From Camelus ferus (Eukaryota): a DNA stretch of 64,000 nucleotides. Shown here one piece after another: positions 1 through 64,000 of this stretch. The stretch lies in assembly GCF_009834535.1 (NCBI RefSeq), contig NC_045696.1:19532001-19596000 (forward strand), given 5' to 3'. The notes under the pieces were generated by a model. That model was not told where the DNA came from, did no database searches, and saw only the letters and a program-made list of their open reading frames with translations. How positions within the stretch are numbered: the first letter of the stretch is position 1; every line of letters starts with the position of its first letter. The position numbers and the translations under genes are program-made.

Positions 1-2399
1 CAAATTAAAACCTTTTCACTAGTATATCTTCAAGTCCTTGGCTGCACATCTAGAATGTTGCTTATTTTATGCATAATGGAGTGGCTGGGTCATAACAATG
101 GAACACAAACAAGAAAAACTCAGTATTATTGCCTGCATCATCACTATCATCATCATCACAGTAGTATAAACAATGCTGGAGACAATGATGATGATAATAG
201 CTAATGTGATGCTTATGACTGGCCATCAATATTTTAAGCATGTTATATAATTAACAAATTTAATAGCAATTACATTACCTTAGATAATATTATTGACACC
301 ATTTTACCTTTATATTTATCCCCTTTGAGCTGAAAGACTGAAATGTAGGAATTACGTAAACTTTTTCTACATCCTTTTAAGTCTCTTAATTGAAAACTGA
401 ACATTGGTAACAAATTGTCACATATTTGCAACTTTCAAATAACCAAAGTATTATTTAATTGGATTTAGATAATTTCTTTCTCCTTAACTACTGTTTATGT
501 TGACATATATTGTATATATTTAATGTGTACTTAGTTAGAATAATTTTTTAGTTAAATAGGTGATAAATTATCATCAAAATTTAATGCTTTTTACATAATA
601 GGGCAAAATAATTTGAGCCAAGTAGAATAAATAAAGCAATTCAAGTTATGACTAGAAATGAATCACATGTGATACATTTTGGAGCATCGCATCATAGTAA
701 ATGAAAACCAAAAAATGTACAGCCTCTCTTAAAATGATAGTTTATTGACATGGGTTTCCCCTTTTAGACAGTATTTTTTAAGCTAAAAAATGTGTACTCT
801 TTATTTTTGTTTCCCTAGGGTGAATATACTTTAAGCACTAATAACTATCAATTTAATGAAAGAATACGGCAATAAATATAAAGCAGCTGGTACTATACTA
901 TTATGTACAACATTTATGTTACAAATATTTGATAGTTTTATAATAATATTAATGGATTTAATATTATCGGTTAATTTAAAAGTATAATTAAAAGAAGCAA
1001 GAACCCATTGAAAATCGTAGTCTGAATGTGAAACATCATACCTAACAAAATTAATCAAGGAAGCAATTTTTAACCTTTTATGTTTATTTAAAATTTTTTT
1101 TATTGTCAATTTGATTAAATAGGTAACTACACAGTTTCTCAGACACCTATAATTCTAATTCAGCCAAGTGAACAAATCTGTGATAGTGCCTTTGATTTTG
1201 ATTTTCCAAAATAAAACTCTAAATTTAGGAAGAAACAAAATACAGATTTTAGGATATCGATTACATGCAAAAATATCTTTGGGATTTCCCAGAGAGCTTC
1301 TGAAAAATCACAGATATGTGTATCTTCTTCTCCTCAGAAAAAGAGAGATGTTAGAAATAAGCTTGTCTCTGTGGATATAACTTCACAGTGGAAAAGTTTT
1401 TACTCATTCTAGAAAAGAATATCTAATTGTGCCAAACCAAAAAAAATTAAATAAAATTTTAAAATAAATGTGCAAATATCCAAATAACATTGTTATCTTG
1501 GTTTATTAAGATATGATCTGGAATTTTTACATATCTAATTCTTATTATTAGGTAAAAACTAAAATAAAGATCTTTTTTAAATAATTAAAATAAGCAATTA
1601 TAATGAGAAATATTGCACAGGGCAAGAAAAATTTTTAAATCAATTATTTTAGCATTGATGACCCAGAGTATTGGTAACAAAAATTAACCATAGTAAGAAG
1701 TTTGAGAAAATCACACACACATACAAATTAATGCATCAAAAAATAGGATGTATTTTATGGTATTAGACTGCCTGCATTGATAATTGCTCTTATAATCACA
1801 GGAGACTTTTCAGCAGGCCCAAGAAAAATCAAAATTTCCTAAACATGATTATCATTGAATTATTTGTATCTATAGGAACTCTCTGAAATCTTGCTATTTA
1901 TGAAGCATTCTGAGATACCAACAGTTATAAAAATCCAACAGAAGATTTTTTTCTCTATTACTGCTCAGCTGTATAATCTCTGTGACACATATTTAATTAT
2001 AAGTGCATTAAATTATATGTTATTTTGTACTTTCTATGTTGTTCCATATAGGTAGACTCCAGTTTTCTAGATACAGTGTAATATTTTATGTCCTTTCAAT
2101 CATTTTGCATCTTTGAAAAACACTAATAATATACTATTTCTAGCGTCATACAATGAATATTATGAAACTAGGTAATGATTATGAAGGTTCTTAAATGAAG
2201 ATACAGAAGTATCATTTACTTCTTTAATGTCCTTAAAACAACTTATTGAAAATTATGTTGGTTTTTCTTATTCAATATGCGATGATTATGTAAGCAAGTC
2301 TAAAGCAATTTAGAGAAACATGTAAACGTAACTATTTTCACAACCTGAATATTCTTTTTAAATTAACTACCTGAAATTTCACTCATAGGCATGTGCTTC

Positions 2400-2786
2400 T
2401 GATATGGCTGATTTTATTCAGCAAATATTCTCTCCAAAAGCCCTCCCAGTAGAAGAGGGGTGTATTTCCCTGCTGGATTGATGTTAGGCTTAACCACATG
2501 ACATGAGCAAACACTTACAAGTTGCTTTCATTATTGAGTTGTTCTCTCATGTTTCTGCCATCACCGTGATATAGCTTCTTCCCTCTAGTGGCCACCTCTG
2601 CAGCCTGGTTTCTAGTGTTACTGGACTGTCACATGGAGTTAAGCATTGCTGGTTGAAGCAGAGCTCCCTATTCAAGGGCCGCCTGGGTCAGCCAATTCCA
2701 ACTGAGCATGAGAATTAATATTGCCTGTCACTGACTTTGGGAGTGTTTATTATGTACATTTATTGTGACATTAGCTGATGGAATAC
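2400..2786 (+). mobile_element. Old MaLR solo LTR (MLT1I/J-like)
   Basis: Recognisable MLT1 motifs (ttcagcaaatatt..., gatgttaggcttaaccacatgac, 3' ...ttattgtgacattagctgatggaatac). Subfamily assigned by eye. Confidence 0.6.
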
Positions 2787-2789
2787 CCA

Positions 2790-3005
2790 TTTCCCTGCCC
2801 TACTTTATTTATTTTTTCCCTTAGCCATTTTCCCTGATTCTTATACTATATAGTTTGCTATTTTGTTTTATCACTGGTTTTCCTTGCTAGAATGTAAGGT
2901 CCATAAAGTCAAGTGTTCTTGCTTGCTTTATTATAATTCTACATAGTTAACACCTGGAAAAGTGCTTGGTGTGTAGTGCACGCCTGATAAATACTGTTGA
3001 ACGAA
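2790..3005 (+). mobile_element. L2 LINE 3' end fragment
   Basis: ctagaatgtaagg...gtgcttggtgtgtagtgcacgcctgataaatactgttgaa resembles the L2 3' terminus. Confidence 0.6.
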
Positions 3006-3253
3006 AAAAAAAATGTAATTAAGATCCCAACCTCAGTAGGCTTAAATTCATAAAATAAGTTTAGACCCATCTCTTCCTCTTTACATATCAGGAAACTGAA
3101 GCTTGGGTAATTAAATGATGTGACCAATGACTTAGAATCAGATCAAGCAGATTCATTAATATCTAAGACCAGCTGCTAATACTAAGACATTTAAATATTA
3201 TTTTAGTAAAGCCCAATATATATATGAACTATGTATATAAATTTTATGTGTTT

Positions 3254-3293
3254 GTGTATATATATATATGTATGCAAGTATATGTGTATGTAT

Positions 3294-3325
<32 letters not shown>

Positions 3326-3348
3326 GTGTGTGTATATATATATATATA
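3254..3348. repeat. Compound (TA)n/(TG)n microsatellite
   Basis: Directly visible alternating TA and TG tracts. Confidence 0.95.
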
Positions 3349-3756
3349 AACTAGATAGCAGTTTAAATCATCACAAATTGTGAGCTGGCTTAAGTCCATG
3401 GACAGGTATCAACAATACATTCACAATATTAGGAAAAGCTAGTCCTTGCCTTTGCTTCACTGAAATTAGGTAACAACATTGAGAGGATTTAAGGATTTAT
3501 GGCTACAGAGCTCTGGCTGCTGGGATTCAAGTTGTTAGAATGGTCTTTTTCAAGAAAAGTACCTTAACTTTGGATGGTCATGCTATTAAGGACTAAGGGG
3601 TCAGGTAGTAACTCCAACAAGGTAAACCTGCTGGCACCACATGCTAAGGAAGAGGAGGATGTGGTCCCAGTGTGCAGCCTCATCCTGCGAAGTTCTGTGC
3701 TAGTTCCCTCTGTGAGGTGGTCCTCTCTGTCAAATCCAGAAAGATCATTCCCAGAA

Positions 3757-4083
3757 ATGAATTTTTGTGTCTCCTCCAAATTGATATGTTGATCCCCAAT
3801 ACTCAGTGTGACTGTATGTGTAGGTGGGGCCTTTGGAAGGCATTAATTTTAGATGACGTAATCACCAGGATTAACACCCTTGAAGAAGGAGGAAGAGATT
3901 GGAGGTGTCTCTCTTCCCACCTTCATGCCCCAAGGAAAGGCCACGTGAAGACATATCACCAAGACCCTGAGTAGTCTGGCATCTTGATCTTGGCCTTCCA
4001 GCCTCCAGAGTCATGAAAATTAAATGGCTGTCTTTAAGCCACCCAGTTTATGAGATTTCGGCATAGCAGTCCAAGCTAAGACA
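3757..4083 (+). mobile_element. MaLR solo LTR (MLT1A-like)
   Basis: Typical motifs ggtggggcctttggaagg, aaggaaaggccacgtgaagaca, ggcatcttgatcttggccttccagcctccaga, tttaagccacccagt, ending ...gctaagaca. Confidence 0.8.
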
Positions 4084-7000
4084 TTCACTGTACCAGTGAG
4101 AACTAGGATCCCTGCGACACGGTCTTCATTCTAGAGGAGGGGCAGAAAGCTGTGGCAAATTGTAGGGAGAGTTTGATATTTCTGGACAATTAAGTTACGC
4201 AGGTGCCAAGAGCTAGTGATAAATCCAGTAGTTACACAAAATGACTAATATTTGTTTGTTCATGTCTAAGATTTATCCTCTAAAAGGGTATTTCCTAAAA
4301 TTCCTTAACTTTTCATCGTCATAATCTCTGAAGTACATTTTAACATGATTTAATCTAAATCAAATGATATCTGTCAGAGATAGACAAAAATGTGCTAAAA
4401 CTAGAGTAAATTATAGTATCTGTGCACATGAAGAATGTGATATTTCAAATTTTCCCAAAAGGCTCATGTAAAGTTTGGGTTAAAAAAATACAGCTGAGCA
4501 GTAAGAGATTTTTTTCACCTTTCTCTTTTAATGTCCTTGTTCTTCTTATCTTCTGGATGTAGAGATACACTTTATATTTCTTTCAGATGCTGTCCTTGAA
4601 ATCATCATGCTGGATATAAAATCTAAATAGTTGCTGACATTAGAATCAATTTACTTCTGCAAATGAGCCATCTTCTTTAAAGTCTGAACAATTTAAATGT
4701 ATTTTGGTGAATGGACAAGGTAGGTCATAAGACAAGATTTTAATCACAGGTATAAAATGTGTGTCTGCTATCAATAAGGAATTTTTCTTATTTCTAAGAG
4801 TATACTGAGATACTTTTTTTAAATGTTAAAATCGTGGTCAGATCTTCCCTCTACTGCATCCTGTACATGCAGCAGAGCACGCTATTGGAATTAGTTATTT
4901 TGAGAGATTGCAAAACGTAAGAAAATAATTGTGTGATAAAACAAAGTTTTATTAATTCTATGGAATCCATATAAGTATGGAAGTAACATGAATCTATGTT
5001 ATAAGAGTAATTCATATCTCTATATCCTTAAAAGGTTTTTGACATTTTGCTAATGACTTTCATACCACAGAAGAAAAATTCATTTAGATATTGCTGTTTA
5101 TCTAGTAAGAAATAAAAGCAGGTGCAGAGAGCTCAATGGGAAAAAATGTAAATGAAAAGTTCAGTATTTCTTAACAGGCATTGTTACCACGTAGCTGTTA
5201 AATTAAACTTATCACATAAAATAATTAAGTCTAATAGGTAATAAGTAATGAGCACCTAGTAACACAACTTAATGATATTGTAATTGTAATCAAACATACT
5301 ATGTAATTGGTGCTTACTGTATTAAACTACATGTCACATGCCTGTTATCTCCTTGGTTTTATAAATTGGAACTTTAGTTCAACTTGTGCTTCTTAGAAAG
5401 GGTAATGCCTTTGAAATGTTGAAAATTAAATGGCGGGATGCCAAGGAATCTGCCTAAACTGAAACACAAAAGAGGTTTTGAACAACAAAAAAAAAGTGCA
5501 GTCTAAACACCTTAAGTTCAGTGCTATAATAATAAATGTGGTTGGTATCAAATTATAAATGGCTCCATTCTTTTCTACTCATTCTTAGCAATAATACAGT
5601 GTAGTTTCCTGAATCACGTAGTAAAGACTATCCTGGTAAAGTTTTTGTCACACTGTATAATTTCTTTGTAATCCTCATAATTTCTATACTGTTTTGAATT
5701 AAAGAAAGAGAATAAAAATATTCTTACCATTTCTAACATATCAATGTTTATTTACACTAATACTTTTTCATGATATTACATTTCATTACATTAAATTTTT
5801 ATTACTATAATATTGTCACTAAATAAAATATCCTATTTTATAATGACACAGGCTTTAATTACCAAGAAATAAGCTTATCTGATAGCGCCAGTACTAATCA
5901 TGGTTGTTGTGTTACATTATCCCACTAGAATTTCTATTAATCTTCATAAAGGAAGAGTATAAGATTTATTACAACCAGTAGTATTGTAGGTGTAAAAAAG
6001 TGTTCCGACTTTCAAAATATAATGACACCAATTCACAACAAAGTTACTTATAAGTGAAATTACTTTTAAGTTTACTTACAAATGAAAGAGAGAAAACTGC
6101 TAAATTTTAAATTATAACCATGGTTACATATTCTAAATGATTATTTAATTCCATACCCCCAAATAATAACTATAGACAAATGATAACATAGTGGCATTTT
6201 TCTCTGTTCCTACCACATGAATAAAGTCTGAATTTTAGCAATGAATGCTATTGAGATGAATAATTATTTTATTTTCTACTTAAGTATGAATTATCTTTTC
6301 ATATTTACATGACTTACCATAAGTTCTCACCATTATGTTCATCCACTTTAAACATTTTTTACATGACTCAGTTTTAATAAATTATAGTAAGTACCTAGAA
6401 GGTGATCTCATATACATACAATAGAGTTTGAGCACATACATGGGCAAATTTACATCTTGCCAAAGTTAAAATTTATGCTTAAATGTAGTATAAGGTTTGA
6501 AAAATGAGCTGGGTTCCCAACATATTTAGTATTGTCCTGGAGTTCATGAGTAAATTTGTGAAAAAACAGAGCATTTTGATTAAAGCATATGAAGACATAC
6601 TATAAAGAATCTGGACTTAATCAAAGAGGAAGCTAGACTTCAAGAGACTTATAAATAATTTGTAACAGATATTTAAAAGGAATTCATCATGGGGAGAAAA
6701 AAAGAGATGGTAGCTTAAGTACAGAATTCATGTGTTTTTAGATCTGCAAGAGAAACTCCTTTTATTTAGAGATTGAAAAAAAAGGAAATATGTCAATTAA
6801 ATGCATGATTAAAATCTGATAGTGTATTTATTCATCTTAAAATATAAAACATTTTCCTTTGCTTTACCTGAAATTCAGTCTACATAAGGAGAATTATTCT
6901 TCTTACAGATAAAGAATACTATTAAAAATCTGAACATCTAACTTTAAGCCTCAGCTAAAGCTGAGGTAGAGAAACAGTGTCTCACAGATCATTGAGACAG

Positions 7001-8112
7001 AAGTTCTAACATATATCTTATTTCTCATTGTTCTTCTCATTGATCATTGAGACAAAAGTTCTAACATACATGTGTCTCACAGATCATTAAGACATGTGAG
7101 TGGAATTCTAGAGATGAGAAAGAGATTAGGACAGGACAAATATTTGAAGACATAGGGTCAAAAACTGCCCAAATATATTGACAAGTACAAAACTACAGAT
7201 TCAAGAAATTCAGTACACTCCAAAAAGGATAAACTCAAAGACAGCCACGTTTAGACACATCCTAGTTAAAGCTATGAATAACTTAAAGGTAAAGAAAATA
7301 ACTTGAAAGCAGCTTTAGAAAAATGACACATGGCATGCAAGGGATATATATTTCAAATTATCATGGATTTATCATCAGAAACCAAGGAGGCTAAAAGACA
7401 GTGAATCACATCAACCCAGATTTCTTTCCAGGGAAAAAAAACCTTCAGGAATGACAGAGAGGGAGAACATTTTCAGATGAAAAAAAAATTATAATAATAG
7501 ACTCTGTCCTGAAAACTATGCTCTACAAGAAATGGGGAAGAATCTTCTGGCTGAAGGTCAATAATAGCAGAGGGAAATCTAGATCTTTGGATGCAGGATG
7601 GAGGAAAGACAAAAAGAAATGGTAAAGGAATAAATAAATAAATAACAGTTTTTTCTCTTCAGTTCCTTAATATATTTATAACTCTTTAAAACAAAAATTA
7701 TCATCATTTCTAGTGAGATTTTCCACGAATATGAATATAGATGTGATACATATGACATCAATAACAAAAACAGATCAGTGTGGAGTACTTATAAAGGTAC
7801 CTATATGGTTGCAAGGTTTTTACATTTAATGTAAAGTGTCAGATTATTAACTCAATATAGACTGCGAAATGTCGAGTTTGTATATTATGACCCTAAAGAA
7901 CATAAGCAAAATAAAACAAGAATAAAACACAATCCAAAGATATACTACCAATACACAAATTAAAATGAAATATTGAAGTTTTCAAACACCTCAAAAGAAG
8001 GCAGGAAAATAAGAGGATAATATGGGAATACAAGGGGTAAAAGCAGAAAAAAATGAAATTGTGGACCTAAATGAAATTATATCAATAACTGCATTAAATA
8101 TAATAATCTAAA

Positions 8113-8330
8113 CATAATGGTTGGCAAACTATGGCCCATGAGCAAAATATAGCCAAAGAACCTGTTATATGTATTATTTACAGTTAAGAATGACATAAAA
8201 TTTTTTCATGGTTTGTAAGAGGAAAAAAAATCAACAAGTCTTTAAAATGGTTTCTAGGTGACAAAGACCACATAAGGTCTAGCAAAATCTAAAATACATA
8301 TTACTTGACCCATTTATTTCTAACTCCTAG
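8113..8330 (+). mobile_element. hAT-Charlie non-autonomous DNA transposon (MER58-like)
   Basis: Starts ggttggcaaactatggccca and carries the 3' motif gcaaaatctaaaata...ttgaccc. Confidence 0.7.
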
Positions 8331-8578
8331 TTTAAACACTCCAATTATAAGGTAGAGATTGACAGAGTGGATTAAAAAAAACCACTATTTTATCATACTC
8401 TGTCTAAAAAGACACATTTTAACTTCATGTAAAATATAACTGGGTGAAAAGTACATGAGTGGAAAGGGTATACAAACAATAAGCATCTGAGCACTTGAAC
8501 AGCTATTTGAATATTAGGTAAAATATATTGAGTCAGAAATTGGTGGAGAAAATCAATAATTCATGACGAAAACATACA

Positions 8579-9066
8579 TGGGAGAGAGGACAATGATCCC
8601 CTAAACATATTCACAGCATAATCTCCAGATCCGGTAAGCATGTTACTTCACATGGCAAAAGGAAATTTGCAACAGGGATTAAGTTAAGGGCTTTGAGTTA
8701 AGATTATGCTGGATTATCCAATGTGGGTCCAATGGCAGGGAAGTCAGAGAAAGAGATGTGAGGAAGGAAAGAGTCAAAGTGATGTGATGTGACAGACTCA
8801 ATCTGCCATTGCTAGCTTTGGAGATGTAAGCAGGCTGCCAGCCAGGAAGGTGGGCATATTCTAGAAACCGAAAAAGACAAGAAAAGGGAATCTCGCATAG
8901 AGCCTTCACAAAGGAGCACAACCCAAGGGACACTCTGATTTTATCCCAGTGAGCATCACTTCCAACCTGTGACCTCAAGAAATGTAAAATAATAAATATA
9001 GTTGTGTTTTTTTACAGCAATTACGTTCATGATCATTGGTTACAGCAACAGTAGGAAACTAAGAGA
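8579..9066 (+). mobile_element. MaLR solo LTR (MLT1D/E-like)
   Basis: Motifs tgttacttcacatggcaaaagg, gattatgctggattatcca, gccattgctagctttggagatg, ending ttacagcaacagtaggaaactaa. Confidence 0.85.
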
Positions 9067-9663
9067 AGATACAAACTACAAATACGTATTGTGTCACTGA
9101 GCCTCAAAATACGTGATGCAAAAAATCAAATGGATTAACAAGAGAGAAAAAACTTGCAATCATGGCAGAAGATTTTAACAACCCTCACTCCGATAGAAGA
9201 AAACAAATTCAGTAAAGATATAGAAGATTTAAACAACACTGTCACTCACCTTGATCTAATGGATATTTATAGAGCACAGCATTCTATGACTGCAAAATAC
9301 ATATTTTTCTCAAGTACAATTTATGTATTCACCAGATAGATCATATTCTAGGATTTAAACCTCAATAAATATAAAAATCAAAATCATACAAAGGGTATTT
9401 TCTAAGTACAACTGAATTAACTTAGAAGTAACAGCAAAATAGCTAGGAAAACACTAAATACCTGGAAGTTAAACATATTCTTATAAATAATTATTGAAAT
9501 CACAAGGAAAAATAGAACCTAATTTTGATTGAAAACAAAGAGAAACAAAGCATATTACTATTTGTGGGATGCAGTTAAAGTGCTACTTAGAAATTCCAGA
9601 CAAATTAAAGCTGAATAAACAAATTTGCAAGCCTAAAGCAAAGGAGGACTGCATCAGAGATCA

Positions 9664-9775
9664 AAAAATGTATGTTTGTATACGTATAACTGAACTGCTT
9701 TGCTACACATCTGAAACTAAAACTGTAAATCAATTATACTTCAATAAAAAATTTTTTTAAGTTAAAGAAAAAAAC
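9664..9775 (+). mobile_element. Short 5'-truncated L1 3' terminus (cetartiodactyl-type)
   Basis: tataactgaactgctttgctacacatctgaaactaa...tgtaaatcaattatacttcaataaaaa followed by an A-rich tail. Confidence 0.75.
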
Positions 9776-10273
9776 AACTGTACTTTGTTAGCAATCAGTC
9801 CTTGAAAAATAGAATATCCTAAGTATTGTATTTAAAATATTATACAATAACTTGTGAGGTATGTAAAATAATTCAACAAAACTTGAATGAGAAATGAAAT
9901 TCTTACTACACCTGTGAAACACAGGACCATTAGAATTATAAATACGAAGATAAAAATCTAAGGAGGTGTTGAACAACTACTGATAACTAGTATAGTTCAG
10001 TTTATCTTGTGTTTTGGGTTAAATGTTGCGTAAAAATAGTCACAATTTTCAGGATAAGCAATACCAAGGCCATTAAATACATAGCACTGTGAAATCTACC
10101 ACAGCTGCCACTAGATGTCTCTGATAACTGCCTTTGAATGGCTACCTTCCTTCCAAAGTTATGCATTAAATACTGCAACATGAACTACATACGTATTTTG
10201 ATTTTCCTACAAAAATTCGTATTTTTCAAAGCAGAAAAAGTTGTTTCAATAAAAATACAAAATGAGAACTTAC

Positions 10274-10424
10274 ATTCAATGTCAAGGTACATGCTTTTTT
10301 GGTGCCCTCCAATTCTACTTGCAGCTTCACAGTCATATCTCCCTGAATCTGACAACTTCACATCTTTAATATGCAGCGATGAGCTTCCGTGCTGCCCTTT
10401 GACTTCGATACGGCCGTCTGGGCT
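10274..10424 (-). CDS. NCAM2: NCAM2 coding exon (approx. exon 9), C-terminal half of Ig4; 151 nt, phase 0 to phase 1
   Basis: Lies within ORF 10185..10511(-): [50 protein letters not shown], with the Ig D-x-G-x-Y-x-C motif. Acceptor taaacag|AGC, donor GAAT|gtaagt. Confidence 0.98.
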
Positions 10425-11944
10425 CTGTTTACATGGATTCGAGGAAAAGAAACATTTTACACTTGTTTTATGACAAATGATGATGAAACATATGGCATTT
10501 ATCACAGACAAAATACTCTTACCTGGATTAATTTTTTGTAAAAAATGTAGTGTTTCTATATATATACCTTATTGTTTTTAGCTTATCCATTTTATCTGCC
10601 CACTTGCTTACAGCAACACTAACAGTTACATAGTAAAAACTTACACATACATTTTATCCACCTCTTTTATTTAGTATGCTCTTTGCTTTTTATAAAGTAT
10701 GTTCTTCTAGGAAGAATTCTGTTGGCTTCCAATTGTGTTCCTTGCAAACATAAACAAAACAAGGACAATGCCTATTCAATTCAGGCTAAAACCTACCAGT
10801 GAATATGATATGCCTGTGGCACTTTAGTTTCATATTTCACCACGTAAGGAAAGGTACCAAGATGTATGAAAATTAAAGCCTTTAAGAGGAATTTACAGTT
10901 TTCATTTTTGAATGAATGCAACAGCATTGCTCATAAGCACAATGGGTACCATATGCATCACAGACACATTATTAAAACCACAGCACTACCTTAGGAAGTC
11001 AATGGAAACAATGTAGAAATAATCACTTACTCCACATTATGATTCAAATCAAGGAATTGCTTATAATTCAATAGTCTACAGATTATGTTTCAGATAAGAA
11101 TTGTGTACAACATAATTAGCATATCTAAAATTGTTTTCTTAAATCACTTAAACAGCTGTATAGCACACACATTAAAACGTAGACATTTTACTTATTGAAT
11201 CTTACTCTGTACTATCAGGAACTACAGTGAACTTTCAACACTCTAACTCATTTGAAACATGTGCTCTCATATCACTGAATTCATTGTTTTTATATTTGAG
11301 GTTTTAGTGTTCAATAATATATTGTACATCATACATTTAATTGAAATATGTATCCTATTATAAACAGTATAATGGTTATTTAATTTTCTATATGACTGAG
11401 ATTCAAATAAGTTTCAACACATGTGTGCACTTTATCTCATTAAAACTTGGTGTTTAATTATTTCTCCTTTATTAATATCAAAAGACTGACTATCATAAAG
11501 CTGTTTTTCAAACATGTAGTTAATTGGGGCACAATATAATTACTTTCCTTGCTTTTTAATTTTATTTAGGAATGCAATCATTATATAATCCTGTCATTCT
11601 TAATTTATTTACCATCTGAAAAATGGTCTTGAAAACAAAGAAACAAACAAAAGCATCTTAGGGCTATATTATGCAACTTAGATCAAGATTTCTAGGTCAA
11701 AAGTGTGTTCCCCAACTCCCAAGTATTGTTAAAGAAGTAGCAAGGTGAGGCTTTCAAACAGAAGGGCATTCTCTTCTGCCAATTTTTAAGATGTTCAGCT
11801 GCCAAACCCATTTACTTGAGAGAAAAGAAAAGAAAAAAAAAAAAAAAGCAAGAATTTACAGAAAATCAGAATGAATAAACCCGAAAGTAAAATGGCCAAT
11901 TTGTTTTACAAGGTAACTGCCATTCAATAATTAAACGGGTATTC

Positions 11945-12560
11945 TTTGGTCCTTTCCTTACTGCTCCTCAGTTCATCCTTAAATCCTATTAAACTATCCT
12001 TCCTTTCTTCTGCACTGCCATCCCTTGGCTTTCAGAACACTCATGTAATACTGATTTTTCTCCCAGTATCACCTCTTAACTATTCCTTGATTTTGGTTGC
12101 AGCCTCCTCCTCTTCCTGCAGACCTCCACATTCTGTCCTGGACTCTAGCCAGTCAGTACAACCCACTTAGGCGCTCTTATCCCACCCACATCTTCTCTCA
12201 TGATCTCTAGCCAGTCCTTCTTCACCAAGGATCACCCTTTCCCTGGAGCTTCAGAATTAGATATATTGCACGCAGGGCAAGTCCATTTGACGCATATCTC
12301 AAACAAGCACGTGCAGATGAACGCATCACACCCTTACCCCGCATCACCTGCCTTCTTTCTCCCAATTGCCTTTCCTTCCATGAATGATATTAATTCATAT
12401 CTATGCCCCACGACCTCAGTCTTGGATCAGTTTCTGAACTTTTATTTACCTATTTGTATTCTAAATGATGAGAAATCTCAATTTATCATATTGCTTGGCA
12501 TTACCATTTCCAATCTCCAGCAACTGTGTTTCCATAGATCTAGCTGCTCTCTGCCTCCCC
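11945..12560 (+). mobile_element. L2 LINE fragment
   Basis: C/T-rich degraded L2-like body (cccttggctttcagaacact, ccctggagcttcaga, catatctcaaac). Confidence 0.6.
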
Positions 12561-13057
12561 ATTTACAGCCTTAGTTGTGCTGCTGAGTTGGAAGGATATT
12601 GACAGGCATCTCTGGATTTCAGAATGAACAATCACATTCAAGCTGAACGTGACCGAAAAAGACGCCCTGACTCTGCAAAAGCTACCAACATTATGTTATC
12701 TCCTACATTTCTCTAGCAAAAAATCATTCCAGCTGCGGAAATTATTTCTTGTGTAGCTAGAAGTTTTTTTAAAGCAAACTTTTAATTCTGATAACTTTAT
12801 GAAGGTTTCACATCCTTTGTGCTCTACAATCATAAATAACATTGTATCACCTCACAGATAAAACCACAATCCCTCTGCCCAGTGTTTAAGGACTTCTATA
12901 TGTACCTTTCTGCATAAGCACACTTTACAATTTGGATACTGTTAATTTGGATTCCAATTAATTTGAATTACTTGTACTGTCATTCTTGTACTTTCTCTAA
13001 GGAGCCTTCACATATCCATCTCAGATTCCCCCCATGACCCTCTTTATCCCTGGTTGA

Positions 13058-13061
13058 CTAT

Positions 13062-13096
<35 letters not shown>
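13058..13096. repeat. (TTTA)n tetranucleotide microsatellite
   Basis: About nine perfect TATT units are visible. Confidence 0.95.
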
Positions 13097-15434
13097 TATC
13101 TTCAGAATTTATCATGTAGGTTGACATCATAGTTGTACAAATGTGAGAACTTTTTTTGGTACTTCATGTGAAAGTCACTTGGACTAGTACTTAGGACAGA
13201 ACCATTACATTCTAATATTTTGATAAAGCAAAGTAAGTCATAGTTAAATTGAATAATGGAAATATAATCCTTCAGCTATTAATTACTATGGGATAAAAAC
13301 TTGCATTTAATGTCTTTATTATTATGTGGCAATATACATTATTAATGATGCAAAGCAAATTCTTCCTTCTTTCATTAGGAAAAAATGTTGTTCTTTTGCA
13401 GTATTAAAAAGTAAGTTTGCCCACTTTAAAAATAAACAGGTCCTTTAGTTATTACCTGTTACAAATGATATGGTTTTTGACTTGTAGTAAACTATCGGTG
13501 TATATAAAGGTAGCATGTTATTAGCAAAAAATGTTGGTATTTAAAAGTTAGTAACATATCTGAAATTAACAGAAATTCTGGAAGAGTAGAATTTCTTCTG
13601 GAAGGTGTGTGATTCCCTAGGAAACTGTAAGTCATTTTCAGAGTTGGCATTGGCTCTGTAATAGTGCACAATATGCTTCTGACCAGAAGTCCAAAGACAT
13701 TCCTTCTCATATCTGACATTCCAAAGGACATCTTTTTCTTTGTGCTACAAAAAAGCATTACACATTTCTGAAAGAAAATTCATTTATATCTTGGCTTTGA
13801 TTCACCACCTACTGAAGATTCATTTAGGACATTGGATATTTGATTGAGACAGGTTAATGGGTATATTAGCTGTCCATCTAGTATTTTCAGGTTCTATCTC
13901 TACATTAAGTAAGATGATTAGAAAGTGAAGTGTCTGACTGTTCATTATTATTCCAATCCTTCACAGAAAGGCAACTCTAAAATTTGACTTGATATTATAT
14001 CTTTGCCTTTCCTGAAGGTCAGTTTAAGAACTGCTTATTTGGATAGTATTTTAATATTTTTATAAAATTATTACTGATAGAGTTTATTGTCTTTTCAATA
14101 ATTCCTTAATCAAACATCTATGTGATAGCTACCTTCTTGAGTTTTGTTCAAACAGAAATATTTTGCGGTAAATTTTAATTTTTGGACATTTGAAATTACA
14201 TAATGTATCATGTTTATTTTTGTGATTTTGCCTGACTAGATATTTATGGCCAAATTTTGGATCCAATGGTAGTGCAACGCCTCTGAGGTGGCCAGTATTC
14301 CCTGTCTTTCTTCTTCCTCACACTCACATCTTTGAATCTTTTTAGTCATTGATCAATAGAGAGAATTGTGGATCACATCAGTTACTCAACAATTTTTATT
14401 GTAGGTGCCATTGTTCTACAATAGGCATCCAGGCACTGGGGATACATGCTGAACAAAACAGAAAAATTTCCATCTTTTGTGGAATTAGAATGTAACAGAG
14501 AAGACAGATATCACTTTTAAAATAGAGTACAAATAAACTGAAAAATACCATGTCAGACCATCACAGTTCTATTTTGGAGGTGGGTCTTGAGGACAGGGGT
14601 GGGTTTGAGTCAGAGGCATGTTCCTTAATAACCAAAGTGTGGACTGGGATCTGAAAATGGTGAAAGAAGAGTAGTGTTGTAGAGAGAATTCTACGCATAT
14701 GCCACCAGGAGGCTTATGGAAGAACTGAGGGAAGCCAGCAGGTGCAGAGAAGAGACTGGGGCACATAGGATCTCCTGATACTGGGCAGGTTAATAGAGAA
14801 CACTTGCAGAACCCAAGACACATGCAGACATACAATAAATTTGCACCCTTGGATTGTGTATTCTTTTGTTTCTCATTGTATGTTATGCAGTTCCAAGGAG
14901 GATATTTTGTATTATATATTCTGCTTGCCTTATTTATAATTGTATTAATTTTCTATTGAATATAAATTAAACTTAGCTTTAAATACTCAAAGATAGCAGC
15001 AAGGCATAACTGCTAAATGTATAAAATAGGAAACAGACTCTCCCCAAAGGTTACTGGCATTAATTTACCCAAACTGACTTCCCCAAACCATGTTAAAATA
15101 GCATGAAATTGACTAGTTTGTGCAAAAAAAATTTAAGCAGAACTATTGTCTTCCTTTCTTATAAGATCCCTGTATTTACTCTTAGTATTAATGTCTCTTT
15201 CCTCTGGGCTTGATCCTACCTTCCTAATTTTCTCCTATTTTGATATCATGAAATGAACTTTTGCACAATTATCTGCCCTAAAAGCAGTACACGTTTGAAG
15301 GAATAAAGAGTAATGGATGCAATAAAATTTCTTAACTTATGTAGTTTCTTTACTAGGTTCTACGGTCCTTTTCTTCTCTTTGCACATATAGGCAATAATT
15401 TATTCAACATATAGGAGTGGAATATAACAGTGGT

Positions 15435-15692
15435 TAACAGCTCACACACATAACAAATGACAGTTATACACTATTCTAAATAGTTTACATTCATTAGTTC
15501 CCTCAATCCTCATAATACTGCTATGAGATTGGGACTAATATCATCCTCATTTTAAAGATACGCAAATTAAGGCACTTTAGAAACATTAGATAACCTGCCC
15601 AGGTCCCACACAGCTTACATCCTGTGATAGCGGCAGAACACCCAGGCCGTCTGGCCCTGGTTCATGTTCTGAATTACTTTTGTCATAATGCT
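15435..15692 (-). mobile_element. MIR SINE
   Basis: Reverse-orientation MIR core: aatcctcataata...atcctcattttaaagat...aaattaaggcact...aacctgcccaggtcccacacagc. Confidence 0.8.
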
Positions 15693-15937
15693 TACCGTGT
15701 GAGCCATAACTATGTGTCTAAACTACATACTGTACAACAGCTACATGACCAGCACTACACTGGGTACTGAGGACAGAAAGATGAATCAGAAAGGCAAAGC
15801 CCTTAGTGTCATAGGTCAAAAGACTTAGAAACAAATCATAAATTTCATCTGGAACATCTAATACAGTCCACAGAGGTGAGGACCAAGTACTTGTAGATAT
15901 TTCTGTCTAAACAGGGACCTGACGGATAAGTAAGGCA

Positions 15938-16113
15938 CTGGACTGGCTGCATAATTTGCGGAGCTCACTGAGAAATGAAACGTGGGGTCTTGTTCAAAAA
16001 TTATTATGAATTTTAAAGACTGGCACAGCAGCACTTTAAATCCAGCACAGGCCCCTTTTGAGGGTTGGGCTCCATGCAGTTGTTCATGGCACACACTCAT
16101 GAAGTCAGCCCTG
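15938..16113 (-). mobile_element. MER45A-like hAT-Tip100 DNA transposon with a degenerate 8-bp TSD
   Basis: Matches the recalled MER45A consensus in reverse. Termini ctggactggct / agtcagccctg. Flanks gtaaggca (15930-15937) and gccaggca (16114-16121) match at 6 of 8 positions. Confidence 0.8.
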
Positions 16114-16317
16114 GCCAGGCAGACAAGAGGAAAAGTTAGGGAGGAGATGGAACTACATGGGCTTGGACTAGATGGGAAAATGGCATGTTCAAAGAGTGGA
16201 AAGAAGCTCACGGGAGTTGGCATGGCCAATATGAGGTGGAGAGAGATGAAGTGGCTGGAGAGATAGACAAGACTGCCAAAAAAGAGCCTCAAAGGTCAAG
16301 GGAAGACCAGTAAGAAC

Positions 16318-17110
16318 ATGAAAGGATGCTCAACATCATGAGCCATTGTGAAAATGCGTATCAAAACCACAATGCCACTTCACACACTCTGTGATAGCTA
16401 TAAACAGAAAGACAGATAATAACAAGCATTGGCTAGGATGTGGAGAAATGGAACCCTCATGCACATGTGGTAGGAATGTAAAATGGTGCAGCCGCTTTTG
16501 ATAAAATGTCTGACAGCTACTCAAAATGTTAAAGACAGAGTTACCATATGACACAGCAATTGCATTCCCAAGAGAATTAAAGATCTATGTCCACACAAAA
16601 AACTCACACATGAATATCCGTAAGAGCATTATTAATAAAGCCAAACAGTGAAAACAACACAAATGTCCATCTACTCACACATGGATAAATAAAATATGCA
16701 ATCTCCATGTAATGGAATATTATTTGGCAATAAAATATGTGAAGTTCTTACACAAGCTACAACATAGATGAACCTTGAAAACATTATTCTAAGTTTAAAA
16801 ACCTAGTAACACAGTCCACACATTGAGTGCTTCCCTTTATATGTAATTCCCAGAATGCACAAATCTATAGATATGAAAAGTACAAAAGGAGTTGCTTAAG
16901 GCTGACAGGTGGTGGTAAGGAGATTGTAAGCTAATGGCCAAGAGGGGCAGGATTTCTTTTTGGCATGTTGAAAATGTCCCCAGATTTACTGTGTTGAATA
17001 TTGCACAACACTATGAATTTACTAAAAAGCAATTTATTTAATTTTACCCTTCTGCAGGTAAAATGCATGCTATATAAATTATATGTAGATGAAAATGTTA
17101 AAAATTAAAA
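16318..17110 (+). mobile_element. L1MB-like 3' end (ORF2 C-terminus and 3'UTR) inserted in an L2 remnant
   Basis: atgaaaggatgctcaacatca...ggatgtggagaaatggaaccctc...gaaccttgaaaacattattctaagt, ending in an A-rich tail. Confidence 0.85.
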
Positions 17111-17754
17111 CCAAAAGAAGGAATATGGATGTTCTATGAAGAATTGGAAAGGACTGTAAAGGTTTCATGCCAAGGAGTAAAGAGAGTGCATTTGTTATTT
17201 GAGAGGATCACTTCTGCTGTAGGGTGAAAAATAAATTTGAAAGAGGGAAGTAAAAACCCCTAGAAACATACTGCACTTAATAATGTTCTGGGAAAAGGTA
17301 GAGGTCGAGGAGATGAAGAGAAATGTGTGGATTCTAAAAATACATTCAGGAAGAATCAACAGTGTTTAAGTGAATGATTGGCTTGGAAGGTGGTGATGAA
17401 AAAAGGGAGGAAAAGAGTATTTTCAGGTTTTTGTCACAAATCCCTCGATGGGAAATCTGATCTATCATTAGTAGATTGTTGTAGGTATATACAATTATAG
17501 ATACAGAGGCATATATTCACATTTGACTTAACATCATATTTTAATAACCTTATACATTCTATTTCATATTATCTCAGTACTTTAATATTTGAAATTATAA
17601 TGCTATGATAATCAAATCAAAAGCAGAATAAACTTTCAAAGATTTGAATTAAAAAAATTAGATACGGTGAAATCTAACTGATAATTGACAAAATGCTGGT
17701 TTTCAGAATGTGACCTGAATGTTTTATATTAGTGCCTGGGTGTGCTGTCTACTT

Positions 17755-17984
17755 TAGCATAACATAGTTGCTAAGATCAGAGACTGCAGAACAGATGGGA
17801 AAGTTTACACCCTGTTTGTGCTACCTACAAGCTTTGGAGTTGATTACATCAGTTAGCTATACCTCGGTTTCCCTCTCTGTATAACGAATATAAATGTACA
17901 GCCTTTATAGTATTGCTAGGGTGGCTAAATGATTTGAATATTTGAAAAGAGCTTAGTACCTATTAAGTACATGATAAATAAATT
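17755..17984 (+). mobile_element. MIR SINE
   Basis: agcataacatagttgctaagatcagagact...cctcggtttccctctctgtataa...gagcttagtac. Confidence 0.7.
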
Positions 17985-20299
17985 GGCACAAAACATCTGA
18001 TAATTCAGAGCTAAATGTTCCATGTATGAGTTTACACAGTATCCGCTTTACTGTGATGTCCAAAGGCATTCTACCTCAAGGGGAAATAACAACTCTCCGA
18101 TTTTCTTCTTACTCAGCAGTTCTTTATTGCTGCTAGACTTCTCATGATCCCATGAACCACATGCCAATTTTTTTATAATAGTTTTTCAATGAAAATATGT
18201 AAGCTATTCAGTGAAAGACAAAATTAAAATTCGGATGAAAAACTACTATTTGGACAGCAAAATTACTAAATAAATGATAAAACGTTTCACATTTAATGGT
18301 TAAATTACCAGATGATGTGATTTATATTTTATTTCATCCATAATACCAATAATAAAACCCTATATATTAAATTTATCTGTAATTGCCATTACATTTGTGA
18401 ATGGCTTTGATGTATCCTTGACCCTGCTCTTCATCAGGAGGACCTTCCCTGCTCAAATGCCATGACTTTGGTGTCAGAGGCCCAATCCTGTAGGCTTTAT
18501 ACAGATGTAAGCTCTGTGTTACTATTCAATGGTTTTAAATTTGTGGATTATAATGATTATGCATCACATTCCCAAAATGTATACATTAGTCAAAGCCGTA
18601 TTAGATATCCCAACCCCATGTCTATATCACTATTACTTATTATGGCCATTCATTATGATTGGAGCTTTAAGCAAATAAATTAGAACGAGGGAATGTGCTT
18701 ATAGAAGGCTGGTCATAATTTTGGCATGACTGTCAGCGACTCTGAATGACAAGATACCTATTTTTTGTTGAATAAGTAACAATTTTAATCAAATCTGGAG
18801 ACAACAGAACAAAATATTTGACACTCAGGGCATTCAAGCCATAAGTAAGAGGACAGTGTAGAAAGCCAGGGGGAAAATCCCACTGATTCAAGCTATCAAT
18901 CCATGTAAAACTTCATTGCTTTCTCCAAGATTAAGAAACCATGAAAAACAGGATGATCACTATTGTTTTTGAATTTCCAATCTTCCTGTCTGTCCTTCAT
19001 AGTGGAAAGTAAGCAAAGTAAGAACAACTACTTACTAAAAAATCAATAAGTGATCAAGAAGCCAGGAGGATACTGAAATCTAAAAATTACATTTTATCTT
19101 GAGGTAAACTTTGGTTTTATGGCACACAACCAGAAGAAAGAGAAGAGATCTGAAAGAATGAGGCACGTTATACCCTGAAATCCTTCCTGTTCAGCACTTA
19201 TTATAAGATGGCCAGATGCACTGTGATGATTTATGCAAATAACTGAACTTACCTTGTGAATAATGATATCACAGTATTAAATCACACTGCTTGCTCTGAA
19301 GTAATGGAATGACCAGTAAGTACTGGCTTCGTTGCCCCAGGGCTTTGAATAAGTCATAGGTTTGGTCTGATGTTTTTTTAATCCAACATTTAAAATATTT
19401 TGCTCTATAACATAAACATAACCTATTGGAAAACAATACTAGAAAATATTAGAACTGGAATGAAGTAATATTCATAATGACTGAAGCTGAGCGATAGAAT
19501 GTAGGATTCAATGATACTGTTCTACAGCTTTCACTTTGTTTTACATTTACTTCATACATTTTATCATGGGAATTTTTAAATATCGTAACCAAGATGGGAT
19601 GTGTTCCTTTATCTCATTTCCTGAACTGTTAGAACATACAGAGCAGATTGGAATTAAAATTAATGTCTAGAGCATGCTGCTGCAGCCTACTTATAAACCC
19701 ATACATTTCTGTATCAAAAGTCTCTGAGATTTTGGTGTCATTTATTTTGCAGTTATCATAGTACAAGTTGGCTAATATACCATACATAATGTTTGTTGCC
19801 TTTTCCCCATGTCTGGTAAGAATTACTTAAGTTTCTGTAGGTTCAAAAAACAAACAAACAAAAAATGGTTGTGTAGGCTCACCGCTAGATACATGATAAA
19901 TGTTATTATAATCAGCGTTGTGCTTAGTAACCAGTGTCTATGCAGTATGATAATCTTGTTCAAACTATAGACAAATGAAAGATTTTTGAAAAGCAAGAAG
20001 CACAGTATTCAAAGTGAAGTAGCACAATAATGTTGCATGAAATGTTTAAAAAAATGCCTGACACTTAGCATACATTCCATAAATGTTAACCATAGTCATT
20101 ATCCTTTTCCTCTAGTATATCTTTATACAAATCCCTACCAGACATCCTATAAGAAAACGCAGTATGAAGAAATATAAAGCATTCTGAGAACATACTTTCT
20201 GTGCTTTATCTAATGAGACAAATGAAGACCCTCTTCTGAGCCATTTTTGGCCAACACTTACTCAAAGCATGAAAAAGACCCAGGACTACTCTATATTTA

Positions 20300-21290
20300 T
20301 ATTAGTCTTTTTCCTGTTTATGTTTTCTTTGGACAAACTGTGTTTTTCTGTCTTTGATTTCACAAATCTTTCATTCTGCAGTATCTAATCTGCTGTTAAC
20401 CCCATTCAATGCCTTTTTTACTTGATATTTTTTAATTTCTAGATTTGATTTAGTCTTTTATATTGTCATGTTTCTCAGTTTTCATTCTATCTTGTACATA
20501 TGCAGTATACGTAAAAAAATTGGTATGTGAATGCTCTTACCTATTAATACTGTTATCTGTGACAATGGATCTGTTTCTTTTGATTGATGTGGTCTTTGCA
20601 ATTATGGGTTATATTTTCATGTACCTTGTATATCTCATAATTTTTACTGGATGCCAAAAATTACGAATTATGTATTTTGAGAGCTATATATTTATATATA
20701 TTTTTAGACCTTTCAGTACGTTTGGTCTCTTTCCTGAGATATTGCTAAGCTACTTGAAAACAATTTTGTTTTTTTGAGGCTTTTAAACTTAGGGGAATTG
20801 GGAGCAATCTTTAGTTTATGACTACTTTGGCCATACTACGAAAGCAGCATTCCTCAGTATTCCAGTGGTTCCTTCTATGGCCTTGGATATTCTCCTCAGA
20901 CACATACACTCATCAGTACTCGACTGAAGACTCCTGGGGAAAGCACTGATGAACTCTGGTGTTCTCTCTCTTTCTCTGTTTGAATTTGTCTCTTCTCCAC
21001 AGAGCTCTGCCCTGTCTGGTGCCCCATCCTGTGATTTCTATCACCCCTAGTTACTCAAATTCAAAACACTGTCTCCTCAACTAAGAGAAAACAATCAGTC
21101 TCTTCATCCCAGCACTGCAACCTGGGAACTCTCTACACAGTAGGCTCGAGCAATCACACGGCTCACAACATTTGTTTCTCCTGTCTCATGAGTCAATGTG
21201 CCATCCATCATGACATAAGTTTTGTCCATTGTTGCCATTGTTTAAAGTCAGAGTGTAAAGCAAGTCCTTCTTTATCCATTATGCCTGGAA
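20300..21290 (-). mobile_element. Old L1 (L1M) 5' region/ORF1 fragment
   Basis: T-rich reverse L1 pattern (tctgcagtatctaatctgctgttaacccc), similar to the L1M 5' fragments near 45100 and 60900. Confidence 0.65.
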
Positions 21291-22087
21291 ATATAAGTTC
21301 TACAGGTATCTTAAATTGCCACTAGTCCCACACCAAACATCAGAAAACGGAATGCATTTACCATCTAGTGACCATCTTTTGTCACATACATGAGAATTCA
21401 CATGGTATACAACACATCGCTATTAACAGCATCACTTTTATCAGACTGATACCATGAAGTAGAATAGCACCTAGAAACATACATGCATATTTTTTCCTTC
21501 TTTTTAAAAATTATATCATTTCAAATACATATTCAAATATATACATCACTGGCTATATAGAAATTTTATTAAAATAATGTATATAATCATTGTCAAATGT
21601 GTTGGTAGTGCTATAGCAAATATATGCTCCTTAAATACACAGCTATGCTGAATGAGTCATATACTTTATTTCAACATCTCATAGCTACATTTTGGGTGTG
21701 AGGTTCAAAGAGTAAAATGCATTTCCTTATATATGTGTTTTGAACTATTCTCTGTCTTACTATCTGACTCATTGCAATTAACATAATCATTTTAAATAAA
21801 AGCACTGTCATTTATTTTTATAACACATGAATGTAAACACCAAAAACTACTCACCATACAACAAAACACGAAAATCAGTTTCATCAAATCATTTTGTTAC
21901 ACAGACACAGAAGCAAGCTACCTCTAAGAGATGGCTTAAAATTAAAACTGTGTTTAATATACATTAACTCTAGTGAGTTGCTTTGGTTGGTTTTGTTTCT
22001 GAATTTTGTTTGTTTTGTGGTAAAATAAAGGCAAATTAAAACAAATACTGCATATACAAACTACACTTTTTGTAATTGTTAGAAATC

Positions 22088-22197
22088 AAAATGAATATAT
22101 GTATGTTTCTATATGACTGAAGCATTGTGCTGTACACCAGAAATTGACAGAACATTGTAAACTGACTGTACTTCAATAAAAATATTTAAAAAAAGAG
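22088..22197 (+). mobile_element. Short 5'-truncated L1 3' terminus (camelid-like)
   Basis: atatgactgaagcattgtgctgtacaccagaaattgaca...gtaaactgactgtacttcaataaaa plus A tail. Confidence 0.75.
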
Positions 22198-23934
22198 AAA
22201 CATTTTCCAGAAAGGATCTGAGTTATTAAGATAATAAAATAATTAATAGGAGAAAGAGGAAATGTCAATGAAATGTTATTTATTTTTTACCAAAAGCAAA
22301 AAGGTATATTAAAACGGTTCTAAAATAGGAAATAAATGAATCAATGATACAAGCCTAAACTGTTGAAAGGAAAAGATACAGTGTGGACTTGTCAAAAACA
22401 TTAAAAGAGAAGGTAAGGCCTATATTTCTGTATTATATTCCTTTTTATAAAACAAAAAAATTGTGGCTCAAACAGGTCTGTGATGAATCTTTACATTGAG
22501 ATATATCAATTATAATATGCCCAAAATTTATGAACATTATTATTAGAGGGATATCTGCTGGAACTAGAGAGCCAAGAAGCAGAGACAGTCTGGGGAATTA
22601 TATTACCTTTGCTACAAGAAACAAAAATGATAAGAAACAGCCTTCATCAAGCTATGAATTGTGCATTGGGATACAGAGGTATAAGATGTGTTCAAATAAT
22701 TATACTACAGGGAGGATGGATGTAAATTTTATGAGAAGGTATTAGAAGAGTAGTCTTCATAGTGGATAAATATGCAATGTGCTATCTCAAGGTGCTGATC
22801 AAAACACCTAGCAGGCATATAAATATCCCAATATATTTTCTATGGTACACACAGGAAAAGTGTACCATTCCACTGTTTCCAAACCTCCCGCTTCTAAAGA
22901 ACTTGTCTATGGGAACTCCTTAATCATCATCATTTGGACCCGGAGGAGATTTTAATTTATGAATAAGCAAATTATTAATTCACTAAGCAACATTTATCAA
23001 TTTGAATTATCAATTTACTCAAGTTGTTTGCCAATGGTTATGCTACTATTACTTCAGCATACGATTTTTTCTTTTAAATTTTTGTCCCAGTATGGTCACA
23101 ACTCCTGTGATTTGGCTAGATACAGTAAAATTCAGAATTGAGGACAAATAGCCATACAGTAAGACAATGCTAATGTCTGGTACATAGTAAACTCTTAACT
23201 GGCTTCAGATTTTGTAATTAAAAGAAAAGTGGTCAGCAATTTATGTTTAGTTTACCTAAAGAATTCAACCATTAACCTAAACCTATTCATAGTTAATACC
23301 TGTTAAAAATCACGTCTTCTCATACAGACTTCAGTTTGGTAGTCAAGGACTCTCTCAGCAAACTCAAAAGTAAATGGAAATTGCAATTATTACATCAAAG
23401 ATTTGTAGTAGTTTTCACTACCTTTTGACTCACGATGTGCATTCAATGTTGTAGACAGATGAAGCACACACACTATTGAAAAGATTTAAATGCCAAATAC
23501 AGATGGAGGAAATTATCATTTAGAGGTCAATTATAAGACAAAAGACTGGTAAGAGAGAAAATAGGAAAGTATGCTGCATAAGTCAAAGACCATGTGACAA
23601 GCAGGAAAGATTATTTAACTGGATCAATGCCTCTCTTAGGCAGAAAAGAAAATTTAGGATTGCTAATTTACCATTAAATTTAGAAAAGTAAACATAAGTA
23701 AACTTCCGAAAGAGGTACAGTGGAGTGATGTGGTCAAAGCCTGCTTGAAGTGTATTTAAGATAACTCGAGGAAGAATTTAGATAGAGCTAAGATTAAAAA
23801 ACATTTTCAAGGAATTTTGCTATGAATAGAGGATAGATGTCAGATGGATCTGGAAGCCAAATGTAGTAGCTAGCGATTGGTCTACATATTTGCACACACA
23901 TAAATATATAGGCATATATGAAGGGTATGTGGGT

Positions 23935-26900
23935 ATGACTATGTTACCCACACTGTGCATTGAATACTCATAACTCACTTATTTTGAGACTAAGTTTGTA
24001 GCTCTTAATCTCCCTCACCTATTTCTTTCCTCTGCCACCCAGTTCCCCTCTGGCAACCACTTGTTTGTTCTCTGTATCAATGACTCTCTATTTTATGATG
24101 CCTGTTCATTTGTTTAGTTTTTTTTTTAGATTCCAACTGTGAGTGAATTCATACAATATTTATCTTTCTCTGTCTGAATTATTTCACTTAGCATAATACC
24201 CTCTAGGTCAATCCATGTGAGCAAGACATGTATTGATGGCACTTAGATTGCTTCTGTATCTTGCTATTGTAAAAAATAGTGCAAGGAACATAGGGTTGCA
24301 TGTATCTTTTCAAATTAGTCTTCAAATTTTCTATGGATAAATATCCAGCAGTGGAATTTCTATATCATGTATTATTTCTAATTTTAGTTTTTTGAGAAAT
24401 CTCCACTTGTTTTCCATAATGGCTGCACCAATTTACATTTTCACCAATAGTGTATGAGAGTTTCCTTTTCTCCACACCTTCACAAACACTTGTTATTTGT
24501 TGCCTTTTTGAGAATAGTCACTCCAACAGGTGTGAGGTGATACCTCATTGTGGTTTTTTTAATTTGCATTCCCTTGATAATTAGTGATGTTGAGTACCTT
24601 TTGATGTGCCCATAGGTCATCTGTATGTCTTCTCTGGAAAAATATTTATTCAAGTACTCAGCCTATTTTTTAATTAGTTTTTTTTTTGATGTTGAGTTCT
24701 ATGAGTTATTTGTATATTTTAGATATTAACTCCTTATTTGCAAAATATCTTCTCCCATTAAGTAGGTAGCCTTTTTGTTTTGTTGATAGATTCCTTTGCT
24801 GTGCAAAAGTTTTTTTTTAGTTTGATGTTCTCTCATTTGTTTATGTTTGTTTTTGTTTCCCTTGCATGAGAAGATATATCCATAGAAATATTACTAAAAC
24901 CAATGTCAAAGAACCTACTGTTTATGTTTTTTTACCTAGAAGTTTTATGGTTTCAAGTTTTCCATTTAGACTTTAATCCATTTTGATCGCTTTTCATGCA
25001 TGAGGTGAGAGAGTGGTCTAGCTTGATTCTTTTGTATGTAGCTGTACAGTTTTGCCAACATCATTTATTGAAGAGGCTGCTTTTTCCCATTGCATGTTGT
25101 TGCCTCCTTTGTTGTAGATTAAATGACCATGTAAGTTTGAGTTCTTTTCTGGGCTCTCTGTTCTGCTCAATTGATCTATGTGTCTGTTTTTGTGCAAAAA
25201 CCATACAAGTTTGATTACTGTAGCTTTGTAGCATAATTTGAAGTCAGGGAGTATGATCCCTCCAGCTTTGTTCTTCTTTCTCAAGATTTCTTTGGGTATT
25301 CGGGTCTTTTTTGTTTCCATACAAATTTTGGAATTATTTGTTCTAGTTCTGTGAAAAATGCCATTGCTATTTTGATAGGGATTGAATTGAATCTGTAGAC
25401 TACCTTGGATAGTATGGTCATTTTAACAACATTAATTGTTCTAATCCATGAACCCAATATATTTTTCCATCTGTCTGCATCATCTTCAATTTATTTCATC
25501 AATATCTTATAGTTTTCCAAGCACAAGTGTTTTTATCTTCTTATATACATTATTCCTAGGTACTTTATCCTTTTTGATGTGATGGTAAATGGGACTGTAT
25601 TCTTAATTTCACTTTCTGATAGTTCATTATTAGTGTTTAGAAATGAAACAGATTTCTGTGCATTAATTTTGTATCTTGTAATTTTACTGACTTCATTGAT
25701 GAGTTTTAGAAGTTTTTTGGTGGCATCTTAGATTTCTATACATAGTATCATGCCATCTGCAAACAGGACCATTTTACTTCTTACTTTCCAATTAAGATTC
25801 CTTTTGTTTTCTTATCTTATTGCTGTGTCTAGGACTCCCAAACCTACGTTGAATAAAAGTGACAAAAGTGGGCATCCCTGTCTCGTTCCTGATCATAGAG
25901 AATATGCTTTCAGCTTTTCAGTGCTCACTATAATGTCAACTGTGGGTTTGTCATATATGGCTTTTATTATGTTGAGGTATATTCCCACTGTACCCACTTT
26001 TTTGAGAGTTTTTATCAAAAAACGGATGTTGAATTTTGTCAAAAACTTTTTCTACATCTATTGAGATGATCATCTAATTTTTATTCTTCAGTTTGTTGAC
26101 GTGGTATATCACATTGATTTGCAGATACTGAACCATCCTCGCATCCCTGGCATAAATCCCACTTGATCACAGTGTATGAACCTTTTAGTGTATTGTTTAA
26201 TTCAGTTTACTAATGTTTTGTTGGGGATTATGCTCATCAGTGATACTAGCCTATAATTTTCTTTTTTTGTGTGATATCACATCATTTTGGTGTCAGTGTG
26301 ATGCTGGCCTTGTAGAAAGAGCTAAAAAAGTCCTTTCTCTGCAGTTATTTGGAATGTTTGAGGTTTGAGCAGGATAGGCATTAATTCTTTAAATATGTGG
26401 TAGAATTCATCTGTGAAGCCATCTGGTCCTGGATTTTTGTTTCTTGGGAGTTGTTTTATTACTGATTCAATTTCATTACTGGTAATTTGTCTACTCATAT
26501 TTTCTATTTCTTCTTGGTTCAGTCTTTGGAGATTGCACATTTCCACAAATTTGTTCATATCTTCTACATTGTTTGTTTTATTGGCATATAACTGTTCTTC
26601 ATAATCTCATATGCTTGTGTTTTGGTGGTATTGCTTGTAACTTTTTTCATTTATTTTACCTATTTGAGCCTTCTCTCTCTCTCTCTTTTTTTTCTTGATG
26701 AGTCTGGCTAAAGGTTTGTTAATTTGGCTTATCTTTTCAAAGAACAAGCTCTTAGTTTCATTGATCTTTACATTTTTTAAAATTCTCTATTTCATTTATT
26801 TCTGTTCTGATATTTATGACTTCTTTTCTTCTACTAACTTTGCTTTTATGTGTTCTTTTTCAAGTTTTATTACAATTAAGGTTAGGTTATTTGTTTGGTT

Positions 26901-28910
26901 TTTTTTTTTTTTTCTTTATTTCCTGAGGTAGGCTTGTATTATTATGAACTTCCCTCTTACACTGATTTTGCTTCATTGCCTGGGTTTTGGATAATTGTGT
27001 TTTCATTTTCATCTCCTTCAAGGTATTTTTAAAAATCTCTTTTTTTTTCAGTGATTCATTAGTTGTTTAGTAGTGTACTGTTTAGCCTCCATGTATTTGT
27101 GGTTTTTTTGCAGTTTTTGTCTGGTACTTGATTTCTAGTCATAGAGTTGTGGTCAGAAAGATGCTTGATATGACTTCATTTTTTCTTTAATTTACTGAGA
27201 CTTGTTTTGTGTCTTAGTATATGATCTATCACAGAGAATGTTCCATGTGCACTTTAAAAAAATGTATTTTCTTCTGCTTTTGAATGAAATGTTCTATATG
27301 TATCTATGCAATACATTTGGTTTAATGTGAAAATGTAGGCCAGTGTTTCCTTAACGATTTTCTGTCTGGATGATCTGTCCATTAATCTAAGTGGGGTGTT
27401 AAAGTCCTCTACTATTATTGTGTTACTGTTGATTCCACTCTTTATGTCTGTTAATATTTGTTTCCTGTATTTAGATATTCATATGTTGGGTGCAAATATA
27501 TATTTATAATTGTTATCTTTTTTTGTTGTTTTCATCCTTTGATCATCATTTAATGTCCTTCCTTGTCTCTATCACTTTTGTTTTAATGTCTATTTTGTCT
27601 GATATAAGTATTGTTACCCCAGCTTTCTTTTCACTTAAATTTGCATGGAATATTTTTTTCCATCCCCTCAATATCACTATATATGTGTCTTTAGATCTGC
27701 AAAGAATCTGTTGTACATAACTTGTTGCTGTTCCCTTGCTGATTTTAGTATTTTTTCCTTATTAATTTTTGCCATTTTAATTACAATGTGTCTTGATGTG
27801 GTACTCTTTGGGTTGATCCTGTTGGAGACTCTCTGTGCTTTCTGGGCCTAGATGTTTGTTTACTTTCTCAGGTTAGGGAAATTTTCAACTATTATATCTT
27901 CAATATACTCTCTATCCATTTCTTTATGTCTTCTCCTTTTGGAATCCCTCAAATGCATGTTAATACACTTGATGTTGTCCCAGAGGTATCTTAAACTGTC
28001 CTCATCTCTTTTTATTCATTTTTCTTTCTCTGTTCAGCTTCAGTAATTTCCACCACTCTGTCTTCCAACTCGCTGATGTTTTTCTGTATCATCTAATCTA
28101 CTATTGATTCCTTCTACTGTATTTTTCATTTCTGTTTCCTCACATTGTTTATTCTTCTATCCATCTTTTAACTCTTTGTTCAAAACTTCTAACTTATTAT
28201 GTTCGTCCAACCTTCTCCCAAATTCTTTGTGAATATCTTTAGAATCATTATCTTGAACTCTTCATAGGCTTGATTGCCAATCTTCACTTCATTTAGTTCT
28301 TCTTCTGGTGTGTTATCTTGTTCATTTGTTTGAAACATATTCCTCTGTCACCTCATTTTGCCTAACTTGCTGTTTTATTACTGTGTATTTGATAGGTTGG
28401 TTGCATTTCCTGACCTTGGAAAAGTGGTCTTTTGCAGAAGACATTCTGTGTGTCTCAGCAGCACACTCCTCTTTAGTCACCATAGCTATATGCTCTAATG
28501 GTGCCTCTTATGTGGGCTCCCTGGTCCTTCTCTTGTGGTGGGTTGACTACTGTAAGTGGTCTGGTAGGCAGGGCTGGCTCCAGTCTGATTGGTCACTAGG
28601 CTCTGCCTTGTGCATAGACCTCTGCCTCTTCCTCTGGGGCAGAGTGGATCACAACCTGGCTGGCTGCAAAGATCCCATAGTTCCTAGGGGTACTGCTGAC
28701 CTACTGCTTGGAAGAACTGGGTTCCAGAATGAGTAGTTGTCAGGCCAGGGGTCCAGGATGTTTCTGTCAACCTGCTGGTAAGTGAGGCCAGAGGCCAGTG
28801 GGTCCCAGAACTGGTGCTGGCCTGAGGTGGGTGGAACCATGTCCTGGGGGCTTTGGCTGCAGGTCCCTGGGGGTCTCAGAGCTGGTTTCAGTCCTCTGGT
28901 ATGCTGGGTT
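23935..28910 (-). mobile_element. About 5 kb L1 (L1MA-like 3'UTR, ORF2, internally deleted ORF1, 5'UTR), sense to NCAM2
   Basis: ORF 25018..25320(-) ([23 protein letters not shown]) and ORF 26322..26558(-) (LNQEEIENMSRQITSNEIESVIK...PGPDGFTDEFY) are L1 ORF2 fragments. Many stops and frameshifts. Confidence 0.95.
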
Positions 28911-31900
28911 AGAGTGAGGTCATCAGCTGAGCCTTCTTAGGAGAAAGGAGGTTTGTGAACTAGAGGACAGTGAAAATGTATGACATAGTTATCTAAAACT
29001 GGTGAAGAAAATGGGCAAGGAAAATGTGGGGAGAGTGCTTCACAACACAAAGAGTATGCATTAAGCTATGGGTCACAATTTTAAGAAAGACTGTAGCTTT
29101 TCTCCAGCTATGTTGAGCTGTCCTGATACATGTGTAAAATAGGCATGGTGGTTAATTAAACCATGACTGGCATTTACCAGAAGCATTTCATGAAGAACAG
29201 AAAGACTGAGACGTGCATATGTGGTAGTGATTATAATAGAGAATAAAAATTAAGCTAGAGATTAAAATAAATGAACAAGGTGGGTCATTTGGGCCAGGGA
29301 AAAGATGGTCCACAAATAATAAAAGTGGATCCATAAATAATAAAATTATTTCATTTCTATTCATTTGATAAAGTATAAATACATTTTCTTACACATACCC
29401 TATTAGCATCCAAGAATGAAAGGCTTAGAAAGTCTTATAATAATTGCACTAAGGTGCTTCTCATTAAAATATATTCAATTTTATCCATTAATTATTGTGT
29501 GACTAACATTCTTTTATGCACTTATCTTTCCTCCATGCTTAAACTTGAAAACATAACTCATCAAATGTATTCTTTTGCAAGTTTTTTATTATACTTACTT
29601 ACTCAAATATTTTCAGATATACTATGTCTACTTGTATAGCAATTCCTTCAAACTTAATTCATTTTGTCTCTTGAATTTAGTTATTATTTCCTACTAAAAT
29701 ATCATATAAGTAAATAAAAGTTACATTAATCAGAAAATTTATTACTTTGTTTAGTCTATTAACATTCACTATTTCTATATTTATGACTATATGATTTTAT
29801 ATTTTCCTCAGGGGTAGTAGATTTCTTCTAAGAAGTAGTAAATATCATATGAAGTCTACAATATGATATGCCATTTACAAGAAAAAGACATATTTTCTAC
29901 TACAAAGCCAAAAAAAATCACTTTCAGTATGTAGATTACTTTCAATATGTAAATAATGTAATTGTCTCCAGAATAATTATGGTAAAATTGTGAACTACTA
30001 TCATATCATCCTACAAACATGATAAAAAATTCTTTCAATTGGAAATATTTTTAATAATTTTAAAATAATAGTTAATAATGTTTTTAAAAAGAACAATGAT
30101 ACTTTTATTTTTTAAATATTTCCCAGAATTTTCTCAAAAATAGTTTTTGAAATTACATGTTGAACTTATGATAAGATTTCTTTGATCATCACTACGCAAG
30201 CTGTGGGTTGGAAAAGAAATTCTAAAAAGTTGTAAATGATTGAAAACCCACCTCTCTATGAGCTCTGAAGCATCCAGGAAGATTTCCAACATGCCTAATT
30301 ATATTCTACCACCTACATCAGATGAGGTATAGAAGTATCCATTTTGCCTATTGCCCAGCAGGGATCTGTAATATTGCTCTCAGAACACTAGCACGAAAAA
30401 ATGCATTAGGAGGACCTTAAAAATGTCAAATACAAAATCCTTCAGAAAAGCCCACTATCTCTGGAAAGAAAAAAATACAGGCATTAAAATCTACAGGTGC
30501 CAAGAGAATGCTCTTCAGCATTCTTCTCCACAATCAGAAATTGACCTTTTTTTTTTCCAATGTAAAGACATTATCAGAGTTCTCTTTGCTTTTCTTATAA
30601 CTGAACATATGGAAAAGCTATATAAAAGAAGGAAATTGCAAACCCACTGCCTCTCTATACTAAGTTATTTGAAAATCATGAACTGAAAAATGAATAAATA
30701 TCTTAATTTAAAAGGGGCTCAGCATGGGGACAAAAACTATCTTAAAACATGATTATCTATTGAATCCATAGAAAGATTTAGAGAATTGAGAAATGTAAGA
30801 GTTTGAAGGAGCTTTATTTTATCAGTGATGGAACTGAAAGATATGTCAATTTATCTGAAGTCACAGAGCGATTAAGTGGCAAACCCAGGAACTGAAACAA
30901 AGAATCAGTGTTGCAACTGCTACATCATTTCCATTCATTAAGCTCTAATTTATATGAACTGAGGATACCAAAGCTAACATGATTTAGAAATCCATGAGTT
31001 ACAAATGAATTCCTTTTATATATTTTATTCTATATCTAGCTGTATTGAGTATCAAGATCACATTAGGTTGAGTGTTGGTGTGTAGTTTTATGTGTGTGTG
31101 TTGGTGCATTTGCAATGAAAGAATATAGTCATTTTAAAGGTAGGGGATCTCTATAGGTTATACACAAAAGAACAATTTCAAGGAATTTTCAAAATATACC
31201 TCATTATTCCCTGTCGAAGATACTGGCTAAGAGTATCTAAGAGCTAAATAAACCCCGTCAGAATCCTGGGAGAGGGGCTCAGTCATTTCCCATGGAGTAA
31301 GGCTCAGTCAGATATACGTGTATACACTTTCTTACGTGATTCTGGTGTACAGCCTTGGTTCAGTATTATCCACTGCCTTCCTCAAATATTAACTCAAAGA
31401 CTTAATCGCACAGCAAGGCAGATTATCACGGTAACAAAGATTATTTGAGATCCTCTAATGCAATGTCACATCAAGTGAAAGGATTTTCTTTTAGACACTG
31501 ATGATCTTACAAATTATGATAGAGACATTCAAGGGACTGGACATTCTGTCACTTTTGAATTTAATACATTCCATTATCTGTAATACTTGACTCTTGGAAA
31601 GTCTCTGCACTTCTGTAATTTCCACTCTTTTGTCATACTATCACCCACAGTAAGAAATATGTCTAGTTCAACTATACTATGACTGTCTTTAAAATATGTG
31701 AACAAACATATCATTACTGTTGCTTCAGTTGCTTATTAAGCAATTGAAATATTGAAATTGAAACAATGAAAACATTTGTTCTTGATTGTTAGTGGTGGTG
31801 GCCATGTTTTTATCAGTCTTGCTGTAAGTCACTAAGAACTGCCTATAATTGCATCTCAGAACGCACTTTCAGGTTTTGGTACAGAAGTACAAATAAAACT

Positions 31901-34900
31901 CCTTATGAAAGTAATAAAAATACAGCTGTAAAAATTTTGCTCAGAAGTATAAATACAATGACATATTGAAAAATGCCTATATATCATCTTTCATTCTTTA
32001 AAGACGATGCTATAAATATGCCATCATATTCAGTATTTTATTTCACTAGAGCTTGTAAAATAAGAGACACTACAGTCTCTTCTTAAATCAGTAATTGTGG
32101 ACTTGTTGGTCTCATTTAGTAATTTCTATTTAAAGAGGAAAAGGAAGTTGAAAATCTTAAGTTGTATCCTATACTATAAAGGTGTTGCCAATTATACTGT
32201 TAAATATTTTTAAGACTTTTTTTTTAATCAGAGTCTAAGCAATTTTCATCAGCCTAGAGCAAATTGAGAGGAGATATTCTGATGACAGTAGATACACTTT
32301 CCAAAATGCATCAGTAGAGAGGCCTGTCAGAAGAACAAATTGAACTGGGTCTATGGCAGTGCAGAAAAATACGCCAAAGCTGTATTTGTAGCCCTGCAAA
32401 AGTCCACTTACATACTGAAAATGAATGTTTTGAATATGAAAATTGCATATTTCAAAATTGCATAGTCATATAGAAAACATTGCTGATTTTAAACATGCTT
32501 TGATTCCATCTCTCCTAAATTGTATGCACTATGAAGCAGAAAAGTCTTTTTCTACAGCGCTGTATTTTTTGTGCATAGAATAGTACATGCAAACATAAAA
32601 GTCTTCAATAATATTTGTTGATAGTTGTAAATGAACTTAAGCAAATGATAAAGGAAACATTGGTCACATAAATTTCTGTCACTTTAAGGATTATTTTACT
32701 GCTTACATTTTATTAAATTTAATTTTCAAGAACTCATATTTGCTTTAGGATGAAAAAAAGTAACACAAGAGAGACTAATGTAATCTTCACAGTTTATGGA
32801 TAAAAAAAGATCTAAGAATTTATAGTGGAGATTTTCATATGATATGAAAAATTCACTTCATTGTCCTCTGTGGTGGTTTAATAAAAGTGATTTAAATAAA
32901 TCTTTTAAAAGCATTATGTTTTCTTAGGCCCAGAGCTGTACCTACACAATAAAAATAATATAAGAGCATAAAACAGTATAATAATGAATGCAGTAGTATA
33001 ATAATAAATATTTTACTCTAAGAATTTAATGTTATAAAATTTAAAACATTATATTTTATTCAGATAGTTGTATCAAAGAACTGCTTATCTTTATTATTAC
33101 TAGAAATCCCTTTTGACTTGGTAGTTTATTCTGAAGGAACATTTGAAGTAAGTATTGTCCAGATCACAGTGCCTCAATTCATGGAAAAACATGCTTATCA
33201 GTCTATACAATTAAAATAGAAACACTTTGGTACAACTATGCCTTCTGTATGTGAGTGCAAAGTTAAATATTAAAGTAGATTCTTCATACTTGTATTAAGG
33301 TTTTTTAACCTTAAATCTCAGTTTAAATACATTTATTTATTTGAACGAACAGAAAGTAAAATGGACTTAAAAGTAGTAAAGCTAATCAGTAGGGTTGTTT
33401 TCTTGGACACTGAAAAACACATTTTTCAAATGAATGTTAAAGAACAGAAAGTTTTATAATTTTAATCACAAAGTTTTAGTTGCTCTAACTCAGACGATGG
33501 CCAGCATTTCATATTTTATTTCAGGCAAATTGGGAAGAAATTATTTTTCAATTTAATCACTATACCTTTCTTACTGAGTTTATTGGCATCATTTTGAAAG
33601 GACCATTTGGTGTTAAGGATTGAAATTAAATGAGTTTCTGTTTCTATGATTTGTTAACTCTCTACACATTAATTAACAATTTAATATATTTATTGGATAG
33701 AAGTGCTTGACCACACAAATAGAAGAAAGGATGAGTTCTGACCTCCAAATTTTGTAGTTAAACTTCGTAATTCAAAGTATGTCTGAAATAAAAGCAGTGT
33801 TTTGAAATGATGTGTGTACCAGTGAAGGTGCACATGCTGAGTTTAGATATGAATATGAAAAAAATTTTATTTTACAGTTTTATATTTATTTTAATGTCCC
33901 TTTTAAAATGTAACTGATATTTTAGGTTAGGATTAGAGTAAGTGGAAAAACTAATTCAATTCAAAGAAAAAATTAAGTGTATAACAATCTAGGCAGCACA
34001 TGAGTATAGAAAAGAAATTAAACTGATGATGAAATGACTGAAGTTTGGGAAATTCTCTTTTAAAACAGTTAGAACTTATTGCTATACATTTCAAATGCGT
34101 CTTGTCCAATGTAGAGTAGGATTAATTTCTAGTGGAGATAGGCCTGTAATTTACTCTGCAGGACAAGTATAACAGGAATAAAATAATTATAGATTCTGTA
34201 TCTAAAGAGTAGATACACGATTTATGTGAGGTATTATTCACCAAATGATTTCATAAGCACTTTAGAATTATTATATAAAACAGTCTAGTCACACAGATGA
34301 GACTGGTTACTCTTATGTTGACATTTTTTATAAGAATTTTAGAGATAAAAATCACTTCCTGCACATCTTTTACATCCATTTAGCCCTAAAATGGCAAGTA
34401 ACAATATTTCTAAAGAAATGTTTAAAATAAACCATTTTTATCATATGAATATAAAATCTAATTTTGAAAGCTGATGGAGAACAAGCATTCTTAAGCAATC
34501 TGGCTTTGTGGTGCACAGCATTTCTCTTTCTTCCTACCTTAATGGACCTGTCTAGGTGCTTCTTAGAATGTGGAAGAGTCTATTCCAAACCAACATTTAT
34601 TGCCATATTAATACAGGAGGTAAAAAAGGGCCTGAAGGAAGCAATAAATGACTTACTTCCTAGAGAGGAAAATGTGGCGGAGAATGGGAGAAGGTAGACC
34701 AGAGAGAGAGGGAAAAAGAACATGATGAGGTAAGATTTGTGAGATTTCTTTCTAGTCCTGATTTTGTGTCTCACAGGTATAAGGCCAGAGTTATCTGAGA
34801 ATCTATGACCAGGATAGGAAGTTAGAGTCCTCATCTACACTTCTCTGCAAGGATGGAGATGGACACCAAACACTGTGACTAAGATGACATGACTAAGATG

Positions 34901-36744
34901 ACACTCAAATGCAGACTCTCAACATTGTAAACTTCCAAGAGGAATGCGAAATTTAATTACAAGATTTAGAATCTAGTGCGGCAAAAAGAGTTCATATCTG
35001 AGACACTGAAATGATACTGCTAGAGATTATGTTATAGTAAACTTCTATATATCACTATGTTAAAGAAGCACGATCTACAACAACTTCAACATTTTATTGT
35101 TCTGTGGACGATCTTATTCATACAATACATATGCCTATTCTCCAAGTTTTTATCTGGTTTCTTTGTGGCAGCTGTTGTTGACACAGAATTAACACGATCA
35201 TTCTGTCTTCTCATGTATAAGATATCTAAAGACTAAATACCTCCAAGGAAAAGAGAAATTAACACTTCTAAGTTCAATTTGTGTCTGGGATGTTATGCAT
35301 GCTCTCGTTTCATCTTTAGAAACTTTTCCAGGTAGGTTTTATTATTACCCTGATATAGACATGCAGAAACTGAAATCAGACAGAAGTAACATGGTAAATG
35401 ACACACGAAAATGACAAATTTGGAATTAAACTTTGACTTGCATGACACTTCAAGATTTCCCATACTAACTTATCAATACCTATAAGCATACATCTATTAT
35501 ATTTATTGATCAATAAGAATGATAAGAAGGGATGATTTGAAAGAAAATGGTTCAAAATAGATGACGGGTGTTCATGCCAGGGACTTCAAAACATTTTAAT
35601 TATACAATTTCACATAATCCCCAAACCAACCCTATGAAAGAAGCATGGTTTTATTTAAAAAACAAAGATTTTTAATGTAAAAAAAATTAGATTGTTAAGT
35701 TTTTAAGTTGTGAAACAATTCACAACTTTTAAGTCTTAGCCAAATTAAACACATTCCACAATGTGTTTGTGTAGCTTTAGTTCTGTCTTAAACTTTATTG
35801 TATCCATTTAACTATTATTACAGTTAAGTATATAGCATCTATTAAATGAAGAGGCTGGAGATTTCTAATTTTTATACACAAATGTATCTTAATATGACCT
35901 CAAAAATAATGTGCTAAAATTAAGCTATCAACTTAATACATTCTTGAATAACACTAGTAAATTGATATTTTAATGAAAAATTTTCAAAAATACTCATTAT
36001 CACTAAACTAAATTGCTCAATTTTTTTCCATAAATGGATAATTAAAAGTTAGTGACAACTGTGAAATTTAAAAAAATAAAATAAAGAACAAAATATTACC
36101 TTGAAATAACAATGGATATTAAGAAAATACTTCTAAAGTAAGTGTGTGCTATATTTTTCTTACATATAACATGTATTTTTGAATTTTTAGAAGAGTTTTA
36201 AAAATTACATATATTACTTTAAATATAGGGAAAATGCATTAGGTTATAGATAAAATAATGAATTTAAAAGAGTTCTGTGTTTAACCACCAAATTTTTTGT
36301 TGTTGTTTCTGAAGAATATCATATTATGCAAGGATATTTTATGTTAAGTCATTAACATGCATAGTTCCACAGTTCTACAGAACTACAGGTACAGAAAATA
36401 CATGTGGCCACATTGAGACACCCTCCTTCGAAAATCCACAATGATGAATATATCTGCTAAATACATTTTCACATTTTTGGATGGAGTAATTAGTTAGAAG
36501 TACATACACTGATGATATTTCACTGTGTCAATTGTGTCTGTGACCTACACAATTGTCATTTTCATCAACAGTGATGAAAAGTTTTGATTAAAACAAACTG
36601 TAATTTCCAAGCCCCTATCAAGGTGCCAAAGTAATCTCTCAACAGCATTTTTCTGTTGAAAGGACTAGTTGTTAAACGTCATTTGACTTTAGAGTTTGAG
36701 AATTGTTTTCCAATTTATGGATGGCCTGAAGACCATCCATATGA

Positions 36745-36875
36745 CACCAACTGATGAGTTTATTAAACATGCAATCCTAGGTCCTGTGCTAGACATTCTA
36801 AATCAACCTCAGGGAGTGGGATTCTAGAATCTGCATTTAAACAGGCTCTCCAAGTGATTCTTATGGCAAATACAA
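36745..36875. mobile_element. MER5A-like hAT DNA transposon fragment
   Basis: ttattaaacatgcaatcctagg...gaatctgcatttaaacaggctctccaagtgattct. Confidence 0.65.
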
Positions 36876-37019
36876 TCACATGCTACTTTTCATGACTAGT
36901 GATATAATCACAGTGTTTAATCAAATTTTAGTTATCTGCCTTTATGACGCCTGTTAACAGAGTTTACTCAAAATCAGAGAAACAAGATAAACTACACTGC
37001 AATATTTATGAAATACGAT

Positions 37020-37240
37020 AGAGAAAAAAGGTTTATTGAATATTTACAATATGCTGAAGACTTTGATATGCATTTTACAATGTACTCCTCGTCTTTCCTA
37101 TTATCCTCACTAAAGATGAAGAAACTCATATTAAGAAGACTTCAGATAGTATTGCCAAAGCTAAAGCATCATAAATGCAGAGCTGAGATTCAAAACTGGA
37201 TTTGATTAACTTCAAAGCTCAGATCAACCATTCACTTTCT
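37020..37240 (-). mobile_element. MIR SINE
   Basis: tttattgaatatttacaatatgc...attatcctcactaaagatgaagaaact...gcagagctgagattcaaaac. Confidence 0.7.
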
Positions 37241-39171
37241 GAATTTTGGCTGTTGAAGAAACTAGGAATGTTAGGAGAAAGACACTTACCATCCAGAAAG
37301 TAAGACAAGGTTCTTAAAATAATTTTGGAGAAATATCAGGATAGAAAGTGAACAGTCTTAATTTCTTTATCCACTGGATAAAAGTTGTATTTAGAAAAAC
37401 AAAAGCATATTAAGGTTTCTATAATTGTTTTCTAACAAATAAACTGGATAAAAAAATAAAAAGATGTGTACTTCAATAGGCATAATCCTTAGCAAACAAA
37501 AACTAGGTGATTATTTTTCACAACTGTTGTAGAAGTAATTTCTGTATGTAGTTTGGGGTGGTATGGGGCAAATATGATTTAAAAAATCATGGGCCTCTGG
37601 CTACTTGACAATTTTTTATTGATAAAATAACTGAATATAATGTATCCCTCATTACTTGTATGTTCATAAGGAAACATCTATTAAAAGAAGAGTAAAATCT
37701 ATATTTGAAAAGAGAAATTTCAGGAATTTTACAGTACAAAAAAATAATGAAAGCGTGAGTTAGGACTATGAAGGTAAATTAATAAGGACTTACAAACATG
37801 AAAACCATGATTTTTGAGTAACCTCATCCAAAGAAGTGTACTAAAATTGACATGAAAACAATCACCTACAGATTTATATATCTAATTTTCTGGACAATTT
37901 TTTAAAAATTTATAGAAACATAACTCCTTTAAGATTTGTCAATGTGCCATAGCAATATCTATCATTATTTATTAAGAAAATATTAAAGCAGATTTTATCA
38001 TTTTTCTGGGTTGCCAGAAGCATGCACATGTCATTCATATTTTATAAATTTGATTTTCAACTTCCACATATAAAATAAGTATATCAAAATAGTATAACTG
38101 TTGCCAAAAAGAGGTATATTCTCTTAAAAATGCCATCATGAGGAGGAAATGGGGCCAAGAAGGGTGATAAATGGTAATACATTCTTTCAAAAGATAAATA
38201 GTAAATGGCCAGGGAGAAGCATGTTTTGCCAACTTATGGAGTTAATGTGTTGTTAAAATTAAATGATGAGTTGGAGAGATAGAAAGTGAATTTTGGATAA
38301 ACTGATTTGAAATTTTTCTGCTATCAATGTTGGTAAGTCAAAAGTACTTGTATTTTAGAAATAATTTTATTTTACAGAAATTGATATAAATTAAGGAAAG
38401 AGGTTTAAAGGAGGTTGCTTCAACACTGAGGAAAAAAAGAGATCTATATGCTTAATGTCATAATCTTTACATGTGTAAAAATGCCAATTCCATCATATCA
38501 TTAGTTTACTACCTGTTTCACTTTTGTTTATACTGGGATTTTTACATAAATATTTACAAAAAATAATAATGATCATCTATGGAGTGTAGTGAAACACATG
38601 ATAATGTTTACTTGATTTCTTAGGAACTTGAATGCATTCTGATGAACACTCACCAATTTACATGGGAGAAGCATTTACCAAAATGCTGTATTTTGTTACA
38701 TTTGTACTTATTTGTCTTTATAAGGTTATAAATGATATAAAGGCGGAAACTACTGTCCTACTGCATTAAAAATTAATCTAAAGAGTTGAGTTAAGTGACA
38801 GCCAGAATTTTGTCAATTTAAATTATTTTCATTTACACAGTACAAGGCAGGGGGATTGACATCGCAGTAAGATATTTTACAGATGCAGTGTATACCAAAA
38901 GTTTGCATGCAGGCAAATTTAAGAAAGAGTGCCAACAACCTAAGATTTTGTGGACAATGAAATACATCCTTAAATATTACACTGTGACTTGATTCTCCTC
39001 CGAATTTATTTTTAGGCTGACTGTGGTAGAGTTAACTTTTTACAAATTAAACCACTTACTGCATTCCTACAAGTTACTTGTTAACTTGGAGTCCAATGTG
39101 AGATTTAATTATATGCAAAAGACTGAAAATATAATGGTTTTGAAAGTCACTATACATTAAATTGCTGTTAC

Positions 39172-39317
39172 CTTATCGCCTTCGGAAAAAGTGACGCCAT
39201 CCACCGCTCTTTTCCAAGTGATTTCTGGAATAGGCTCCCCTTCTGCTTCACATATGAGTGTGACTTGACCATTCTCAGATGTAGTCTCATTTTTAAGCTG
39301 CATTATGTGAGGCTGTA
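39172..39317 (-). CDS. NCAM2: NCAM2 coding exon (approx. exon 8), N-terminal half of Ig4; 146 nt, phase 1 to phase 0
   Basis: Translates as (V)[48 protein letters not shown]. Acceptor atattttttacag|TA, donor AAG|gtaaca. Contains an N-E-T sequon. Confidence 0.97.
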
Positions 39318-41599
39318 CTGTAAAAAATATATACATTGCTCAACCTGTATTTGAGGAAAATATTACTATGTGTGGTGGGCATCTAAGTACATACTAGCAT
39401 AGTGTAGAATTATTAGCTTTGCAGCAATTACGTTGTCATACTTTGCTTTAGAAAATTGCCAGGAGAGTTGCAAAGTACAGGAGGAAAAAAATGTTAGAAA
39501 ATAATGGTCATTCATTATCATTATAAAAATAAATTGAACTGGTTTAGAAACCAACATAAAAATTATAATTGCTTCCAAAATTTTGCCAATTAAAAGTGAC
39601 TTCATTATTTTTCCTCTTAAAGCTACAAAATTAAAATTTCCTCTTTTAAAGCCACATGTGCATGTATGAATGGGTGTGTCTGTGTATGACATCTGGTTAT
39701 CTCTTAAACTTTAAAAACAATTTCACCAAAGAGGGAAAATAAAGATGCATCCTGAATATATAGCAGGTATAATCTTGTACAATATTTAAAATATTTTTAA
39801 GCAAACATATAAACATGCTATTTACTTATATTATTCTGATTAATTTGAACCTCAGATTATTTTAATTAGATAGTATAGCTAATTATTTCTTTACAATTAT
39901 GACTTATATAAAGAGCAAAACAACATGTCTACTAATTTAAATTATCATGTCTACTAATTAAATTATCTTAATACTAAAAATTACAAATTTACATATACCA
40001 CAGAGATTTAAGGTTGTGAACTCTGTATTATCAGCATTGCTTAAATTTTTACTTGTTTGAACATAAAAATGATAAAAGCCAGCACTTGTTATTTCAGGAC
40101 TAGTAACAGGTTTTTTAAATCATTAAATGCAATCAATTATGAAAAATAATTTGTATTTATATGCATTCTTAATCTTAAAAAATTAGATTCTTGATATCAG
40201 AAACATGGTATGCACAATTTTTTAACAGTTCAGTGTTTACTCCATTGACTTTAATGGATTTAGTTTTATCTCCACTATATACACATGATTTGTATCAAAC
40301 CCAGTACAAATCTATTGTGTTACTCTTCAAAGTGATTACAACAATGATACAGTATATCATGTTTCATTCATTATTTTCTAGTTGAAAGAATGGAAATATT
40401 AGAAACCTTCTTTTATTTATCTCTTTGTTCTCACTCACTGCCACCTTAATTTTTAAAAAAGTAATTAAAATAGCATTTCATATAAGCCCAATGAGATAGA
40501 TTGAGATAATCTACCATTTGGAATTATCTCAGACACTATAATTTCTAATTATTAATTCATTTTTATACTGAGTTATATTTAGCATCACACATTTTAAAGA
40601 CAACTTTTTTAAGTGGGGAACACTGCTGGAACAAGTTAGATGCTTTCTATAATTTCTAATAATTTCAAGTTTGTTTACTCTTCTTTCTGACTCTTAGCTT
40701 TGCTGATTTCTCATCGTTAATGATTTTTGTGTAAACATATCTAAACATCACCCTTCTAAGTAACTTTCCAACACCATGCTATCCAGAATAATATCTCTTT
40801 TTTACCCAACACCAACTGATTGATCTAGTTTCACTTTTTTCTTAGATCATCTTATTATTCCAATTGTATTTTTTTTATTTTAATGTGCTTTGGTGTATTC
40901 TTTATTGTCTGTCTCACTCTGCTAGAATATAACCTTTATGAAACTCTTCCAGGTACAGAAAATATTTCTATTACAGTTGCTACAGGACCAGCTGGCAGAG
41001 GGTGTGTCCACACTTGAATTACCATTCATCTTTTGATCTAAGTACAGAGTTCTCCCTCCTTCCTTCCCATCTCTTTGTTGTGAAAGCATTTTGATAACAA
41101 TATTTTTTTATGTGGAAACAGCACAGGAAATATTATTAGTGCATATAGTTTTTAGTGTTTGCTTTTTAAAGAGAATAATCATATTTTAAATATCCACCAG
41201 CAAAACTGTTTTTCCTCTGGCAAACATAATGAAAACTAAATCAATAATCAAAAAAAAAAAATCCTTACTGATTTTCTACCCTCTGTAAGTTCCCCAAGGA
41301 AGGCTGTATGGCTCTTGGTAAATACAGAAGATATTTATATTATATTTCCTTTCAATAAAATGAAAAGGGGATACTTAACTATAGTTGCAGGTCAATGTTT
41401 CCGAACTATAGATGAGCTCTTTTCAAGTACAGTAAAAGTAAAACAGATCCCAACACATGTCATTTAAAGATTTATGAAGATCAACCCATACATGTAACAT
41501 AATAGGTCCCAGGATGTGTAATTTAAATGGATTTTATTCCAGCCTTTGTTATGAGTCAGCAAATATTTTACAGAAGTCTACATGTATAATTTTCTGTAA

Positions 41600-41750
41600 T
41601 TCTTAAAATAATTCTATCTGGTAGCTGCAATTTTAAAATCTACTTTAGAGATGAGAAAACTGAGATTTAAGTTTGGAAAATTAAGTAGCTCATATGAGTG
41701 ACAGAATTTGACGTAGAATCCCCTCTAGATTGTAACTACTATGCTATAAT
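41600..41750 (-). mobile_element. MIR fragment abutting the exon 7 donor
   Basis: tttagagatgagaaaactgagattta...gagtgacagaatttg core. Confidence 0.6.
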
Positions 41751-41756
41751 ACTTAC

Positions 41757-41918
41757 CAAAGACTTGGAGAAATGCCTGCTTTTCATCTTCTCCTGCCTTA
41801 TTTGTGGCCCTGCAGACATACAGGGCCCCCATCACTACTGATTATGTTCCTGACAGTGAGTTCTGTATTGCTTCCTTTCAATGTGTACTTTTCGTTTTCT
41901 TCAATGAACTTCCCATTC
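41757..41918 (-). CDS. NCAM2: NCAM2 coding exon (approx. exon 7), C-terminal half of Ig3; carries an apparent +1 frameshift near 41821-41830
   Basis: Translates as (R)[32 protein letters not shown], one extra base, then [21 protein letters not shown](V). Acceptor tttcttctttag|G, donor TTTG|gtaagt. Length is 162 nt, whereas the phases of the neighbouring exons require 161. Confidence 0.95.
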
Positions 41919-43933
41919 CTAAAGAAGAAAACAGAGGTTGATCTTCATAAATCTGACTTCATCATCACTCAGGAGCAGATCATACTCAGCTTTTTAATCT
42001 GTAATTGTCAATCATTTCATGGCTACTGTCATTGATAGATAAGGCTATATTCCAATCAAAAGTACATTTGTATTATCTCAATAAATATATTGCATACGTA
42101 TTAACATTATACTTGAAAGTGTTTTGACTTTAGAGACAAAAATAACATTTGAGCTGTGTGGAAATCTTGACACTAATCTTAGGCAAAAGGCACTTTTGTT
42201 CAATTTGCACTTGGATTATTAGCAAAAAAAAAAAAAGGTTTTTAATTTTAAATCTACTTTTTATGTTGGCAAGACAACACATATTTATGAAACATTTTTA
42301 TTTATCAGGTTCTGGGACACTTTAAAATAACTTCTATGGAAACATGTTTCAAGAGTGTTTCAAAGTAAATGCAATTTAAATATGTAATGAATGAATTCAT
42401 ATTGCACACAGGTACTGCCAATAAAAGGATAAGAGATATGATTTAATTCATTAGTGAGGAGAAGAAATTTTTCTCAGAAGTATTTTTAAGCAGCTTCCAA
42501 GTTCTTTCTGGAATGAAACAGCGTTCATTTTTCTTCGATTCTAGTTTTGCTGTTCGCTAAAACAATGTCTTTCAACTTGTCTTACAATAACTTACAGTAA
42601 AAATATTTTAAATATGCATTTAAATCTGAAACAGCTTCTACAATTTCCCTTAATATGTGTGAAACATTCTTATAATACAACATATTCTTTTCCATTCTAT
42701 CTTATTCTCCTCATCTCCTCTTCCTTTTCTCTTTCCCTTTTTTAATTTGTCTTCATATATGTGTATGTATACACATGATGGTGTTTGGGACGGTAGCATT
42801 GATTTTAAGACCCACTAATGTAAAAATTTAGGATCTACTTTTAAGGGGTGGGGGAATTTCTTATCCATGCACGTTTAAATTAAAAAAAGAAATATCTAAA
42901 AGGATCATTAAAAAAACTTTCCTAGAATCATACAGAATATTTCCCTGATATTCTAAATGATCTTTCCAGTGAGTTCTGGTTCTGCTCTCTAGAAAGTACT
43001 AGCATGTATTTTAACAGTTCTTATTTTTCTATGACTCAGTAACATCTATTTTTCCAGTTTTTATTGACATGTCAAAATATATCATAAAATAACAAAAATT
43101 CATGAGTGGTGTGAAATATTAGGCATTTTTAAATACTAATGGCAAATGCATATAGGGCTCTGTGCTTTTATGTTTTTAAAATGTTTAATAATTATTTTTT
43201 TCAACTATGAATAATGACAGTGCTTCAGCAGTTTTGTCTAGAATTTTATGTATAGATAAGGCTTTCACCACAATTAGTGACAATATATTTCATAATCTAT
43301 TCCATGAAAAAGAATTCATTTGTCTCATCATCTTCATCACTAGAAATTTCAGCAATTTGTGGCTTAAAAAACACTTTCCCTATATTATTAACATGGTTAA
43401 ATTAGTCCATAGATGTACACTTTCCCTCTCCATCCTCATTCACAGATCAGAGAACTAAACTTTTAAGTGTGATTTCCCAACCCCTCAGTTCACAGATGAA
43501 AAGATTTAGGTTTACTCAGTAATGTAAGCAGCAGGTTAACTAAGTTCTAGTGTTTTTTAAGATAAAGAGATTATTTCTCTACTTCATGTGAAATATTGTG
43601 CTAAATGTCTGCAGTATAGCAAATGAGTGAGACATGGCCACCTAGCTTGAAGAATTAATAATCTGACTGGCAATGATGGGGATGATATCAATCCCATTGA
43701 CACATTTATTCATGACTTTGTGTGTGTGTGTGTTGGGGCAGGGTGAGGAGGGATCTGTTATAGCAGAAGCGAAGGGAAAAGATGATAGCTAGGAATACTC
43801 TGGGAATTTTAGTGGGAAAAAAAATCCATGATTTGGGCTTTGAAGTGGATGGGTAAGTCCTGAAGAATTTAAAGGAAGTCAGTTTTTAAAGATTATGTTC
43901 CCTTAAAGAGCTCAATTTAAAAATATCATTAGG

Positions 43934-44866
43934 GCAGACTACCTAAACAGACATTTCTTCAAAGAAAACACACCTATAAAGATGGCCAGTAGACACATGA
44001 AAAGAAGCCCAACATCATTGACTATCAGAGAAATGCAAATCAAGACTACACCAAGGTATCATTTCACATCAATCAGAATGGCCATCATTAAAACATCTAC
44101 AAATAACAAATGCTAGAGAGGGTGTACAGAAAAGGGAACCCTTCTATACTGTTGATGAGAATGTAAATTGGTGCAGCCACTATGGAAATCAGTATGGAGC
44201 TTCCTTAAAAAACTAAAAGTACAGTTGTCATATGATCCAGCAATCCCAATCCTGAGCATATATCTGGAGGGAACTCTTAATTTCAAAAGATACATGCACC
44301 CCAGTGTTCATAGCAGCACTATTTAAAATAGCCAAGACATGGAAGAAACATAAATGTCCACTGACAGATGAATAGATAAAGAAGAGGTGCACAGAATGGA
44401 ATAGCCATAAAAAATAATGAAATAATGCCATATGCAGCAACATGGATGGACCTAGAAATTACCATATTAAGTGAAGTAAGTCAGAAAGAAAAACAAATAC
44501 CATAGAATCACTTATATGTGGAATCTAAATTATGATACAAATGAATTTATTTATAAAAGAGAAACAGACTCACAGACATAGAAAACAAACTTATGGTTAC
44601 CAAAGGGGAAAGGAGGCAGGCGAGGGATAAATTAGGAGTTTAGGATTATCAGATACAAACTACTATATATAAAATAGATAAACAACAAAGACCTACTGTA
44701 TAGCTCAGGGAATTAGATTCAATATCCTGTATTAAACCATAATGGAAAAGAATATGAAAAATAATATATGTATATTCTATATATGTATAACTGGATCACT
44801 TTGCTGTACACCAGAAACTAACACAACATTGTAAATTAACAATACTACAATAAAGAAATAATTTAA
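43934..44866 (+). mobile_element. Relatively young L1 3' end (cetartiodactyl-type 3'UTR)
   Basis: acctaaacagacatttcttcaaaga...tatatataaaatagataaacaacaaagacctactgtatagc...ctttgctgtacaccagaaactaacacaacattgtaa...aataaa. Confidence 0.92.
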
Positions 44867-45104
44867 AAGATTACATTAAAGAATGATAACTCAGGTAATA
44901 GTTCTTAATAACTCTCTCCTAACAAACCTATTATACAGAATGTACCCATTGTTATTCACAGTACGCTTCTGTGGAATGTCAATGTAAGAAAAAGACTCTC
45001 AAAGGATCCTGATGAAATTCTAAACCCTTCACTAATTGCCACTTTTCCAGGCAAAAGAAAGAAAGGGTTGGATTAGGGGATTAATGAAATGATAAAGGGA
45101 GAAT

Positions 45105-46232
45105 ATTTCCACTTTTGACCATAATGGAATAAAAAGACCATATTTTACCCCCTAATTTTAAATGACACAAACATTGGACACAGGAATTAAATAATGATTT
45201 TCAACCATTGATCAACAGTTAGCACATGACAGTGACCTCTGAGGACCAATACAGCTTACTACCTGAAGACAGTTTCCAGACTGCAGCTCAGAGAGGAAGG
45301 TCCCAAACAGAGCCAGGCAGAGTATCTGCACTGTAAGACAAAGCTCCTAGTCGGGGGAAATTGAAACGGCTAGAATTTGCAGGCAAGAAAATGTGACAAA
45401 AGGCACAAGAAAGAGGACTACAGAGATCTGCACAGGCCTCCCAACCAATCTTTAACTGAGCACTGATTAGTGCATGCCAGTAAGGCTTTCCCAGACTAAG
45501 GAAAGAACCATTGGAAAAGACGAAGCTCAGCAATCCCAGGAGCTCACAAAAGACCAGGAGTAATCTGTATCCCTATCTACTACGCAGAGTAGAAAGACCT
45601 CCTAAAACACAAAGCATTAAGTTATCTCCTTACAAGACTACTGCATCCGTAACAAAGCCAAATTCATCCTAGACTGAAGGTTGTTCTGTATGCATCTAAA
45701 AGAGCCAAAAAACAAACCAAACTTTCCCCAAGTAACGTAGCTGCATCCAAAGCCAAAATAAAACAGCATGAAAATATCCAGCACCCCAAAACATAAAACT
45801 CTCAATGTCTGGTACCCAATAAAAACTTGATAGGATAGTAAATAAGTGGGAAAATATGACCTGTAAGAACAACAACAAAAAAATCAATCAATAAAAAAGA
45901 TCCAGAAATGATACATATGATAGAATTAGTAGACAAGACCATTAAAATAGCTGTTAGAATATATTCTATATGTTGAAGGAATTAAAATATAAGCAGGGTA
46001 AGAGAGGAATGAAAGACAAAAAAAATGGCCTCCATCAAACTTGTAAACATAAAAAATAGAATGATGAAAAATACTTGGTGGGATTAAGAGACGATTAGAC
46101 CTTACAAAAGGGTTTATTTCAAGGAGTGAAAGACTGTTTAAATATTTGAAAATCAATGGAATTCACCAATTTAAAGGGCTAACAATAAAACTCCATAGGG
46201 TATTCTCAATAGAAGTAGAAGAAACATTTGAA
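45105..46232 (+). mobile_element. Old L1M 5' region joined to a short ORF2 fragment
   Basis: L1M 5'-end motifs (cagcttactacctgaagacagtttccagactgcag), then a jump near 46108 to ORF2-like gggtttatttcaagg...agaagaaacatttga. Confidence 0.7.
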
Positions 46233-47960
46233 TGGAAAGGAAGAGATATTTAGAGTTTCCACTTCTACTCCCACTTTGGTTTCCCCCCCACGAAGTGCTC
46301 CTGGTTCTTTTTATGAAAATGTCTTATTTTTCCTCTATGGTTGGTCTTCAACTGTCTTCTTTACTGGCTTCACTCATACCTCTTGGAGATACTATCTCTG
46401 TGTAACAGATAGTGTTTGGATCTTTCTCTCTCTGGGTTGCTGCCCTAATACATACTGAACTTTTTTTCATGAAGATAATATGTCTATATCTACAGGTAAA
46501 TATGTCAAAATAAGTGTCCTTTTAATGTCAATTTTACCTCTGTTAAGGTCATTATATATATCCAATGGCTGGAATAATTACTATTTTATTCCATTCAAAG
46601 GGTGAAACTAATGTCATATGAAAAAATGGAGATGAAAACTTATGGATTAAATTAATCAATTATATTAGCCTCTGAATCTGATTTATTCTAGGCTGTATGA
46701 TAATTATATTTCCACTTACATATGAGAATTTTGAACAAATGTTTAACTTTGAGGGAAAAAAATCTAAACTCAAAGGCAGTCTCTCTGGAAAGATAAAATG
46801 ATGAAAATAAAATTCTGGAACATGAGTTGTCTGTTGTAATGAACGATCCAGGAGCTTTTCTGTGCTGCAATTAGATCTAATATTGGCCGTTAAGGATGTG
46901 CGCTAGAAAGCAGAAGTTTCTGAGATAAAGATAAGTATCTGGGGTAAATATGTTAATTCCTGATGTGTAATCTCTTAAAAAATACCAACAGTGTGTCAGA
47001 AAGGAATTACTGTCTGCAAAGAACATCTAAAAACAGTTGTCTGAAGAAATATCTTGTTCATCGCTACCTGCAACTGTTAAACAGATAAAGGTTTGAAACT
47101 TGAAGATAATATCGGCAAATGCTCAGAACGTTATAAAAAAACAGTTTGAATTTCAATTATTCTCCTTAAAATAGTTTTTTTGACACGTTTGTCAATTGGA
47201 ATATATTTTTCTATTTTTTTGTGATTATTATCCTACACAATTTATGAAAAGTTATTCTAAAAATAATTTGTAGCTTTGCTTGAGTAGTAACCTAAATTAA
47301 TAACTAATATATACTTAAAAGAGTGTTCATTTTTAAGCTTTCACTGTCTCTCTTTTAACACTGTGATCCACAGTCTAAAAGTATGGAACATTTTGATATC
47401 GGTTTTATGTTAATTGAAATAAAAAATATTTAAAAATAAAAAAATATAAAAGTAAATTGTCAAACAATAGATTTAGAATAGAGAATTTATTCATTTGAAC
47501 TTTTTTTACATAACAATTTATGGAAATTTAACTCTACATAACTAGCTTTTTTCTGTAATAATATGATATGCAATAAAATATACAATTATATTTAACAAAA
47601 TATCATTTTGTACTCATACAACAGTAGTGTCATCTACACTAAAATTCCCACTTCTGAGTACTCTAGTATTAACAATAAAGTGGTTGAATCAGTCACCGGG
47701 CTCCTGGGCCCATTTTGGCCAGAAACATGCCTTTTAGACAAAATGATCAGGACTATGAGTGCCTTTGACTTGTGTTAAATCACTCTGTTGTCATCTTTAA
47801 TTATTTAATTCAACCAACTTAACTGAAAACAAAAGCATCATTATTTTTAAATGAAAATCTAAAACAATGTTATCCTTTGAGACAAAATGATAATATTGTA
47901 AGTATTTTTCCTGAAGCCTGATTATGGACACAGCTAGAGAGACATGGGTGCATAACCTAC

Positions 47961-48078
47961 CTGTACCAGGAGATGGTGGGCTCGGGAGACCCAGAGGCCC
48001 TGCAGGAAAATGTCATCTCTTCTCCTCTTTCTGCTGTGGCATTAAAGGATTTCTGAGGCATTGTGATTGCTGGTGGCA
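47961..48078 (-). CDS. NCAM2: NCAM2 coding exon (approx. exon 6), N-terminal half of Ig3; 118 nt, phase 1 to phase 2
   Basis: Manual reverse-complement translation (V)[38 protein letters not shown](R) matches recalled NCAM2. Acceptor caactttttcag|TG, donor TACAG|gtaggt. Contains the Ig B-strand Cys, C-strand Trp and an N-A-T sequon. Confidence 0.97.
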
Positions 48079-50544
48079 CTGAAAAAGTTGCATGTAGATT
48101 AAACAGAGATGAAAAACATTTTACCAACACCATTGGGACTTTTTTACCATTTTTTTTTTAATGCTGAGCTTTAAAACTTGGTAGTTCACTTCTGTACTTA
48201 CATCAAGAGGACTGACCTGACTGCATAGTAAAATGACTTTAAAATCACTGATCAGCCATCTAATGTACAATAATTAGATAATTCACTGTTATGCTATATT
48301 AGTATTTTTAATCTATTAAACTAAACAATAAACTATTTTAGCAAATATATATGTATATATGTATATGTACACACACTTTAATGAATTATTTCTTGCAAAA
48401 AGACAGAGTATACCACCCTGACTTACATCAATACTGAGATCTACTTGGAGCGTAAATGGATTTCCTATTTGGGTTCTCATCAGTGTAAGTAATTCTATAA
48501 GCAATCACTCACTGCTTCAAGACAGGGCTTTCAAATTAAGTGTCAAACCATAATGTTCTTTCTGATTAACTACACTTAATTTCTTCAAACAACTATAGAA
48601 CATTTTACGTAGAGAAACTGCTTGATCCATAAAGAGTATGAAATAGATTTTCATGAACAATTCAATTTTAAAATTAAGCTTCCTCAATTTCTAACTAATT
48701 ACATTGCAAAAACTGTATATGCTGCACATTTTGAACATGTTGAAACTATTACCAAAATGCACTGTTTGCAATAAACAAATCAATGACATAACAGAAGCTA
48801 AATTTCAAAGCCCAACATAAATTCTGATTTAATGTACACTTTCATTATTTTCAATTGAATATGATGATACAATATGCCTATAATTAAAGATTTAAAATAT
48901 TTGATTTTTACATATCCTAAACATGACCAGACAGGCATTTAAAAGCCTGATTGTAATTAAACATCTCTACAATAGCATTCAGGTCAGCACTGATGCTGCA
49001 TTACTGCAGTTGATGGTGGGGTAGGAACTGATACGTACCTTAGTAATTAAGCACTATAAGTCAAGTTTCTGCCTTTATGAATTTAGATATAAGGGGCATG
49101 ACTTGACATGCTATCTGTAAAGTAACATAATAATTACTAGTATTACAATAGAATAGACTTTTTTTTCAGATGTTAACTGCATCTTAAGTCACTGAAAACT
49201 GACTTCCTGTATCCTGTTCTCCTTCTCTTCTAATTATGAAATAAAACATTTTAATCAACATGTATTGCTTTTCCTTTTGTTATTTATATATGCAGTTGCA
49301 AACATACTATGACTATTTCTGTTATAATAAAGATTTTAACTTAAGGAATTACAATGAAAATAAACTATTAGAAACTCTCTCTGTAGTGTTTTTGAAAATA
49401 AAAACATTTCCAAATGGAGAACCACATGCTCCAGTTCTTGTGCTGCTTCTGTTACCTAAATAAGTTATTTTTCCTTTACCATAATTTTCTTATCTATAAA
49501 GTAAACTGAATATGCTGGATAATCTCTAAAAATTGACAAATCTTAATCTCAATGTTTTATGATGTTAGTTCTGCTAATGATATACGTGTTCTTACTTGTA
49601 GCGTAGATTAGCAGAAAAATGTTAATACGGCATATTTAGATACTTTGAAGTACTTTGAAGAGTAATTCCAGAACTATTCCAGAGATTAATAGCATCAAAA
49701 TCTGCAGAGGTTTTCACTAAGTTAGATGTCAAGATGTTCAGGAAGTTTGTTACTCACTGTTTAGACTCTACTGTTTTTACATATATCACCTTATTGTTTC
49801 TGAATTCATTGTTGAGTTGGAGTAAATAATTTTAAAAGATATTATATTTATCTGAATTAATTTTTCTCCCACAAGATCAACATCTATTCTGATTTTTAAA
49901 AATATATTTTTTGCATTTCATTATATCTGAAAAATCCAATTTTAATAACTTTATCAAGATTTATATTCCATATCTGCTAAGTAATCAGTGCTTTCTGGCA
50001 AGCTTCTGTTTTCATACTTTAGCTACAAGAAACATACGGGTGTGTAAGGAAGTGGCTCCATAACTCACTTATATGGAGGCTCTGGTTCAACATCAAGTTA
50101 TAATTTCCCTCATTGGCTGCTTAGGCACCAAAGATATCACTAATTTAACACCTTAATTTCCTTTCATCAACAGTGGCATTCTATGTCTTCTGGGTCTTAC
50201 AGTCTTCCTCTATCCACTTTCCCTCAAATATTTCTTAGAAAATGATGAATATGGTACTAACCATGAAATACTTGTATGGTTCTGATTAACCAATACTAAT
50301 AATCTCTCCAACTTTATTCGTGATCAGGATGACAAACTCCACCCTCCCACTGTCAGGGAAGCAACTCTTTTTTAATTCACTGATTATTCAGATGTATCCT
50401 AAATATATATCAGCAAATGAATTCACATGTAGATCCTCTACTTTGCAGAAGACTGCTAATTTTAAAACTCACAGTGTTTTCTTATTTACCTATCCTTGTT
50501 TTTACTTTTAAGGCTGCAGGGCACTTAGACATTCACATAAGAGA

Positions 50545-53500
50545 GGATATGAGGAAGACAGCAGAGCAGGAACCAACAGGTATCTGTCTTCACACTACAT
50601 GCAACTGCACTGGCAGAATCTGTCTAATGTAACTATCTTGGAACTGGGGTCTATTGAATGCTTACAACTTCCAGACAAAAAAAATGGAAGACACACTGTG
50701 CTTAATACTGGTCAATTTCAGCTGGCAGTATAGTAGCAGCTACCTATCACCCTCCCCATCTAAGGCAGGCAGCTGTGCACATAATCTTGAAGCAGGATGA
50801 CCACAGAAAGCCAGGATAAGCAAAGAGGACTTTGTCATTCATATATGAAGGATCTGTGCACTGATCACTGACTGATGCTTTTGATCACAGAAGTGCAGAT
50901 GAAGAGGTAGCAGTGGCCACTGTTGTTGTACCCTGCACTGATTGCTGTGACAGCCACAGGCTGACACTCTTTCATACCCTCCCTTCATTTTTCCTTCTTA
51001 CCATTTTAAGAGCCAGACATTAAAGACCAGGGCATTCTAAAACAATGTATATACTGGACTTATTAGAAAGTGATCATGCCTGCTGAGGGAAAGGTGCAGG
51101 TTTAGAGAATACACAAGGTTACCTTAAGTTTACACCTCAAGCTGATCTTTGGCGTGGAGACAGACTACAATTAAAAACAAACAAACAAACAAACAAACAA
51201 AACCCCCAAACCAAAAAACAGTTAACAGTAAACCCTAGGGTTGAGAGAGAATCTGATTTCCACAGTAACCACGTTATTAGGTTCAAATACCCAGTATCCA
51301 ACAAAACGTTACAAGGCCTACAAAAACACAGGAAAGTATGGCCCATTGAAAGGAGAAATTAAATAAACAGAAACTGACCCTGAAAAAGACCTGAAGGTAG
51401 AGAAAGAGTTTGAAAGAATTATCTTAAAGATGCTCAAAGAACTAAAGGAAGAGGTGGAGGAATTCAAGTAATTTATGAACAAGCTAGAAATATATAAAGA
51501 GATAGAAAACCTAGAATGAAACCAAAAATAAACTCTGGAACTTACAAGGACAATAACTGAAAATGAAAAAAATCCATTTGAGGGAGCCACAGACAGATTT
51601 GAGCAAGTAGAAGAGTCAGTGAACATGAAATAGGTTAACGAAAATTTTAGCATTTGAGTAGAAAAAAAGACAAAAAGATTGAAAAAAATGAATAGAGCCT
51701 AAGGAACCAGTATGAGACACCATCAGGTAGACCAACAATCATACAGTGGGAGTCCCAGAAGGAGAAGAGAGAGAGAACATATGAAGAAATAATGGCTGAA
51801 AACTTCAGCTATAAATACAAACATCCAAGAAACTCAACAAACTACAACTAAACAAGTTCAGTGAGGACCAGGCCAAGACACATTATAATGAACTCCTCAA
51901 AAGCCAAAGGCAGAGAGAAACTCTTGAAAGCAGCAAGAGAGAAGTGACTCACAACATAAAGGGAGCCTCAATAACATTATCAACAGAGTTTGTATCAGAA
52001 ACTTAGAAGACAGAAGGCAGTGGGCTCATATATTCAAGTGCTAAAAGGAAAAAAATTAAAAAACAAAAAAACTGTCAACCAAGAAAACTATATCTGGGAA
52101 AACTGTCCTTCAACAGTGAGGGAGAAATTAAAATATTATTCTACTTTTTATTTTCTACATGATTTAAGTTAATATATTTTAAAAGAATATTAGTCTAAAA
52201 GCTAATTTATTTTAACTGTGTTTTGAAACTCCTAATTTTGTTTTCTACATAATTTGGGACCAATACATTTTAAAGAATTATCAGTTTAAGTTTTTGGACA
52301 CACAATGTATAAAAATGTAATTTTGTGACATCGATAACCAAAAGGGATGAGGATAAGCTATAAAAAAAGAGTAGAGTTTATTCATGCTATTGAAGTTAAG
52401 CTGGTCTAATTTCAAGTAACAGCTTTATAACTTTAGGATGTTAAGTGCAATATCACCAATAACACAAAGAAATTAGCTATGAAATATACACAAAAGGAAA
52501 TGAGAAAAAAATTTTAAGTTTCACTACCAAAAAAACACTATTAACAGAATACAGTAATATATGAAATAATGACAAAAAACTGTAAGACATTTAGAAAACA
52601 AATAGCAAAATGACAGAAGTCCTTTCTTATCAATAATTACTTTAAATGTAAATGAATTAAACTCTCTAATAGACAGAGATTGGCAGAATGGCTAAAATTC
52701 ATAATAAAATTATGTGCTATCCATTAGAGACTCACTATAGCTACAAAGACACAAACAAATAGAAAGTGAAAAAACAGAGAAAAATATAATAACCAAAAGA
52801 GAGCCAGGATGATGCTACAAATAGACAAAATAGACTTTAAATTTAAAAAAAAAAGTTTACAAGGGAATAAGATACTACAGAGTAATAAAAATTTAATAGA
52901 GCAAGGAAATATCACAAACATAAACATATATGCTCCTAATTATAGACCATTGAAATATATAAAACAAAAATAACAAGTTTGAAGGAAGATGTAATTCTAC
53001 AATAAAAGTTGGAGATTTCAATATTGCAGTCTCAATAATGGATTGAAATGACCAGACAGATGACAAGTAAGGAAGCAGAAGACTTACACAACACAATACA
53101 CCAACTAGATCTAGCAAACATATACAGAACACCCTACCCCAAAGTGAAAGCAAACACATTCTTCTCACGTGTACATAGGACATTTTTCAGAATAGCCCAT
53201 ATGTTATGCCACAAATTAATCTTAACTTAAGGAACTAGAATTTAAAAAAAACATAATCAATCCAAGCTAGCAGAAGGACATTAATAATAAATATTAGGAC
53301 AATTTTTTTAAATTAAGAACACAAAAAATACAAAATTAATGAAACCAGAAGTCTTTCATTAAGATCAACAAAATTGACAAAACTTTAGCTAGATGGACTA
53401 AGATAAAAGAGAAAGCTCAAATTACTAAAATCAGAAATGAACATGGGGATATTATTAACAATTATAAAGGAATAAAAAAGGATTTTAAGAGGACACTATA

Positions 53501-56115
53501 AACAACTGTACGCCAACAAATTGGATACTCTAGAAAAAATGGACAAATTCCTAGAAACACAAAATGTGTCAAAAATAAATCATCAATAAAAATGAAATCT
53601 GAATAGACATACAACTAGTCAGGTGACTGACTCTGTAATCAAAAAATCAATAATTGAAAAAGAAGAGGGCATATTCCCTAAGTTATCCTATTCAGGCCAG
53701 CATTACTCTGATGACAAAGTCAGAACAAAAGCACTACAAAAACAAGCAAACAAAAAATCTACAGGCAGTATCTTTTTGAACATTTATGTAAACATCTTTA
53801 AAAAAATACTAGCAAACTGAATTCAGTAGTATATCAAAATGATTATACACCATGACCAAGTGGGATTTATTCCTGGAATTCAAAGGTGGTTCAACATACA
53901 AAAATCTATAAATGTAGTACATCACAGTCATCAAAAGAAGGGAAAAAAATATATGATCATCTCAACTAACGCAGAAAAAGCATTTGACAAAATACAACAC
54001 CTTTCATGTACAACCTTAAAAATGTCAGGAATAAAAAGAAACTCTACCAACCATCAACATAATAAAATCCATATATGAAAAAGCCACAAGAAACACCATA
54101 TTCAATGGTAAAAGGCTGAATGTTTTTCCTCTAGATCAGGAACAAGGCAACAATACCTACTTTTGCCGCTTCTATTCAGCATGGTACTAGAAGTTCTAGC
54201 CAGAGTATTTAGGCAAGGGACAGAAATGAAAGAATCCAAATTGGAAAAAAAAAAAGTAAAATTATCTCTATTTACAAATGATATGATCTTGTATGTAGAA
54301 AACCCTGAAGAGTCCATAAAAAATTTTAGATGTAAAAGATGAATTCAATAAAGTAGAAGACTACATAGTCATCACACAAAAACCAATTGCATTTTTACAC
54401 ACTTACAATAAACAATCTGAAATGGAAGATACAAAAACAATTCCATTTACAATAGCATCCAAAAGAATGAAATACTCAAGAATTAACCAACTAAGTAAAA
54501 CTTGTACAATGAAACTATAAAACATTGCTGAGAGAAAAAACATAAATATGTGTAAATATACCCCATGTTCATGGGATTGGAAGATTTAACATTAAGATGT
54601 TAATACTACCCAAAGTGACCTACAAATTCAATGGAATCCATAACAAAATCTCAATGGCATTTTTTTGAATATATAGAAAAACTCATTCTAAAATTCGCCT
54701 GGCATCTCAAGTGACTCCAACTAGCTAAAGCAATCTTTGAAAGAAGAATAGAGTTAAGATTCACACTTTCTGATTTTAAAACTTAACAGTGACCAAAACA
54801 GTGAAGTACTGGCATAGAGACAGCCATAATAGATCAATGAAATAGAATAGAGAGCCCCCAAATAAATCATCACATACGTTATTAAATGATTTTTGACAAA
54901 GGTGCCAAAACCATTCAACAAATGGTGCTGGGAACACTAGATACCCACATGCAAAAGAAGAAAGCAAGACCCTTATTTAAAACCAAATACAAAAATTAAC
55001 TCAAATGGAATGGAACCAAACATAAAAACTATAAAACTCTCCGGAAAAAAAATACAGGGCAAGAGCTTCATGACATGGGATTTGGCAATGTACTCCTTGA
55101 ATATGACACCAAAGGCACAGGCAACAGAAGGAAAAATAAAGTAAAAGCACAGCCTACAGAATGGAGGAAATATTTACAAGCTGTATATCTGGTAAGAGAT
55201 TAATATCCAGAATATATAGAGAACTTTTAAAAATCAACAACAAAACAACCCAATTCAAAAACGGGCAAGAGCACTTAAGTAGACATTTCTCCAAAGTAGA
55301 TGCAGAAATGGCCAATAAGCACATGAAAAGATGCTCAACATCACCCAGGGAACTGCAAGTCCAAACCACATTGAGATACTGTCTCATATCCAGTAGGAAG
55401 ACTACTATTAAAAAAGTAAAATAAAATAGCAAGTGTTGGTGAGGATGTGGAGAAACTGAAACCTTTTGTATTGCTGGTGAAATGCAAAACAGCACAGCTA
55501 TTGTGGAAAACAGCATGGTGGATCTTCAAAAATTTAAGCATAGAATTGCCGTGTGATCCAGCAATTTCACTTATGGGTATACACTCAAATGAATTGCAAG
55601 CAAGGTCTCAAAGAGATATTTGTGCATCCATGCTCATGGCAGCATTATTCATAATATTTAAAAACTGGAAGCAACCTAAATGTCCATAGATGAAAAAATG
55701 GATAAGCAAAATTTTATACATGCATAAAACAGAAAATCATTCAGCCTTAAAAAAGAAAGAAAATTCTGACATATACTACAACATGAATGAACCTTGAGGA
55801 CACTATGCAACGTGAAAGAAACCAACCACAGAGAGACAAGCACTCTATAATTCCACTTACTATGCACTTAGAGTTATCAGAATCACAGATATAGAAAGTG
55901 TAACGGTGGTTCCTAGAGGTCAGAAGGAGAGGGGAATGGGAATTATTGTTAAATGGGCAGAGAATTCCAGTTTTGCGGGATGAAAAGAGTTACAGAGATG
56001 GATGGTGGTGAATGTCGTGTGATGTTATGAGTGTATGTAATACCACCTAAATGTCCACTTAAAAATTGTTAAGTTGATTAATTTCATGTTATGCATATTT
56101 TACCACAAAAGTGAA
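50545..56115 (+). mobile_element. Near full-length degraded L1 (L1MB-like), antisense to NCAM2
   Basis: 5'UTR, ORF1 and ORF2 remnants, including ORF 53839..54078 ([27 protein letters not shown] region) and ORF 55161..55424, followed by a 3'UTR ending ...tattttaccacaaaa. Confidence 0.95.
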
Positions 56116-57484
56116 GGAATAAAAAAGGAAATCTATCTGAGTCTGTGGGCAAGAGACTAGATGGACCAGATTAACACCAAAGTACCTTGTAGTTTTAACA
56201 TACTATAGTGTTATTCTCAGTGTACATGGAAAATAATTTAATTCCTTTCTTCAGGTCTTTCCATGACTTCATCAACACATGGTTCTTTCCACTGCCTATG
56301 AACACTGAAGAGAGAAAAAAATGAAACAACTGGGAAACTACATTTGCAAAGCTGATTTATATTGTGCAAGGATGCAAGAAAATTGCAGTATTTTTCAGTT
56401 TAATTATGTCTCCTCCTTTGATAAAGAAGCAAGTATCTTCAGTTTGCAACTTAACCTCCTCAGCAATTTTTAATATACTCAACTGGTTACATAATATTGT
56501 GTAGTAATAATATTGGTATTTTAATATTATGCAGACACTCTTTATGCAGTAAGATATTTCCATTATGTAAACTGCATTCCCTTCATGATTTTGATGTTTT
56601 GTTACTTTCCAATGGTCATACAAGTGTCAAAGATGTCACATGTGCATTGTTCTTTTTTTCTCTATTTTTTTTTAATTTGTTTATTTTGCTCTTCACTGCT
56701 GCCTCATAGGCTATTATATCATTTAACATGTCTCAGTTTTTATTAATATTGGTTCTGGTTACTTGCATTAATCTTTCATTTCATATTTATGAAGTTGGTC
56801 AATTTAAAGTGCTATTTAATAGAAACAAGGTTTTTTTGGAACTCAAAACAGATAAAAACTTTATCATATGCAAAATTTTAAATGACTGACATAAAGAAAA
56901 GCCAGTTGTATAATTTAATCTTGAAAGAAGGTCTAGCTCATTGGTTATAGTAAACTAAATACATTAGTCAGTTCTTTCCAAATGTGGTTAGTCATTTCCA
57001 ACCTTGAGCATCAGTATACTTAGTAATACTGCCTTGCTACAAAATCTAATCAATATTTTGCATGTTCTTAATTCAGAATTAATAACTAATTGGCCAATAT
57101 TTTCCACATTTTTGTTCCTAATTTGTGAATACAGTAAAGTAGTAGCAAAATTACAATTGTCTGATGAGCACTGAGTTTTAAAATTAAACCTGAGTAAAGC
57201 AGAGTTTTGTTTTATACCATCAGATCACAAGATAGTGAAGATCAAATTGGCCCGTCACGTTGCTTTAAACAAAATTCATGGGAAAAGTTTCCATGGCCAT
57301 CTCAAATTCCATTCTTAGTGAACCCTACTATGAAAGACCTCAGAAATTCAATCAAGTAAATATTACCTTCAATGGAAATAAATACAAAAGAATGAGAAAA
57401 TGTTAACTGAAGTTTTGGTGCAGTATCATTTTGCTTTTCTGTGTTTTCCAACTTTTTGTCAAATAAATCTGATTTTTATGTTCT

Positions 57485-57900
57485 TTTAATTTGACTTTTA
57501 AAATAGATCATATCCATAGGTTCAAAAATATAATGAAATATAAAGATAGACACACAATTCTTCACCTAACCCCTTTCCTCTTTAACCACTTTATTAATTA
57601 CTTGTATTTCTTCATGCAACTATTAACACACATTTTTGTTTCCTTCTTCCTTTTGCAAACTGTACCCTTTTCTGTGTCATGCTTTTATTCTCAAGTTAAT
57701 GCTACATGCAAGGAGTATATTCATGTCACTATGTAGAGAATTTCTTCACTCTTGCTCAAATTGCAGTCTTTTGTGGATAAACTACTGGGTATGTATTAGG
57801 TCACCTGTAGATGGCTACATAGTTACCTATTACAGTCTTTATTCACTGCAACCAATGCTGCAATTAATTATCTCAAAGTAAAAATGATAGGTCAAATGGT
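57485..57900 (-). mobile_element. Ancient L1ME-like 3' fragment
   Basis: Degraded reverse L1ME-type motifs (tcatgtcactatgtagaga, cctgtagatggctacatagtt, accaatgctgcaattaa). Confidence 0.5.
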
Positions 57901-58365
57901 AAATTAATATAAAATGTTGACTGAAGAGGACTAAATTAGATATTACTAATAGCTCTCAGTGGTAAATATGCAATATTCTATTTTAACAATGGATTACTTA
58001 CATAACCAAAAAAATATGAACAAATAACAGAATAAAACAACAGAAATTGAAGTTAATAATTTCATATAATTTAATAAATCTAATTTATAGCTGAATATCT
58101 ACAACCAATAAACCTCCAAATAAAATCTTATTAAAGTCAAGTGCAAAATTACAGTTGAGAGCATGGAAAACATTACTTTCATTTTCTCTTGTTTCTACAG
58201 TAAGAGGGAATAATTAAATAAAAGGCAAAAATTAATATAGAAAATTCTTCAGGTCAAAAAAGAAACAATTTGAAGCTTTTAGACATCTTAAGGGATAATT
58301 TTACCATTAAACATGGCCATTTTTATACTTTTTCACAGTACATTTTATAATTAGCAATATTTTAT

Positions 58366-58956
58366 AGCACAGGTCCTCAAAGTGTGTTTCAAGGACATCT
58401 GAGGTCCCCAACACCCAGTTACAGGATGTATAAGGCCCTCTCTTTTCCAAACACATACCTATGTGAGGATAGGTTTTCTCCTGGAAAACTAAGTTATTGG
58501 ATTAAGCTAATGGAGGAAAAATTCAATAATCTTCTTATCTGGAAGATTCCTTTTCACATTGGCAAAAATGTATCACAAGAGATTGAATGCAGCAGCAGAC
58601 CTGATAATAAGCCTGTCTTCTGTTAACATACACATTAAAGTAACTTGTGAAAATTTTTAAAAAAGGCACTATTCTAGTATTTTTCAAAACGTAGTTATTT
58701 TTAATATGCTATTTAGAATAGCATGCTTATTTTGACAGATTAATAAATTAACACTTTAAACTTAAATATGACTATGCTTCAATAAAAAAGTTTAAAGATT
58801 TGAAAAAATTAAATTAACCAAATATTAAAAAAAGTCTCAGTTTTCATGTCTAATATGATATATATAAATAGGTATTACCCACATAAACAAAACTTTTGGA
58901 GATTTTCATTTTTATAAGTGAAAAGAATTCCTAAGACAAGTTTTCTAATCACCTGG
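58366..58956. mobile_element. hAT-Charlie DNA transposon derivative (Charlie1-like)
   Basis: Terminal tcctcaaagtgtg, internal agattgaatgcagcagcaga...ctgtcttctgttaa and acccacataaacaaaactttt motifs. Confidence 0.7.
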
Positions 58957-59142
58957 GGAACAAAATGAGGTAGAACACAATTTAGTAACTAAACATTTAG
59001 AGAAGTCATATAAAACTGCAAAAAGAAATTTAAATATAAGCCATAGGGTGTGTTTAAGATTATTCTAAATGGATAAAGTTTCAGACCGTATTCCTTGAGA
59101 GTTAGTAATGATCACCTTTGGGAAATTCTGGAGAAAAGTATC

Positions 59143-59729
59143 TGTTGGGAAGTTTGAGTTCAAGGATTTCAGGACTGATCGAGGAAAAAGACACAACAAG
59201 GTAGCAACAGTATACGATGGACTTTATGTGGGTCGCACGTGGACAGGTTGCATAAAGGGTAAGCTCTTTACGGCAGGAGACCTTCCGGAGACAGTGTGCT
59301 TGGGTGAAGGGTCACCGCCTATACGAGGTGGAGAGCAAGGAGACTCCTAGGAGAGAGGGGAGTTGAGGGGTGGGCTTATTTGTCTACGTGAGTGATGTCA
59401 CTCAGCAGCACAGCATGGAGTCTTCCAGCTGGAGCACTCCAAAGAGCAGCAGCGACTTGGGATCCTGCCTAGGCCCAGAGTTTGTCTTCTCTATGGCTGG
59501 CAGAAAATGGATACAGTTTTGAAAGGTGTGCAAAGCAAGGTGATTCTAAGTGGTTAAAACTATGCTTATTGGGGCTATATTTAAAACAATTGGACTTTAA
59601 ATATAAAATACACAAATTTCTGAATTTGGTGCTAGTGTGGTTTTTGAGCTGACAGTCCCAGCTTGCTATGAAGATACAACAACATAAGGACCAATATACA
59701 GGGCCCTTCTTTGACTCCTTTACCTAATA
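59143..59729. mobile_element. Probable ERV-type solo LTR (family uncertain)
   Basis: About 590 bp GC-richer block that begins TGTT and ends TAATA (possible decayed TAACA), sharply bounded against AT-rich flanks. Confidence 0.5.
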
Positions 59730-60869
59730 GGAATGAAGGTACTGTTGGATGTAGGTGGAGATGTCGGAGGAAAAGGGTCTTCTTGGTATTGGAAACTTGT
59801 CAGTTTACTATAAAATCAGAGTACACATCAGAATAAATCATCAAATGATCATATAGCTCATAATTTTTGGAAGTTACTATTAAATGTTTTTTTTTTAAGA
59901 CCAACATAATTGTTTTGTAAGATCAACAGAATCTCCATCTATGATAGCAGAAAGGAAGAAGAGTTGCAGCCTCTTTTATTTTCTCCCCACAAAAGTCTTT
60001 TAATTTTGCTCCATCAACTAAGTTAGATATAGTTGCTCTTAAATACACTACTGTCAAAAATCAGTAAGTAGCCTGAGCTTATCCTAAGTGTGAGCTAAAT
60101 ATTCAGAGTCACACTGGAGTGATAGAGGAATGATCAAAATTGAGTTCTGTATTTCTTTTCAGTTAATATCTTTATTAATTCCTTAGAGTTAAAAAAGAGG
60201 GAGAAAACCCTGATCATATCCATTTCAACAAGTTTAAAAAGAGTATTACAGAGTTCTAGTTCTGGGCAAATTGGCATAACCACACCGCATCTTGTCTCTG
60301 TCACTTAATGCGTTTGGAACACTAAAGCAGAATGCATGGGTAATCTGAAGATTTTGAAATATAAATAGGATCAGGCATATTTCTCTGATCTTACCAAAGT
60401 ATTCTGAAGATACTTTTACTTCTTGTTGCTTCTTGTTATCAATCATGAACTGCAGATTCCTCTGAGCCTACATTCTGCATGTTTCTGAGACAGCTAAAGT
60501 GCTGGCCATGCTTGAGTTTATCGCTTTAGTTCTTTCAAGGTAGCTTTGTAATATCCTGCTGTCAATAATCCAGTGTCGAAACTGGACTACAATTAAATCA
60601 ATTAATTAATAAAAATAAATGAACCTAATTGCAAAGCAAAATGTGTGGACAAAATAAGCAGAAAGTAAAATTTAGACATAGATATGTATAGAAGTCAGAA
60701 ATTAGTTTGAATTCAGTAAAGAATAAGAGACTGAAATATTCTGAGGTCAGGATTTAGGTAAAAGCAGGCAACATCATGTAAACAAATCATATTGCTATGA
60801 TATGTTATTCAAATCCTTAGAATACAGTGTATAATTTTGTTCATGACACTGAAATACATATGCAAGAAT

Positions 60870-63770
60870 TCCATCCAATATATAGAAACAGGTACCCAAT
60901 TTATCCTTATCACTTGAAACAACTGAAAAATCAGACACATTGTGTAAAAGAACAGTTTTCAAGACATTGTCAATCAGTCAAGAAATCAGTCAACAATGAT
61001 CCCTGGAATATGAGAGGAAATGAGATGAGTCCTATTACTGCCCCAGCTTACTGTCTGAAGGAAGTGTCTAATCTGTAGTGTAGGGAGGAGGAGCCCAGGT
61101 GAATTCTAGAAGTCTCCGTGAACTGCGGACGCAGGGCTGGTAGTCCAGGAAAACAAAGGTGTCTGTTGTTCACAGGGCAGAGTGTCAGACAAGACAGAGG
61201 TGGAGAGTGAGGACTTCCTGAGACTTGCAGTGAGTTCCCCTGGGTTCTTCACATGAAACTGATTAGTACAAACATGATACTAAATTGCTGAGGCCAAGGA
61301 AAGAACTACTCAAATTAGAAGGAAGAATTTTCAAAGTGCAATTGGAGCAAAGGGCATGCTCTATTCTCATAAGCCATAATAATAATAATTTTAAAACATC
61401 ATAGTGCATGTCAAATACAGTATTCTGAAAGATTTTATCTCAGAAATGAGGCAAAACAAGCTCTGGAAGATTCTGATCCCACCTAAAAAACTTGAAGGCA
61501 TGAACTGAAAGGATTAAATTATTTGTAACTAACTTATCCTGAATTCCCAGACAAAGATCTGAAATATTTAAAGGAACACAGAAATATTCAACACACTAAA
61601 AGAGGTAAAATTCGTAACATCTGGCATCCAATTTAAAACTATTAACTATGAAAAGAAACAGGAAATATGAGACATGATGAGAAAAATATATAATCAACAA
61701 AGACTAACCCAGAAATGACGTAGATGATAGAATTAGACAAAAACATTAAAGCAGTTATTATAAATGCATTCCATATATTCAAGAATCATCATGTTAGAGG
61801 CTTAAAAGATATTTTAAAAATAAAATTTCTACACATTAAAGCTATAGTGTCTGAAGTCAAAAGTATATGAAATAGGATGAAGTAGATTAAACATTGCAGA
61901 TGAAAAGATTAGTGAACTTGAACATATAGCAATAGAGACTATCCAAAAAGTAATACAGGAAGGAAAAAAAAATAAAAGAAAATAAACAGAACATATGACA
62001 GCTCTGGGATAAGTTCAAAGGGCCTAAAATATGTGAAACTGGAGTCCCAAAGGAGTGTGAGACATAAAATAATATGTGAAGAACTAATGACCAAAACATT
62101 TCTAAGTTTGTCAACAAAATCCAGGCAGAAAAATAATGAAAAAAATCATACCAAAGTATATTATCTCCAAATTGCTTAAAACCAGTGAAAAAGAATCTTC
62201 AAGAATCTGGGAAGACTGGGTAGATGACACACTTTACAAACACAGCACAAAATAAGAATGAGAACAGACTTTTCATCTGAAATAACTCAGGCCAAAAATA
62301 ATGGCTCAGAGTTTTTAAGGTAGTGAAAGGAAAAAAAAAAACAAAAAACCTTGTCCATTTAGAATCCTATAACCAGCAAAATTGTATTTCAAATATGAAG
62401 GGGAAATAAAGACCATCTCAGACATTCAGTAGGTGATGTTAATCATCCCTTGCAGACTTGCACTGTAATAACTGTTAAAGGAACTCATTCAGGCATTTGG
62501 AAACTGATACCAAATAGAAATCTGAATATACATGAAGACATGAAGAGCCATGGAAATGGTAACCATGTGGATAGAAATAAAAGCCTTTTTTAAAAAAATT
62601 AAGTCAAGTTAAGAGCTAATTGACAATTTAAAATGAAAAATAAAAAACAGCAAATGAAGTGTGAAGATACGGTAGGCAGAATAATGCCCTTTCCTCTGCA
62701 AAGATGCCAATGCCCATGGCCCAGACATCTCTGAATACATTCAGTTACAAGGCATAAGAGACTTAGCAGACATAACTAAGATCATAGACATTATCCAGGT
62801 GAGAAAAATTAACAAGCCTTCAAAACCAGAGAACCCAGGTGGAAAGAAGTCAGGACATGCAACAGAAGGGGAAGTCACAAATATTCCAAGTCTGAGATGG
62901 ATTTAAGGCACCATTGCTGGTACTGGAAGAAGAAGCCCAGAGGGTGGCCTCTGAGAGTTAAGTACCACCTCCTCCAGGTGACATGCAGCAAGGAAAAAGT
63001 ACCTTCATTCTATAGAATGAGGATAAATTCTGCCAACAACCTTAATGATAGAAGAGATTCTTCCCCAGAGCCTGCAGCAAGGAGCACAATCCTGCCAACA
63101 CTTCGATTTTATAAAAATTATAAAATAAATAATAATATTATTATATTTCTATAATACCCTGAACAGATCCCAGTTGACCCTACTTGGATTTCTGAACTAC
63201 AAAAACTGTGAAGTTATAAATTTGTGTTGTTTAAAGCCACTGAATTTGTGGTTACTTGTTACTCCAGAAATAGAAAACTAATAGAGTTTATAATTTACGT
63301 AGATGCAAACTAACTGATGATAATAGCACAAAGGCTGGAGGAAGGTATTGTTATTCAATATGTGTAATAATATATCACTTGAAATATGATTTGAAAATCA
63401 ACTACTAAAATAACACATAACAATGAACTATGATCAGTGAGCCAAAGTAAAAAAAGATTGGTAAAAAATATTCCAAAATCTAAATAAGTCAAAAATAGAA
63501 GAAAAAGGGAACAAAAAAGATAACAAAGAAAACAAATAGAAAGAATTAATTCCAACTAAATCAATAAGATATTTAATGTAACTTTTGTAAACATTCCAAT
63601 ACAAAGGTGGAAACTGTTAGAATTTATATATATAAACAAAATAAAACAAAACAAAGACCCAATGATATACTGTCCTTGAAAAACAATTAGTCAAAAATAA
63701 AAGGAAGGAAAAGGTATACCATAAATAAAATAGGGATTAAAAAATAGTAAATAATTATTTTTATATTTTT
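60870..63770 (+). mobile_element. Old L1M (5' region, ORF1, start of ORF2), interrupted by an MLT1 LTR
   Basis: L1M 5' motifs similar to the 45105 copy. ORF1-like gattagtgaacttgaacatatagcaatagagactatcc and ttagaatcctataaccagcaaaattgtatttcaaa. Confidence 0.8.
62668..63285 (+). mobile_element. MaLR solo LTR (MLT1D/E-like) nested in L1
   Basis: Starts ggtaggcagaataatgccc and ends ttgtgttgtttaaagccactgaatttgtggttacttgttac...tagaaaactaata. Confidence 0.85.
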
Positions 63771-64000
63771 TAAAAGAGCCAACCAAATCAACAAACCTCT
63801 GGACAGAATCACCAAAAAGAAAAGAGAGAGGACCATAAAATGAAACAATATATGAAAGAGAAGATGATACAACCAATATCACAGAAATACAAAAGAAAAA
63901 TGAAAATACTATGAACAACTACATGCCAACAAACTGGTCAACCTAGAAGAAACGGACAAGTTTCTGTAGAAATATAGTCACCTAAAGCTGAATCAAGAAG
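63770..64000 (+). mobile_element. Better-preserved L1 ORF2 segment running off the window
   Basis: aaatcaacaaacctctggacaga...actatgaacaactacatgccaacaaactggtcaacctagaagaaacggacaagtttct is L1 ORF2 sequence (YEQLHANKLVNLEETDKF-like). Confidence 0.85.

Follow-up and report, generated by a model that had tools for sequence, protein, structure and literature searches.

Introduction

NCAM2 is a sorting molecule for olfactory axons and dendrites, and mice deficient in NCAM2/OCAM are viable. The protein is composed of five Ig domains (Ig1-5), two FnIII domains, a transmembrane segment and a cytoplasmic tail, with each Ig domain distributed over two exons; the available text of PMC8471948 reviews its biology. 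The closest described counterpart of the exon considered here is the third Ig domain of human NCAM2 (OCAM/RNCAM), represented by PDB entries 2wim, 2xy1 and 2v5t. Within this exon the camel assembly agrees with the human domain in 50 of 53 residues and differs from it by three substitutions (L to F, I to T and N to S) and by one surplus base, which breaks the reading frame before the F-strand Cys.

A second body of work bears on how such a difference may arise. In the available text of PMC8445201 collapsed or long-read consensus assemblies are described as creating apparent frameshifts, and that of PMC6591954 describes nanopore consensus errors as clustering at methylation motifs and homopolymers. 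Here we analyse a 64-kb stretch of the camel assembly (C1:19532001-19596000, hereafter the window) together with the remainder of the NCAM2 gene and a set of large control exons taken from the whole assembly (2.09 Gb, 2043 contigs).

Results

NCAM2 exon 7 carries one surplus base

The features of the window on which the analysis rests are as follows (window coordinates).

47961 to 48078, minus strand: NCAM2 exon 6, 118 nt, AG/GT borders, ends in phase 2; first half of Ig3, with the B-strand Cys in FSCRASG
41757 to 41918, minus strand: NCAM2 exon 7, second half of Ig3 (I-set); 162 nt present, 161 required
41821 to 41830, minus strand: GGGGGCCCTG, the stretch that holds the single surplus base of exon 7
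41812 to 41814, minus strand: TGC, taken as the codon of the Ig3 F-strand Cys; out of frame in the assembly as written
41798 to 41800, minus strand: TAA reached in the shifted frame; a premature stop if the surplus base is real
39172 to 39317, minus strand: NCAM2 exon 8, 146 nt, AG/GT borders, intact; first half of Ig4
10274 to 10424, minus strand: NCAM2 exon 9, 151 nt, AG/GT borders, intact; second half of Ig4

Exon 7 is bordered by an AG at 41920-41919, immediately preceding 41918, and by a GT at 41756-41755, immediately following 41757. Because exon 6 ends in phase 2 and the first two bases of exon 8 complete a codon, exon 7 has to be 161 nt long, so that at 162 nt the uninterrupted frame expected of an NCAM2 orthologue is lost in the assembly as written. 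On the minus strand the codons AGT AGT GAT are followed by GGGGGCCCTG (three codons and one further base), then by TAT GTC TGC and by AGG GCC ACA AAT AAG, and the ten-base stretch itself is made up of a G5 run (41830-41826), a C3 run (41825-41823), T 41822 and G 41821. The frame that starts at 41917 (frame A) encodes NGKF...SSDGGP, continues into VCLQGHK and terminates at the TAA, and the frame one base further on (frame B) encodes 21 residues and is open to the exon 7 donor. An earlier sequence-only reading of the window had claimed a length of 162 nt against the 161 demanded by the phases of exons 6 and 8, a DGGPYVC motif legible only when one base is dropped, and a premature stop at 41800-41798 in the shifted frame; the exon borders, frames A and B and the position of the TAA bear out all three.

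We take the TGC at 41814-41812 to encode the F-strand Cys on the basis of the D-x-G-x-Y-x-C motif that is general to Ig domains, and this residue pairs with the B-strand Cys encoded by exon 6. The frame break is a fact of the sequence to which chance is irrelevant, and the question is whether the base is present in the animal. Exon 7 is single-copy in the assembly. A stop-free frame of 99 residues lies antisense to exon 7 (window 41736-42035, plus strand); nothing supports it, and we regard it as a by-product of the exon on the coding strand.

The surplus base probably lies outside the G5C3 run

The conserved DGGPYVC is restored by dropping either T 41822 or G 41821, that is, one of the two bracketed bases in CC[TG]TAT, whereas dropping one C yields DGGLYVC and dropping one G of the run yields DGALYVC. 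These outcomes were compared with 22 orthologous sequences, comprising 14 of the 35 hits among longer proteins, all 6 hits among proteins of similar length, and the reference proteins P0002 (armadillo NCAM2) and P0005. The hits came from protein database searches with the read-through exon 7 (35 hits among 183 candidates in the longer class and 6 of 6 in the similar-length class), and all derive from other mammals and are unbroken. In all 22 sequences the Tyr is preceded by P, S, H or Y and never by L, and the Gly before that residue is never A. Since the Leu and Ala-Leu outcomes of a G5C3 run-length slip are absent from these sequences, such a slip is disfavoured, and the comparison suggests that the surplus base is probably the T or the G just outside the run. 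Of the sequence-only reading's proposal of a consensus error beside the G5C3 run, the error gains support from the recurrent insertions described below, but a slip in run length gives way to a T or G outside the run, which fits the orthologues.

Neither size class of the protein database searched with the read-through exon yielded a hit with the flanks of this species. In the JGI metagenomes an exact pattern permitting either exon 7 allele gave 0 matches, and a protein-guided scan gave seven loci, all of them distant (32-58% identity); mammalian NCAM2 was not among them.

NCAM2 exons 2-6 and 8-18 are intact

Read through with one four-letter step at CCTG, exon 7 shares 50 of 53 residues with human NCAM2 Ig3 (PDB 2wim_A residues 231-283, E 1.7e-34), with 29 of 32 residues identical upstream of the break and 21 of 21 downstream. 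NCAM2 chains match better than NCAM1 (E 1.7e-34 to 3.7e-31 for Ig3, versus 9.1e-11 for 1qz1), and the exon 7 piece matches the Pfam I-set family as an Ig half-domain (E 3.6e-10). The assignment of gene, exon and domain made from the sequence alone, NCAM2 exon 7 within Ig3, thus agrees with the 50 of 53 identities to 2wim_A.

In a search with armadillo NCAM2 (P0002) the coding exons for residues 44-837 all fall on one strand of C1. Each gives a single unbroken match with the exception of exon 7, which is absent from the genome-wide match table and is recovered by local tblastn as two matches that overlap and lie in different frames. Exon 2 was located with a degenerate pattern and the borders of 17 exons were placed by hand. 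All 17 of these exons (2-18) have an AG acceptor and a GT donor, the last ending in TAA instead of a donor, and their lengths fit the phases, exon 7 excepted. Residues 19-837 of P0002 are thereby laid out on 17 exons of one C1 strand, colinear with NCAM2 from Ig1 to the cytoplasmic tail, and the usual arrangement of Ig domains over exon pairs with the usual phases is kept. The 16 other coding exons (2-6 and 8-18) are all intact and highly conserved, in line with the earlier proposal, made from far fewer exons, that the gene is not a decayed pseudogene. When the broken codon is written as X, the model of exons 2-18 comprises 818 residues and has no stop; it is identical to Dasypus (armadillo) NCAM2 at 782 of 818 positions and to Myotis brandtii NCAM2 at 797 of 817 (95.6-97.6%). 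Several lesions and relaxed constraint, the marks of a unitary pseudogene, were not found across exons 2-18, which contain one lesion, and the locus is most likely an ordinary functional NCAM2 gene and not a decaying pseudogene.

Elsewhere in the assembly, an NCAM2-like processed pseudogene fragment lies at C21:18227933-18228791 (minus strand). It is intronless, with exons 2-4 joined over residues 18-160, is interrupted by stops, a change of frame and ~400 bp of inserted sequence, and ends short of exon 7. A short open reading frame at window 53830-54078 (plus strand) matches RVT_1 weakly (E 9.5e-5, short of the Pfam cut-off) and is probably a decayed LINE remnant in an intron. Five other long intronic reading frames in the window have no Pfam match.

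Single-base insertions recur in other conserved exons

As controls we used family searches that scored all, or nearly all, of the first-look candidates. The protocadherin N-terminal domain has 55 matches (78 of 78 candidates scored), of which 51 lie in open frames of 788-1099 residues and four in variable exons that are split (frames of 320, 693, 422 and 399 residues). Each of the four is otherwise open over ~800 codons and its frame steps by +1, giving five single-base insertions in four exons, and alignment with paralogs locates exactly one surplus base per step.

C3:98333855-61: first split exon (L045), CGC[T]GAG versus CGC-GAG in L046
C3:98371081-87: second split exon (L046), CAA[T]GTG versus CAG-GTG in L045
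C3:98372215-24: second surplus base of L046, near its 3' end
C3:98720278-84: third split exon (L044), CA[A]GC; the intact neighbour (367/400 identical) is one base shorter
C3:98564681-93: fourth split exon (L043), one base more than its neighbour (258/400 identical)

The plakin-repeat matches (131 of 131 candidates scored) include one gene on C20 that is split into frames of 794 and 308 residues.

C20:5045496-5045502: desmoplakin last exon (L047, positions 597-603), CAC[T]GAG with one surplus base

The break falls between ...DDVFSSSRH and ESVNKISTISS... and shifts the frame between plakin-repeat domains B and C. The upstream frame is identical to human desmoplakin at 60 of 60 positions (PDB 5dzz), and the downstream frame is nearly identical to plakin-repeat domain C (PDB 1lm5, E 4.7e-114). 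Desmoplakin is essential, and truncation of its C-terminus causes severe disease of the skin and heart; the reference animal is very unlikely to be truly homozygous for such a break. Human protocadherin clusters contain some pseudogenes, and the protocadherin lesions could likewise be real pseudogenes; if they are, desmoplakin is the only hard control left. Taken at face value, the lesion seen in NCAM2 recurs once in desmoplakin and five times in four protocadherin exons, in every case as a single-base insertion.

An epiplakin-like plakin-repeat array (C25:859423-874179) has open frames of 2065, 881, 1079 and 1221 residues, and its near-identical repeats are spaced by 1570, 1570, 1570 and 1569 nt, 1570 not being a multiple of 3. 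The array may reflect misassembly or collapse of the repeat, or may be real; it lies in GC-rich DNA in which all three frames are open and break points are not placeable, and it was left out of the lesion count.

Rate and pattern of the lesions

The controls also include many long frames that are uninterrupted: titin-like frames of 5722, 2155, 2140, 1019, 731 and 622 residues, frames with Xin repeats (3128 and 1856) or APC repeats (2219 and 1659), and plakin frames of 2073, 1807, 1819, 638 and 860 residues, the genes being named from family and size except for desmoplakin. Over ~225 kb of large exons the six control lesions amount to ~2.7e-5 per base, which in absolute terms is a low rate. A PF00001 control, of which the best 147 of 1641 candidates were scored, is biased to intact genes and was kept out of the rate. 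At ~2.7e-5 per base, ~0.07 lesions are expected per NCAM2 coding sequence, which is probably orders of magnitude above any plausible frequency of true null alleles in a gene so conserved; for one particular 161-nt exon the expectation is ~0.4%, so that an error there is a priori rare.

With NCAM2 included, all seven lesions are single-base insertions. An extra T directly before a G is readable in four of the seven, three of these at a CpG, which is confirmed by a paralog in one case and is putative in NCAM2 and desmoplakin. The NCAM2 lesion fits such an extra T before G better than it fits a slip in the G5C3 run. Among germline indels so strong a bias toward insertions would not be expected, and the one-sided, context-bound pattern points to a technical cause.

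Sequencing runs and window composition

The 64-kb window contains zero N, which fits a long-read assembly. Among 24 listed sequencing runs, 14 are DNA-like, carry the labels of two organisms and come from several studies; they contain 0.91-0.97 of 138 sampled window words, and small RNA runs contain 0.07-0.20. The best share is 0.97 and no run is complete, which fits a shared difference at the lesion site but equally any SNP or contig break, and these shares were given no weight, those of the small RNA runs included.

Discussion

The surplus base of NCAM2 exon 7 is best explained as a false single-base insertion in the assembly consensus and not as a mutation in the animal, a reading to which our analysis would assign a probability of roughly 0.87. 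It is favoured because the lesion is isolated, its flanks are undecayed, the same type of lesion recurs elsewhere in the assembly, all of the lesions are insertions, and their rate lies far above any plausible frequency of a true null allele. We infer that the recurring lesions are technical in origin. Two candidate causes may be considered: miscalls at methylated CpG sites in a long-read consensus, or a collapsed consensus in which both alleles of a heterozygous SNP would be written in tandem. As in the frameshifts described in the available text of PMC8445201 and PMC6591954, the lesions are single-base indels in otherwise intact conserved genes and turn up repeatedly in the assembly, one of them in an essential gene. 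Unlike the cases set out there, those found here lie mostly outside long homopolymers, are all insertions, and in several instances look like an extra T before the G of a putative CpG, so that the parallel is one of behaviour and not of proven cause.

The strongest alternative, which we nevertheless regard as unlikely, is a real and very recent one-base insertion that creates an NCAM2 null allele, heterozygous or homozygous and maybe segregating, perhaps in a small population. The transcript would then meet the TAA seven codons past the shift and be subject to NMD, and any protein would stop inside Ig3. The base is, after all, present in the assembly, the large exons of which are mostly clean; one-base insertions do arise beside short runs, the assembler may have picked the true allele of a heterozygous site, and the viability of NCAM2/OCAM-deficient mice implies that a null allele need not be lethal. 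Against this stand the strong constraint on the rest of the gene, which retains 95.6-97.6% identity to distant orthologs and has no other lesion, the same form of lesion in protocadherin exons and in desmoplakin, which is essential, and the uniform direction of the lesions, seven insertions out of seven. A consensus error had already been ranked above a recent or segregating null allele when the window was first read; that order is strengthened by the intact exons and by the insertions in desmoplakin and the protocadherins.

Two further possibilities would accept the base as real, and even jointly they carry little weight. Fixation of NCAM2 as a unitary pseudogene throughout the lineage could be read from the position of the premature stop, in exon 7 of 18, and from the runs labelled with two organisms, in which most of the window is represented. 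This is highly improbable given 16 other coding exons in frame, canonical splice sites in 17 of 17 exons and 818 codons free of stops; moreover, the 21 residues past the break are all identical to human, and an aged pseudogene would have gathered further lesions and substitutions. Least credible is a biological bypass of a real base, whether through programmed +1 ribosomal frameshifting, RNA editing or alternative splicing. Nothing speaks for it beyond the conservation of both exon 7 halves, each in its own frame, whereas 22 of 22 orthologous sequences read straight through and programmed +1 frameshifting is known for very few mammalian genes.

Splicing routes to a restored frame were considered in turn. 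Skipping of exon 7 shifts the frame, because exon 8 needs one base before it to complete its first codon and exon 6, ending in phase 2, supplies two; the only internal GT...AG pair (GTATGT...CAG) spans 12 nt, too short for an intron; and shifted splice sites were rejected on grounds of phase and size.

If, as we favour, the surplus base is an error of the consensus, it has no biological content, but automatic annotation of this assembly and screens for lost genes would falsely report breaks in NCAM2, desmoplakin and several protocadherins. A mammalian coding complement comprises ~30-35 Mb, and at ~2.7e-5 per base several hundred to a thousand false frameshifts would be expected in it. The practical by-product of the analysis is therefore a warning of recurrent single-base insertions in the coding exons of this assembly. 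Were the base real, the animal would carry a natural counterpart of the mouse NCAM2/OCAM null allele. Such a natural knockout, affecting an adhesion molecule of the olfactory system and the cortex in a large mammal, would hold moderate interest for studies of olfactory wiring and of small-population genetics.
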